64,000 nucleotides of DNA from Phallusia mammillata (taxonomy: Eukaryota), in contig OZ281500.1 in assembly GCA_965637545.1 (NCBI GenBank), positions 4,588,001 through 4,652,000 on the forward strand. Reading direction: 5' to 3'. Positions 1 through 64,000 of this stretch are shown piece after piece. The notes under the pieces are model-generated. The model saw only the letters and a program-made list of their open reading frames with translations, ran no database searches and was not told the DNA's origin. The number at the start of each line of letters is the position of its first letter. Position 1 is the first letter of the stretch. Both the position numbers and the translations under genes were made by a program.

Positions 1-382
1 CCTTTTGTTTAGGCACTTTTTTACAAATTTAAACAATACGAGAAAGAAAGTAGCAGCCTGTATCTTGCATTTATCTGTAACTTTTATTTCTGTTTCAAGC
101 AAAGCAGCTGGGGACGAATCAAATTCTAAAATGTTATTAAATTGTTTTGGTCGAAATGTATGCCGTTTTGGGTCCGCATGATCGATCGTAATCACAAACA
201 TGCGCAAATTTAAAATAGTTGGCTAGATCATGTTGAACAAAATGTAGGCTATTATTATTGTAAATGTCGTGAAACCAGCCGCCGTGTATTTTCATCGTTA
301 CAAAATACCAGTTTAGTTACTGTCAATCAAATTTGTCCCTTGCCTTGTTTGATTAACGTAGGGTTGGTGACAGCCTTGCGTA

Positions 383-552
383 CATGGGCGTTCGCAGGAA
401 AAAAAATACAGGGGAGGGCAAACTATCATCTGACAGTGATACTTTTTCTTGCCAATCCCAATGTAGCAAAGTGGTGTAATAAACACAATATTAACTATTA
501 AATTATGTGGTAGGCACGCGCCTCCTCTGGCCCCCCGCTGCGGACGCCCATG
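383..552. mobile_element. hAT-type MITE, 170 bp
   Basis: TIRs catgggcgttcgcag / ctgcggacgcccatg (15 bp, 1 mismatch); perfect 8-bp TSD cttgcgta at 375-382 and 553-560. Confidence 0.9.
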
Positions 553-1362
553 CTTGCGTACCATGTCCAGCTTGCATAAAGGTTTGTGTTTTAAGTAGCA
601 ATTATTGTAAGACTGGCATTCGGTATTAAGGGATAGCTTAGCGACCACTGGAGGTAGGAAACGATAATTGTATTTCGGGCAGCGGCGCCAAAGAGTCAGA
701 CCCAACTAGACGAAAGAAAAATTCTGGGGCATTCAAAGAAGGGTAGATTTCTGAACAACACAATAAACCGCGTTTGGGGGACGATTCAATGCCATGCCAC
801 AAGCCAACAAATTGTAATCACCTTTATCAATGGCTAACACTTGATTGCATTCGGATAGTTCTAATCTTTGATAACAATAACCACACAATTTGAGGGTCAG
901 GAGTTTGGGAACAAAGACCAACGGAATTACATCACAAACAACGTGCATGACTTCTTGACCATCGTCTGGCTAAATGGAACATGTTAAAAACGTTAATAAA
1001 ACTACTCCTATACCTTACACAGCGTTGCTTTTTGGATCTTTTAAAAACTTTCTTCTGTGTGGTTCAACTTATACTGCTTGTCAATATGCCAGGACATGAC
1101 TGAGCTTTTTGCTAATTCGACTGTTAAAGTCACCCAAGTTGCATGATGTAAGAGTTCAGCCAAAAGTTATAAGCGATTGTTTTTCAATTTAAATTCTTCA
1201 TCACGGTTTGTCATCATACTGTTCTGCCTATTATTTCTATTAAATCCCCAAATGGAAAAACTGTCCTGACTTCGAACCTAAGCAACACAAAATAAACTAT
1301 TTTTAGCTCCTGCTAGTTCGAAATCAACATAAATTACATCATAGTGAACCTATAGACATTAG

Positions 1363-2226
1363 CATTTTCACGGAACGTCCAGTCGGTTCAGTCACGATGC
1401 AGACTTTGCCAACCCCAATCTCCAGCCAACCCCTTGCTGAATATAGTCGTTTAGCTGCGTGGTGAGACATTTGCGCTAGAAAAACATTATGTCATGTCTT
1501 GATAACTTGTTTACGGTACTCGTGTATTCACATTACGCAAAAATGCATGCGATGGCCGTTAAGTGGATGTGCTACCAAAAAAAGTTGATTGCAAATTATG
1601 TTCGCGCTTTTAACAGCGTCAACGCGTATTTTGGGAACTTGATTTGGAGAGGATTCAAACGGTTAAGGACTACAGCGCGATTGAACTATGACACGCGTGC
1701 TTCCATATAATAGGCAGGAAGACATAAAAAGCTTGTTTCTTCAGAGTCTGTTGAAAGTTTAGGAATAAATAGTGCATATGCTTATGCTGAAAAAACAACA
1801 ACAACAAATATTGTAGATTTCAAAGGCATATATATGCGTTGTAAGCTGTTCGATTTGCCAAATACTGCTTTGCTGAAACTAAGTTTTATTTTTATCGGCG
1901 CTTTTAAGTAACATCTAAATGTTTTGTGCCAGCTTGGTGCAAATGAGAAAATTGAAGTTGTTGAAACTACTTTTTGTTGTACGTATGGTATGCCCCTACA
2001 ATAATGCCTTGGCTCTAAAAGGCAATGCCTAATGAAAACATGGTGTTCTTTAAATTGTTTTCATACAATAATACACAGCAAATTAAGTCTGGATGAGTTC
2101 TTTTTTACCTCACGCGCATTTGACAGTTCAAAAACAGATCCCAGGGCACGACCGTACGAGTCAACGTGTAACTGTCCAGGAATGGCAGTGATGACCGGAC
2201 AAAACCGTGGTGATCTTTCGGTTTAA
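1363..2226 (+). CDS. Possible last two exons of an unidentified upstream gene
   Basis: Candidate exon 1363-1461 (ttag| ... |gtgaga, reads IFTERPVGSVTMQTLPTPISSQPLAEYSRLAA). It joins in phase 2 to 2127-2226 (tgacag|, CSKTDPRARPYESTCNCPGMAVMTGQNRGDLSV*). No family recognised, and minus-strand readings of this region are also partly open. Confidence 0.25.
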
Positions 2227-5200
2227 AAACAACGTGTTGTGGTCTCGGGATTGGCAAATTGTTGAGCAGTACAATTTGCCCTTGCCCAAGGCGGTACGTT
2301 CCTCCTCGACTCTCGGCCTCAAGAGCACTGGGCTATTGTCATGGTAATGTTATCCTGTGCAACGCCTTGTTACATTTGCAACGTGCAGTTTTTGAGGTTG
2401 ACAGATTGCCATCAGTAAAAGGTGTCATGTACCAGGGTTTGATAAACTGTTAATGACTTGCTGTTCAGTAGTTTTAGGCTAGGGAAACTGTTTTGTGCAG
2501 AGATACAAGCCCGTTGGAGTCTTTCTACAAGCGAATGATTGGTTTTGTTTTGCATTGGAGCAATTTAATATCAAGCGTTCATGTAAATTTTTGTTACTAG
2601 CGTCTGTCTCGAGAACTTAAAGTTGGTTTAAGACAAAACTCAATAGCCTAACCCGCCGTTTTTGGAACAGAATGCTTAAAAGTAGCATATCTGACATACA
2701 ATACAAATCAGTTTTGTTTTGTAGTATGTGATAACTGAATAAGTTAGTTGGGTTTTTTTTGCGTTGGTAACGTCATTTTCGTTTGGTATGTGGTGTATAA
2801 ACCAGTTATGGGCAAGACGATATAAAAGTTAGTTGCAAACAAAAGCAAATTCAATATTGTGCAACCTATTTTTGTTAGCCTTGTTGTGACAAAAAGTACT
2901 ACAGAAAAAAACAAATTCGGTAAAATTTTTTACTGGGTACTGGATAATAGTTGGAATATCGAACTAGTCCTATTAAGAGTAACAAATAAATTTGGTGCCC
3001 TTTTCTTTCGAAAAGTGGTACGTAAGTGTTGTAACATTTAAAAAGCGCATTGGTAAACAACGTACGTTTGCACGTTGTGAAGTCACGTAATGTGGATGCA
3101 CCACGTTGAACGCACTTTCCAGTATCACATGGCATTTGAGGAGTTCAGAATGCAACCCTATGCAGTGAAGGAGGTTTCTAATTTTGTAAAGGAAAATTTG
3201 AGGGTCAGTTAGAGGCGCTATGAGTCACCTTGTACAATCCATATATCATACATATGTGCCCAAAACTAGTTATTCATTTTCCAAATAGACCATGTACATT
3301 TGCAAAAAAATGTTTGTTTCCAAGTTTGGTAAAATCAAAACCGTACATTTTGAAATAGCCATCCGGTTTTTATTCTTTTCACTGAAGCATGTAGGCTACC
3401 ATTTTTGGTCCGTATTTGGATATATTTTTGTACTTCACCGCATTAACATTCCATGCAGTTTATGGGAAGAAAAGCGAGCAGAACAGAAAAAATAGACCAT
3501 CAATAAAACCCAGATACAATTTTCGTGATAGACCCATTAGTTCCAGTGTTTTTTCTGTGCACAAGCCGGTTATTTGCACCTGTTTCTTCGCTGTGTTTTT
3601 GCGTGTAAGGGTATAATGAACACAGGAAGAGTGTAATTTCGAAAGGCGCGTCCGCTTAGCGTTGGACATTTCGACTTCGAAGGTCAAGACAGTGCGACAA
3701 GATTTAAAATTAAAATTGATGGTGTTGTAAATGGTGTAAAAGGGTATGTAGGATCAAAGGCATAAAATATGTCGGATTATTGAGAAACATAAATGAGGAT
3801 AATAAACACAGCGATTTTAAATAGGATTGGTATACCTCAAAAGTAAACTTGACATTCTTTTCAGGTCAATGTAGGTGATCACAAATTTTTATTAGCGGAA
3901 TTAGTGTCACTACACTTTAGGTTTATTCGCGATTGGTGGCAAAGTTAAGCTTTAAAATTTCTATAGTGGTAAATAAGCGAAAAAAGTTTGATACCACACT
4001 GGGTTTTGTTTCCCATTGTTTATCCTAATGTTGGCTGTTAACAGCGCAAATTCAATTTTTCATGATTATTTCGAACAGATTATTCAGTTTTATTTTTAAA
4101 ATGTTGTGACGTATCCAAACAATTGTTTTTGCTTAAATTGTTGGGACTTGTCTGAAATGTCTGATCGTGCTCTGTATTTGTGCACCAAAGTATGGTTTTA
4201 TTGTAACTATTAAATTTTAATTAATGTTATTTTTCGGTCAAACGATTCCCACGCTTATGAACTTTTAAGGAATTTCCACATTTAATGTCGTGGGACGATT
4301 CTAGATTTAAGCGGACCAACAGACATGCAAGGACCCGAGGCATAACGAAAAACAGTCAAAAACGTTCCGCATTCTGACAAGAAAAACTCGTTAAATTTGA
4401 GACAAATAAGGAATAGGGTCTTTACGTCAGTGAGACAATAGGTGGATATTATAAAACCGTCCGCAATTCGCAAATTGCCGTGGAATCTCTTAATAAGCAA
4501 GATGTTTTGCTTCTAAATGCATGTTTTCTGGTAAGTGCTCGACAATGAAAGTGCGCAAATCGTTTTGTCGACGCGGATATGAATATAAAGCGTACCAGGC
4601 AATCATCAATGGTGTTCTATGATTAGCGCCGGAGCACGTCGAAATTAAGGCAACCTCTTTAAGATTATAAACGCCGACAGCTAAACGAAGATGTTCTGTT
4701 GCCGGAACGGGTACTTTGCACAGATTTGGTGTTTTCCTCTTGCACGCCAGTATTATTACAATATGTTTTGCTATAAAACGTGTCAGCTTTCAAACTCTCC
4801 ACTTGGGACTTGAGTTGTTGTTTTGATTTTAGCTTTCAGTTTTTCAAGGTAGCATTTTTTATAGACCTGATTTGGCAATCACAGTATTAGGCAAAAACGT
4901 AGTTTCGGCTTTTTACTCTACTTTTGCTTGAACATATTTTTGTACAATTTGATATGTTATGTCGTTAACGGCTTACTATAGCCTTATTATATCTCTTCAG
5001 GCAATAATTATTATTTATGTGTTTTTTTTAATGCCATTAAATCTTTCTATACTTGGCCAACACTTTTAATAACAAAAAAGCCAGAATTCAGCAACACGGC
5101 GTTAAGTCTTGATCTAATGTGCTTTACCAAAGTGAATCTTCAAATTGTCTTCAGTTCATTCTTTGCCCATAACTCATTGACCTTTTCCGCTGGCGCCATT

Positions 5201-5395
5201 ATAAGTGGAAGTTTAAATCTACTTCAAGTTTATGACTTTTTTCACATTCAGTGTTTTACCCTTCAGGCTAAGCCGGGATTGCTTCCTTAAACCATTAGGA
5301 ACCCTTGAAACTGCATAGCAACCAGCTTAACTATAGGACAAAGGCGTCGTTGTTGATATTCAAATTCTTCCTTTTATGACGTCATACAGGAAACG

Positions 5396-8300
5396 ATGAA
5401 ACTGATTGTCGCTTTGTTATCGGTTTTTCTGCTTGTCAACAATGGATCAGGTGAGATTTTTTTGCATGTTTGTCGCCAAATGACTTTAACAGGTAAGCTA
5501 GTCCGGTATTGGAAAATCAGCTTGAAGTAAAATCCAGCTTTGTAGATAATGCGAAGAGCTTGATATAAAAATGACGTGTGTATATCTTGCAAACTGTATT
5601 GTGAAATCATTGACATTCGTTGACACCTAAATTATTTTTTTAAGTCGCATTTTTTAGGGTACTCTGGACGCCTAAAATATTTTTTGTTTTGTTTTACGTT
5701 TCAGTCCTAAGTGTTTTGACCAGAGTTTAAATTTGAGGCCGTTGAATGAGGGTTCGGTCCGGATTCGGCCTTAAACTTCCATTAAACCGGAATTGATTCG
5801 GCCTCGACTTCACACTTGGCCTTATGCTGCATCTTCACCAACTTGTGGTCTAAATTCGGGCTTTATTTGTATAAATGGGTTCGGGTCGGGTTTCGGGCTT
5901 GTACTTTTGGGTTCGGACCTGGTTTGGACCTTAACTTCGGGCCCGCTTGAAAGTTTGTTTTTATCTAACGAGAAACTAACATATTAGGTTACAGCTGCCA
6001 TAGGAGGCAATTGCGACTCTGTCTAAGCTTTCCTGAAGAACCCGAAAACTTATTTACCTTAGGCAAACAAGTAGTCATATTTTCGAGACACTCAATTGAC
6101 CTAAAGTCACGTTGTGTTGTGAACATTATTGCATCGCGATAATTTTTCTTTAAATTACTTTTCGTTACTGTTTTTGCAAAGTGGGTCTGAAATTGGGGCC
6201 CGAACTCGAAAGTACATGAACGAAAACCGACACGACTCTAAAAAAAACAGACAAATCAAGCCCAAAAGTTAATAAAAAATCAGCAAAAATTACGCCTTGT
6301 GTGAAGTCAGGCCCGAATCATGTCCGTTATAAACTCAAGCCCGAAACCTGACTCGAAAAGCACGGACCGACTTGCAACTTTGGCAGTATTGGCTGTTTTG
6401 CATGTGAAACATTTAAAACGCAACGAAAAAATGTTTAAAATTCGCTGGATGCAGAGTCGTGTTTATTTACGGTAGATTTGCAGTAATGCCAAGTCAAGAG
6501 GTCACGGGAAATCAACGCTATTTGCCACAAAGTAAAGTTCATGTCCTTGATTTGACCTTCCAAGATAGACGACCAAATGCGCCTTAAAATGAACTTTCGG
6601 CTATAGCAAGGCCACGAAGCTTAGCTTGTAGTTTAATGGTCTATTTCGTCACGGTGTGATGACGAAATTAATTTTCAGATTACTATCGATGTTATTTTTT
6701 ATTGTTGTGGATAAAGCGTGATCAAGTGCTAAAGCTTTCAAAAAAATCGGAAAATACTCTATTCATTCGAAGTAAATGCGAAAAAAAGATAAACTACCTG
6801 TTATTTAAGCTGACAAAAAATAGCCACCTATTTTGATTCACGTATAGTGGTCCACATTGGTTAACCGAAATCAACGGTTAACAACCTGAGGTTCGCGGAC
6901 CTCCAATGGGCCCGTGAGATGGTTCTGGATCTAAAGGGTCATAAATGCAAAGCTTCTCAATGGGGTAAATTGTCCATAGACTTGAATACTTTTAGGGGGT
7001 ATGCAACAACTATACAAAAGGGAGCCACTAACCTATAGAGTAGATTGACCTAGGTGCTGTGTAGTATTTAAATGCTGCCATTTTTGCACATTTCTTCGCC
7101 TACATCTCATCAGTTTGTGTCGACATCGATAAAATTCTTGTTTGACTTTCTAACAACAGCCATACCACGGTGGTCCTGCTCTAACGTTGTTCCACCCGAA
7201 AACGGACGATTAGAGATCCTCTCATCCGGCGTATTCGCTAAAAATACGGCCATGCTGAGATTTCTCTGTAACGATGGTTACACTCTTAAAGGACAATGTG
7301 TTGCTCTCTGCGTAGACGGCATCGTTATGTATGGAAAACCGATTTGTGTTGGTAAGTTGTATAAGCAATCAGTTGTTAATTTTCGATAAAGTTTGTTTTG
7401 CTATCTATTCTATGATCAGTATTGTTGCCATATAGGGATGCCAATACCTTTCAAAGTGTAGTTCACCTACAAGTTCATCGCGTAAATGCAGCCCCTTATC
7501 CAAGTATAAATAGAATGAAAACTATTTGATTGGCATGATTAAGTTAACAATAAAGGCTCGGATAAAAGTTGTTTACCGTTGCAACTTGCTCAAATTGGAA
7601 AGACCAAATATTGCTGTTATAAAATGTCAACTTTTTTGGGGGTGACCAGCTTTTAAGTCGGTTTAAAGTTTAAACCATGGTATTTATTTGTAGACACGAG
7701 GAAATGCCCAGCAATAGAACACCCAACTCACGGCAAGATGCGCCAACTAACAAACGCTGAGTTGATGCGAAAAAGCTTTGACTACGACACCGATAAACTA
7801 CACGCAATGCTTACTGCAATGTCGCAAAGCGCTAGTGACCTTGCCACAGTCAGTGGCCGAATAAGTCTTGTCCGAGAACTCCGAACAACTTTGGAAACTA
7901 TTAAGGGTTTGGCAGGTCTGGCGAAATCAGCTGTGGCCAAACCCGGCCCTGTGATTGACCAAGCACCGCTGTACGCACTGGAGTGTGACGACGGGTACGT
8001 GCTGGATTCGGCGATATTTTATAAGTATTGTCAAGAAGGCAAGTTTCAACCAGTGGCCATGCCAACTTGTATTGGTAAGTTCTGTTGTGAAGCAAATTTA
8101 ATTTAATCATATTATTTACTTTTTCATGTAGTACTTTTCATGTAATGTAGTACTAAAAGGCCAGTGTTTGTCAAAAGTGCACATTGCGAGTTTATCAAGT
8201 ATATATTCGTATTTCCATCTCAGAAAAACTATCTTGCCCTCATCCGACCGCGCCGGGAAACGGTTCCGTAAATGTGTATCGAACGAATACAGTACGTGGA

Positions 8301-11300
8301 GAGTCGTCTGTGGTGAGGGCGGTGTTCTCATGCAACCGGGGATTTCGGTTGGACCCGCCCGAAAGCAAGTTGGCCCATTGTGGTTCGGACAACAGCTGGT
8401 CATCTGTCCCACCAACATGTACAAGTACGAATCAGCTGTTAAATATTGGTCTATGTAAATACATAAAGACGTATTTTTCGCAGTCATACAGAAAACTATG
8501 TCCATTCTGTCATTTTAAACTACGACTAAAAACTGCCATGAAACCACGCTTGCTTGAAGGCCAAAGTTACAAACTATTTTATGCAGTTGTGTATTTGTAA
8601 AACTTATTTTTGCTGACTCAGCAAAATTTGTCTAGTAAGTACGATATGGTCGGACCATGTAATAATGCATTACAGCATTGAAATAAGTTTTGTTTGATGT
8701 TTTGTTCTTGAAATTATCCAATTCAAGATGTCATTGCCCGCAGAGGCTTACAGTAGACCTCGCCACCAAATTTTAACCACATCATACAGCGTTTGCGGTG
8801 TGACAGTTCCGCCTTTTTGGACAAAAAACACCACACGCAGGTGTTAGCTGTAAATCTGCGTGAAAAGGAAGATCTTATTTCCGCCAAGTAGATTCTCCCG
8901 TTTCCTAAACTTAAGGCTCCTTTGTTTCAGCTTTGTCACCTTGAGATTAGGTCCAGCCACTAATCGTTGTGTTTTTGTCAAGTGCTCTGCCCGTGGGCAC
9001 CGAACCCTCCTTACGGACGTCTCGTGGCAAAGGGCGACACCCTGCGTCTAATTTGCAATCCTGGATACAAACTGGAAGGACCAGAAGAAATTTTTTGCCA
9101 AGACGATGGTAACTGGGGGACCCAAAACTCATTTTGTGTCCGTAAGTACCACTGCATATTCGAAATGTATCTGCAATAAAAAGACTTCCGGGGTTCCTCA
9201 AAGTTTTAAGCTAGGCCCACCGTATGTTAATGACAAAAAGAGGACGCATTTTCATTAAAGTTTCTTACTGCAACTTAAAAAAGTTTTGGACGAATTTCCT
9301 TATTTAATGAATACGGTTCAATTTTTTAGTTTTCTGTTGATTTTAACAAACAATAAACATGCTTTTGTTTTGTTATGCTTAATAATGGATTAACTAAGGT
9401 AAAAGTGTTAAAAAAAGAACTAGTTGTGAATATTTTAGCGTCCTCAGCCGACAACCTTCAACAAGAGGACGTATAGTAGGTCTATTTTAACCTATACGGG
9501 CCGGTGATTACTCTGGGGAGTTTGTCAAATATGGTATTCTGTACTTTATGTGAAATACGCGATGGATTTTTCATTAAAATTTACCGCACAATTACTTCAC
9601 TGAATTTTCACATGTCTATTGGCAACATCTGCTGATATTCATATTAAAAATTTAAAAATAGCTGACCATTACAGCAGAACTAAATACAGAAGCAGAAACG
9701 TAATTCATGTCGCTGCTATGCCGCGGTCATTTTTTTGCCTAATTTGGTGCCGCTACAATGACAGCCTATTTTTAATTAAAGGTTTGCCCTGCGTTACAAT
9801 TCCCACTGCAATGCGCTCATTCCTATTTTTAATCTCTGTAATTCAACGCATTGCCAATGTCTGTGTGTAAACGCTTTGCCACACCCTTTGCTGCCGCGCG
9901 TGGCCACGACAAACTAGCCGTTGGTGTGGCACAAAATCCTGCTGTAATCCAAATAATCCAATTACAACGGGTTTCATATTGCCCTGCGTTATAAGGCTTG
10001 TCCTTATGCAGCGGATTACATATTTACCAGGACTACTACCATGACGTAATTTTGCGGCCGCAATTCACGTATTAAGGATAAGACGTTTACGTTTTCCAAC
10101 GCTGGTGGTTAGTTGGTTTGTTTGACTGGTGTTTTTACCATAACATGGTGCTTTTTCGGTCTAAATGCCATTCAGTTACATAGCCGGTTGTGTGCAAAAA
10201 CCGTTTTGACCTTTGATTACTATACGCTTAGTATGAAACTTATCTTACATTGCGTTTGTCTAACACAATATTATAAAAGCGAAAATAAAAATGAGATGCG
10301 AACAGCAGGGAAAATCCTACTAATTGCTTGTAAATGACAAAATTTAAACTAACCGATTTGTTAATGTTAAGAATAGCGTATAAATTGTCTGCATTTAGGC
10401 GTCCCAACTTAAAACGACCTATTACGATTTAGGTAAAATATTTTTTGTTGAAAGCTGGTAGTGTGCTTTTAAGCAGTTTAAGCTTTAAATCAATAGGATA
10501 AAATATGACATTTTTGCAGTTGAGGTTCCTTGTCAAATTATTGAAGAAGTGCCAATTGGAGCTTTAATCTCCTCAACTCCTCTTAAGAAGTCGAAAAACA
10601 ATAAGACTTTGGAAGGTTGTCCTGGTAAGAGTCTGGAATTATACTTGGACAAAATCTACTGTTTCATGTGTGTTCAATACGCATTATCATACATTTGATT
10701 TTATGTGCAACACTTTACCTTTAAGATTTGGAATTTCATGACAGGTTACCGCCCATGTTACGCCCCTTCACACCCGCACCACGGCAAATACACTGTCATG
10801 GGTGACATCGAGCCCCCGTTGCCCCTTTCCCGAATTCGCTTTGGGTGCAGAGACGGGTACAGGCTCCGGGGAAGTCCTTCGGTTACGTGCGGACCGAAAG
10901 GAGAATGGACGAGCCAGTTTCCAGTTTGTGACAGTAGGTGGCGCAATTTCACTGATTTGTTGAAAAATATTTAGAACGTTTTTTACCATGGTGTTGTGTG
11001 GCAGTTGTATGGCAACGCTTTGGCAGAGGCATCCTGAAGGCGACCTGTTTTGTACGTCGAAACGTCGGTATAAAAGTGCAATTGCCAGAATGTTAGGTAG
11101 CAACAACTTTTGTATGGCACCGCTAGTTGTATTACTACTAAAAGCAAATCTAACTTTTATTAGAAATAACCTGCTACTTGTTGACTCCCGGGCCGAATAA
11201 TAAGAAAAAAGGTAACGTTTAGTGTTGTAGTTTTAAAACCAGTTCGTTTTCCGCAGAAATTCCGTCCTGTCCGCGGTTAAATCGCATTCCTAATGGTTTT

Positions 11301-14300
11301 ACATACTGGGCCAACTCGGTGCCTCAAAACGAGCATCTCTCCGCTCTGCTGTTTGTTTGTCGCAGAGGTTTCACACTTATTGGAGATCCGATCTTACTTT
11401 GTGTCAATGGAAAATGGATGGGAAGAAAACCAAGATGTGTGGGTAAGCGAGAATGCCTTGGTGTATGATTTCGATAGAAGTTACTTATTCAAATGGAATT
11501 TTATTAAATTTTATTAAACATTATAGGAATTGTTATTTCAGCAACAAACTTGTGTGTTGTGCGCAGACATGGGGCAATTCGTATTCGTCATTCGTATTCG
11601 AATGCATTCGAATACAGGTTTTGCCACCTTCGTGCTGTATTCGAATGATTTTGGCTTTCGTTCGATAGTGCATGAATACAATTCGAATAGTTGATGTTAT
11701 CTTTTGAACCAACAATATATGAATACAAAAGCTTAAGTAAATTTATTCGAATACAATTCGAATTGTTCTAGGTTTTTGCCAACCTAAGAATTTGCAAATT
11801 CGAATACACGATATTTTTTACGAATACAATTCGAATTGTTGTCGGCCTTTGGCAACGTAACAATTCGTAAAATCGAATACATGACTACATTTGTACGAAT
11901 ACAATTCGAATTGTTGTCAGCCTGTTTCTACGTAACAATTCGCAAAATCGAATACATGACTACATTTTTACGAATACAATTCGAATTGTTGTCAGCCTGT
12001 TTCTACGTAACAATTCGCAAAATCGAATACATAACTACATTTTTACGAATACAATTCGAATTGTCGATTACCTCCAGACTAGGAGTAGTCGAGATTCGAG
12101 AATATTTTGCTATATATTGTTGCCAAATAGATTCGAATACAATTCAAATTGACAGTGAATGTGACCTGATTTGACAAGTTTTTGATTATGTTACGAAACA
12201 ATGACACATAGAAGTTTAACTGTGACGTTACATAAATGGAATTGTGTTACAAAGCTTGCAACATTGGGTTGATCTCAGCACATGACAGGTGTAGCGTGTT
12301 CATGAAGCAAACATCTCATGTAAATTTGGTTAAATTTATGTTACGGAGACTTAAATCAGTCAAGCTGAGGTGGCAAACAAAGCTCGTTGGTTTACATTTT
12401 CACCAATAAATTTGCAATTCATAAACCCATGTTACATTTTGATCGAATACCTTTTAAGTTTCGGGGCGCTTTTATTTCTTTTATTTTCCGCAACTGCAAA
12501 TATCCGAATCGGTGCATTCGAATGCTATTCAATTGTTTGCTTCTTACTACAACTGAACAATTCGTGAATACAAATAACTAGAACTATTAATTCGAATACA
12601 ATTCGAATTGCTACTTCTCAAAAAGTACGAAGTATTCATGAATACGAATACACGCTGTGGGTTATTCGAATAGTATTCGAATTACACATTGTTGTTTTTT
12701 GGTCAACTATTCATGAATACTAATACTTGACACGTTTTATTCGAATACAATTCGAATTGCTGCCACCTTAATATTACAAAACAATTCGTGAATACGAATA
12801 CTTGCCTCGTTTTATTCGAATACCATTCGAATTGCTGTCACTCAAAAATTACCAAAGTATTCATGAATTCGAATACAGTCATGCAGGTATTCGTAAAGTA
12901 TTCGAATACAGGACGCGTGTATTCGACCCCCATGTCTGGTTGTGCGATTTACAAAATACAGCGATTTTAGTTTGTTTTGTTTTTTGTTAAAGATACGGAT
13001 ATTGCTCATTTGAAACACTTAGGCCCGTAGGTTTTAAAGCAATTGTTTGACGAAAGTTTAGGTTGTTTGTTTATTTTCTAGAGCGAGTTTTCTGTCCTCC
13101 AATCCAAGCTCCAATTAACGGACAGTTTGAAAATCCGATATCAAGGCCGGCTCCACAATCAACAGTTGTTCAGGTTTCATGCATAAGAGGTTATAAATTA
13201 ACGGGTCAAAGTTCATTTCTATGCATGACCTCTGGCCAATGGAGTTCAAATCCGCCAACCTGCGAACGTAAGATTGACAGGATAGAAGCGTGTTTGTACC
13301 GTTTTCTTTAAAAACGTTTTATGAGAGTTTGGTAAAAAGCATCGATGACTATACACTGTTATCAGCTACTGTGGTATACCTTTATCGGCTAAATATACAC
13401 TGTTATCGGATATGTAACCTGTGTTGTGATTCGGAACTATGGATAGTAATTGCCCATGGTTTTGGCTAAAAACAGTTCGAAAATGTCAACTTAAAAATAG
13501 GTTTCTACAATACAGTTCATCCATAGCCTGTAAACTTTAAAATACAGGGTGCTTGCTCGATTACAAGTGCTGTTTTTGGTTATTTTGTTTACTTGAGTTG
13601 TTTTATATTTGTAGCTGTATGCGAGATTCCTGCCAACTTGAAAAACGGCCGCATTTCGTTTCCAATCCACTTCGGACGATTTCCGAGTACTTTTGCACGA
13701 TTTCAATGCGACGATGGATTTGCCCTAATGGGTCAAGAGTTAATGATGTGCCGGGACGGGCAATGGTCACATGGTCTGCCTACATGTCAAGGTGAGTGTA
13801 CAAAATGCTGAGAATATATATTTTGCTAAATAGTGTTTGCCTGTACAATTTAACGCAAGCACTATGGACAGTTAGTGCAGTAAGATTGAGCATTTTATTA
13901 CCAACAATATCTGTACATCACTTGTTGGGATTAGCAACCGTGATGTACGTACGTATCGTTGAGTTGTAGCTATATTAATGGCATGTAGGCCTAAATGTGA
14001 ATCTCTGTTGACAAATTACACCTTGTCATTTTACTTATGAATCCTTAAAAAGAATTTTTTTGTGTCTTAGTTCTGTTTATTGGCGAAATCGGCCCTCAAA
14101 ACATACAGGTTTTTGTATTGGCTACCGGTATTTTCCTACTTTGTACGAGTTTGTTGATAAATTGTTTGAAAGTGGGAAGCAGTAGTGAAATTTATGCACA
14201 AGAGTCTAATTCTCATTAAATTAATGCTTTTTACAGCCGCCGTCGATGAGTGTCCGGAGCTAACTGCTCCAACCAACGGACAAGTTATTACGACGCAGAG

Positions 14301-16338
14301 CGATGATATCACGGGCGCTCGGTTTCTCTGCGACGCGGGCTTCGCTCTGATTGGTTCCCGTTGGATCACGTGCGACAAGACGGGGCGATGGTCGGGCGCA
14401 GTTCCCACGTGCAAAGGTAAACGTTCTTAGATATAATATCAATGTGTGTTTTTATTGCTAATTATATCAAAAAAGTCGTAATTTTCGTGCCAGTTTTTCA
14501 CTATTAAGTCGAAAAACATCGTGTCCAATGCTTAAGGGTAAAACAACAATTAAAGTAATGGATCAAAACCACAAACAGCAAAGAATGAACTGACAATCAC
14601 TAACTTTCTTTTTCGACTATATTTCTGTAAAACCAATGGACGATAAAATCCTTGGTTAAAACTGAAACAGTCAGTTTCAGGTAAAAGAATATAGATATAT
14701 TTAGCCTAAATTGCACCATCGGTTCTTGAAACGCTTGCAGTCATTTATTACAACTTAAAATTTATTAATGCTGATGTCCATCATTTCAACATTTTTGTCT
14801 TCGTTGGTATCTTACCGACAAACTGACCTTCAATGCAGTGGTCTGACCACCTTGGCCAGTTTTAAACACGCAAGTTCGAGCGTAATTTTAATCCTATCGC
14901 GATTTGGCTAAAATTTGCGCCCATTGTCTTCGCACGCATTGTTTACTGCTTATAATCGGATGCCTCTTTCTCGTAAGTGGGGCTTCCCGGTAATTTCGAC
15001 AGGATTAGCCTATTGTGTTGTTCACGGGCAACGGCTTAATGTCGTCCGATTGTAGCATGAAACGGTTGTTGTTTTCCGTGGATTTACAGAGCGTCTCGTC
15101 CGCGTGGGAGAAGGTTTAAGATTTTTTTCAGCAAAATATGTTGCAAAAGTGTCGCTGGTTACTTGCTCATTTTCGTCACGAACAGTTAATTATCCATGCA
15201 TATGTTTTGTAATCAAAATCAGGATGTATACAAAAATTTTCAAATGTGCCTACAGTGCAATAACTGAAAGTCCATTAAAGTGCCAACCTTGCATGTCAGC
15301 CAAAATCTTTCTTACAAACGTTGAATTTCCGTCCTAAATATTAGTCTTCCTTTTTCTTTTTATGTTTCTGCCACATTTCAATTCGGAGCGTTTATTCCGA
15401 TTCGTGAAACTCACACACAATATTAAAATCCAAACTCTCAGTCGTCGACTTGTTGAGAAATTGTAAACCACATGAAACAGATTATTTCAAGTACTGTTAA
15501 TTTGTTTGACATCTAAGGCCCCCGCTTGTACGCATTACAGATTGTGATCGAATTGCAAATTCTTTGTGGTCAGCGAACATCAAATATTGCAACGTAGCTG
15601 AACTTTTCCACCCGGTTAAACATGTATTGTTTTAAGCGCATCCTGTTATTGCGAACACCGATGGCTTTTAAAAGCCCTAAATGTTCGACAACTTACAAGT
15701 TTCAAATAGACGTCAATTTAAAGTTTAAAGTCACTGACACTTTTAACACGTAAGGTTACGCTGATCTAAAGCGTACTTTTTTTGCAGAAGAACTAAAATG
15801 CCCTGAAATTCCCCGAGTAGCTCATCAGAGCCATCTAGTGGTAAGCGACACGGTCACTGAGCTGGTAGTTACCTTCAGATGCGACTTTGGCTTCCAGCTT
15901 ATGGGACCAAGAGAACTTCGCTGCGTTGCACCCGGCACGTGGCAAGGAAACTTCCCAGAGTGCAAAGGTTTGTAGCCTACACGCCAACATATGAGTGTGA
16001 ACAATTAAATTAAAAAAAAGTCGTTTTTAAAAAATGCAGGCACAGTCATATTAGGCTATTAGCTGCGAATATTTAAACTCGCAAGCCAGAGGTGCTCACA
16101 CCTTTTTCTTTTGTATACTTCTGGGTACTTTTTATTATTTTCGCCCAAAAGTAAATTTTGCTCTCTAAATTTTAAAGCAAATCTACAGTTGGGTCTTATA
16201 CACTGAAAACATACATACAAATATATACACTGAAAACAACAGAGATTGTTATTTGTCGCATGTTATATATTTGCAGAGCGTGCCCCGGACATTGTGGATT
16301 CCGGTATATTTGAAGGTCCAATAGAAGGTCGAGGTTGA
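5396..16338 (+). CDS. Secreted multi-CCP (Sushi/SCR) protein, ~750 aa: signal peptide + 10 CCP domains + one 2-Cys mini-module + short tail; RCA/factor H-like architecture
   Basis: 13 exons, all introns phase 1: 5396-5450 (MKLIVALLSVFLLVNNGS), 7160-7351, 7694-8074, 8224-8424, 8983-9141 (AAG acceptor), 10520-10624, 10745-10933, 11257-11442, 13082-13267, 13615-13791, 14237-14416, 15788-15967, 16277-16338. Total 2253 nt = 750 aa + stop. Each CCP exon shows C..P.NG ... F.C..G(Y/F).L.G....C...G.W....P.C. No transmembrane segment or GPI-type tail. Confidence 0.9.
5721..6382. mobile_element. Degraded non-autonomous DNA element with ccga/tcgg subterminal motifs (copy 1 of 3)
   Basis: Ends cagagttt... 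/ ...gacttgcaactttg. Many ttcggg/cccgaa motifs. Segments are homologous to 29620-29961 and 46222-46545. No intact TSD. Confidence 0.6.
6872..7030. mobile_element. Highly degraded hAT/Buster-like MITE relic
   Basis: caacctgaggttcgcggacc... and ...aaaagggagccact resemble the ends of the cagtggttcccaac MITEs elsewhere in the window; no TSD. Confidence 0.35.
11564..12938. mobile_element. Non-autonomous hAT element, 1375 bp, in the intron between CCP exons 8 and 9
   Basis: TIRs cagacatgggg / ccccatgtctg (11 bp, perfect); perfect 8-bp TSD gttgtgcg (11556-11563, 12939-12946). The interior is saturated with gaatac/gtattc and caattcgaattg motifs. Confidence 0.92.
11821..12062. repeat. 75-bp tandem repeat (~3.2 units) inside the hAT element
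   Basis: cgaatacaattcgaattg recurs at 11821, 11896, 11971 and 12046, with near-identical sequence between copies. Confidence 0.9.
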
Positions 16339-17388
16339 TTTCAATCCAAATCATAAAGTGTTTACCGATTCGAAATGCGCAGATTGTTATTTCCTCTCAA
16401 AACGTTTGTGACGAATTTTCAGCGTAAGAAACTCGGACTTCTGGTATCAAACGAAATACGCCCATGCAGTTACATTTATCTTTTTAAGTCAGTTACAACT
16501 TTGCTTCTCGTTTCATTCTGTAAAATTTTCTTTGCACTTGTTTTCTTCTTTTTATGATTCCTTTCATTGCAATGTTCCGTTTTTGTTGTTGTTGTTTTTG
16601 AAACCTAATGGTTTGCTTTTATTTTGCGTTTGTCGGTGCAAAACGCGACATAAGTTGCAGTCTCTTGCACGTTTTAAATGTAAATATATACAAAAAAAGT
16701 GTTTTCTGTAAAAAGGCTGTGTTCATAAAAACGTGAAAAGTAAGGTGTGATATGAAGACCCTTTTAATAGTTTTTACTTATTTTCACGAGAAATCACAAG
16801 TCTAATGAAACGCGTTTGTTGAGCCATTAGCTAAACTAGGTAAATAGCATTGATATATCTGTATCGTTTCAAAAAACAAAAATATCATTTAAAAATCAAC
16901 AGCCGTTAGTGGGCAGTGTTAAGTTGCAGCGATACAATTTTACAACATGTGATCTACCGGTACTTCGATCATATTTCAAATTTAAACAAAACTTGCCATA
17001 GTTTGCTTTATCAACTGGTTTAATTTAAAACACCACCTTGAAAAATAATGTTCAAAAGACCGTTGTGTAAACGAGAAAGGAACATTCTAACAGTAGCCTA
17101 CGTTATGAGTTCACTGTCCCTTTTTTCTTTTTTCTCGTATTGCATCACTCATAGCGACGCGTACCGGCAAATTTCAAAGCGTGTGATGTCATCAGCCATT
17201 CATTCGATTCGTCATTCGTCAGAGGGTTGTAGTTGGGGTACATTGATATTCAGTTTAGACAATTATGCAGTTATAATGAACGGTTTCTTGCCACAATATA
17301 TGTTTGAACGGGACTAACGTTTTTTAGTATTTTCAATCTTTTTAAACGAACCCTACCATACTCTTATTGCAAAAAATAAAATACTGCT

Positions 17389-20300
17389 ATGGAAGATGAG
17401 CAACAGTTAGTTAATTGCACCTACACCTTCTATAGGCATATGTAAGCTTAACTGCAAAGTGGAAAAAAGTTTGAAGGTTTTTAGTGTTGTACAAGTTGAT
17501 TTTTTTCAAACTTAGGAAATGCCTTTCAGAAAGGGATGTATGATAAATTTATGGTTAAAGCAGTTATAGGTTATTAAAAAATAACAACCTATAATTGTAC
17601 AATGATGGGTCACCCTTTTATCACTTGGTGCACTTTTATTGCGCCCGGTGCAACTTTATATCACTTGGTGCACCTTTATTTTACTTGGTGCACCTTTATA
17701 GTGCCCGGTGCAACTTTATATCACTTGGTGCAACTTTATTTTGCTTGGTGCACATTTACCTAGTGATATAAATGTGCACCAAGCAAGTGATATAAATGCA
17801 CACAATCCGCAATAAAGATGCATCAAGCGATATTAAGGTGTGCCAAGTGTTATAACGGTGTGCCAAGCTGTGGTAATAATGCACCAAGCGACTCAAATGA
17901 TCCAAGCGATCCTGTATATTTTAGATGCACCCTTCAGGATATTATAGTTTTTATTTTAACTATTGTAGAGTTGAACCATTAGGTTTTTTAGTTCAACTGT
18001 TGACCTAATTATCATTACAAATTGTGACTGCAGGCAGACTTGCTTGACAGAACAGCTGTCAATGCCTTTATCTATGACACCTCATTCTCCAGCATGATGC
18101 CTTCAGTTTCTACATTTTCATGTTGTGTATTAGCTATTTTCTAGAGCATAGGTCATAAGATTTGTTTCACATGTTGGACGAAAACAGCAATATAATATAT
18201 AGGTTTTTAACTATGTGCTAATCAAAATGATTTAATTGCGATTTTCTTGTTGCAGAGTTTGTGCATAAACATTACGATTTGCCATAAACTACCCTCTACA
18301 TTTTCTGCTCTTTTCTGACAAATTCACCATCCACTAGGAATTGTTTGTTTTTATTGTTGTCTTTGTTCAAAGTTTTCATTGTCTTATTTGGAGTCTGTTC
18401 TGTTCCATAAAGGTAAGGATTCTACAGAAAAACTTAGTTTGCAAATAAACTAATTTTTAGTGCACTATTCATGGTTTTGAATAATCTGAGCAAAAAAGTC
18501 GAAGCCTGTATTTGTGTGTACAACATGACTACATTGACCTGGTGATGACAATAGCACTTGTCGAAACGTAGTCAAGTTTCACACACAAATTTATACTGGC
18601 TCTGATTTTTTTTGCTCAAACTATTTTTTGTCTATTGGTTCATATATTTTATTTTGTTTTGGTAACCAGTATGTTACTGTTACTTATTGTGGTTTCTTTT
18701 GCAGTGAGCATTTCTTCCTAATATTTTAAAGTGATATGGAATTAAACCAATCTGAGAACCTACTGGGGTATGATATGTCTTTTTTCACACTTCTTATTTA
18801 AAGATACGTAAATATTTATCAAAATTTTAAAAAGATATATATAAGTGTACATTCTTACATGTATATATACATGCGATGTCCTTTCATAATGTATTTATAG
18901 TACTTTTGTATTTCTATGAAACTTTAAACTTGGTTAGATAATAGGAAACCTAAGGCTTAATAGTTCAGAATTTGTTTGCTCTAAAAAACAAACTTATGTG
19001 ACACCTTTTAATTGTTATGATACAATTATCAAGACTAATAAAAAATACAAATACACATTTTTTTGTTCTTCTGTAGCATTTAACAGAGCTGTTTTAAACA
19101 AAAGATTTATAAGTGATAATATATTGAAGGAAGTTTCATGATTTTATAAAAAAACGAACTATTTATTATTATTATGGAATAGATGTGTTGAGGCATGTTT
19201 TTTAAGCCTGTTGTTCCCAACAAACTGGAGTAAATTTTGGCTACACTATGATCACTGTTTTTGATCTGCATTTCCTAGATATAAATACTAAAGTGATGGG
19301 TGCAAATCAAAATTGTGTTTTAAATAAAATTTACCTCCATCACAGAATCGCTCGTGTAATAAATGGTGGCATTGCCGGCTTCACTGGTGTATGTGCAACA
19401 TTTCCAATTGATTTGTGCAAAACTCGACTACAAAATCAGTCAGTACAACATGGCCAACGGATGTACAAAGGAATGTAAGTGCTTTTATAAATTTTCTTGT
19501 CTTGTGTTTTCCGTTTCTTGGTATTTAAAAGTTCAAATGTTAGTTATTGTTAGTACTGCTTTTAAGTTTGAACTCTTGTGTTATTAAATTGTGCATTTTT
19601 TGTTAAACTTATAGCTTAAAATTGTGTTTGAAATGTTTCTGTAGCACAGTGGCCAAAACATTTAAAAAACATTGTAAACTACAAAATTTGGGTTTGACAC
19701 AAATCAAACACACAACTTTAAAAACATAGCGTTTTGAAACCTGAAAATTAGTGAAAACCGAATATCAAAAAGGGTCACTGACCTAGTCAATGAAAATATG
19801 AAAAAAATGCATGTATTTTGTTTGATTGGTTTTGTTCAACAACTTTACAGTTCAGTATTAGCTAGCTAGGCAATAGTGGTAAGATGTTCATACAATGCAT
19901 GCGCATATTCTTATGACTTGATCTGAACAGGAACTCATTGCATCCGCTTAATCGGTTGATCTTCCTATTTCACATACGGTCCATACTCATATCACAGCCT
20001 TGTGCAGTATTGTCCTGTGTTTATCTTTATTTTAATATTTGTGTCACGTTTTTAAGGGTACAAAGTTGTTCTTACACTATAATGGTTTTGTAATGGGACA
20101 TGCATGTCAAATTGTTTGTAGTACCGAGTTTTGTTTGACTTTTCAATAGACCCTATATACGGTGTGGGCTTTTCAAAACCAATTTCTTCATGATTATAAA
20201 ATGGTAATATGTACTTGCATTGAAGTTTGTAGTTAATGCATTTGTGGGAGCTATTGCATACGAATGTTTTGGCTGCTGTGTTACTTGCACATATATTGCT

Positions 20301-23300
20301 GTTTTGTTTCACATTTGTATTACCCCATTCACACTACTCGGTAATAGTGTGCATGGCTCATAGGTAGGCCCTAGAACGCTCTGATCGGTTTACTTTTACA
20401 GAGAAATGCCTGAAGGAAGCCTGGTGTGAACCCAGTGAAGGGTTCTATGCGGCAGCTGTTCGTTACACAAGGCTTCACTGTTTTTGCCTGTATTTTATAA
20501 CACGGACACAGCGGCGCACTCAATGTTCCAGTAATAGTTTTGCTTTCGTATGCTCTTTTTGATAATTGCCAAAAATGGTCTTAGCAAACTTAATTTCACA
20601 TCTGTTCAGGCAACAGTCATAGCTAAATATTTTTTCACACCAAACTGTTTTTAAAATGATGATGCTAAACAATAATTTATGTCAAAAAAACTGTAAACAC
20701 CATCATGATTTTATGCTCTGTGCTTCTAGAAACATTGCGATTTTTGTTTTTTTGTAACACACTATTTTTTTGAACATTTTTTTAAAGTATTCGGCCAGTA
20801 ATAATTGAAAATTTGTTATTCTTTTGTAGGTTTGACTGCATGAAGCAGGTGTTTAGAAGTGAAGGATTCTTCGGACTATACAGAGGTCTGTAAATTTTGT
20901 ATTCCTAATTTTATTACAACAGCAAAAAATATATTAACTGCACAATGACCAATTTTTCTAATATGCCATTAGAAACCTTTTTCAATCTTTATTAATGTCT
21001 TGTAAGCCTTCCGCTACTGCATGTAATCTTATTAATATTTAATAATGTTGTGCAGGAGCTCTTCCAAATCTCCTTCTGATAGTTCCGGAGAAAACCATCA
21101 AATTAACAGTAAACGATGTTCTCCGAAGACAGTTAAGCACAAATGGAAACATTACTCTTGTATACCAACTCATTGCAGGAGCGGGCGCAGCGGTTTGTCA
21201 GGTAAATGTAGTTTTTTAACTAAAATGTCAAGCTAACACTTTTATTACTGTTTTTTCAACTTTTAAAACAGTCGTGTTCCAAATGTGCAAATTAGCTAAC
21301 TAACAAATGTATAGCTTTCAGGAGTGATTATATCAACAATTTAAGTTGCTTACATTTTTTTAGATATATATATATCTGCAATTTAAAATCTTATTTCTTG
21401 AACACATGCACTCAAAAGCAGGCCTATTTTAGCTTTGTGACAAATCTACTTAAAACAACAAACAGCACATTGCTATTTCACCACTAACGCAACAATTAAA
21501 AACAAATGCATCTGTGTCAATATTTTGCCCGTTAAGTTCCGACCTTCTGTCCAAAGATCATGTTTGACCAAACCGACACTGCCTTAATTACAGTTGTAAG
21601 ACAAATTAAATAATATTTATTCTGACATTTTGATCTTTCAAGAAATTATACGTAACCATTATTCTATCATTTTTGTGTGTACTACAAATGGTTTTCAAGG
21701 AACAGATTGCCCTTTTCTTGAGCTCAAGCAGACATAGTCAACTTTAATTTTCTTATCTTATCTGCAGTGGAGTTGTCACTTGGGCTTAACATCCTTCTCC
21801 CTGATTTGGTAGTTGTTATCAATGTGCTGTGTATGTTACCAAACATTGAACATGAAACTCCAAATTTCTAGTAAACATAAGCCCACTTCTCAGTTTCAAT
21901 GAAAATTTTTGTTTAAACAACCTGATCAAATTTTGGTCTCATGACTTCTTGACCAATTTTTCCCGACGTAACTGGTTGCCTAATTGAAACTTAAATTTGT
22001 ATGCTAATCAAAAATAGAAAAACTGGGTGGGCATTTCTTTGCCAATGCTGTCTGTGCTTTTGTATTTGTGTTTAGTTAAACTGTTAAGAATTTAACAGTA
22101 GTTTATTGATGGTTATTAGAGTATATATTTGTTTGGTAAAAATGGTTTGCATAAATTTCGCCACAGTGGTCAAATTAGTTTTGAAATCCAGGATGGCTGA
22201 CTATTTTCAGTTCCTAACATAAGTGCCCATTTTATCCTTCACAGACAGTAACAGAGGCCCTTTCTATGCACTGAAGGGTGCTTGACCATTTACAATAGCT
22301 GCGTACTTAACATTGGTCACATACATCAATGCTATACCTTCATATTGTTCAAATAATAGCCTGGTAACATTTTCCAATAAATACTGTCGGCAGGTTTTGT
22401 TCTCGCTGTAATATTGGGTCATTAAAAGGTTGTTTGGGCGATTGGCAAATATTACAAAACCACAATCGGATATTGTTTTGCGGTTGACTGTTTGACAGTG
22501 TTGTGCCCATAACAGTGTGTGTGATGCTTAAGTTGCCAATACAAAAAGGCTACTGCATGTAACCCCTTTCCATAGACCTAAATGATAAATTGGTTAATAT
22601 TTTTAATGCGGTTCACAATTCACAGTTGCAAATCTGTAGTCCATTTTTTTACTTATTTGGTTTTACAGTGATAAATTTGTTTTCAAGAGGACTGTTCTTA
22701 CTTTAGGTAACCTTGCTTTTCTTAATTTGTTTCACCTTGCTGCAAAGGTAGTATATTTGTGTTGCAAATGTCACAGCTTATAAAACAGACGGTTAAGGGC
22801 GTTGTTGGACAGATTCGCTGAAGGTCTGTAAACATCATGTCGCCAAATATATGTTGCATTTTGCCAAAAATCAATTTACTCCATGTGTACCCAATGGCGC
22901 AACTGCGTAAAAAACATGTTTTTTGTTTGTTTTGTGACGGTACTCTACGTGGACAATGACCCAATAGACACGAAAAAGTCAAAGCTAATGCTAAAATGTT
23001 TGTACAAATATTAATGCGGTCATCAATGATATATACTTTGTCTACTTGGACAATTATATTCCTCATACCAAGACTTTTTAATAAAATGTGCCAAGCGTTT
23101 GCAACATTAAGTTCCAACACGTAGTCGCATAGCTGTTTTTTAGATGTGCGTTTTTTTTCAAGTTTAAAAAAACAAAACTTCCACACTAAGAGTAAAAAGG
23201 TGCTTTAGGGGCGTTGACTCTCTTTAAGAAGCACGATTTCTGTTTGCCAACACCTTCCATCTACCTCTGTGCACACAACAAACTCATTGTATGGGGGTAA

Positions 23301-26300
23301 TTTCATCGTCGTTGTTGTCACCAAAAACGTCTCGTAAAGTGGTGATATGTGCCTGGAAAACTTTCGGAAAAGTACTGGTAGTGTTCCCAAGATTTTATCG
23401 ATTGGTTGGCGCGTTTGATTGGTCTATTTCAGCAGCTGTTAACAGTTTGTCTCCTGCGTCAGTTATATCGATTTTTTTTGTGTAAAAAGCTTCTAAACTT
23501 GGGTTGATAAATTGACAGAAATAGAAAATGTTTTCTATGATTCTGAAAGAACGACGTTGGATTGGTCTAATCTTGTCGCTTACACACTCAACAGAGCTTA
23601 ACTGTGTCCATTCACGACAATAATTCCCCCGCATCAATTAGAACATCTTTTCCGGGACCGCCCCTTCCGTAACTGCAAGCTGTTGCGCAACCGCGAGGTG
23701 GGCGTTCCCTTTAGCGTGTCCTTCTTGTTTGTTCCTTCTAGGTTAAAAAATTAGGAACTGAATTTGTTAATTACAATGTGGCAGGTACACGCGATCGATT
23801 TTACGCGCTATTTGTAACAGGAGAACTAGAATGTTTGCTACAAATCTAATTTAAATCGTTAACACAAGTTGTGTACACGATAAACCGGTATCTCCGTCTA
23901 TAAGTTTTCTACAGGCTATTACAGTTCGATACAAGCAGCATTTTCTAAAAATAAAGGTGACCACATGTCGCACTTTTTGTCAGCCACGTCAAATAACACA
24001 GAGGCACAAATACTGTAGCAATATTCTGACATTAGGATGTATTAATTTAGGGTTATTACATTTTGAAAATCGATAGCATTGATTTTTAATATACGCCCCT
24101 AACGATCTCTGCGGTCGATCGTCGATTTATTTAGGTCAATGCGTACTTTGCACTGTTTAAGATTTGCAAACGTCATTGCGTTTCGAATGATAAAAATCAC
24201 CATTCATCGCTTCGGGGGCTTTAAAATGCTGAGTCATCGCCTTCGTAAGCAGCATGACATAGTTGTAATTTTTCCTTTTACGTACCCACTACGTTGCATT
24301 GTCACGAAAGCAATTAGGGTTATATCTTATAAAACCGGCCTGAGTAATTGTATTGCGTAGCAGTTGTATGACGACACTGGAGTAAAAACAAACATTTCTA
24401 CAATATCCCTGTTATGTTAAATTAAGTACATTGAGTTTTAAGTGTGCGGAGGTGTGGTATGAGTTGTAAGTCGTGCCGCTGGTTCGCGCTTCAGTTTATA
24501 ATAAAGCAAGCTTGATTTGTGTCCGATTTCACAGTTTGTCATATTTGTGCTGTACCATACCATAGGAAATCCAGCCTTCGGAATCAATTGGGCATATGTT
24601 TCACAAACGTTGAGTTTTGGGCTTCTACTTTCGGGTGCCGCTTAAACTCTGGTTGTTTATAACTTTCCAAGTGATTTTTAATCTATAAAATTCGCACTGA
24701 AAACTGTAACTTTAACCCCAGCCCTGAAGTAGTGAACAGAAACGGGAAGTGGTAAACTGACACCGCTATTGCTTGTGCACAACGACACACATTGGGGGTC
24801 TTCCTTAGTTAATACCCAAAGGCCAAAACCTTAATAAAGTGTATAGTTCTTTATTATGCCGTGCAGATAAATTGGTGCAAATAGTGACAAAATTGTGTAA
24901 AAAAATAACACGTAAAAACGTTAAAGACTCTTGGCCTGATTTGTATAGTTTGTTCTTTTATTGGCATGATTATTTACGCCCAGTACTGATCACTGTGTTT
25001 TCCCTTACATAACCAAACATACTGTTGGTTATCTCTTGACTTATCTTGCATTATTTTCAACTTTGCATATGTGGGGACCCACGAGTTTCTGCCTGCTGAA
25101 ACAACTAGTGTTGTAAAAGACGCTGACTAACATGGGACCCAATATAATATTAAGTGTAGGGAATGTATTAACGTTTCAAAATAGGCAACGGTGTATGTGC
25201 AATGGCAAAATGTGCTAAGCCACCCTTCTAGTTATACTCGTTTATACATTAGCAATACTCGTTTATTCATTTTGCCTGGCAGCAACAGCTTGTTTGTCGA
25301 CTTGTCTTGTGTTGGAAAAAAGCGTTACACAGCCACAACGTGTGTTGCGTAATATCCTTTAGTTCTGTTGAAATTTGCGGGTTTTACACCCCGGACATGT
25401 GCTTCTGAGTTTGTTTGAATTTGAATGTCATTGATCGATTTTACCCCTTCGTTTATGGATGTTCATTGTGGTCACGGCTCAAAGTTGTTTTGTCTTCCGA
25501 ATTGTTTTTGCATACTAAGCATAAATCACATGGATGTGAAATTAACACAGGTGTATTGGATCTAAAACAACAAACAAAAAATGCATCAAGATTTTTTTAC
25601 ATACAAGTCTGAAGAGATAATTAGCCAAAGAATATTTATTCTCTGTTAATTGTATTTTTATGGACAAACCAGTCAATGAACTAAACTAGTATGGTTCTTT
25701 TAAATGAAGCAATACGTTTTAGGGAAAGTGTACTTGGACATATGTGACACAAATTATACAGCACACAATTTGAAAACAGCCTGTATTTTCCACGCTCCAA
25801 ATTATCGTTTAAATATCAAAATATTAATAATAATAAATCGCTTAAAAACAATTCACTAATGGAATTTATTTAATTCTAAAAAATCTTACGATTTGCGTCC
25901 TATTACATCACGTGGCAATTGCGCACGTGTTTATCAATGACGCATTTTACGCTTACGTCACGTGCATTATTAATGACAAGCGATTGTGACGTCATACGCA
26001 GGTAACTGTGACAGCGCCGATGGAGATTTTGAAGATATACGGGCAAGACGCTGGAAGGGTGAAGGCCATATCTAGTAAGTATACTTATAGAATCAAAAAC
26101 GTTTTTTTAATTTTTGTTTGGCTAAATCAGAAAAAAAAACTCCTTGGACGGTTCATTTTTGTTTTTGGCAATGCGTAACGTGCTGCAAAATCACTTAACT
26201 GAATTGTTTGTGTTAAATACGCTAATCGTACAATTAGCATAAAGGCTTGTTTCTTCCTGACGGGGGATTTCCCCGTTGGATTAGGTCGTTAATATGGATT

Positions 26301-29300
26301 ATGGGCTTTTAGTTTATTGTTATTGCATTGATTGGCACACACAATGCGGCTCTAATAAGCAACTATAGAGTTCGATAAAACCCGATTAACAATAAGTAAT
26401 TGCTAATAGCCAGTGCTTGCTTGGTAAAAACACGAGGCTTAGGCACTGAAAATGAAAATCGATTTTTGCGGACTTAACGGGAGTGTTTTGCGTTGTGTGA
26501 AAAAGTGCTACAGTTGAATCACGTTAATGGATAAACGTCTGTTCCGTACCTTTCAAGTTTTCGAAAATGTTTTTTTAACATTGTTATATTAATATATTAA
26601 CCCAGTGCTTTTTTTGTTGCGACTCCCCTGGACAAGTTTTTCTGCACTTGCGACGCACAAGCAATTAAAAGTTAATGAGAAAACTTAATATTAAAGTTGT
26701 GTTTATTGGTACAAGAACAAAAAGCCACGAAACGGAACTATTCTGCGACGCTATTCAGTTTGAGAACTATTCAGTTTTGAGAACTACTGTATTTACCCAT
26801 TAAAGTAGGTAAAACTAATTTGAAACATCATTCAAAAAACGCGGTGTTTGCAAATTTTGCCCCGTAAAAGCCTAGACAGTTTCTGCAAGCAATGCTCCTT
26901 CTTAGCCAGTGTTTTTAGCCGGAAATTATTCCATACTGTCAACCTCGTTTAACCCGTTTAGATCAGTGGTTCCCAAACTATGGGCCATGGCCCAGTACTA
27001 GGCCACCAAGACATTTTCAATGGGCCACAGAGCCATTTGAACAGATTCTACTGTTTTGTTATAGTGTAGATATTATGCGCTTTGTTTTGAAAAACATAAT
27101 ATTTGCAAAGAATTCCGAATCTTGTAGCCAAATTTCAGGAGCATGTATCTCATTAAAAATAAATTGCTAGAAACCATTTCGCCTGTTTTTGAGTTATTTT
27201 TTTTGTTTGTGCCCAAATTTACAGCACGCGGTGGGCCACGAATCGCTATTAAATAGACATTTGGGCCACAGACCAAAAAAGTTTGAGAACCCCTGGTTTA
27301 GATCAAACAATTTGTCCGAATTAGGCGAAGATCCGGGTTAACCAAATCCTGTTTTACCGAGCTACTTTTACTGTAAACCGGTTATGCTAGCTTTAACACG
27401 CAATCAACACAAACGCTTTGGGACAGATCCAAATTTTTAATAAGTCCGCTAGTATTTAATTGCTAGCTTTCGACATTTTTTGAGCTTTAATATGTGTTTT
27501 AGCGATCGGTGGAACCAAGAAGAACGCACTTCGAGTCGTGTACGAGCGCCACGGCCTGCCTGGTTTCTGGAAAGGTCTGCCAGCAACACTCGCAAGGTAA
27601 GAAGTAGTTCTTCTTACACCACTTCAAGTATAATTCGATTGCTATTTCGCGCTCCGTAACATTTCAATGCTGCGCAGTTATTTCTGTCTCTCCGCTTGTT
27701 TCAGGGTTATTATGTCGCTACAAATCATTTCACAGCGCAAGCGAAACTAAATAAAGTTAAACCATAAAGTGTTTGAGCTTATTAATATTTTATTCGTTTT
27801 GCATTCATTACTGAGGTCTATGGCACTTATTAATATTTCATTTTTCCTGCGGTTTTGTCACGTTCACTTATCTAGTCTTATTATTTTGCACTTTTACTAG
27901 AGCAAACTTTACATGGGTTTGCGCTTGAAGTGGGGAACCTTACCACGGGGTAAAAAAGTTATCCAGTGTCGTAGCCTCTTGATGATTGGTTTAAAATTAA
28001 AATATGTGTGTTATCCCAGTTAAGACTTCTTTAACTTACAGCAGTGCTATTGGCGCCTTTATGTTCACATTTCATTCATATACATATACTCGTACTTCAA
28101 ATTTTAAATTAGAATCACCCAGCTTGTTGCTAGGTGGGTGAAGATTATAATCAACCTTTACCTGTAGATTGAGGTTCATGAAAAAAATTTCATTTGTCCT
28201 TACGGATTTGAAATTTAATATTTCACCTTAACAGCGCCATAGAAATAGCTATTTGATTTAGATACTAATATTGCTAATAACACGAAATATACTTATATAT
28301 ACCTCAAAATTGTAAGGACGAATGACTTAATGTTTTTTATGAACTTAATTCTTTTATACTACAATTTGATCACAAATGTTCATAAAAGACAAACACGTTT
28401 CGTCATTGCTTTTACGTTTATAAAGTTTTGAACATGTATTTCAACAGAGATGTTCCTTTCTCTATGATTTACTTTCCGCTGTTCGCCCAATTCAACAAAT
28501 TTGGTTTGACTGATCTGGACTCAACTCGATCCCCTTTCATTGTCACCCTTGCATCTGGTATCGCTGCTGCAGCAATCTCAGCAGTGGCTGTCAACCCCTT
28601 CGATGGTGAGGGTCCATTTAACTGCTAATTTTTTTTTTCTTGAACTTCTGCGTTTAGACATGTTCGTACTTTATAAAGTTTCTAGAAAAATCGCTAAGAG
28701 ATAACCTATACCTTTTTGGGGAAAGTTGTTGTGTATGAAAATTTCTAAAAGTTTTACTAAAAAAATGTTGATGACGTCATCACATACAAATAACGTCATT
28801 TTGTTTGTATTTTTTCAGAAAAAAAACGCCATTTAAAAGCGTTTTTCACCATAAATATTAGTTTTTAAAGTCGTTAATAATTGCGAACATAAAATTTGCT
28901 TTATCCGGCATGTTGTGAAAAAGATATAAAACGCACCAATCTCACATACGTTTTTCACCTGATAAAAATTTACTTGTTTTAAAACCTTATCTAAGTTATG
29001 GTGTTGTCTGTATGGTTCATGTGGTTTGAAAGGTTAAAAATGATTGGGATGTAAAAATGTTTGTTTAACGTGCTAAATGATAGTTTGTGTGGCTAAAATT
29101 AGACTTGTGTGGTTATCAAGGATTAAAAAATGGTTTTAAGCTGGTTAAATATGGTTTGGATGGTTTAAAATGGTTGTAGGCTGTTTAAAATGGTTTGGAT
29201 GGTCGAAATGATTTTAGGCTGGTTAAATATGGTTTGGATGATTGAAAATGGATTGGGTCAGAAGCAGTTAGCTTCCGTGGTAAATGGTAGCTTGTGTGGG

Positions 29301-30307
29301 TAGTATTCGAATTGTGGCGTAAATGTAGATAAAAATTGTCGAAAAAGTTAGTTACATTAAAAATATGCAAGCTTACTATATCAAAAATCGAAACACTCCA
29401 TCTATTTATTTACTTTTTTCAGTGGTAAAGACTCGTCTTCAATCAATCCACAGAGCTACAGACAACTATGCTGGCATGATAGACTGCTTCAGGTATATCT
29501 CTTTTTTTATTTTTTTGTTTTATCTTATCTCGATCGGTGAGGTTTTATCGCGTAACACTGGGTTGGACAACTTGCGTTTCATAAACTTTATCGTAAACTT
29601 TACTAAAATAGATCACTGCATGGGCCTGAGTTGAAAACGGGCCTAAACTCATAGCCCGAGCCCGAAAGTACAAGCCCGAAACCCAGTCCGAATGTTTGAT
29701 TGACAGGCGTATACATTAAAGCCTCATCAGTAACGACCAAGACAACAAACACAATAGACAATTGGTCTTAAACAAGGCGTTTTAGGGCCTGTTGGACATT
29801 AGGTGAGGTTCATCAACCGGCTACTGTAATAGTATACTTTTTTTAAATAAATACTGACACATTTATTAAAAAAATACTGACACAGAGTGTAAAGTCAAAC
29901 CCGAATCCAGCCCGTTTTTTTAGAAACCTAAGCCCGAACCCAGCCCCAACTTACAACTCTACTGTTGCACACCCATTTCGGAGATTATGCTTATGTGCGA
30001 AATGGGTGCTATTTGTAATATAAGTGACAGGAATAAAGTTACTGAAAAACTTCACTAAGATCCTAAGGTTTGCGCAAGTTGATTACTTTTTTCTGTGTCC
30101 ACTTTAAAAAGTCAATTTTTGTACTTAATATGTTATTTTATCGCGTCATATAGGCGCATTTACAGGGAGGAAGGATTCCGATCATTTTACCGCGGCATCG
30201 GGCCGCGCATGCTTGCCATAGCGCCTCTCTTCGGCATAGCGCAATCCGTCTACTACTTCGGACTGGCAGAGGATCTTTTGGGGATTCCCCAGCTTCGTCC
30301 AATCTGA
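17389..30307 (+). CDS. SLC25A22: Mitochondrial glutamate carrier (SLC25A22/SLC25A18 orthologue), ~298 aa
   Basis: Exons 17389-17405 (MEDEQ; least certain), 19346-19474, 20830-20885, 21056-21201, 26002-26074, 27503-27596, 28448-28605, 29423-29492, 30154-30307; 897 nt. Three carrier signatures: [28 protein letters not shown]1-typical motifs [28 protein letters not shown] and [15 protein letters not shown]. Confidence 0.95.
17617..17935. repeat. Foldback-like element: tandem ~20-bp units (tcacttggtgcac) in inverted arms
   Basis: The left arm repeats cttggtgca and the right arm repeats tgcaccaag. Perfect 16-bp central stem, 17743-17758 / 17769-17784, with a 10-nt loop. Confidence 0.8.
22200..23700 (-). 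pseudogene. Decayed coding-like relic (probably transposon-derived) in SLC25A22 intron 4
   Basis: Several stop-interrupted minus-strand frames (22264-22527, 22722-23186, 23395-23637), no clear splice structure, family not established. Confidence 0.3.
26964..27295. mobile_element. hAT/Buster-type MITE, 332 bp (copy A)
   Basis: TIRs cagtggttcccaaact / agtttgagaacccctg; perfect TSD gtttagat; nearly identical to 47074-47402. Confidence 0.95.
29128..29258. repeat. 39-bp minisatellite (~3 units)
   Basis: atggtttggatg recurs at 29151, 29190 and 29229. Confidence 0.75.
29620..29961. mobile_element. Degraded ccga-motif element (copy 2 of 3)
   Basis: agcccgagcccgaaagtacaagcccgaaaccc is the approximate reverse complement of 5880-5920. 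The right end aacttacaactcta matches the family terminus. Confidence 0.55.
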
Positions 30308-32323
30308 TAACGACACGTCTGCTAGTTTGCTGTAGTTTCTGCGCTCTGTTGCCATCTTGCGGCGGAACTGTTCGTTTTTTGCTGCTTGGAAGGCACGGGG
30401 CTTGTGGGTTAAGATTAAGAGTACAAGTAAAATGTATTTTAAAGGGGAAATACGGTATAATTATTGCCTTTTGTTGGAAAGTTACCAACTACTGAATTCA
30501 AAAATTCACAATCCGCGTTCCTTCACAGCAGCCATTTCCTTCAATCAAATATTCGTTTGGAGTTCAAAATTTTTCATTTCTTTGTTTTGTCGCACTGTGC
30601 CACGCCTGCTTCACACCCATGCTCCATAAAGGTGCTACGCAGCCAAAATGGTAAGAAACGCCATATTCTTCACTATCCATACTTGTTAAGATACAACGCC
30701 CAGTGCGCTATGTTCCAATGCCTGGAAATGGACCTTTCTAACATACACTTGTCTGTGCTGTACATAGAATTGCCGATATACATTTTCTGTGTAAACGTAC
30801 TCTTTATGTTTAGATTGTCTGAATGTCGAAGTTGCCAATGTACAAAGATATTTTGCTGTACATGAAAAGGAGCCTTAAGTAATTTATTTTGTGTGGTTCA
30901 TATTTTTGTCGGAATATATTTTCAGTCGTAAAGGTTTATTTATTTTTCACGTGTGAAACAAAATTTTGTCCACCAAAAGTCTATTGTTCTTTTTCAAATT
31001 TTTTACCTGCTCTCTTGCTCGCTTTAGCGGTGCTTTGGATCGTGCATTAAAATTGCTTGGTGTGGCGCTTTTTCACAATCCTTTCCAAATTTTACTTCGG
31101 CTTTTCTGTCCAAAAAGGGTTTATTGTTTTCCTTGCTGCTTTGCTCTTTATTCAAAAACGGCTTTTTTGGCTTTTTCCTGCAACTCTTTAAAAAAACGTG
31201 AAATTTTTACAAATTTAAGTTGTTGAATATTTTGTGACGTCAAACCTCAAGCCATGGTGCCCCGAACACTTTTCGTTCTTAGACAAAATTGAATTTCTAA
31301 ATTAACTCGTACAAAAGACTGTAAACGCAATGCACCCAACACTATCTTACAAGTCTCAATCTTCCATAAAATCCCTTGCCTGTTTTTCGTCAATTTGATT
31401 TTACTTTATTTTGACTGTGAGTTTTGTGCTACGTACATGTCTAAAAAAGCAACAATTCGGTCAAAGGATTCTTAAATGGCCATCCAAAATGCCCCTTTCG
31501 TTAGGCTGGATCTAAAACGTATACTTTTCCGTAGAATCTTGTTACCAATTCTTGTTCTTGACATTCAAACTCGTACACATTTCTTAAGCAGAAAATTTCA
31601 CTTATAGCCTGTACTGATGGACATACTTGTGTGCGATTTTAACAGCTAGCAACGAGCGTGCAATAACGTGTTGCCTTGCTTTAGTGCATGGTGGGTGTTA
31701 TGGATACATCGTTTCTTTTAAGTGTTTGTTCTTCGTTTGTCGGATACTTCAAATACACGATGTTCTTTTTCATGTTAATTTTCGTTTTTCTTTTTGTGTA
31801 GTTAGGTTAAGCTATAAAAACTAATATAATGGAAATATAGGTTATATGTGTGAGTTAGCCTGTGCAAAAATACTGATTAAATAGTTATGTTTGGAAAAAA
31901 ATACTGATAATATTGTTAAAAAAATTACACATGTAAAAACTTTTCTTGTCACTCCCCAGATATTTTTTTGTATTTGACTGACCCGATGTGAAAACGATTC
32001 GCATCAATGCACATGCTTACTTGCCACGTGCAAAGCTGCAAAGAAGCGAGGTAGTAAAATGCTTTACGAGTTTTTATCTAAAATGCGCCGCTTGAAAAAT
32101 TGTCGGAAAATGTATTGTATCAGTATGTCATAGACGAAGGTTTAATTACCAAAATAAGAATGGTTATTAAAGTATTTTTTTCTAGAGCGTAAGATCTAAG
32201 ATGCCTAACAAAACGAATTTTGTAAATTTTTAAAAATAGACTTGTTTTTAAGGTGTAACAAGTGTAGATATTTGTATATATTTCGTGTGTAGTTAATGTG
32301 ATTAATCACACTACTAATTCATA

Positions 32324-35300
32324 ATGGCACCAAGATCTGCACCACAAGAGGAGGAAAGAAGGGGAATTCGAGCAATTCTTCTGGGACCCCCAGGAGCTGG
32401 AAAAGGGACCCAGGTCATTTTTTGACAGAAGTTTACCTTATAATTTTTGCAATATAAATACAGCTGTATCCATTAAAATTAAAGATTTAAAGAATCCACA
32501 ATGTGGTAAGATGCATTAGTTAATTTGCAAAAAAAATTGGTTACTGAAAAAATTGGAATAGGCAACACAAATGATGTTTATTGCCATTTTGTGATAAAAA
32601 TAGATAAAGATAAACGGTTGCTACTCGGGGGTAATTTTTGTTCTGTCAATTAAAAATGTGAGTTGTTTTAAGAACATTAATTATTATATTGACAGTGTAC
32701 AACAATAAAATTGTCTTATGTTTAAGAAACGAGTATTTCATTAATTTTACCCATTATTTAATATAAACAGTGTATGTCAAATTTTTGAACAAGCAAAAAA
32801 ATGTATTCCTATTACATATTGTTTTGTTCAGGCTCCAAAATTAGCGGAAAAGTTTTGCGCTTGTCATCTTGCTACTGGAGATATGCTCCGTGCACTTGTT
32901 AGTGGTGGATCAGCTCTTGGTGCAAGAGTAAAATCGGTAAGTTTAATCACTGAACTTCGTTTCAATTTGCATGACAACTGAAGTACTTTAGCATTAATTT
33001 AATTCAGTGGTTCCCAACATGGCGTTCGTGAGATGATTTTTGGGGGTCTGTGGAGGCAAACATTCTTAGTTCCATTAACCAATAGCACAATATTTTTACA
33101 TTTCCAAACTGTTTTTACAATCCTGCATATGAATGCAAACTGTTTATCAAACCTCTGGATCAGGAAAACTTATTTTTCTGTGATTGTTACCTACATTGTG
33201 ACATCACAACACACATGAACAATACAATTTAGAATGCTTTGTTCCCAGTTTTGTACACTGGAAAGTTTCTCTTTGTTGCATTGACTGCTGCAGAACAGAA
33301 CTTCATTTGAGATTTATTTAAGGACTGTGAAGTTTGACTAAAATGCTGCCCAAAATAGCGAAAGTATAACAATGTATAATGCAAGAAACAAAAAACATAA
33401 AAAGACCTACAGTAAATTAGTTGAGGGTCCGCATACCTATAAAATTTTTAAAAGGGGTTTGTGACTACAAAAAGGTTGGGAACCACCGATTTAGTTATAT
33501 CGGTTTCCAGGGCAAGTTGCTGGTGTTGTGGTAAATAAATACGTTCAATATTTAATTACAGTTGTTAAACATTTACTTTAAGACTCTTAAATAAACTAAC
33601 AATTTTTTTGCCATTTATCTTATTTTTAGTACCGTATTTTACGGACCATAAGGCGCAATTTAAATCCTTTTTTTCCTCATAAATTGATCGTGCGCCTTAT
33701 AAGCCGGTGCGCCTAATGTATGGATCAAGTAGTACTTAATTGCCTAGGCTACACTCAAAACCAGTACCGATACTATTATTATATAAATAAACCACCGACT
33801 TACACAATAAACTACGGTAAAGGCAACTAGCAACTGTGATATTCAGAGCTTTATGAGCTTTATATGGTAACCCATACTCCTTAAAATACGTTGCGTTCTA
33901 TAGTCCGGTGCGCCTTATGTATAAACAAAAAACTAATCAAAGCAATTTATTGACAGTGCGCCTTATAATCGGGTGCGCTTTATGGTCCGTAAAATACAGT
34001 AGATTAGCAATTGACCTATATATATATGTATATACATATACAATAGAATATCGGTGATTAGTTCAAGGTATATGTTTACTATAAGTTTAGTACCGCAAAT
34101 GTATGGACACCCTTGTTTTATAAACATATACAGCACCACACAAAAAGTTTAGTTTTTGTGACTAAATGAATATATACATAACAAAATTCCTGCACTCAAT
34201 TTGTGTCATCGTGAACCCACTGTCGATAGAATTATTTAGAGTCGAGAGTTAGTTTCAGCATTTAAATGTTTTTTAATACATAGATAAGTCCTGTTGTAAA
34301 ATTGGTAATATAGCCCAGACTTGAATCATTTATTACTATTGTGTGTAAACCTCTTAAAAGAAATTGCTTTTTAACAACTCCATTTATTTGAAATCTCACA
34401 TGCGCAAAACGGGTTGGGTGTTTTTAACTTTTTAGTTTACATATTTCAGTGTTATATTTTATTAAGGTTATGGATGCTGGAAAGCTGGTTAGTGATGAAC
34501 TTGTTGTAGAAATGATTGATCAAAATCTTGACAAACCTGAATGTAGGAAAGGTTTTCTACTTGATGGCTTTCCTAGGACGGTTGTCCAAGCTGAAAAGGT
34601 AATATATTAAATGCTTCACAATATTAATATTCAACTTGACTTGATTGCACAGCTGATATGTATAATTTTATGTCATTGTAGCTGTGTATGAGGCATATTC
34701 TGTTACTTAGCAACTGTCGTTGTGTTCTTCAGAATGTTTGTAGCAAACAATGTTGGAAATCTGGTTTGTGGCAAAGGTTTTGGTTGCCAAATACAATGCT
34801 TCTTTTATCTGGTCAAGTTAGAACCATATTTGTTAGAAATTTAACCTGTTAAGCAAAACAGTAGATAATTGCAATCACATGTTAAACCACATGCGTTTAT
34901 TTGGCTTCAATAGAAAATGATATTTAACATTAAAAAATGCCTGATAAATATTAGGCCATATAAAAAGTAAGATAAGAAAGGTATTTATTTTGTGAGATGT
35001 TTTTGGTTGCTAATGCAATAATTTTTTTTTTAGAATGTAACGAAATAAATATTGTAAGTTTTTAAATAACCTGCTTTTAATAATAATGTGCCATTTTTGT
35101 TATAGCTTGATGATTTGCTGGAGAAAAGAAACAGCAAATTAGATTCCGTTGTCGAATTCAAAATAGATGATTCCCTTCTTGTAAGCAGAATATGTGGAAG
35201 GTAAGCATAACCTTTTGCACTAGTTTCAAACCAAATAGGAAATCATGGTTTTCAAACTAATTTTAATACATAAACATGTTCAATCTGGCTTTCATATTGC

Positions 35301-37292
35301 AACAAGATATTGTTACTGCAAAAAATATGAATTTTGTGGCATTTTGACTGTTTAATAAATCTTTATGCATTTCTATTCCTTCTAAGTTGTGTACTTTTTT
35401 AAGCCAGGTTTTTATTTTATTTCACTGCTAAGTAGTAAGTGGGTTGCTAAAATGTTTACAGAATTAAGAAAGGTTGACTTGAGCATTTGGCCTAGTTAGT
35501 GGGACCTAATCTGATGCTGTATTTGTGTTTAAACACAAGGTACATGACCTTTGATGCAAAATGTAGCCAAATCATTGTGCCTCAAAACGCGATATGCAAT
35601 CTCATACCCAGAGGTGTAGGAAGCACCACAAATAACAGCCTAAATTAGCCGCGAAACATACCAAGGAAATACCGCAATCTTTTTCTGGCGTTCTGTATAC
35701 TTTTACCAGTAAGCGGTCGCGAAAAAGACCAGGCCTTCCATCTTGTCAAGCCCTCAGGCGTGGCCGACACGCACCAACAACAAGCACAGTGCAACTTCTT
35801 AACATTCCAGGGCGTCTTTGCGAGACGCCAAAACGCGTTCCGTGCCACTTGCGCCTTGCAGGAATCGGTAACACAGTGCTATAGGAAAGTGATATGCTCG
35901 TTTTACTTTCACATAGCATTGGGATACAGATTTTCTGCTCAATCGACTAACCAATGGAAAAACAATTTCTGATAACGAAATCGCGTGTATTGAATGCAGC
36001 AGCTGTTATTGCAGATTCAGCACAAAATCTGTAGTTTTAGAAATTGTCGCACATTTCAAGGCCTGTAGTTTAGTTGAATGGAGCCTAGTCCGTCTTTGGA
36101 CATGTGATATCACAGTGGTTGTATACTGCCTGTTTAAATAACGCAACAGACAGTATCACTACAGTGGCGCCACTTGTCTAACTATCGAACACCGCATAAA
36201 AAAGTTTAAACAATGTTAAGGCTTGAAGGTAGCAAACCTCAAAACGCAGTGAGCTGTGAAAAGCTACTTATTCAAAGAATGCGAAAAGTAGGTTTTTAAC
36301 TCGTTCGAGTTAAGTGATGAAGCGCGTCGTGTCTGGTGCGTTTCCTTGCATTCATTTCCTTATGCGTTTGTTTCCAGATTAATACACAAGCCCAGTGGAC
36401 GAAGTTACCACACTGAATTCAACCCACCACAGAAACCTATGACTGATGATGTACGTTCTGTTGCGATTTATGACAAAAAGAATATTAACTTGCGTTTTAC
36501 TGTTCACTGGTGGCTGCAATGTTGTTTAAAATTTCGACTTGCAATTTGACCTAGTACTCAAAACTGTTTTTTTTACGAACTTGCGTCTACGAACATGCCC
36601 AACAATACCTATTGGCAAGGGTTTGGGAAAATGGGCAAAAAAGTATAGCAAAACCGCCTTGTAATTTCCGCTATGTTTTCACTATAAAATGTAATCGGCC
36701 AACTTTTGGGCCATACGAACTTAGCCATGTAATACATCATATTACGTTTATACGCTAAAATTCTTGTTATCAAAAGATTGGTAAATATTGGACTACTTAG
36801 TCAGAACCAGGTGATCTATGAACCCTATTTGAAACAATAAAATTATTTTATTACCAAAAAAACAAACCCTATTTTACAGGTCACAGGCGAACCCCTCATC
36901 CGACGATCGGATGACAACGAAACAGCGTTGAAAACTCGTCTGGAAGCCTACCACAAAATGACATCTCCACTGGTAGATTACTATTCCAAGAAAGGCATCC
37001 ATTCGTCGATTAATGCTGCCCAATCTCCCAACATTGTGTACAAGGACTTATGTGACACGTTTATGAAGTGCCGTAAGTTTGGAAGTGATTTTTTTTGCTT
37101 TGAATCAAAATTTTGTAACGTTTTTGCTCCGTTCTTTGTTAATGTTAGGTTTTATGTTACAACGCATGTGTTTTATGCCAAAGGTCATATAGTTACCAAT
37201 GTAAAAAATATACTTTCTCTAGAGTTTTCTGGTCAACATTTTAGGGAAGTTTTTTTTACCGTTTAATAAATATTGTCTTTTTTGCAGTTTGA
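32324..37292 (+). CDS. AK2: Adenylate kinase 2 (mitochondrial intermembrane space), ~230 aa
   Basis: Exons 32324-32413, 32832-32936, 34467-34598 (AAG acceptor), 35106-35200, 36378-36450, 36880-37072, 37288-37292; 693 nt. P-loop [32 protein letters not shown] region [19 protein letters not shown]. Confidence 0.96.
33005..33488. mobile_element. hAT/Buster-type MITE, 484 bp, AK2 intron 2
   Basis: TIRs cagtggttcccaac / gttgggaaccaccg; TSD atttaatt / atttagtt (1 mismatch). Confidence 0.85.
33632..33999. mobile_element. Tc2/pogo-type MITE, 368 bp, AK2 intron 2
   Basis: 26-bp TIR ccgtattttacggaccataaggcgca (2 mismatches to the right end); TA TSD; internal gtgcgccttat subterminal repeats. Confidence 0.9.
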
Positions 37293-37792
37293 TTCCTGGT
37301 GTTCGTTCGTCAACATTCCAATTTCAAACTGCGGTGAAGTCTTTTGTAGCAATGCCTTTAATCAGTATATTGTCTGTGTCAATGTTGGTCTGTTTTTTCG
37401 TGTGTATGTGGTTATGAGGCGCAGTAAAATGCAATATATATTTGTGTTGACCAAGTTGAGTACTGTATTAAAACCTAAGCAATATACCGAAGTCTGGATC
37501 TGGCGAATTTGTATTCCGACTTGATCAACGATTTTTACGCAGAACAGTTTGTTGCGATTCGTATGAAACTGAATCTTTTCGACCTCATCTTTTAACCCCA
37601 TAACGTGTATTTTTTGCCTAGTTACGTACCGCGTAACGTTTTTGAAACCGCGCTAAACATAGCATCGCGTCAAATAGTATAATTTTTAGAGCATTATCAG
37701 CGATGTATTTTATACACACCAGTCCTCTGGCAGTTATGTTTTATTTAACGCATAATCGTTTAATCATTTTGCACACAGCTGTTATGCTATAG

Positions 37793-38285
37793 CAGGGGTG
37801 GCCTACTTGTTAGACGTCAGGATCGACAAAAAATTTCTCAATTGTAGGCGATTGACTAGTAATTTAGGCTTCCACTAACATAAAGCAATAACGCATATTT
37901 CATGAAATTTGATTGGCAGTTACCACATATTTATAGTCACGAGTTTTAGTTCATACAACAACAAAACGTCATATATGTACATATTTTTCATCAAAGTAGT
38001 CAGAGGGAACTTTTAAATCTCCCCAATCACTTGCAACTGCTTCGTAAACACCCAAGTTGTGACGACAAACATTGTAGTTGTCACGACATAATGTGGTGTC
38101 AAAATAACAATTGCACGCAACAAAGGAAGTTACATTTACGTAATTGTTGTCTCAGTGCATATTTGTGCGTCGTGTCAGAAGTGCTGTTTTATATTTTTTA
38201 TTTGTTTTTAATAAGCTTTTGATTAGTAGTAGAGAATTTAGTGCGATCGACCAGTCGATCGCGATCGACGTGTTGGCCACCCCTG
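37793..38285. mobile_element. hAT MITE, 493 bp
   Basis: TIRs caggggtggcc / ggccacccctg; perfect TSD tgctatag. Confidence 0.92.
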
Positions 38286-38531
38286 TGCTATAGTAACACC
38301 ACAGTTTGACTACAAAACTTACGTTATCTTATTAAAAGTTTAGCGTACGACTAACCATACGATTCGGTCGAATTTATTCGCAAAACTGCAGAATGCACTG
38401 TTTCAGAACATAATTAAGCCGATTCGATAAATCGCAACTACAGCCGTGTTTAACATTTTTGATGAACAGTGAGGTTTAATTTCAAGTACGTTGTTACCAA
38501 TTCGTAATACAGTTTGCGATTGTCTCTAGCC

Positions 38532-38748
38532 CAGTGGTTCTCAAACTCGGTTTTCGGGGCCGCATGCGGCTCCCAACTACTTATTTTGCGGCTCGCACCA
38601 GACTTTAGAAAACCACCAAACATTGCTATTTTAGCTTTCAAAGTAATAATCTTTAGTGATTTTCTTAAGGTTTCGTTTTTTTGCGGCTCCCTTCACATTT
38701 AAAAAAATACCATTTGGCCCCGACAATAAAAAAGTTTGAGAACCACTG
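38532..38748. mobile_element. hAT/Buster-type MITE, 217 bp
   Basis: TIRs cagtggttctcaaact / agtttgagaaccactg (perfect); perfect TSD ctctagcc. Confidence 0.95.
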
Positions 38749-40219
38749 CTCTAGCCTATCAATTTAGAAGACTTTTTGAAAACAGCACTTTCATCTATCA
38801 TCACCTGAAACCTTGCCTAATGCTGTTGCGTATTTGGTACATTTTAAACGGGGCGTGGTGAAAGCGGATTTGCAACTTTACAAACCGATTACATGCCCTA
38901 AAAAGTTTCGACTTGCAGACATTTAGATGCAATTAAAACAAGAAAAATATGGAAAACGCTTTTCTTTGAGCATTTGATTTCGTCCGATATTGCAGAACAT
39001 TGTATGATAGGTTGATTTTTTTCTATCTTGCAATCACCATGCAGTATTCTACTTAACCTTGTCGCGTATAACTATGTGTGATTTGCTGTGACTTTCAAAC
39101 TCTCTTCAGGGTGACCTCGTTAACAAATTTACTGGTAAGCTAAAAACCAATTTTACTATTATTTACAAAGGAAGAAGATGTTGTAGTGAAATTGAGATAG
39201 GGAAACCAAAACTTACTATGTAGGTTTTGGTTTATAAAACTGATTGAAAAAGACGTTTTTCTAAACCATCTGTATGATAAAACTCCACATAAATTATACT
39301 GATTTGAGTAAAAGTAGAAAAGCAAACAAAGGGACAAATAGGCAATTTTTATCGTTCTCGGCTGACAAGCTACTTTAAATTAAACAAATGAATTGACGAA
39401 ATATGGTAGATGTATTTTGGACACCCCATCGCTTTACATTCCTTACTTTTTTTGAGAAAAATATAAATAAACTTAATCTAAAAAACTGCTAGGTGGCGTG
39501 TTAGAGTCTGTGACGAAATCAAATGAAAATCCTTTCCTTGTTTCCAAGCAATGTCGAGTTGTCTTGTCAGGCTGCTTTGCCTTGAGGAAATCGTTTGGAG
39601 AGTCCCTTGAGGGTGTGCCTTATGTCGGGGAATAATTTATCGCTCTTTTCACAGGGTTTTAGCGTGCAATTTCTTATTCTTGATATTATTTTTTGCTTGG
39701 TCCTGGGGCAAGAACGGGATTAACATCTTCCACAAATGTTTGTCTCGCAATCAGTGGTAAGTAATTTGAAAAAAAAAAATTGAAAAAAATGTTTTCAAAC
39801 TAAAGTTATCAGCAGTCAGCACACTGTACTGTTAAATCTAACTTCGAAAAAACTCAGTTTAACAAACGCTGTAGCGCTTTGTTAGAGGGGAAATAAGGTT
39901 TCTCTCATTTTTTGAGAACTTATTAAAAGTTGGTGTTAACACTGTCATTATGGGTTTAATTATAGGGTTTACATATAGTCTAAATTAAATTCAGTGAGTA
40001 TTTTTTCATATACACAGATTATATGCCAGATTTGTTTTGTTTTAGTTCAACGTTTCAAGAGTTGTATTGCTGCTCCCACGATCACTGCAGTGTTCATCTG
40101 TTTTCTTCTCACTTTGCGAGGCTCAACACAATCCCTAAAGTGCTTTGACTATATATTTATATGCAAGTAAGTTATGTTACCATTGTATTACGTGGAGACT
40201 TTGACCAACTTGCTATAGT

Positions 40220-40397
40220 CAGTGGCGGGATTCAAATTTATTGTCCGCCGGTCCTATCACAAAAGTAATGTCTGAGCCGGTTCTGTTACAAAGAGTCCAT
40301 TAACAGTAACCAGTAATGCTAAATGGTTCGCTGATCTTATAAAATTTCATGTGACGACTCTATAGAATCAGTGTGAACCGGCTGAATTCCACCACTG
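40220..40397. mobile_element. hAT MITE, 178 bp
   Basis: TIRs cagtggcgggattca / tgaattccaccactg; perfect TSD gctatagt. Confidence 0.9.
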
Positions 40398-42471
40398 GCT
40401 ATAGTTGTGTTCACTGACTAAAAATTCCATGAAAGTCTTTCATAGAGCCAAAACTGTTTCTGTCTGTATGTTGGTTAACCTGTGTCTTAACTTGCCACTA
40501 TACCACTGTAAGACCCCTATACTTTTACAAAGTAATTGCTCTTTTGCAATATAAGTTATTACCACACTTGCTAGATTTTGCACAGTCTGTCATCACAATG
40601 TCTTGTAATCCAAATGATGTTCTATTCCATTTTTCCCAAAGCTCTGTAGGTATGCCCAGCATGTTGACATAAAAGCAGTATGCAAACCCTACTGACATTG
40701 ACTGAATGATTACATAAGGATAAATTCTCTTAATCCTTTTCTTTAGGCTTGTGTGATTGATTAGAAATAGCTGCATCTGATAGGCGAATGCACACAACTA
40801 ATAGGTGTACGCTTGAAGGACAAAGCCACATTGACACCTAAGAAGTGCACAAGCAAAACAAACAATGTTGTGACATTGTATTAGCTGAGTTAATGTAAAA
40901 ATGGTTGTGTGTGGGGTGCTGTGCAGGCCAGTGAATGTTAGACACTACTTTAATTGTCCCTATCCAAGCTGTGTATAAGATGTGTTATGGAAAGGTTTAG
41001 TTGTTCATCTGAACTGTAAGACAGAGTCGTCTTAATGTCATATTTTATTGTGGTACTATTTTTTCGTGTTTAGGCATATTGTGCTTGTAGTGCTATAGGC
41101 AGAAACATATATATAGTTATACTTTGTACACCTTTAACTTATTACTGAATTGCAATGCTTTGTGATATGGATAATCTGTTTTTGAAAAGGATTTAGATGC
41201 CAGTAAGTGTTGTAGGGTTTCATTAAACCTTTCAGTTTTCAAAGCTTCCTTTCAGTACATTTACCTACTTTTTTTTCATATTCATAACATACAGATGATT
41301 CTCGTTAAAAGCAACTCAGATTTGCATTGCCCTTTTCTGAATGCAATATATATATTACATGTTGTCAACCGAAATACTTTAAATCCTTCAGTTTTCGTTG
41401 TCACGACAAATACAAAAACATAAGTCCTTTATTATTGACCAAATTAGCAATTTAATATATTACTAGTGTGCGCAAATGACATTGTAAAATTAATATGGCC
41501 AAAATCAGCAATTTTTTGCTCATTGTTTAATTGAAGTTCCTTTGTATTAACCCTTAGCCAAAATGAATTTGACCACTTCAAAATAGAAAGTTGGGTTTTG
41601 GATTACCATGCCATTAAGTCAAACTGTTTTGTTTATTGTTGAGTTTAAACTTACAAACCTGGTGACAATTTGTAACATGAATAAATATGCAATCTTCTTA
41701 AGGTTTTCCGATGGGGTGAGGTTCTACCATTTTCTGTATTAGCGAGTTGTCGAAAAAGTCGTGGTACAACTCCTACACTTAATCGCCCAACGGCTTTTAC
41801 TACCTCATCCCAATTTGCACTGCATTTTCTTTTCCGTGAACCTTATCAGTTGGAGGTTGATTTTTGAGTAAAACAGTGTCGACTGTATTGCATTCTTGGT
41901 AAGTACAGCGCTTAGTTTTGTGCTGAATAGCAAGTTTCGTTATCAGATTTTGATTAAATAAGCTATTGTTGCCAGGCATAATGTATAAACTAGTATTGCT
42001 CTTCCAGCAGTTTTATGATAAATAGACGCCCCATACAAGACACCTTCATCAGGATATCTTGCAAGTCAAATTTATTATTTTCCAACGACAAATTGCAACC
42101 AACCACACACAAAACAATGATAACAAGATCGTATTTTGACGTTAGATTTATGATTGAGCTTGATGGCCAGCAGTGCATATTTTGAGATGATAAAATCCCT
42201 ATAAATGGTTTCCTAGTTATTAATGGTTATAAACTGTGATTGTAGTTGTTTAGGGTTTTTAATGGTTAAAATGTATATATTGGTATTTTGAACTATTATG
42301 TTTTTTAAGCTTGTGTCTTTTGTTCAAAATCCAGAATCTTTACTTACTTTAAAACAAAATGCCATAGAGTTTGTATATGGGCATGTATATGCATAGCGAA
42401 TATATACATTTGCAGTTCAGATGCTTTAACAATTCTTGTTATCATCAGTGCATACCATATTCACTTTCAAC

Positions 42472-42510
42472 ATGTCTACATACTGGCTCTGTGGCTTTGT
42501 TATTGATTAA
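42472..42510 (+). promoter_or_regulatory. Candidate upstream ORF (MSTYWLCGFVID*) in the PTP4A leader
   Basis: ATG at 42472 with A at -3, stop TAA ending at 42510. It is the last ATG before the main ATG at 42678. Being exonic depends on use of the 42416 acceptor. Confidence 0.45.
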
Positions 42511-42677
42511 GCTGTATTCAAGCCTGAGTTCAATTTGGGTCCTAAAAATTTTATTCTTTTGAACAGTAAGTTTCAATACGAAGCTTACAAGCTTGAATAA
42601 CTCACTGGAGGTCGCAGATCCTCTTGAAGATATCCCTTTGGTCCAGTGTAAAGCTGTTGATCACTGTTGCATCTTAA

Positions 42678-45600
42678 ATGGCCCGAATGAATCGCCCAGC
42701 CCCTGTTGAGCTGCAGCACAAGGGGATGAGGTTTCTCATCACCCACAACCCAACAAATGCCACTATGGAGCGCTTTGTCGAGGTGAGTTAATCTTATTAC
42801 AGTAAACCTGGGATTTTCTTTACCCTTTTTCACTGTCATTTAGTTTTTTGTACATTTTGGTCAAGAAATAGTGGTCTAAACATATTCCAATTTGTACTCA
42901 GTAAGGATAGGTGTCTGAAGTGAAATTGCATCTGTCAGTTAACCTATTGGCCCCTAAAGCATGACTGTAATTTATATCATGGCAACACCAAATGCGAATA
43001 AAAAGTAAAATCTGTATCAAAGTTGAGGTCAGAGACGGAAATAGAAAAAAAAACTCTTCTGTCTGACATTACAAACAACATTGTATAAATGATTAAGTGC
43101 TCCGTGCTAATCATGAATCATAAAATACAGCACCAAAAACCAAAAAAGAAAATGACAAGTCGTAATATAAACACCAAGCATTTATTTGGTCTTGCTTGAA
43201 TGTTAAAACAAGGTTATGTTTGCAATGATATGCAACAACAAGTCCCTAGCAAGATTTACAAATGTATTTATTCTCCATGCTGCTGGCTGTGGCCATTAGC
43301 AGATTTTTTTTAATTGCCTGTCAATTACAAATGAAAAATTGCCGAAATTGGGTTTACAAATGATTCGTTTTGTGATTGAACAGAAATGCATGATAAAATG
43401 ATCAGAATGCCAATCTGTTAAGATAAGAACTGAAACATGTCAAAAATTCACAATGCTATCATTTAGTATGTATGCGGAATGCTTGAAGGGTTTAGTATTC
43501 CAGGTATTCTAGTGGCAATAAACTTCTGTCCTTGCCATATATGGCATTTGCCGGTCATTTAAGCCACTCAGTAGGAGGCCCGATCTGTGTGCTTACAGCT
43601 CTAGTAAACAAGCTTTGTGGCCAGACGTCCTTAACTATTTTTGTGAATGACTCATGAGTTGGACTGGTTATTCTGAATGTGTGTCCTTGGATACAGCAAT
43701 AAACAACCTTTGATGATGGTTGATGTACTGTGTAACACTGTGCAACGGTATTGTAACATATTTGTTGGTATGTCAAGTTTTTGGAATTAAACACAATCAT
43801 TAATGTGTACATAAATGGTGTTTGTCTGTGGGAATATGAAGGGTTTTAAAATTACCATGCCTGAAATTAAAGTTTTTAAACTTACTATTTTTGGCTTTCC
43901 ACATTTGTGATAAAATAAGAACATAATCCAGCCTTTATTGCACTAAATCTTTGTCCCCTAAAAACATTAACCGTATTCAACTTTGGTTGGAAAAAACAAA
44001 CAATGGTTTCCCCCTATAATGAATTTTGAATGGTTTCTGAATTTTGCTAAAAGTTGAAACACCTAATTTACTGGCCACCATGACACCAAACTGTGTGTCA
44101 AGTCCAAGTTTAGGTTAACCAAAGCCATACTTAACAGATAAGAGGCATGCCATGTCACCCACTACTTCCGTCTCTTCAAATTCAAAGCCACCAGCTTTGG
44201 CCTTTGGTATGCACAGTATGCCAGACTGTTTACCAAGTCAATGGCATGTACGTGTGCAACTTTTCTCAAATGTTTAATGTTTACATTTGTAACCACACTC
44301 TGTGCCCATACATGCCACCTGCTCTGGGGTGTTCATTTTACAGGTTTTTGGTTAAAATTTAACTCAGGTCCCCAACAGTTTTAGATTTGGTCCAATTTTA
44401 CATCAGTTCTAGAGGGCGATTTGTGAGTGGGTTTCTACAATAACAACAGCAGTTTCTGCCTGTCAACTAGCATGAGGTCATTGCCTACAATATTGATTCA
44501 GTTCCAATTGCTACGGTGACTGTTATTACAACATCCGTAGGCCTTTGGGAATTAGACCGGAAAGCCCCGTTGTGGAAGGCTTGTTATGGGACAACTCTAT
44601 ACCTCTTACCACACAAAACTAGGCACAGTGTAGGAACATATTATGGTGTGGATATTCTCATGGTATATACTATAGTGGGACGATAGGGTGGCTTTAGTGC
44701 TGTAAACAAGGTTGTTGCGCAAGAGCGTGCAAACCGAACACGCCAGTTTTGAAACCAGTTCTAGCCAGTTTGTGCGGCAGTTTGTACTGTTTGCTCCGCT
44801 GTGGACTTTTAACAATGCCACTTGCGTTAGTTACTGGTACCCAAAAATGGATGGCTTTGCCACATTTAAGTCATTTTAGACTGTCAGTTTTTGTCCATAG
44901 TATGCCTTACGCATTTTAGTTTCTTTTACGCATTTTAGTTTTACTGAACTGCTGGTTGTTAAGGCGAACGAAAAAACTCTAATTTGAATTATGGTGTCGT
45001 GTTTGTGCGCTTTGGGGCACTTACATCGATTTGACGTTTTATTTAAACTATTTATGGGTACATAATGTCAAATTACGTCAATTGGGTTAAAATGATGAAA
45101 CGCATCACAATGCTTGCGTTGTTTTAAGTCAATTGAATAGCTGAAGCCAAATGTATAATAAAAGTAATGGAAATTATCTGAATTGAACATTCACATCAAT
45201 TTTTTCCACAACCATGCTTCAAAACAACTAACTGATTAAATATGACGGCAATTGCAGCGGCCATATGTTTGTTTATCGATTAGGAAACACTTCTTTTTCA
45301 AATTAGCCTAGCGCGTTGTTTTACATTTCAATCTCATGCAACAGACTGAATCACCACATACGTATCCCAAAGATGCAACCAGTGTGAAATTAAAACCATT
45401 GCGAAACTGTCGGCAATCACTGACTACTCGACACGTGACATTTTATGTTCGAAACCGTGTCAGTCGCCGATAAAGAAAGTTGTAATGTTGTCCCGTGTTG
45501 TGTTGATCCAGCGTGTCGCAATCTGAGGGGATTCCCCGTGTCAACTGTGTCCCTTCAGTGGTGGTTTTTGTCCATCTGCACAGTGACGTTTTACGGAGCT

Positions 45601-48600
45601 ATCTTGTACTGTTTAAAAACTTTTTTGTGACTGGTGTATTGCTCAACTCTTAATGGGCCATTCAAGGCAAGTGTGGGTGTAATTGATTAATTAATTAATC
45701 TTTGTGTGGAAAGTTTCGGTTTGGGTGTTTATGTTTAAGCCATTAAAACGGTTATAATTACCTCAGCAAAGTTTGATTTTATTCACGGGCATCCAATGTT
45801 TTACAACAGTAAGTCACGCTGTTTAACTTTCTAAACTGTCGGGGTCACCTTTGAGGGAAATCGCCACATTGTAACGGTTTTGACGTGGCTGTAATGTACA
45901 AATTCCAACTGTTACACTTATGGTTGTATCATTCACCCAACAAACCTAACCCATTTTTGTCAGGAAGTCAAGTCAAGTCTTTTCAAACAGCGCATCCAAG
46001 TACCCAAAACATTGTGACAAAATCATTTTAAGTCTTAATGTGCCATGATATGTTGATCTATCACTTGAACTACGTTTGTTGGCGTTTTCTACGAATCTTA
46101 TAATGAAGGATTACATTTAATAAATCATACTGGTTATATACACAGCTAAAATAATTATCAAACTCTTTTTTTCACTTTAGGTGCTATATTTTAGCTGTGT
46201 GATCGTTTAAAAAAGCATGACTCTAACCAAGTTGTCAGTTGGGCCGGGCTTTTCGGGGCGCGTTCGGGCTTGGTTTCTTAAAAAAAGAGACTTCACACAC
46301 TGTGTCTTTTTTTTTGAATAAATTTAACGAGCTAAGTAGCCGGTTGCTGGGCCTGACCTAATGTCTAACATTCCCAAAACGCCTTGTTCAAGACCAATTG
46401 CCTATTGTGTTTGTTGTCTTGGTCTTTCCGGAGTCTTCAATGTATAGGCCTTCCGATCAAACTTTCGGGCCTAAACGGGCTTCTCAAAAACGATTCTGGT
46501 TCAGGCTCCAATTTCAGACCTATTTACAACCCTGACTCGAACTGCTATACACTCTTTACTTCAGTTACGGGATGTTTCACACTGATTCAGGTTTTTATTA
46601 ACACAAAAAAGTTGATAGCGTGTCACGGCCGTCCGCTATCGAATCTTAAGAAAACAGGGCCAATGTGGAAATGTTTTCAAGCGACATTTTTTGTGTTCAC
46701 AGATCCTAATCCAATACGGCGCAGACACTGTTGTTCGGGTTTGCGAATCAACCTACGACAAGGAACCGCTTGCTGCTAAAGGCATCCAAGTTATCGTAAG
46801 TCTTACGTGTGATTTGTGTTGTTTGGTGGTGGTTCAAAGGAATTTCGTTAGGGAGCATGATTACATAACTCTTAGTGTTTCTATGCCGTTTATAACTTCG
46901 AATACTTGGTTCAGGTGTGCTCAACTAAAGGTAAATTTACCCCAAAAGGATCTGACTTGTTATAGAGGTGAATAGCTATAGCCCTTATAGCTATAAGTGG
47001 GCAAAATAATTTGTGGAATTAATGAGTGTTAAAGAAACTTAAGCGTATTTTTGATCTGCGATATCGTCTACGACAGTGGTTCCCAAACTGTGGGTCATGG
47101 CCCAGTAGTGGGCCACCAAGACATTTTCAATGGGCCACAGAGCCATTTGAATAGATTCTACTGTTTTGTAATACTGTAGATGTTATGCGCTTTGTTTTGA
47201 AAAACGTAATTTTTGCAAAGAATTCTGAATCTTGTAGCCAAATTTCAGGAGCATGTATCTCATTAAAAATAAATTGCTGGATAATTTCGCCTGTTTTTGA
47301 GTTATTTTTTTGTTGGTGCCCAAATTTACAGCACGTGGTGGGCCACGAATCGCTATTAAATAGACATTTGGGCCACAGACCAAAAAAGTTTGGGAACCCC
47401 TGGTCTACGACGATGCATTTAGGCTTGGATACAGTTGACGCTGTATTTTTTCCTGTTGGTGGTACTAAAATGCCCTTATAGTAATACAATAAACCACCAT
47501 TATTTTGCATTTTTTGCTGTGCGTTAAGACTGGGTTCAGTTCCTAGATATAAAATGTTTTTTATCCGTGGTTGACTGTACCCGCGAAGACCTACTGCGAG
47601 TGCAAAATTGTGTAGTGAAACGTGGTAAATCTGAAACATGAAAATTTATTACCAGCCTTCAACGCCTCGAGCATGGTCATTGTAAGTCACCTTAATTTGC
47701 GAAGAACGTTGTAACGCAATATATTACCCATCATGTATTGAGTCCATGTCATGTATGTGGGTGCCAAGAGATTCGTTTTGGTGTTTTGTTTGGCCCTTGT
47801 AAGCCGTTTAATGCTTTAATTGCTGCCGCAAAATTCTATTTTAGGTAAGACAGATAAGCTTCGTTTGTGGGTTCGAATCCCACTACACGTTAGATTTTTG
47901 CGCCTATCTGCAAAAATTGTATGAAAAGCCGATTTTAGTTTATTTAACGGCATTTGCAGATTTGGTGACTAAACATATCAATTTACAATTTATTTTGCAA
48001 TCACATTGCTTTTAGGCACCAAAAACGCATATGGTAGTTATTGTGAATATAGTGAAATACTTGTTTTAAAAAGACATAGTTTGATACAATTTTTTGTTTG
48101 TTTGAGATTCCCTAGTCTAACTTACCTTAATCGTCTACTTTATTAAATCTTAAAACAAAATCATATGACTTGTGATAGCCCGTTCTTTGTTTTGTCGCTG
48201 TCTGTAATTGGCGACTTTGATCATCAACGTTGAATGCGTTTGGCACCAGATAAATCGACAGGGGGGTTATTTGACCCGTCGACGGGCTTTTAACTCTCGA
48301 TTCCCGGTGGGATTTTTTAGTGTGTTGCGTCTTCTTGTTAAAAGTCCACTTAGTTTGCCTGCTAACTTCGATTTTACTGATGTGCTTGTAAATTGTGAGA
48401 CGCATTTACTGCTTGTGCTACGTTAGGGTCGATAAATGGTATGTGGTTTGGTAAACATGGTCATGTGGTTATTAGCCGATTTATGTTTTGTCACCATTAC
48501 AGTGTTGCCGGTTTATATGACCAAAACATCATAAAATTTCGTCTGTAGCTAAATATCGTTAGTACCTAAACAAAGCTTCGATACCAATAGGGGCAAAAAC

Positions 48601-51600
48601 GCTGGTCACACGGTTACCACCAAAACTTTGATTCACAAAATTGTTTTCAACCGAATTAGCGGAGTCGTTTATAACGTCACAAAAACCCCCACGTTACGCG
48701 TTTGACGTAAGCACGCGAGTTATGATGCCAAACAAACAGTTACGCGACTGCAACAGAATATGTGTTCTTATGTGGGTGTTATTATTGTCTTGGTGGACGT
48801 TGATAAAATTGTCATTAGGACTTATTAAACACATTTTTGTACATTTCATCACGTGACAGACGCTCTAATATCGCTGTAACAAAAAAATCAAATTCGGTTT
48901 GCTTAAGCGATTTCAAATTATGCTATTAAAAACTATTAAAAACATTAAGCAAGGGGCCGGGAATATTCTTCAATCCACCCTAAGCCTCTCGAAGGCCATA
49001 AAAGCCGAAAGTAACCCTTATGACGTCAAACAGTGAGGTATGACGTAGATCGGTCGTTGCGGGCAAGGATTTGCATCATGTGTGCAACGGTCAAATTGTG
49101 ATGTTGTCAATTAAACTGCATTTGACAAAGTCACGTCAGCGCAAAACAGAAAGCTTTTTGAAAACTGTCTTGGGCAGACGTAAGAAATAAACTGTAAATT
49201 GATGGAATGGATACCCAAATTTTATTGGGTATCCATTTTCGTAAAAAATGCGTATACCAAAATCCTATTAAGAAACTTAATACTCTTTAATCTGAGAAAA
49301 GTGAATGAGCTAAAAAATGAGGACACATTTTTAAAACATTTTTGAAGACCACAATTTTTGGGCTTTTTAGAGGCTTTTAAAGCGGCTTTTATGTTATAGC
49401 AAGACATGCTTTATACCACTTGTAAATCAACTTAATATTCACTATCACATTAATAACATTTCAATCAATACATTGGTAGTCGTATTACTTAGCACTACAT
49501 GCCTACGTTCATCTCATCAAGAATCGATCAAGACGCTTTCCCTGTCACTTTGTCGTATTCATATCATCGATTTTATGTTGGCATTTTTCGACATGCTGGG
49601 TTATAAAAAAAGGTGTGATGTATGTGAGTCTATATGATACCGAATAAAGATTTGTTAGGTATTTTTATGAAAAGGAGCCTTCGCAAACAAAATACAAAAC
49701 GTTATGAGCGTTTATACATAAGGCGTTATGAAGGTGCATTTTTTCTACTTCTGGCCTTTTAAAATTAGTTTCCCAAAAAATAACGACATGCACGTTTTAA
49801 AGCGCTTCACATATTGACCTTTGTTTCCCATCAGTTACATGTTTTAAGATTGTACTAACTAGACAATTTGAAAAAGTTTTCAACGTTTATTTTAAAAACT
49901 CACAAGGCCACTACTTCCTAAATATTGACCACGTCAATATAACAACAGGCCTTAATTCGTTTTGTTCAAAACACCTGTCCGTTAACCACAGGGACGTTAA
50001 CTTGATTGTAAACAAATCGTTATATACCCTTTCTTGCCTTGCGTGGCACCTAATTCCCTGAGTGAATTCCAAATATTGATCCTACCAATCCAATTACAAC
50101 CCATTTGCCCAACGAGCTCATGACAAAGGCCTTCTCTCTATATATATACGTGTCGTGTTTGGCTTTGTCCTCGCCTAATTTCCTATTTTGTTCTCACAAA
50201 TATCTCGCCTTCCAGACTTCGGGTTCAAAGTCTAGCTCTTCCGGTTGGTGTGTTTTTAACGGAATTGGCGTTGCCCTTAGCAACAGCGACACCCGGTGTG
50301 TGACGTCATAATTTGTTGGCACTGCGTATTTGTTTTTTCTGCTATGTTTTGCTCAGGAGGTGCGTCAAAGCAGATTATGTATTGCGACGCGTTTTTGTCG
50401 TCCCTGACGTTATCGGTTACGAAGCAGTTGTTTGAACGCGCTAAACAGCAGCGGCTCTCAACTCGTTTCAGGCCATGGACCACCAGTTCAATTAAATGAA
50501 TAAATTAAATCATCCATATGGAAGAAAGCATCCATAACAAGCACAATAGCTTGGAATATATTCCTTCAAAAAAAAATTCGAGGAGTGATATCAAACAACT
50601 GACAGCTAACAAAAATGGCCAAAATAAGCTTTTTGGATAAGCTTTTTTTGGTACTGAATATATAATAAATGGCATGCAACTATTTCCAGTTTATCACCAA
50701 TTATAATTAACGTTCTGTGGACCACTCAAAAAGTCATCACGGACCACCGGTTGAGAACCACTGCCATATAGCATGCTTTCGTTGTTTGTTACATAAGTTT
50801 TTAAAAAATTCCTCATCACAATATTTTAATTAATTCAACGACGCATTTAAACTCGACTGAAAAATAACCAAAACTCTTCTTTTTAGGATTGGGCTTTCGA
50901 TGACGGTGCCGCCCCACCTAGAGAAGTCGTCGATGATTGGTTAAAATTGCTTAAAGCCCATTACAAGGAAAGCCCAGACAATTGTATTGCAGTACATTGT
51001 GTGGCAGGCCTCGGAAGGTTAGTGAAACAGTCCATATTTGATCTTACTCTATGACCCAGTATTGTTTATAGACTATGTCGTGACATCTTTTATGCGTAGT
51101 ACGCTGCCTTAAAAGCAGTGTTTTATACAGAACCGAAATAAATATTTTTTGTCTCAAATGCCGGAACGAAATTCCGAAATAATAAATATTCAAAATACCG
51201 TAACGGAACTTAATACTGTTATTTTTATTTCGGTATTTCGTCATAGACATTTTACAAAGAAAAATATGCTGAAACATTTGCGCCGTTGGCCATAAAAAAA
51301 CACTCAACAATGTTCCATCTGTTTTGACTATCAGTGACAAATGTGACGTAATAACTACCGACAATAATTGCTGTGTGATGTAACTTTTTGTCTTTGTGCG
51401 TGAAGAACCCAAAGAAATGTTCGTTTTTTAAAACCGAAGAATACGGTTAAAAGTTTGTTTCGGTCAGACCGGAACGAAACGAAATGAAAATATCGGTCAA
51501 GAACGAATTCACGAAATAAAGTAATTTGCACAGAACGAATAACGTTATTTCGTTCCGTTCCGGTATAAAACACTGCTTAAAAGTATTTCAAGAAATTCTA

Positions 51601-54600
51601 TTTTAGTTAACCTCGACACAGTAACATTCGCAAAGGTTACTGGGAAATCTGTTTTAGGCGGATTAGGTCGTTTGCATTCAACGGGGCCACATTTTAATGC
51701 GTCGACCTTGTTAATACCGGGGCTATTTATAAAGAACAAAAGTAATTGGCTAATAAGCAAGGTGCAGATCGATAACTAGACGAGGTTCTCCCCAATTTAT
51801 ATATTTTGAGGTTATGCGGTCGATGCTATACGTAATTATGGGTCCCCTTCTATGAAGGGGACACATATTGTTTTTGTCCGTATTTTTTTTTCTGTCTAAC
51901 GCTGGTTTGTTAAACGCGTTTGGTCAAGAAAGAGTGCTCCAAATTTAATAAAATGTACACAAATGTTAGTTATTAATCCAAATTTGATCCTCCTGAAGTT
52001 TGACCCCAAATGACCCAGCGGTTCACCCCCCCCCCCCCCCAAAAAAAAAATTAGAAACGGCTGTACTAACTAAAGTACATAATCTGCGAGTTTCATGGTT
52101 TGTTGGTTGGTGCAATGTAAGGTATTCTAAAGAATTCTGTAACTTTTTATTGGATTCACCCATTTTACCCCTTAAAACCCCAAATAATAAGTTTTAGGCC
52201 AAAAATACAAGCCCTAATGTGCTGAAATGTTAAACAATTGTTTGCAGTAGGTCATTCGTTCAGTATTTAAAATTTTGTTTTAATCGGCCAAATAGTTAGT
52301 TTTACAGCCCATAATATGTGTACACTGTCAGTCAGATAGAAGTCTCAACTCTCAAGGGAGTAATTCACTTCTTTACGATTAAGCCGGGTGAATGCAGTGG
52401 GATTGCTCAGCTTGACGTCCGGACAGACATTTTACGAGACAGTCGTTTCGGTGATTAGAAATCAGCTGTTTTTGCGCAGCTACGCTATGTCGTTTTATTA
52501 AGTATCAAGCACATTTTCAGTTGTGGAAAATTGTGCTAAAAACTGACCTTGAACGACAATATCAAGGTCAAAGCATGAAATTAAATTAAAAGTATTTTTC
52601 CCGTTCTTATGTACCGTTTTTTTGTAATTATATGACATCAATGATGCAAAAAGAATACGGACAAAACTTTTAAAGCTGGGTTATTACTAAAGTTGGTTAA
52701 GTTTTTTCTTAAGAATCTAAAAATAACCAGGACGTTAAATCCGCACAAACGCGCGTGTGGGGACCCATCTGTTTTTGCTTGCAAAAACAATCATAAATGT
52801 AGATCAAATGATGTGTATAGTAAATTGGTAAATATCGTATAGAACAGTGTTTCTCAACCTGGGGGTCGCGACCCCCCAAGGGGTCGCCAAGCACTTTTGA
52901 AGGGGTCGCGAAGACGCAACCGAACACGGAATTATTTTATCTGTATCAAAAAAACTTTCCCTGTGACTTTTGTTTAGCATATAGTAACTCACACGACCGT
53001 TTGATTTAGAACGGGCGCAACAATATTTGCGATTGTATACTTCTATAATTGCGGGTTTTGGTTTTTCTTAACATAAAAAAAACACGAAATAGTGAAATAG
53101 TTAGTGAAAAATAGGCGTTTTCCGGAATACAGCACATCGCCGAACTATTGCAGCCACGTTAGATTGCAAATGTGTGATGAAAACAATCAACACATGCTGG
53201 TAGTTACACTTCCTGTGTGTGTGCGTGTGTAAAGGGGTCGCGTGGTGTTAGAAAATCTCTAAAGGGGGTCGCATAGTAAAAAAGGTTGAGAACCACTGGT
53301 ATAGAATATATAAAATGGAAGTATATCAGAAAGCCACCTTTCTAGTTATATTTACCACAAAGCTGTCTAAATCGGGAATTTAATTTTAATGTTCTTCGTT
53401 TCTGGTGTTCAGGAACGTGTAAATGCATTGGGTTTTTTGTGGGTCGATAATCAACACATCATAAAATGGTACTTGTTTTAGTGAGTCAATTTTGCTTGAT
53501 AAATAAGGTGCAGTGAACGCAAAGGGTGCCGGGGGTTAAATTCCCGTAAAATGGAAAACAGTGTGCTGAAAAGCAATCGAACAGTTAAAATGGTAAATGT
53601 GAAGGTAACGAAAAGATGTGAAGAGGAATTAAAGTGAAAAACAGGATCGTGAAATTAAGGTAAATACGTTTTTGGAAAATGAGCACCCACGCAGGAAACA
53701 ACTCTTGATAAACAAACTTAGTAAATTAAAGACAATACAAGACACAGGTGACTAATATGAAACAAGGTGATAACGTAACGACACAAAAATTATGGTAACA
53801 AAGGCATCAATACAATTAACACGCCACGTAATACAGTGAGCGCAGCTGGTACAGTTTAAAACATCCAAATTTTCTCGTATTAAGGTATTACCTGCAGTTG
53901 CAGTATTGGTCTCTTCTTAGGTTACCGAGTTTTGTCAAAGAAATTCCCTATTTTGAGTTTGTCCATACTGTTTTCTTTTTTCTGTCTAACGCTGGTTTGC
54001 TCCTACTGTTAGGTTAAGAAAGAGTGCTCCAAACTCATGAAAATTTACACACATGCTAGTTAGTTGTCAAAACGTGATCCTCCCAAAGTTTGACCCCGAA
54101 TAACCAAGCAATTTTTATACATTACCTGTTGTAGTACGAGGCAAGCGAAAAATAATTTTGAATCTACCAAACACAATTGTCAACAAGACAAAGATAACAA
54201 AGTTGTTTTTCAGTTTTAGTCTTGTTTTTTTAACAATAACCCCAATATCTATCCATAATTGTTCCACAGGGCTCCTGTATTGGTGGCTTTGGCTTTAATG
54301 GAAAGCGGAATGAGATACGAAGACGCAGTGGAACTTATTCGCCAGTAAGTTTGTTCAACATAATGTGTGATGCTTTTACCAGCATCGTGTGCAATAATTA
54401 CTACTGTATCAGGACGGGGCTCAAATTTGTTCTCTAGTGCTCTACTTATGATATGTACCCAATATCTTATGTCACGTTTTTGCTAATATAATGTCATTCG
54501 TACCCTACGTTAAACCACTAGTATCTTTTTTGTATGCACCCAACCAAAAAATCAAATGTCACCAATGCAGTAATATGAATATCCTGTTATCCAAAAAAAA

Positions 54601-54982
54601 ATATGTCGTAAAAATAAAAAAGCTTAAAAACAATCAAAGAATATAAAACGGTTTTAAAGGTTATTAACCCTTTAAGAAATTGATCCCTTAAGTAAGACTA
54701 TTACAACACGACAAAGCATTTGTTTCAGAAAGATACGATTTTGAAAGCTAGAATGACGAATGTAAAGTCCTTTTAGCAAATGCAGATATGTCCGTAACCC
54801 CGTGGTGAAATCCCTGACTTCCTCCCCGGGAATTTCCCGCATATTTAAACGCAAGATTTTTCCCCAGGAAAAGGCGAGGGGCGATCAACAGCAAACAGCT
54901 GCAATACCTTGAGAAATACAGGCCAAAGTACTGCCTCAAGACAAGGGACAATGGACGAAATGGTGGATGCTGTGTGCAGTAG
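42678..54982 (+). CDS. PTP4A1: Phosphatase of regenerating liver (PRL / PTP4A), 172 aa
   Basis: Exons 42678-42782, 46703-46795, 50887-51017, 54270-54344, 54868-54982; 519 nt. [11 protein letters not shown] start, RVCE redox Cys, WAFDDG acid loop, [10 protein letters not shown]5R motif, C-terminal CaaX CCVQ. Probably co-orthologous to PTP4A1/2/3. Confidence 0.97.
46222..46545. mobile_element. Degraded ccga-motif element (copy 3 of 3, inverted relative to copy 1)
   Basis: ccaagttgtcagttgggccgggcttttcgggg...ttcgggcttg is the approximate reverse complement of 6337-6382. ccaatttcagacc matches the reverse complement of ~6184-6196. Confidence 0.55.
47074..47402. mobile_element. hAT/Buster-type MITE, 329 bp (copy B)
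   Basis: TIRs cagtggttcccaaact / agtttgggaacccctg; perfect TSD gtctacga; near-identical to 26964-27295. Confidence 0.95.
50449..50763. mobile_element. Older hAT/Buster-type MITE
   Basis: Ends cagcggctctcaac / gttgagaaccactg. Flanks ctaaacag vs ccatatag match only partly (5/8). Confidence 0.6.
51116..51575. mobile_element. hAT (Ac-subfamily-like) MITE, 460 bp
   Basis: Perfect 13-bp TIR cagtgttttatac; perfect TSD cttaaaag (nTnnnnAn pattern); repeated cggaacgaaa / ccgttcc subterminal motifs. Confidence 0.93.
51836..52700 (+). mobile_element. Helentron-associated (HINE/DINE-1-like) non-autonomous element
   Basis: 5' hairpin gtccccttc-tat-gaaggggac (51842-51862). 12-bp sub-terminal inverted repeat ttttgtccgtat (~51872-51883) / atacggacaaaa (52655-52666). 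No TSD. A second, partial copy lies at ~53915-54115. Boundaries approximate. Confidence 0.55.
52845..53298. mobile_element. hAT/Buster-type MITE, 454 bp
   Basis: TIRs cagtgtttctcaacct / aggttgagaaccactg; perfect TSD gtatagaa; ggggtcgcg subterminal repeats. Confidence 0.93.
53915..54115 (+). repeat. Partial second copy of the HINE-like element core
   Basis: Shares tttttctgtctaacgctggtttg, aagaaagagtgctccaaa and tgatcctcc..aagtttgacccc with 51880-52015. Confidence 0.7.
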
Positions 54983-56398
54983 CGCCCCCTAGTGCCGGGA
55001 TGGCGTCGTCCACTATATACACGTGACGTCACAAGCATTTTTAACTTCTATTCTTCCTGTTTGTTGCTCCAACTCAAAACGTATTTTTTTGCGCTTTTTT
55101 TCGCAACATGGAATCTTTCAACTTTTGTTACGCGAATACGTCACATACGTTCTTTGTGATGTCATAATACCTTCATAGATGCTTTGAAACTCTTTAACGG
55201 TTGGAATGTAGGTGTTGGTCTTTCAATGCAATTTTGGCAGCATATTTTAGGTGCATCGGCAAGGATTTTAATGGGTTATACTATTAAGTCACCAGTATTA
55301 TACGTATATATGCTGGTAATAGTCGTGGTGGTTATCAACCGTATCTGTTTTCGTATGCTTTTGATTTTCAATGGGGTCAAATTTTTAAATTCAAGTCTGC
55401 AGTATTCAAAAATGAAATGACTAATGAATTGTATTTTAAAAAAAACCTGATGATATAATTTGTGAAGCCGCCGTTCCAGGTTTAATGCTGCAACAAAGTA
55501 TGTCTAAAAAGTGATTTCGGGTTATTTGGATCCGAACAAAAAGATTTGCACATGTCATTGCTTGTAGCGTTGCCACTGGTCCATGAAGTTGTGAGGCCGC
55601 CGCTTTAGTTATCCTCGCGTAGGCAATTTCGATGCACGGCTTAAAAGATTTGCTAAAACGTAATGTTTCGTGTGTTAACAAACTCATTGAAACGACTTCA
55701 GTCCTGAAAGAGTTATAATGACTAATGTTTTGTTGATTGTTTTCGCTACTTTATCCTTACTAATCACAAACATGTTGGTGACGTTGGAGCGTTATTTGTC
55801 GAGATGGGTGACGTCAGATTTACGTCATGCTATGTTGCACGCTAGATAATTTCCGTTTCAAGACTAATAGCACAGAACTAAAATTTTTTTTTGAGGAGAC
55901 GACTGTTTTATCAACGTGCTATGAAACGTTTGCAAATATTTGTGATTTAAAAAAATAGCAGTGTTTGTTTTCTTCCAATACTAAACTGCTTCATCGACAG
56001 TGAGAGATGTGTTACATTTTATGGCCCTTCTGAAAAAAGTCAAAATGTCTGTGTTATGACGTCACACAAATTAAAACTGCCCTTCATTGATCAAATCCGG
56101 GCAGGGCATGGAATGTTTTTTATTTTTATCTTGCTTGTGTTGAAACTGTTGCAGTTTTTTTGGTTTTTGCATTGGGAAGTGCCTGCAGAAACAAAATACC
56201 TGTTTAATGGCAATTGTGGTCGACTAAAGTTTGTGAATAAGGGAAAATGTAAAGGTCCGGAAAACTTTTTTTTATCAGTGCGACTTCGAGAGGTCCTGTT
56301 CTCTCGGAGCTGCGCACAGCCGAAGTTTGCTTTGTTTGCACGTTATTGGCGTTTACTCCTGTTTCATTGTTATTTTGCTGCCTCGATCGCGGGGTTAA

Positions 56399-56450
56399 CC
56401 CTTTTTGACGCGATGGGACTCACAAAAAATCGTCCCACCGTCGAAGAGGG
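56399..56450. mobile_element. 52-bp piggyBac-like miniature element / hairpin
   Basis: TTAA|CCC ... GGG|TTAA. The arms ccctttttgacgcgatgggac and gtcccaccgtcgaagaggg are imperfectly complementary. Confidence 0.6.
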
Positions 56451-57048
56451 TTAACCTGCCACGAATGCCCCAAATAAATTGTTGCGAAAACCAGTTTTCC
56501 TTGTTTTAATATATCCAACGTTCTTGTGTACTTAGTCAGGTTTAGGAGCGGACAGTTGCTAACAAGAGACCTGGTGTGTCGCTGGCCGGTACTCTATACT
56601 GAAACTTAAAGTAAGAGGCGTAGGGATTGTTTTTTCAGATATCCCGCAACCAATTAACATTAGGCGAGGTGTACAAAAACGAAACGCGATAATTGTCGGC
56701 CAGATTTTTCGTAAAGAAATTTAGGTTGGGTGTTTAGTGGAAGGCGCTAATTAACTTTTGGCGTTTACTTAGAAGAAGATTTTAAATTGTTTAAAAATGC
56801 TAAAAAAGGTGAGTCTGTTGTATTTTTTACAAACTAAATGGTTACAAATGAAATCGATCGTGCTTAAATCCGTGTATCGAAATAATAATTTCGTACAAAA
56901 ATCATCATTCATATCGGACAAACTACGCAAACTGATGATAACAGTTAGTTGTGGAGTCTTAGCTTAAAAAGCGCAGCCCTTTAGGGAAGAAAAGCCAGCA
57001 CTTCAAGTATTGCGTTGGTAAGGATGTACAAAAAAGTAGACCATAGGC

Positions 57049-57326
57049 CAATGGTTCTCAACTGGTGGTCAATGATGACTTTTTATGTGGTCCACAGGAC
57101 GTTAATTATATTTGATGATAAAATGGAATTAGTTGCATACATTTTATTAATATTCGGTGCGAAAAAAAAACTTGTCCAAATTAATGGCTATTTAATGTTA
57201 CTCGCCAGTTTTTTGATTACTCTACGAAATTCTTTTTTTCAAAACTTTACTCATCAATCGACTGGTTTACGATATTAATTTGAATGAAATGGTGGTCCAT
57301 GACCTGTAACGAGTTGAGAACTATTG
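57049..57326. mobile_element. Degraded hAT/Buster-type MITE
   Basis: Ends caatggttctcaac / gttgagaactattg; flanks do not match. Confidence 0.55.
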
Positions 57327-58532
57327 TATATGACAAGAGACAACAAAGTAGCACCCAGCTGCAGTTATGTTCATGCGCCATAAATGCGAAATAAGTGATA
57401 TGATCAGCTAAAATGGTCCAGTAATTTCAGCAACCGCCTGAGCTTCAAAAGACATCGAGTCCCAGTGAAAGTTTATGGTAATAGGTTGAATTAAAGCATA
57501 TCAACCCCGGTTAAGAAAATAGGAAATCTTATGGAAAATATTAATTACATGGTTGCATAAAACTAAAAACCTTGACCATTTTGGGATGATGTTCAACTTT
57601 CCAAGCCTTCGGTTGTTGTCATGTGGTCGTCGAAACAACTGCAAAGGCAATCCCCAATGGATTAAAACTGCTGTGTGATCTCTATGCTAACGTCGCACGT
57701 GAGTCACGAGATTTCCTGTATAATCGTGACGTAAATGCGTTACTTTTTCAAAGCATTGCTGGTAGACAATAGAATTGGACAAAGTTTGGACAAAGAGTTT
57801 CGAGACATCAGATCTATTATTTTTCTTTTTGGTAAGAACTTTCTTTCATAACAAAAAGTTATTGTGCATGCTTGTTTGTTTTACGATAAGATTCAACGCC
57901 CTAATAGTTAAAGTACGTGCATAATTTAAAACGGTACAATTTTTACCTTGTTTCAATGTTTTGAAGTTTAAATAGTCAAGACTAGATGTAAGTAACGTAT
58001 ACGTATCATGAATCGCTGTGAAACCCAGTCACATGACAAAATTACATTGATCAATTGTTTCGGACTAGGGCAGGCAAAACTTACGTAAAATGATTGCGCA
58101 AAGTTGTTATTTCAACTTATTAAACACTTTTTAAGATGTTTTGTTGATTTATTTATTTCAATTGATTACTGTTTTGCAATAACTGATTTTTAAAGGTTGA
58201 TTTTGTTAGTTTTTTTATAGCAGTACTTTGCTGTTTCGTAGATATAATATACGCTAGTACGATTTTTGTTGTCTCTGCGTAAGTGTTGTTAACTTGTGAT
58301 CCCCCAACAACTTGTCGGATTGTTTAGGTTTTTAGCAACAAAACTCTTATTTTCAGCTTATTGGCGTGTTTATTTTTGATTTGTAAATATACATGGACGT
58401 TGGTAAAACCGTTTGAGCATAACTAACATGTAAAAAAAAGTTTGAAAGTTACTGAGTACTTTTTGTGTCTCCTTTCTAATTTCAATTTTATATTTTTATT
58501 ACAGTTCTTTTAAACAGCTGTAACCAATTAGA

Positions 58533-61500
58533 ATGAAGATGGGCTTAAGCGATGCTGATGTTAAAAAGCAGGTGGGTTGTGGATTTTTTATTTGATGTGA
58601 TCCATTTTGTCAAAAAAGGCTAATGTATATTAAAACACAGCTTACCGGTAATTATCAATTTCTAGTGACATCTGTTATTTCACATCACAATCAGAGCAAC
58701 AATTTTTGCCCTAAATAAAGTGCCCTAAAATGCTTAACTTAAACAAAAAACTAATCTTTTTGTTAATAATTTTATACAGAATTTGTCTTATATTTTTTTT
58801 GTAGATTGAGCATATGATAGCATTTATAGACCAAGAAGCAGATGAAAAAGTTGATGAAATTAATGCCAAGGTATGTCATTGTAGTGTTCTTTAGCTGAAC
58901 TGTGAATTGTGGTTTGTGTCTTGTTTTGTCCACAATGAAAATTTTTCTTTTACAGGCCGAAGAAGAATTTGAAATTGAAAAAAGTCGCTTGGTTCAACAA
59001 CAAAGGCAAAAAATAATGTCATTTTATGAGAGAAAAGAAAAACAATTAGAACAACAGAAAAAAGTGTAAGAAATGTTATTACTTGTAAAAGTTATTTTGT
59101 GCAAAACAATGGAATCTGATGTTTTTGTCAAAATATATTGTGTATTTGGCGATCATACATGTTTTTATATGCCCCTCTGCCAAAATATAATGTAACAAGA
59201 GTTAATCCTCACTTTTGTTTTAAGAAACATGAACTTGTTGTACTTGTAAGTTTACACACAGCATAGATTTCGCTGTGACTAAAACTTTTGATCCTGGTTC
59301 GCCTAATTCAAAGGTGGGCAATCTTTTTACATACACTGGCCAAAGAAGCAGTGATATTGCGGGTGTGGGCTGCAATGATGCCATTGCATTAACATAGTGT
59401 GTAGGTAACTCAAATTTAAGTATTTGTCCAATGTGAACATGTACAATTGTCACATAAACTACAGTACTTGATTGCTAAAACTTTACCCTTGGACCGGTTT
59501 TGTTAGATGAGTAACAATCAGGCCCAACCACACTGTAATTTACAACACAGTCCAAAGGCTAGCACCCACACAATAATTTTGTCTTTGTTCATAGCAATGC
59601 CTACTCTTGGAAATAACTATTTGCATTTAGTTTAAAAACTCTTTGGTATATAAAAGAGACATAACACAAAAATTTTATCTGGCTGATAAAGAATAAAATA
59701 TGAAATGTTAATGCTGTCAGGGGCCGGATGCATGAAGCAGTTGGAATGTGGTTGTAGGCCGCTCATAGGGATCTGGCTCATGGGCTGTAGGTTGCCCACC
59801 CTTGACCTAACCTTTCGCCTATGGGCACTCCATAATATTGTTCCACCATGTTTGATAACCTATGGTTTATATTAAAATGCAAAGTGTTTGATAGTAACTC
59901 TTAGCTTTTTTAATTTGATTAAGACTAATATATTTAACTGCACTATTGCTTTACAACATAACCTTTTGTTTTGTGCAGGCAACAGTCTCAATTGGTCAAT
60001 GCAGCAAGGTTAAAAATTCTCAAGGTTCGAGAAGACCACATTGAGGTAAGTTTAATTATGACAAAAAAACTTCATCAAAGGGCAATTCACCAGGTTCATG
60101 TTTGCAAGTGTCGTGTTGTAGAAATTGAAGTCCTCAAACTAAATTTAATTTTACATCAACGTACTATTTAGGCAATACTGAATGAAGCTCGAAGCAGGTT
60201 AAGTGAAATACAACATGACAAAGCCCGGTACACAGAGCTGATGTCAGGCCTGATTGCTCAAGGGCTGTTCCAAATTCTCGAAGATGTTGTAGTTGTCCAA
60301 TGTGTGAAAGAAGATGTGGACATTGTCAAGGTAAACTAGTGCTATACAACTTCGTAGATACACAGTAGTTCTACAGCAAGAAATGTGTTGGCTAACATAA
60401 TAAACAAACATGTATACCTAAAACTAATTTAGGCCTTCAGTGTATAGTTTATACTACTGAGATGTTTGGAAATTAGATGTTTTGTCAAACAGGACTTGTC
60501 ATTGTAGTAGTGATGGGACGAGTACCCGGTACTCGGTATCGATGGTATCGAACAATTTCGGTGGTATCGATACTCGTACTCGGTATCGAAATATTTTGTC
60601 TCAGTTTTCGATACCAACGTGCGAGTACCAAAGGCCGATTTACACCATAAGAAAACGGGCAACTTTATGACAATATTTGCTTCAGACAGTACAAAATGGG
60701 GAAAAAAGTTCCGCCAGGTTACGTATATTTTTTTCGCTATCACGTGGTGATTAGATTTTTCGGCATATGTGTGTGCAAGCCTGTACCCCGACCATGGCAG
60801 ATAAATTAGACAGTGATATTCAACTAAGCACAACACTATACTTAAGTACTCGGTAATCGTACTCGGTATCGAAGGTATATGCCTGTGGTACTCGTACTCG
60901 GTATCGGTACTCGCTTCAAAACCTGGTATCGTCCCATCACTAGTAGTTAATGTTATCTATGTGGTTAAATACCATTGGCAATTACAGTTATACTGTAGAC
61001 CGTCACACAGGTTTACTATAGGTGTAAATAACAATGTGTAGGGCCTCATCTTTTAGGGGTTTTATTTTGGTCTAATGATTAATATGTTTTTGACTTAGGG
61101 CACAAGGGTGTAATTTGGGTTGATAAGTATTTTTCTGTTTTTTTTGCAAAGATAATCATGCAGCACTAAAGTTGTTAGGGTATTGGTTCAAAATGTATCT
61201 GAGTCTCCAGTTTCTGTGCACAAGCTTAGGTGCAGTTTTCCGAGTACATTAAACTATTATTTCCTGGTATGTTTTAAGTGATGCCTGGTAAGACAGGGGC
61301 TCACTGTGACTTTACATGACCATGTTGCTTGTCTGTTACCCACGATTTGAAAAGACCTAAAGCATTTCTATTCTGTGATTGTGCATTACAGAAAGCAGTG
61401 ACCAAGGCCCATGCTCAGTACAAGAAAGACACTGGTAGCGATGTTAACATTGTGATTAATGAACGTGACTTTTTGACTCCTGACACATGTGGAGGTGTTT

Positions 61501-62033
61501 TTATGACAAGCAAAACTGGAGCAATTAAAGTGAAAAACACTCTTGATGCCAGACTGGAGCTTATGGGTCGTCAGGTAAAGTTTTGTTTTAATGATTGGGT
61601 GCACACAAGTTTTGGTCTGTGAGACTAGTACTTGACATATAGGAATGTCTACTGGAGGCAATCATTAGGTATAAAATGACTGCTGTCTATATGTGTGCTA
61701 ACCATTTTGATGGTATGGCATTTACTATAGTACAATGGTGACCTTGTAAAGTTAGGCCTCAATGTTTTAAAGTCCTTGGTGGCCCAAATGCTATCTACAT
61801 GGGTGGCACAGAGTGAAAAAGTCCTGCTATTGATGACAAACAATGAATTCTGCAACAATAGATTTTTTGGAAGCCTTGGATATCTATTATGTGGACATTA
61901 TAAGAAGCTATCTTGTTTTGTTTTTATTCTGCATACTGTTGTGTTGTTAATATTTGATAATATATTGCAGATGATGCCTGAAATTCGGGAGACTCTATTT
62001 GGAAAGAATCAAAACCGAAAATTTCTTTCATAA
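58533..62033 (+). CDS. ATP6V1E1: V-type proton ATPase subunit E, 226-228 aa
   Basis: Exons 58533-58571 (second in-frame ATG at 58539), 58805-58870, 58956-59065, 59979-60045, 60172-60330, 61392-61574, 61971-62033. Motifs [74 protein letters not shown]. Confidence 0.97.
60508..60942. mobile_element. hAT-like MITE, 435 bp, ATP6V1E intron 5
   Basis: 14-bp TIR tagtgatgggacga / tcgtcccatcacta; repeated gtactcggtatcg subterminal motifs. No 8-bp TSD; only gtag is duplicated at the flanks. Confidence 0.85.
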
Positions 62034-63710
62034 AATCTTCAGACAATTTTTTCCCAATCTTTTTACACTTGCAAGCTATGTGCATCATTGCTAGTATTGC
62101 AACTAGTTGTCCTTGTATTTGACACAGCACTTTGTTGCCTAAAACGTTTCGACCCATGCTTATATACAATATTGTAAGATCATTAAATGTCATTTGGATG
62201 GTACTTTATATCATTCAACTATTGTTTTTCTCTGTATTTTTTGTGATTGTGGCTTTATAGGGACTAGTTTGGGCCAAAGTATTGTTTGGAAAATGTTGTT
62301 TAACATGTTGGCTGCAACATAAAGAATTGTATGTGTAACTTCTGTGATTGTGCTCTTTATCAGTTCATTTAAAATATATCACTATTCCACATTATGTCTT
62401 TAATGGGTTGGTTAGTTTGTTTGTTTTGTGCAATAATCAAATCTCGAAGACAAATAAAATTACTGAACAAGTAGTTTTCATTGGTACTTTCGATTAGATT
62501 TTTGTTGGTGCCCTGTCAGAAACGCCACAGTTGGAAATTATATGTTCGAAAATGCAAGGTCACATACGAATGTAGGTATATAATATATTTCCGTTGTAAT
62601 AAAGTCAGAGCCTAGAGTACACGTACAATATCATAAAGTAAATTGTAAATAAACTAAATGAATTGAGGAAAACAGCCTTTTCAGTTGCTTCAAAAGGCGT
62701 TACTGAACGGAAAATGTGTTTAAAACTTGATTCATTGATTTGTGTCAAAAATGCATTGAAAACTATTCAAAGTAGAAAACTTCGCAGTGGTATAGTTTTT
62801 AGAAACATAAAAAAATCGCAATCAATGGTCACGGATTTAACCTTGCACAAACTAAGAACATAGGTTGAACCTTTTAAAACTGTTTTTAGCGGGTTATAAA
62901 AACATACATGACGGGTGTAGGATTTTGCTATGCTGATAAAACCAGTTGTAAAATATAACGGGTTGTTTCGCAACAATGTGCTGCATTATTGTGAAATCAA
63001 TGCCATTGTTTTTTAAACCTGCTTTGTAAACAAAAATGCTTTGCAAATGCCGATTTGCGTTGTTAATTTCATGCTTGGCAGCGTTTCAAATATTTATTAT
63101 TCCCCGCGGAGAAAGAAAGCTCTTCTTCGTTGCAACGAGTTCTTATTTCATTCGGAGAAACCTCGCCGTTTCGCCGCAAGTAACTTCAAGTTCAGCTGCT
63201 GTTTTCAAGCCAACGTTTAGCTTAGTTCTGTAACTGTAGTTTTTTTCTCGATTTCGTAATTCAACGCCAAGATAACAAACTGCAACCAGCCATTAGTTAT
63301 TTATTAATTTGCACAGGTGAGATACCGTTTTTTTATTGTTTTGTGTGTGCGCCTCTTAAAAGTATTAAGTTGATCGTAAACTTACTCTTAAAATAAATTT
63401 GATTTGTTAACTTAAATTATCCGCACAAATTCTTCCAGACTTGTTAAAAAAACTGGGATTTTATTTTGCACTAGAACTAAAATCACAATGTTAAAAATAG
63501 CCTTTTTACAAAATTATTTTTTAAATTTGCTAAATTGGTCTTGCAATTATAGAACCTGCATGTTAAAATTTGGTCTAAAAATAGGGAATACATGCTTTGT
63601 GTTTTTTATTTGATGTATACTTTGTTGACTGTAACTTTTTTAACAACACATGTGTTCTAGCCCGGTTTCAAATTTATGTTTAAATACAAGTTTTTATATT
63701 TATATTGCAG

Positions 63711-63923
63711 CCAAGAAAACAAAAGTCTTGTATTGAGAGAATATTTTCAGCATACCTGGTTAGTGCATTGCTTATTTGTTACCTGTTTATTTTTCAACTG
63801 TGTGTTTTCATTTTTGCACATGTGTGTGTTATTTTGCAGCACTGCCTAGTTTTCAACCACAGCCTTTGAACCTCCTATTTTCTCACTTTTTTGTTTTGTC
63901 TGTTTCAATTGCACAATGAAACG
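63711..63923 (+). other. Probable 5' leader exons and first coding bases (ATG AAA CG) of the next gene
   Basis: Donor after 63316 (cag|gtgaga). Exon-like 63711-63758 (gcag| ... |gttagt) and 63840-63923 (gcag| ... ATG at 63916 ... cg|gtgagt). Too short to identify. Confidence 0.4.
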
Positions 63924-64000
63924 GTGAGTGGTTTAGGTGGTGGATTGTCACTTTTTGTAGAAAAAACTTGCAAAAACACTGTATTTTAGGGTGCCGTATT

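What the first reader, a model, noticed from the sequence alone, without database searches (positions are those of the whole stretch)
7694..8074. CCP domain with a ~60-65-residue amphipathic helical insertion in its hypervariable loop
Cys1-to-Cys2 spacing is 93 residues here (7705 to 7984) versus 22-32 in the other nine modules. All four Cys and the GY motif are kept, and the 381-nt exon is in frame with phase-1 ends. The insert (TNAELMRKSFDYDTDKLHAMLTAMSQSASDLATVSGRISLVRELRTTLETIKGLAGLAKSAVAKPGP) has no Cys, Trp or internal Pro. It shows 3-4 hydrophobic periodicity over ~45 residues and ends in a KPGP breaker. It lies after strand 2, the known CCP hypervariable loop, where insertions are normally only a few residues. 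It could be a coiled-coil oligomerisation arm, a membrane-inserting helical hairpin or a bait region mounted on a complement-type scaffold. I know of no described CCP like it. This is the best candidate for a new system in the window.
Basis: partly seen in the sequence, partly recalled or inferred. Interest (0 to 1): 0.85.

Follow-up and report, generated by a model that had tools for sequence, protein, structure and literature searches.

The report
Sushi module with nested helical hairpin
One of the ten 'sushi' (CCP) repeats of a secreted protein in a probable sea squirt carries about 63 extra residues in its variable loop; they are present in the mature mRNA and probably fold into a two-helix arm, a curiosity with no detectable relative and no known function.

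Summary
Exon 7694-8074 (+) is one open, phase 1-1 exon. It encodes a CCP/Sushi module with 92 residues between Cys1 and Cys2. In 111 other CCP modules sampled from this genome that spacing is 21-34, with two at 44-45. Spliced RNA contigs from three studies carry the whole exon, joined to CCP1 and CCP3, with no internal joint. The insert is therefore in the mRNA and is not a cryptic intron. It is single-copy in the 240-Mb genome and has exon-like GC, so it is not a transposon fragment. It matched nothing among 1.84 billion protein representatives, Pfam, PDB sequences or the ESM Atlas.

AlphaFold2, given paralogous CCPs as the alignment, places the insert between strands β2 and β3/4 as an antiparallel hairpin (helices 20-52 and 56-78, pLDDT 66-83). 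Heptad a/d hydrophobic periodicity exceeds shuffles (p about 0.003). The 100° hydrophobic moment does not (p about 0.2), and no stretch is hydrophobic enough to span a membrane.

Conservation across species could not be tested. A homodimer prediction gave no verdict. The best reading is a lineage-specific coiled-coil hairpin used as a docking or self-association arm; its function is inferred.

The closest known case is the 23-residue ordered loop insertion of helminth TGM-D3. I class this as a new variant of a known kind, of moderate interest. The scan has only noted this stretch and its gene on this same DNA.

The parts
5396..5450 (+). Exon 1: start codon and an 18-residue signal-peptide-like leader
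   Evidence: ATG at 5396 followed by a hydrophobic leader; joint 5447/50>7157/60 GT..AG in RNA contigs of X1, X2 and X4
7160..7351 (+). Exon 2: CCP1, which lacks the consensus Trp
   Evidence: Spliced to exon 3 in RNA contigs; aligns with other CCPs
7694..8074 (+). Exon 3: CCP2 with the nested insert (the finding)
   Evidence: Open frame; the whole exon lies in spliced contigs from three studies with 0 mismatches and no internal joint
7696..7749 (+). N-terminal part of the CCP2 core: Cys1 at 7705 and strand β2 (residues 13-17)
   Evidence: Alignment A1; AF2 strand E13-17 with pLDDT about 91
7750..7950 (+). The insert, about 67 residues (T19-P85), net about 63 more than in canonical modules
   Evidence: Columns that are gaps in nearly all of the 36 other CCPs; single copy at protein and DNA level; GC 0.50 against 0.30-0.39 in introns; no homologue found
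7753..7851 (+). Predicted helix A (residues 20-52)
   Evidence: AF2 with paralogue alignment, pLDDT 75-79; also helical in the single-sequence run; 8 of 10 a/d positions hydrophobic
7861..7929 (+). Predicted helix B (residues 56-78), antiparallel to helix A; contains R-E-L-R at residues 60-63
   Evidence: AF2 pLDDT 66-83; 7 of 7 a/d positions hydrophobic; generic helical-hairpin matches, Z up to 6
7930..8073 (+). Return linker (K-P-G-P...) and C-terminal part of the CCP2 core with Cys2 (7984), Cys3 and Cys4
   Evidence: Weak Pfam Sushi match over residues 95-125, E 0.11; alignment A1; AF2 strand E93-97 with pLDDT about 90
8224..8424 (+). Exon 4: CCP3
   Evidence: Pfam Sushi 1.5e-8; RNA joints
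8983..9141 (+). Exon 5: CCP4
   Evidence: Pfam Sushi 1.6e-9; RNA joints
10520..10624 (+). Exon 6: 35-residue non-CCP linker with two Cys
   Evidence: RNA joints 9141>10520 and 10623/4>10744/5; translation
10745..10933 (+). Exon 7: CCP5
   Evidence: RNA joints; translation
11257..11442 (+). Exon 8: CCP6
   Evidence: 5' joint from RNA; 3' end inferred from GT and phase
13082..16338 (+). Exons 9-13: CCP7 (13082-13267), CCP8 (13615-13791), CCP9 (14237-14416), CCP10 (15788-15967) and a short 20-residue tail exon (16277-16338, stop TGA)
   Evidence: Inferred from AG/GT borders, phase 1-1 and open CCP frames.

Best explanation
Exon 3 of a secreted protein (signal peptide, ten CCP modules, a short tail) in a probable ascidian encodes a complete CCP/Sushi module. 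Its β2-β3 hypervariable loop has been expanded by about 63 residues. The extra segment is translated as part of the mature protein. It most likely folds into an antiparallel two-helix coiled-coil hairpin of about 33 and 23 residues that projects sideways from CCP2. Its N and C ends return to neighbouring strands of the module, and the Cys1-Cys3 and Cys2-Cys4 bridges latch its base. A two-helix hairpin with broad hydrophobic seams is rarely stable alone. I therefore infer that it is a lineage-specific docking arm that packs against a partner: another copy of itself, a neighbouring module, or a ligand protein. That would give one module of an otherwise ordinary CCP string a new binding surface, as the extended hypervariable loop does in helminth TGM-D3. 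Shown here: the anatomy, expression, uniqueness and heptad pattern. Predicted: the helical hairpin. Inferred: the binding function.
For: Anatomy and expression:
- The open frame and splice borders are as described.
- Spliced contigs from studies P1, P2 and P4 hold the full exon joined to CCP1 and CCP3, all joints are GT..AG, and introns have zero depth.
- All four Cys and the G-Y motif align with 36 CCPs.
- The spacing is an outlier: 92 residues against 21-45 in the other 111 modules.

Origin and constraint:
- The insert is single-copy at protein and DNA level and has exon-like GC.
- The gene as a whole is under purifying selection: 10 synonymous against 4 non-synonymous differences between the genome and RNA contigs.

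Structure:
- AF2 with the paralogue alignment gives mean pLDDT 75.7, with E13-17, H20-52, H56-78 and E93-97, and 66-83 within the insert.
- The single-sequence AF2 run puts helices in the same places.
- The heptad a/d contrast exceeds shuffles, p about 0.003-0.005.
- Structure searches return only generic antiparallel helical hairpins for residues 17-86 and CCPs for the rest.

Precedent: a CCP hypervariable-loop expansion is used as a binding surface in TGM-D3 (PMC9163516).
Against: - No homologue of the insert was found anywhere, so no conservation supports either the fold or a function.
- The library did not return this protein itself, so close relatives may simply be absent from it.
- The AF2 alignment carries no information for the insert, and its pLDDT there is only moderate.
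- ESMFold2, run inside the complex job, gave pLDDT under 50 in at least one run.
- The homodimer prediction gave no verdict.
- The hydrophobic moment at 100° is not above shuffles.
- One of the two variants seen inside the insert is non-synonymous, T40I.
- The tissue, the partner and the oligomeric state are all unknown.
Confidence: 0.45

Rival explanations
1. The insert is a tolerated, functionally neutral loop expansion. The CCP hypervariable loop accepts insertions, and in a fast-evolving genome with well over a thousand CCP exons one module has drifted to an extreme length. The segment would be flexible or only transiently helical and do nothing specific.
For: No detectable homologue. Smaller polar loop expansions (C1-C2 of 44-45) exist elsewhere in this genome. 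ESMFold2 confidence was low. The gene has no close paralogue. The genome holds at least 1774 candidate Sushi exons.
Against: Both halves show a heptad pattern beyond shuffles. AF2 gives a consistent hairpin. The frame is open for 67 codons with exon-like GC in an AT-rich genome. The composition is not low-complexity or polar-repeat, unlike the L005 loops.
Confidence: 0.3
2. The insert is a proteolytic processing or bait loop. Cleavage inside it (for example at the R-x-x-R at residues 60-63) would leave the two halves of CCP2 held together by the Cys1-Cys3 and Cys2-Cys4 bridges, turning the protein into a two-chain or activated form.
For: The insert lies between Cys1 and Cys2, so the disulfides would latch any cleaved product. 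R-E-L-R and R-K motifs are present. The position is exposed and protruding.
Against: The motifs are short and expected by chance. Predicted stable helices are poor protease substrates. Nothing in the searches points to a known bait region.
Confidence: 0.08
3. The insert is a lipid- or membrane-binding amphipathic hairpin, a function added to a CCP much as in domain V of beta2-glycoprotein I.
For: The ESM-feature search of the whole exon lists Sushi_2 (beta2-GPI) clusters at 0.91. Net charge is +2. Helix B has a moderate moment, muH 0.51.
Against: Mean hydrophobicity is about 0, and there are no aromatic or cationic clusters. The moment is not above shuffles, p 0.19. Pfam shows no Sushi_2 hit. 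The atlas hits probably reflect the CCP core, since the insert alone gave no usable hit.
Confidence: 0.07
4. The insert is an artefact: a retained or cryptic intron, an assembly error, or a transposon-derived fragment that does not reach the protein.
For: Contigs drop rare isoforms, so a minor spliced form cannot be excluded.
Against: Contigs from three independent studies carry it with flanking introns removed and zero intron depth. It is single-copy, in frame, and exon-like in GC.
Confidence: 0.02

Closest known systems
Canonical CCP / Sushi / SCR module (Pfam PF00084)
   Same: Four Cys in the standard order, Pro after Cys1, G-Y after Cys2, a phase 1-1 single exon, and a position within a string of ordinary CCPs.
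   Different: 122 residues from Cys1 to Cys4 instead of about 55-60. The C1-C2 spacing is 92 against 21-34. Trp is replaced by Phe. The module falls below Pfam's gathering score because the profile matches only its C-terminal half.
Heligmosomoides polygyrus TGM-D3, with the related HpARI/HpBARI CCP-like domains
   Same: A CCP fold whose hypervariable loop carries an ordered insertion that forms part of a new protein-binding surface. [quoted passage not shown]
   Different: The TGM-D3 insertion is 23 residues long, extended, and wraps around the domain. Here the insert is about 63 residues, predicted to be a protruding two-helix hairpin. Sequence relation to the TGM family was not tested, and the organism is a probable tunicate, not a nematode.
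C4b-binding protein alpha-chain C-terminal oligomerisation domain
   Same: From my own knowledge: a helical segment of roughly 57 residues attached to a string of CCP modules that drives assembly of the chains. This is the closest functional analogy for a 'coiled-coil arm on a CCP protein'.
   Different: In C4BP the segment is C-terminal, not nested within a module, and is stabilised by cysteines; the insert here has none. The Pfam scan at E up to 1 listed no such family. Oligomerisation is not supported here.
Beta2-glycoprotein I domain V (Sushi_2, PF09014)
   Same: An aberrant CCP in which added segments confer a new binding function, in that case to lipid. Feature-space neighbours of the whole exon include Sushi_2 clusters, and weak Foldseek rows include beta2-GPI.
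   Different: From my own knowledge, domain V has a short insertion plus a C-terminal extension and an extra disulfide, not a helical hairpin. Pfam shows no Sushi_2 hit.

Membership tests
CCP / Sushi (PF00084) | Four conserved Cys in the order C1..C2..C3..C4 (bridges C1-C3 and C2-C4) | tested here: met
   C4, C97, C112 and C125 are invariant columns in alignment A1 with 36 CCPs. The disulfide connectivity itself cannot be tested here.
CCP / Sushi (PF00084) | Score above Pfam's gathering threshold | tested here: not met
   13.4 bits against a cut-off of 20.7, E 0.11. Only residues 95-125 match profile positions 27-56, because the insert splits the module.
CCP / Sushi (PF00084) | Conserved Trp between C3 and C4, and Gly/aromatic after C2 | tested here: inconclusive
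   G-Y after C2 is present. Trp is Phe here, a substitution also seen in several bona fide modules of this genome (L016, L017, L020, L021, L027).
CCP / Sushi (PF00084) | Module length of about 60 residues with a short hypervariable loop | tested here: not met
   122 residues from C1 to C4. The C1-C2 spacing is 92 against 21-34 (two at 44-45) in 111 other modules.
CCP / Sushi (PF00084) | Small beta-sandwich fold | tested here: inconclusive
   AF2 models strands 13-17 and 93-97 with pLDDT about 90, but the C-terminal third reaches only 61-74. Foldseek's best rows are CCPs but at E above 4. Atlas Sushi clusters align 57-59 residues at TM 0.34-0.36.
CCP / Sushi (PF00084) | One module per phase 1-1 exon within a CCP string | tested here: met
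   381 nt, phase 1 at both ends, flanked by CCP1 and CCP3 in spliced RNA.
Antiparallel coiled-coil / helical hairpin | Heptad a/d hydrophobic periodicity on two consecutive helices joined by a short turn | tested here: met
   a/d hydrophobic at 8/10 and 7/7 positions. Shuffles reach the two-half contrast in 0.3% of trials. AF2 gives H20-52 and H56-78. Only generic hairpin matches, Z 5-6.
C4BP-type oligomerisation domain | Sequence match to the family profile, and self-association | tested here: not met
   The Pfam scan at E up to 1 lists no such family. The homodimer prediction gave no verdict, so self-association remains untested.
Sushi_2 (beta2-GPI domain V, PF09014) | Match to the PF09014 profile | tested here: not met
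   No PF09014 hit at E up to 1; only feature-space neighbours at 0.91.
TGM / HpARI-type CCP with extended hypervariable loop | Ordered insertion of about 23 residues in the hypervariable loop that packs around the domain; homology to the helminth family | not tested
   No TGM sequence was fetched. The comparison rests on PMC9163516. The insert position matches, but its size and predicted structure differ.

The most novel reading that the evidence does not exclude
The insert is an autonomous 'nested coiled-coil' element that lets a secreted CCP protein self-assemble, or clamp a specific partner, through the side of one module. That would be a way of building CCP oligomers or receptors different from the terminal oligomerisation domain of C4BP, and a previously undescribed structural class of CCP module.
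Probability: 0.15. Interest if true: 0.55.

Novelty: new variant of a known kind. Interest (0 to 1): 0.38.

Why it matters
CCP modules are regarded as compact units of about 60 residues whose hypervariable loop varies by a few residues. The largest well-studied exception is the 23-residue loop of helminth TGM-D3, which turned out to be a functional binding surface. A module that carries a folded helical hairpin about three times that size would widen the known structural tolerance of the fold. It would also give a natural example of domain nesting in a disulfide-latched extracellular module, of interest for protein engineering and for how tunicates diversify their very large CCP repertoire. 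The value is limited because this is one orphan gene in one species, with no conservation or functional data.

Tried and rejected
**Homology of the insert: nothing found**
- phmmer of residues 11-96 against 1.84 billion representatives gave 0 hits at E <= 1e-3. The protein itself was not returned either, so this proteome is not in that library.
- The word-indexed search with the whole exon found nothing. Its length window of 69-220 aa excludes full-length kin.
- Pfam gave only noise: DUF3819 at E 0.035-0.11.
- PDB sequences gave only noise: LILRB1 at E above 0.1.
- The ESM Atlas gave no usable hit for the insert alone.

**Origin of the insert**
- Transposon or repeat origin is rejected: there is one copy at protein and DNA level.
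- Internal duplication of helix A and helix B is rejected: the local alignment scores no better than shuffles, p 0.43.
- No close paralogue exists that could show the pre-insertion state. CCP1's best non-self match is CCP8 of the same gene at E 0.006, and the CCP2 C-terminal half matches only itself.

**Structure and binding**
- Cryptic intron is rejected.
- The homodimer prediction (exon peptide x 2) gave 'no answer', score 0.02, with the partner's own fold uncertain. This is neither support nor evidence against binding.
- Foldseek against the PDB had no match at E <= 1e-3.
- The VIA wide search and the atlas-by-shape search gave only generic hairpins or CCPs, and never both in one protein.
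- The Eisenberg moment at 100° is not above shuffles.

**Not attempted**
- The spliced full-length protein was not used as a query. Orthologues of the whole gene therefore could not be sought.
- No eukaryotic relatives are reachable with the genome search.
Full report
**1. The observation**

The stretch 7694-8074 reads open in the frame that starts at 7696, for 126 codons. The other two frames are full of stops. It is bounded by ...tttgtag| and |gtaagt. The peptide starts with a Cys-Pro...His-Gly and a short strand. A long Cys-free stretch follows. It ends with the usual second half of a CCP module...Y-A-L-E-C-D-D-G-Y...C...G-K-F...P-T-C.

A regular-expression sweep of the window found eight further ordinary CCP modules downstream on the same strand, and the ORF list adds CCP1 upstream. 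In an alignment with the nine sister modules and 27 CCP modules from elsewhere in the genome, the four Cys are invariant columns. The G-Y after Cys2 is kept. The consensus Trp is Phe, as in several other modules. About 63 residues of this exon stand in columns that are gaps in nearly all the others.

In 112 distinct CCP modules from the window and the fetched loci, the number of residues between Cys1 and Cys2 is distributed as follows:

| C1-C2 spacing | Modules |
|---|---|
| 21-34 | 109 |
| 44-45 (polar loops in L005) | 2 |
| 92 (this exon) | 1 |

**2. Is it in the mRNA?**

Twelve public runs of the same (coded) organism hold the exon. I laid contigs of four runs from three studies on 5390-11389.
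- They cover only exons. Every intron bin has zero depth, so they derive from spliced RNA.
- They define the joints 5447>7157, 7350>7693, 8073>8223, 8424>8983, 9141>10520, 10623>10744 and 10933>11257, all GT..AG.
- One 2561-nt contig (X2) runs through all of these exons.
- Exon 3 is present from end to end, with no mismatch and no internal joint in X1 and X2. In X4 and X9 it is covered in overlapping pieces: X4 leaves a gap at 7916-7962, X9 leaves the first ~30 nt uncovered, and X9 shows two variant letters.

Contigs can hide rare isoforms.

**3. The gene**

With these joints, plus AG/GT borders and phase for the rest, the gene reads as follows:
- a signal-peptide-like leader (5396-5450);
- CCP1, then CCP2 with the insert, CCP3 and CCP4;
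- a 35-residue non-CCP exon with two Cys;
- CCP5 to CCP10;
- a 20-residue tail ending at 16338.

All internal exons are phase 1-1. No transmembrane segment is apparent, so the product is most likely secreted.

Differences between the genome and the RNA contigs are 10 synonymous against 4 non-synonymous, so the gene as a whole is under purifying selection. Inside the insert there is one synonymous difference and one conservative non-synonymous one (T40I), which is too few to judge.

Earlier notes of this scan call the genome a probable sea squirt. I did not test that. The genome is 240 Mb, and Sushi matches fall on eight large pieces. It holds at least 1774 candidate Sushi exons.

**4. Where the insert comes from**

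- Neither the 71-residue insert nor its 258 bases match any other place in the genome. It is not a transposon fragment or a repeat.
- Its GC content (0.50) equals that of the CCP parts of the same exon (0.49) and lies far from the flanking introns (0.30-0.39). This argues against a recently exonised intron.
- Helix A and helix B are not duplicates of each other.
- The gene has no close paralogue. CCP1's best non-self match is a module of the same gene at E 0.006, and the C-terminal half of CCP2 matches only itself.

**5. Relatives elsewhere**

- phmmer of the insert with short flanks against 1.84 billion cluster representatives found nothing at E <= 0.001.
- The word-indexed search with the exon found nothing.
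- Pfam, PDB sequences and the ESM Atlas gave noise only for the insert.
- The whole exon's feature-space neighbours are Sushi and Sushi_2 clusters.

The representative search did not return this protein itself. Its proteome is therefore absent from the library, and close relatives may be absent too. The honest statement is 'no detectable homologue in the libraries', not 'unconserved'.

**6. Structure**

AlphaFold2 on the single sequence was poor (pLDDT 53.6) but placed helices at 20-27, 32-53 and 56-79, between strands 13-18 and 92-97.

With the 36 paralogous CCPs as the alignment, mean pLDDT rose to 75.7:
- strands 13-17 and 93-97 reach about 90;
- the insert is modelled as two antiparallel helices, 20-52 and 56-78, at pLDDT 66-83;
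- a 13-residue Pro/Gly-containing return linker follows.

The alignment has no information for the insert, so that part of the model is an unaided prediction. ESMFold2, run inside the complex job, was not confident.

Independent of any model, the sequence shows heptad seams. Hydrophobic residues fill 8 of 10 a/d positions in helix A and 7 of 7 in helix B, against about 30% elsewhere. Shuffles of the insert reach the observed contrast in 0.3-0.5% of trials. The classical 100° hydrophobic moment peaks at 0.51 and is not above shuffles (p 0.19). Mean hydrophobicity is about 0.

Structure searches give generic helical hairpins for residues 17-86 (Z up to 6, for example SYCE3 and NDR/LATS N-terminal hairpins). 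They give CCP modules for the rest. No solved or Atlas structure combines both parts.

**7. What it most likely does**

The best-supported picture is a coiled-coil hairpin of about 35-45 Å protruding from the side of CCP2. The two disulfides of the module clamp its base. Isolated two-helix hairpins with broad hydrophobic seams usually need something to pack against. I therefore infer a docking arm that binds self, a neighbouring module or a ligand. This is an inference.
- The single test I could run, a homodimer prediction, gave no verdict and counts neither way.
- Membrane insertion is unlikely on composition.
- Interfacial lipid binding and a proteolytic bait or processing role (an R-x-x-R sits in helix B, and cleavage would leave a disulfide-latched two-chain module) remain minor possibilities.
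- A neutral, tolerated loop expansion is the main rival. It cannot be excluded without orthologues.

**8. Comparison with what is known**

The nearest described case is TGM-D3 of Heligmosomoides polygyrus. It is a CCP-like domain with a 23-residue structurally ordered insertion in the hypervariable loop that takes part in binding TβRII. [quoted passage not shown]

The present insert is about three times longer and is predicted to be a protruding helical hairpin, not a wrapping loop. From my own knowledge, C4BP's C-terminal helical oligomerisation domain is the closest functional analogy, and beta2-GPI domain V is another CCP decorated for a new function. Neither matches by sequence. Paper searches for nested or helical insertions in CCP or Sushi domains found nothing closer.

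**9. Verdict**

This is a real, expressed and structurally unusual CCP module, and so a new variant of a known kind. It is a neat structural curiosity with a testable hypothesis. It is nonetheless a single orphan gene without evidence of conservation or function, and not a 'new system'. Interest is moderate (0.38).

Noticed in passing
window 10520-10624 (+): A 105-nt phase 1-1 exon between CCP4 and CCP5 encodes a 35-residue non-CCP segment with two Cys (one near each end). It is confirmed by RNA joints but was not found by the CCP pattern sweep.
   Followed up: partly
L005 (G000:C4:7067611-7070772): Two neighbouring CCP modules carry a polar, Asp/Ser/Thr/Lys-rich expansion of about 17 residues in the hypervariable loop (C1-C2 of 44-45). 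Moderate loop insertions therefore recur in this genome.
   Followed up: no
window 5738-5916 (+), inside intron 1: Short RNA contigs in X1, X2 and X4 match only about 30-150 nt here and then run on into unlike sequence on both sides (loose ends at 5877 and 5907). This looks like a short repeated element or an exon-like fragment expressed from elsewhere.
   Followed up: no
window 10745-10933 and 11257-11389 (+): RNA contigs of X1 and X2 differ from the genome at 9 of 189 and 6 of 133 positions in exons 7-8, but at 0-1 positions in exons 2-6. Most listed differences are synonymous. This suggests divergent haplotypes with a breakpoint inside the gene.
   Followed up: partly
window 11450-11730, 11836-12174 and 12788-13020: The intron between CCP6 and CCP7 holds repeated units: three tandem copies of a peptide-like unit in the ORF at 11836-12174, and related 'IRI.FELLS'-type ORF fragments on both sides. 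This is probably a tandem or MITE-like intronic repeat.
   Followed up: no
window 19248-19478 (+): An ORF fragment carries a mitochondrial-carrier-like motif (..P-I-D-L-x-K-T-R-L-Q..). It is probably an exon of an SLC25-type carrier gene downstream of the CCP gene.
   Followed up: no
G000 as a whole: At least 1774 candidate Sushi exons were found, with large tandem arrays on C7 (about 12.70-12.75 Mb and 24.86-24.92 Mb) and C2 (about 19.05-19.08 Mb and 26.62-26.74 Mb). Some contain near-identical 72-88-aa open frames.
   Followed up: no

What the first reader, a model, noticed from the sequence alone, without database searches (positions are those of the whole stretch)
5396..16338. Orphan secreted 10-CCP protein built entirely from phase-1 exon modules
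The protein has a signal peptide plus only CCP modules, with no protease, EGF, transmembrane or GPI domain. That is the architecture of soluble regulators of complement activation (factor H, C4BP; established knowledge). The ten modules are very divergent from each other, so this is not a recent tandem expansion. Three non-standard features (helical insertion, half-module, odd Cys) occur in one chain, which suggests a lineage-specific complement, adhesion or gamete/allorecognition protein (inference).
Basis: partly seen in the sequence, partly recalled or inferred. Interest (0 to 1): 0.7.

Follow-up and report, generated by a model that had tools for sequence, protein, structure and literature searches.

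The report
Secreted ten-sushi-domain sea-squirt protein
This is a real, expressed, single-copy gene for a secreted protein made of ten sushi (CCP) domains. It is an ordinary kind of protein in a genome full of such domains, and its one unusual feature is a long, conserved insertion in the second domain.

Summary
The gene is real. Twelve exons on the + strand (5396-16338) encode a signal peptide, ten CCP/Sushi modules with one exon each, and a 20-residue tail. All eleven introns are phase 1 with GT..AG ends. Spliced RNA contigs from four runs in two studies confirm the CCP6-7-8-9-10-tail junctions. They read through the stop at 16338 into a 3'UTR and show no downstream exon, so there is no TM, GPI or protease part.

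The modules are divergent (mean 31.5% identity). CCP1 has a fifth cysteine, giving 41 in total. CCP2 is 126 aa with an insertion of about 75 residues, predicted helical only at low confidence. The "half-module" is not confirmed: all ten modules have four consensus cysteines.

"Orphan" is wrong in part. An unidentified second species, found in seven metagenome assemblies, carries a collinear orthologue. It has the same phase-1 exons, near-identical exon lengths, the CCP2 insertion and an extra cysteine in CCP1, at 29-53% identity. There is no close paralogue in this genome and no characterised relative.

Function is inferred only. It is a soluble CCP-string binding protein, with complement regulation as the leading single candidate (about 0.3). 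The gene is a new member of a known kind and of modest interest.

The parts
5396..5450 (+). Exon 1: start codon and signal peptide (18 codons plus 1 base), phase-1 donor GT
   Evidence: The core is hydrophobic, an in-frame stop lies upstream, and small residues sit at -3/-1 of the likely cleavage site. The X1 RNA contig length (2561 nt) fits a 181-nt 5'UTR plus a 2148-nt CDS plus a 232-nt 3'UTR.
7160..7351 (+). CCP1 exon: five cysteines, no consensus Trp, the module best conserved with species B (53%)
   Evidence: Sushi 17 bits, below the cut-off; local HMM, self-trained, 78.9 bits; orthologue also has five Cys, with the extra one shifted by one column.
7694..8074 (+). CCP2 exon, 126 aa: a CCP module split by an insertion of about 75 residues in the hypervariable-loop region
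   Evidence: The only relative among 1.84 billion representative proteins that covers the insertion is P0003 (28% identity, BLASTP 7e-18).
8224..8424 (+). CCP3 exon
   Evidence: 35.3 bits; 43% to species B.
8983..9141 (+). CCP4 exon: short (52 aa) but with four Cys
   Evidence: 38.6 bits; 37.5% to species B.
10745..10933 (+). CCP5 exon
   Evidence: 40.8 bits. The loose end before 11257 in RNA contigs equals the end of this exon.
11257..11442 (+). CCP6 exon: a complete module, not a half
   Evidence: Pfam positions 1-56 of 56, 30.9 bits; joint 11441/2 to 13081/2.
13082..13267 (+). CCP7 exon: no equivalent found in species B
13615..13791 (+). CCP8 exon
   Evidence: 41% to species B.
14237..14416 (+). 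CCP9 exon
   Evidence: (44.1 bits).
15788..15967 (+). CCP10 exon: its weak donor (gtttgt) is used in transcripts
   Evidence: One search shows the joint 15965/7 to 16275/7 in all four runs.
16277..16338 (+). Terminal coding exon part: a 20-residue acidic, non-hydrophobic tail and the TGA stop
   Evidence: One search shows it is not a CCP remnant by the local HMM.
16339..16570 (+). 3'UTR as far as RNA contigs reach; the end is not mapped exactly because contigs break at a T-rich run
   Evidence: Contigs end at 16561-16571, apart from one (X2) that stops at 16464. Depth is zero over 16600-17199 in all four runs.

Best explanation
A single-copy, transcribed gene encodes a 715-aa secreted protein: a signal peptide, ten CCP (sushi) modules joined by short linkers, and a 20-residue acidic tail. 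This part is shown. By inference, it works outside the cell as an elongated beads-on-a-string binding protein. The N-terminal modules are its most likely ligand-binding end, because CCP1 is the best conserved. The unpaired cysteine of CCP1 and the conserved insertion of about 75 residues in CCP2 are probable sites of partner binding or covalent or oligomeric assembly. The leading single candidate role is fluid-phase regulation of the ascidian C3/factor B complement system, that is, binding of C3b-like fragments as factor H and C4BP do. I put that specific role at about 0.3. The general 'soluble CCP-string binder' reading is far more secure.
For: Gene structure and expression:
- Pfam Sushi exceeds the cut-off on 8 of 10 exons.
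- Exactly ten CCP exons lie in the window.
- All introns are phase 1 with GT..AG ends.
- Spliced RNA contigs in four runs of two studies confirm five junctions and the stop, with no downstream exon.
- Runs X1-X3 hold 0.17-0.19 of the sampled words of a stretch whose exons make up about 0.22 of it.

Constraint:
- A collinear orthologue in a second species matches CCP1-6 and CCP8 one-to-one. Diagonal scores are 103-169 against 99 or less off the diagonal.
- It has the same phase-1 exon bounds and nearly the same exon lengths.
- It keeps an extra Cys in CCP1.
- It keeps the CCP2 insertion at the same length, with 17 identical positions.
- There is no close paralogue in the genome.

Complement-type reading:
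- A CCP-only soluble architecture is that of factor H, C4BP, F13B and beta2-GPI (established knowledge).
- The best PDB sequence matches are CR1, CR2, factor H and MCP.
- Ascidians have C3, factor B and MASPs but only putative CCP regulators (PMC5465252).
Against: - CCP domains are promiscuous, and this genome has at least 1774 candidate Sushi exons. Architecture therefore hardly narrows the function.
- The PDB hits are generic CCP similarity.
- No orthology to any vertebrate RCA protein was found.
- The tissue or stage of the expressing runs is unknown, and seven other runs of the species hold almost none of the words.
- The two structure models of CCP2 are of low confidence.
- The whole spliced protein was not searched as one query, so full-length annotated relatives of other architectures could have been missed.
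- The CCP1-5 junctions rest on splice signals, contig length and the orthologue, not on reads laid directly.
Confidence: 0.55

Rival explanations
1. It is an extracellular matrix or cell-surface organiser rather than an immune regulator. In this reading the secreted CCP string scaffolds or clusters other proteins in the tunic, egg coat, epithelium or synapse, as C. elegans LEV-9, Drosophila Hig and vertebrate SRPX2 do. The CCP1 free cysteine and the CCP2 insertion would serve as attachment points.
For: - CCP-only or CCP-rich secreted proteins in invertebrates that have been studied are mostly of this type (my own knowledge).
- Expression is seen in some but not other RNA runs of the species, which fits a stage- or tissue-specific matrix role.
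- Earlier notes place a mucin-like gene 10 kb before the window and a three-finger-CCP-vWA gene 28.7 kb before it.
- For another ascidian CCP family in this genome, a follow-up favoured a matrix adaptor (unchecked).
Against: There is no matrix-type domain (EGF, vWA, WAP, HYR), no repeat-rich or glycosylated linker, and only one NxS/T site in the mature chain. No expression site is known.
Confidence: 0.3
2. It is a carrier or regulatory subunit for another secreted protein or lipid, in the manner of the ten-sushi factor XIII B chain or beta2-glycoprotein I. The atypical CCP1/CCP2 pair would form the docking site.
For: - Ten CCPs and nothing else is the layout of F13B (my own knowledge; F13B is among the PDB hits).
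- Language-model look-alikes of CCP2 include clusters of the aberrant fifth domain of beta2-GPI, at score 0.91, which is a lead only.
- The unpaired Cys is conserved.
Against: There is no specific sequence relation to F13B or beta2-GPI beyond the CCP fold. No partner has been identified.
Confidence: 0.1
3. It is a gamete-recognition or allorecognition marker that varies between individuals, analogous to the polymorphic sushi protein vCRL1 of Ciona or to mouse ZP3R/sp56.
For: RNA contigs differ from the genome at 4.3-4.6% of sites in CCP6 and CCP8, against 1.1% or less in the other exons and the UTR. At least three haplotypes are visible at CCP8. vCRL1 sets a precedent (PMC5465252, PMC9265791).
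Against: - There are 8 nonsynonymous codon changes against 8 synonymous, so no excess of replacements.
- The gene is single copy.
- There is no TM segment, unlike vCRL1.
- Modules are conserved one-to-one across species.
- P. mammillata is reported to be self-fertile (PMC9265791), if the species assignment holds.
- vCRL1 itself was later shown not to act in self/non-self recognition (PMC9265791).
Confidence: 0.05

Closest known systems
Vertebrate soluble regulators of complement activation (factor H, C4BP alpha/beta)
   Same: Both have a signal peptide plus CCP modules only, one module per exon with phase-1 introns and short linkers. Individual modules give their best PDB sequence matches to CR1, CR2, factor H and MCP.
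   Different: No orthology was found. There is no C-terminal oligomerisation helix as in C4BP. CCP2 carries an internal insertion of about 75 residues and CCP1 a fifth Cys, neither of which I know from RCA proteins. C3b binding is untested.
Coagulation factor XIII B chain (ten sushi domains) and beta2-glycoprotein I (five, the last aberrant)
   Same: Both are CCP-only secreted proteins. F13B has the same module count. Beta2-GPI shows that one CCP of a string can be remodelled into a special binding module.
   Different: Only generic CCP similarity was found. The remodelled module here is the second one, and it is changed by a loop insertion, not a C-terminal extension.
Ciona vCRL1 (variable complement receptor-like 1)
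   Same: It is an ascidian CCP-containing protein with allelic variation (PMC5465252, PMC9265791).
   Different: As I recall it, vCRL1 is membrane-anchored; the papers read here describe it as a variable receptor. PMC5465252 reports splice variants and high variability between individuals. This gene has no TM exon in transcripts and only moderate variation.
Botryllus schlosseri putative complement-control protein cDNA (Pancer et al. 1995, cited in PMC5465252)
   Same: It is a tunicate transcript made of CCP/SCR repeats and proposed as a complement regulator without functional proof.
Invertebrate secreted CCP organisers (C. elegans LEV-9, Drosophila Hig)
   Same: They are secreted proteins dominated by CCP modules that act by binding and clustering partners.
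   Different: As I recall, those proteins carry WAP or Ig domains as well. No relation was tested.

Membership tests
CCP / Sushi / SCR domain (Pfam PF00084) | About 60 residues with four consensus Cys plus conserved Pro/Gly/Trp, scoring above the Pfam gathering cut-off | tested here: met
   Eight exons score 30.9-44.1 bits against the 20.7 cut-off. CCP1 (17 bits) and CCP2 (no hit) fail the Pfam cut-off. CCP1 matches a local HMM that was itself trained on it and the other eight unsplit modules. CCP2, left out of that training, matches only in two weak pieces (19.6 bits overall). Both keep the four consensus Cys.
CCP / Sushi / SCR domain (Pfam PF00084) | One module per exon, flanked by phase-1 introns | tested here: met
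   Searches cover all eleven introns. RNA confirms five of them. Species B has the same layout.
Regulators of complement activation (factor H / C4BP type) | Extracellular region made only of CCP modules; soluble forms lack a TM or GPI anchor | tested here: met
   The tail is 20 non-hydrophobic residues, followed by the stop and a 3'UTR.
Regulators of complement activation (factor H / C4BP type) | Sequence orthology to a known RCA member | tested here: not met
The HMMER search of 1.84 billion representatives used the CCP2 exon only, not the other modules. It returned six hits, none an RCA orthologue. PDB matches, tested with the CCP9 exon, are generic multi-CCP similarity.
Regulators of complement activation (factor H / C4BP type) | Binds C3b/C4b and has cofactor or decay-accelerating activity | not testable with these tools
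   This needs recombinant protein and ascidian C3.
vCRL1-type variable CCP receptors of ascidians | Transmembrane anchor | tested here: not met
   Transcripts in four runs end in a short hydrophilic tail, and no alternative exon is seen.
vCRL1-type variable CCP receptors of ascidians | Hypervariability between individuals | tested here: inconclusive
   Exons differ from the genome by 0.3-4.6%, with 8 nonsynonymous against 8 synonymous changes and only a few haplotypes sampled.

The most novel reading that the evidence does not exclude
CCP2 may be a new module type: a sushi domain whose hypervariable loop has been expanded into a conserved helical subdomain of about 75 residues. Together with the unpaired cysteine of CCP1, it could assemble the chain into disulfide-linked oligomers. 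The protein would then be a tunicate-specific, C4BP-like multi-armed fluid-phase regulator of C3, and the first functional complement regulator outside vertebrates.
Probability: 0.1. Interest if true: 0.6.

Novelty: new member of a known kind. Interest (0 to 1): 0.3.

Why it matters
Ascidians have C3, factor B and MASPs, but no regulator of their complement system has been shown to work. A conserved, expressed, soluble CCP-only protein is a reasonable candidate to clone and test. Separately, a CCP module with a conserved insertion of about 75 residues is unusual for this otherwise compact fold. I know of no described CCP with an insertion of that size, and only one relative appeared among 1.84 billion representative proteins. 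A structure of it would extend what the fold is known to tolerate. Otherwise the gene is one of very many CCP genes in this genome, and nothing here changes current views.

Tried and rejected
1. Word-index protein searches with the CCP2 exon and with a two-species CCP1 alignment were both blank. This is uninformative, because only proteins of 0.55-1.75 times the exon length are seen.
2. Pfam on CCP2 gave no family at E of 0.1 or less.
3. I tested the terminal exon and 3'UTR as an eroded eleventh CCP (a possible 'half-module'), reading stops as X. There was no HMM signal, so I rejected this.
4. I tested the amphipathic-helix claim by hydrophobic moment against 1000 shuffles. The shuffles reached the observed value at 0.055 for the window and 0.49 for species B. 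It is not supported.
5. I tested synteny by comparing 13 kb upstream of the species-B gene with 40 kb upstream plus the window. Only the CCP exons match, so synteny adds nothing.
6. I could not identify species B. The sample ids are not in the paper library.
7. I looked for a CCP7 equivalent in species B and found none between its CCP6 and its CCP8-like exon.
8. I did not run a fold search on the CCP2 models, because pLDDT of 44-53 would give meaningless matches.
9. I did not search the joined spliced protein as one sequence. All searches were exon by exon, by reference.
10. I rejected a pseudogene or unexpressed reading because of the spliced RNA.
11. I rejected a recent tandem expansion because of the module divergence and the one-to-one cross-species pairing.
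Full report
**What is there**

The stretch 5396-16338 holds one gene on the + strand. Six-frame inspection and splice-site listing give twelve exons:
- Exon 1 (5396-5450) carries the start codon and a hydrophobic signal-type peptide.
- Ten exons each hold one CCP module: 7160-7351, 7694-8074, 8224-8424, 8983-9141, 10745-10933, 11257-11442, 13082-13267, 13615-13791, 14237-14416 and 15788-15967.
- The terminal exon has its coding part at 16277-16338 and ends in TGA.

All eleven introns are GT..AG and phase 1. The coding sequence is 2148 nt, so the protein has 715 residues, not 750. An in-frame stop lies 13 codons upstream of the ATG.

Pfam places eight of the ten exons above the Sushi gathering score (30.9-44.1 bits against 20.7). 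CCP1 reaches 17 bits and CCP2 gets no hit. A local HMM was built from the nine unsplit modules, so their own scores against it are circular. Apart from those nine it finds only CCP2, which matches it in two weak pieces around a long insertion (19.6 bits overall), and nothing else on either strand of the 64 kb. This is far more than chance would give.

**Transcripts**

Five runs of the same organism, guessed to be RNA, hold 0.09-0.19 of the sampled words of a stretch whose exons make up about 0.22 of it. I laid contigs of four of these runs, from two studies, on 11200-17199.

Each run has a contig that joins CCP6 to CCP7, CCP7 to CCP8 and CCP8 to CCP9. Three runs also join CCP9 to CCP10, and all four join CCP10 to the terminal exon. 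Every joint falls at the predicted GT..AG sites. Because the introns are removed, these runs are RNA.

The weak donor after CCP10 (gtttgt) is the one used. The protein therefore ends with a 20-residue, non-hydrophobic, acidic tail, not at the stop that follows in the unspliced frame. Most contigs run on through the stop to 16561-16571, where they break at a T-rich run. All four runs have zero depth over 16600-17199.

The loose end upstream of CCP6 equals the last bases of CCP5. The longest contig (2561 nt) fits 181 nt of 5'UTR, 2148 nt of CDS and 232 nt of 3'UTR. They rest on splice signals, contig length and the orthologue.

**The three 'non-standard features'**

1. Odd cysteine: confirmed. 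CCP1 has five Cys and the chain has 41. By the CCP consensus, the extra one sits four residues before Cys3.
2. Insertion: confirmed as an insertion. CCP2 is 126 residues. It has a normal start (Cys1, Pro, Gly motif) and a normal second half (Cys2, Cys3, Cys4), separated by about 75 extra residues.
   - Two AlphaFold models, one of this exon and one of the orthologous exon, place helices at about 32-47 and 52-76/83. Their pLDDT is only 53 and 44.
   - A hydrophobic-moment test does not beat shuffles.
   - So 'helical' is plausible and 'amphipathic' is unsupported.
3. Half-module: not confirmed.
   - CCP6, which looks truncated in a plain ORF list, is complete once its true acceptor is used (Pfam positions 1-56 of 56).
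   - CCP4 is short but has four Cys.
   - The terminal exon and 3'UTR do not score as a decayed CCP.

**Divergence of the modules**

Pairwise identity is 17-44%, mean 31.5%. CCP7-10 are somewhat closer to each other than to the rest.

**Not an orphan**

A HMMER search of 1.84 billion representative proteins with the CCP2 exon gave six hits. Five match only the C-terminal half-CCP. One, P0003 (148 aa), aligns over the whole exon including the insertion (BLASTP 7e-18, 28% identity).

P0003 is an exon-sized ORF on a 31.8-kb metagenome contig. The same locus occurs in seven assemblies: five JGI and two ENA. On these contigs the + strand carries CCP exons that match CCP1 to CCP6 of the window one-to-one and in order. 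Diagonal local scores are 169, 147, 154, 103, 154 and 150, against 99 or less off the diagonal. By tblastn the identities are 53, 29, 43, 37.5, 39 and 45%.

The exons have the same phase-1 GT..AG bounds. Their lengths are 189/384/222/153/189/186 nt, against 192/381/201/159/189/186 nt here. The orthologue's CCP1 also has five Cys, with the extra one shifted by one column. Its CCP2 insertion has the same length to within a few residues and 17 identical positions.

Downstream of CCP6 it has a clear CCP8 counterpart (41%) and then two exons closest to CCP9, CCP7 or CCP10. There is no CCP7 equivalent before the contigs end, so the module number probably differs between the species.

In the window's own genome, the CCP1 and CCP2 exons hit only themselves. 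CCP8 hits only generic CCPs at 36 bits or less, weaker than the 62 bits to species B. The gene is therefore single copy, and the other locus is its orthologue.

I could not name species B and found no conserved neighbour upstream. I did not verify that.

**Allelic variation**

RNA contigs differ from the genome at 8 of 185 sites in CCP6 and at 5-8 of 175 in CCP8. In CCP7, CCP9, CCP10 and the terminal exon plus UTR the differences are only 1-2 per 180-296 sites. At least three haplotypes are visible at CCP8. The listed coding changes amount to 8 nonsynonymous codon changes and 8 synonymous ones. That is no excess of replacements.

**How it probably works**

What is shown is a secreted chain of ten CCPs with short linkers and no other domain, under purifying constraint across two species. 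Everything beyond that is inference.

CCP strings act as extended binders. The conserved CCP1, its unpaired Cys and the conserved CCP2 insertion mark the N-terminus as the likely business end.

The single most likely role is fluid-phase regulation of the ascidian C3/factor B system:
- The architecture is that of factor H, C4BP, F13B and beta2-GPI.
- Single modules match CR1, CR2, factor H and MCP best.
- Ascidian complement has only putative CCP regulators (PMC5465252).

I put that role at no more than about 0.3. This genome has at least 1774 candidate Sushi exons, and the similarity is generic.

A matrix or cell-surface organiser role is about as likely. A carrier-subunit role is possible. 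Allorecognition or gamete recognition is the least likely: the gene is single copy with moderate variation and no TM segment, P. mammillata is reported self-fertile, and Ciona vCRL1 was itself shown not to act in self/non-self recognition (PMC9265791).

**Comparison and verdict**

This is a new, uncharacterised member of a well-known kind: secreted CCP-only proteins built from phase-1 exon modules. The one feature that stands apart is the conserved insertion in CCP2, which has a single relative among 1.84 billion representative proteins. Language-model look-alikes are Sushi clusters and beta2-GPI Sushi_2 clusters, which is a lead only.

Interest is modest (0.3).

Noticed in passing
window 11741-12064 and 12705-12907 (intron between CCP6 and CCP7): Two related arrays of a 75-bp tandem repeat. 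Short RNA contigs map across this intron at depths up to about 333 and run on into unlike sequence. This looks like a dispersed repeat family that is transcribed elsewhere in the genome.
   Followed up: partly
window 11257-11442 and 13615-13791: Allelic divergence between RNA contigs and the genome is uneven. It is about 4.3-4.6% in CCP6 and CCP8, against 1.1% or less in CCP7, CCP9, CCP10 and the 3'UTR. At least three haplotypes are visible at CCP8.
   Followed up: partly
window 16277-16338: The C-terminal tail ends in Ile-Glu-Gly-Arg-Gly. This is the recognition motif of factor Xa-type trypsin-like proteases and is possibly a coincidence. Conservation could not be checked because the orthologous contigs end before this point.
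   Followed up: no
L009:1-5900 (- strand), same in L008, L010, L011: The species-B orthologue has no counterpart of CCP7 between its CCP6 and its CCP8-like exon. All seven metagenome contigs stop about 1 kb after the ninth CCP exon, perhaps at a repeat.
   Followed up: partly
L001, L003-L013 (JGI samples 3300001913, 3300001689 and others; ENA ERZ27241799, ERZ27241789): These metagenome assemblies contain contigs of up to 33 kb of animal DNA with GT..AG introns and CCP exons. This is presumably host DNA of another ascidian. The species was not identified.
   Followed up: partly
window 36928-37266 (+): An ORF whose first 45 or so residues look, by eye, like the C-terminal part of an adenylate kinase. 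It is probably an exon of a neighbouring gene. I did not check it with any tool.
   Followed up: no
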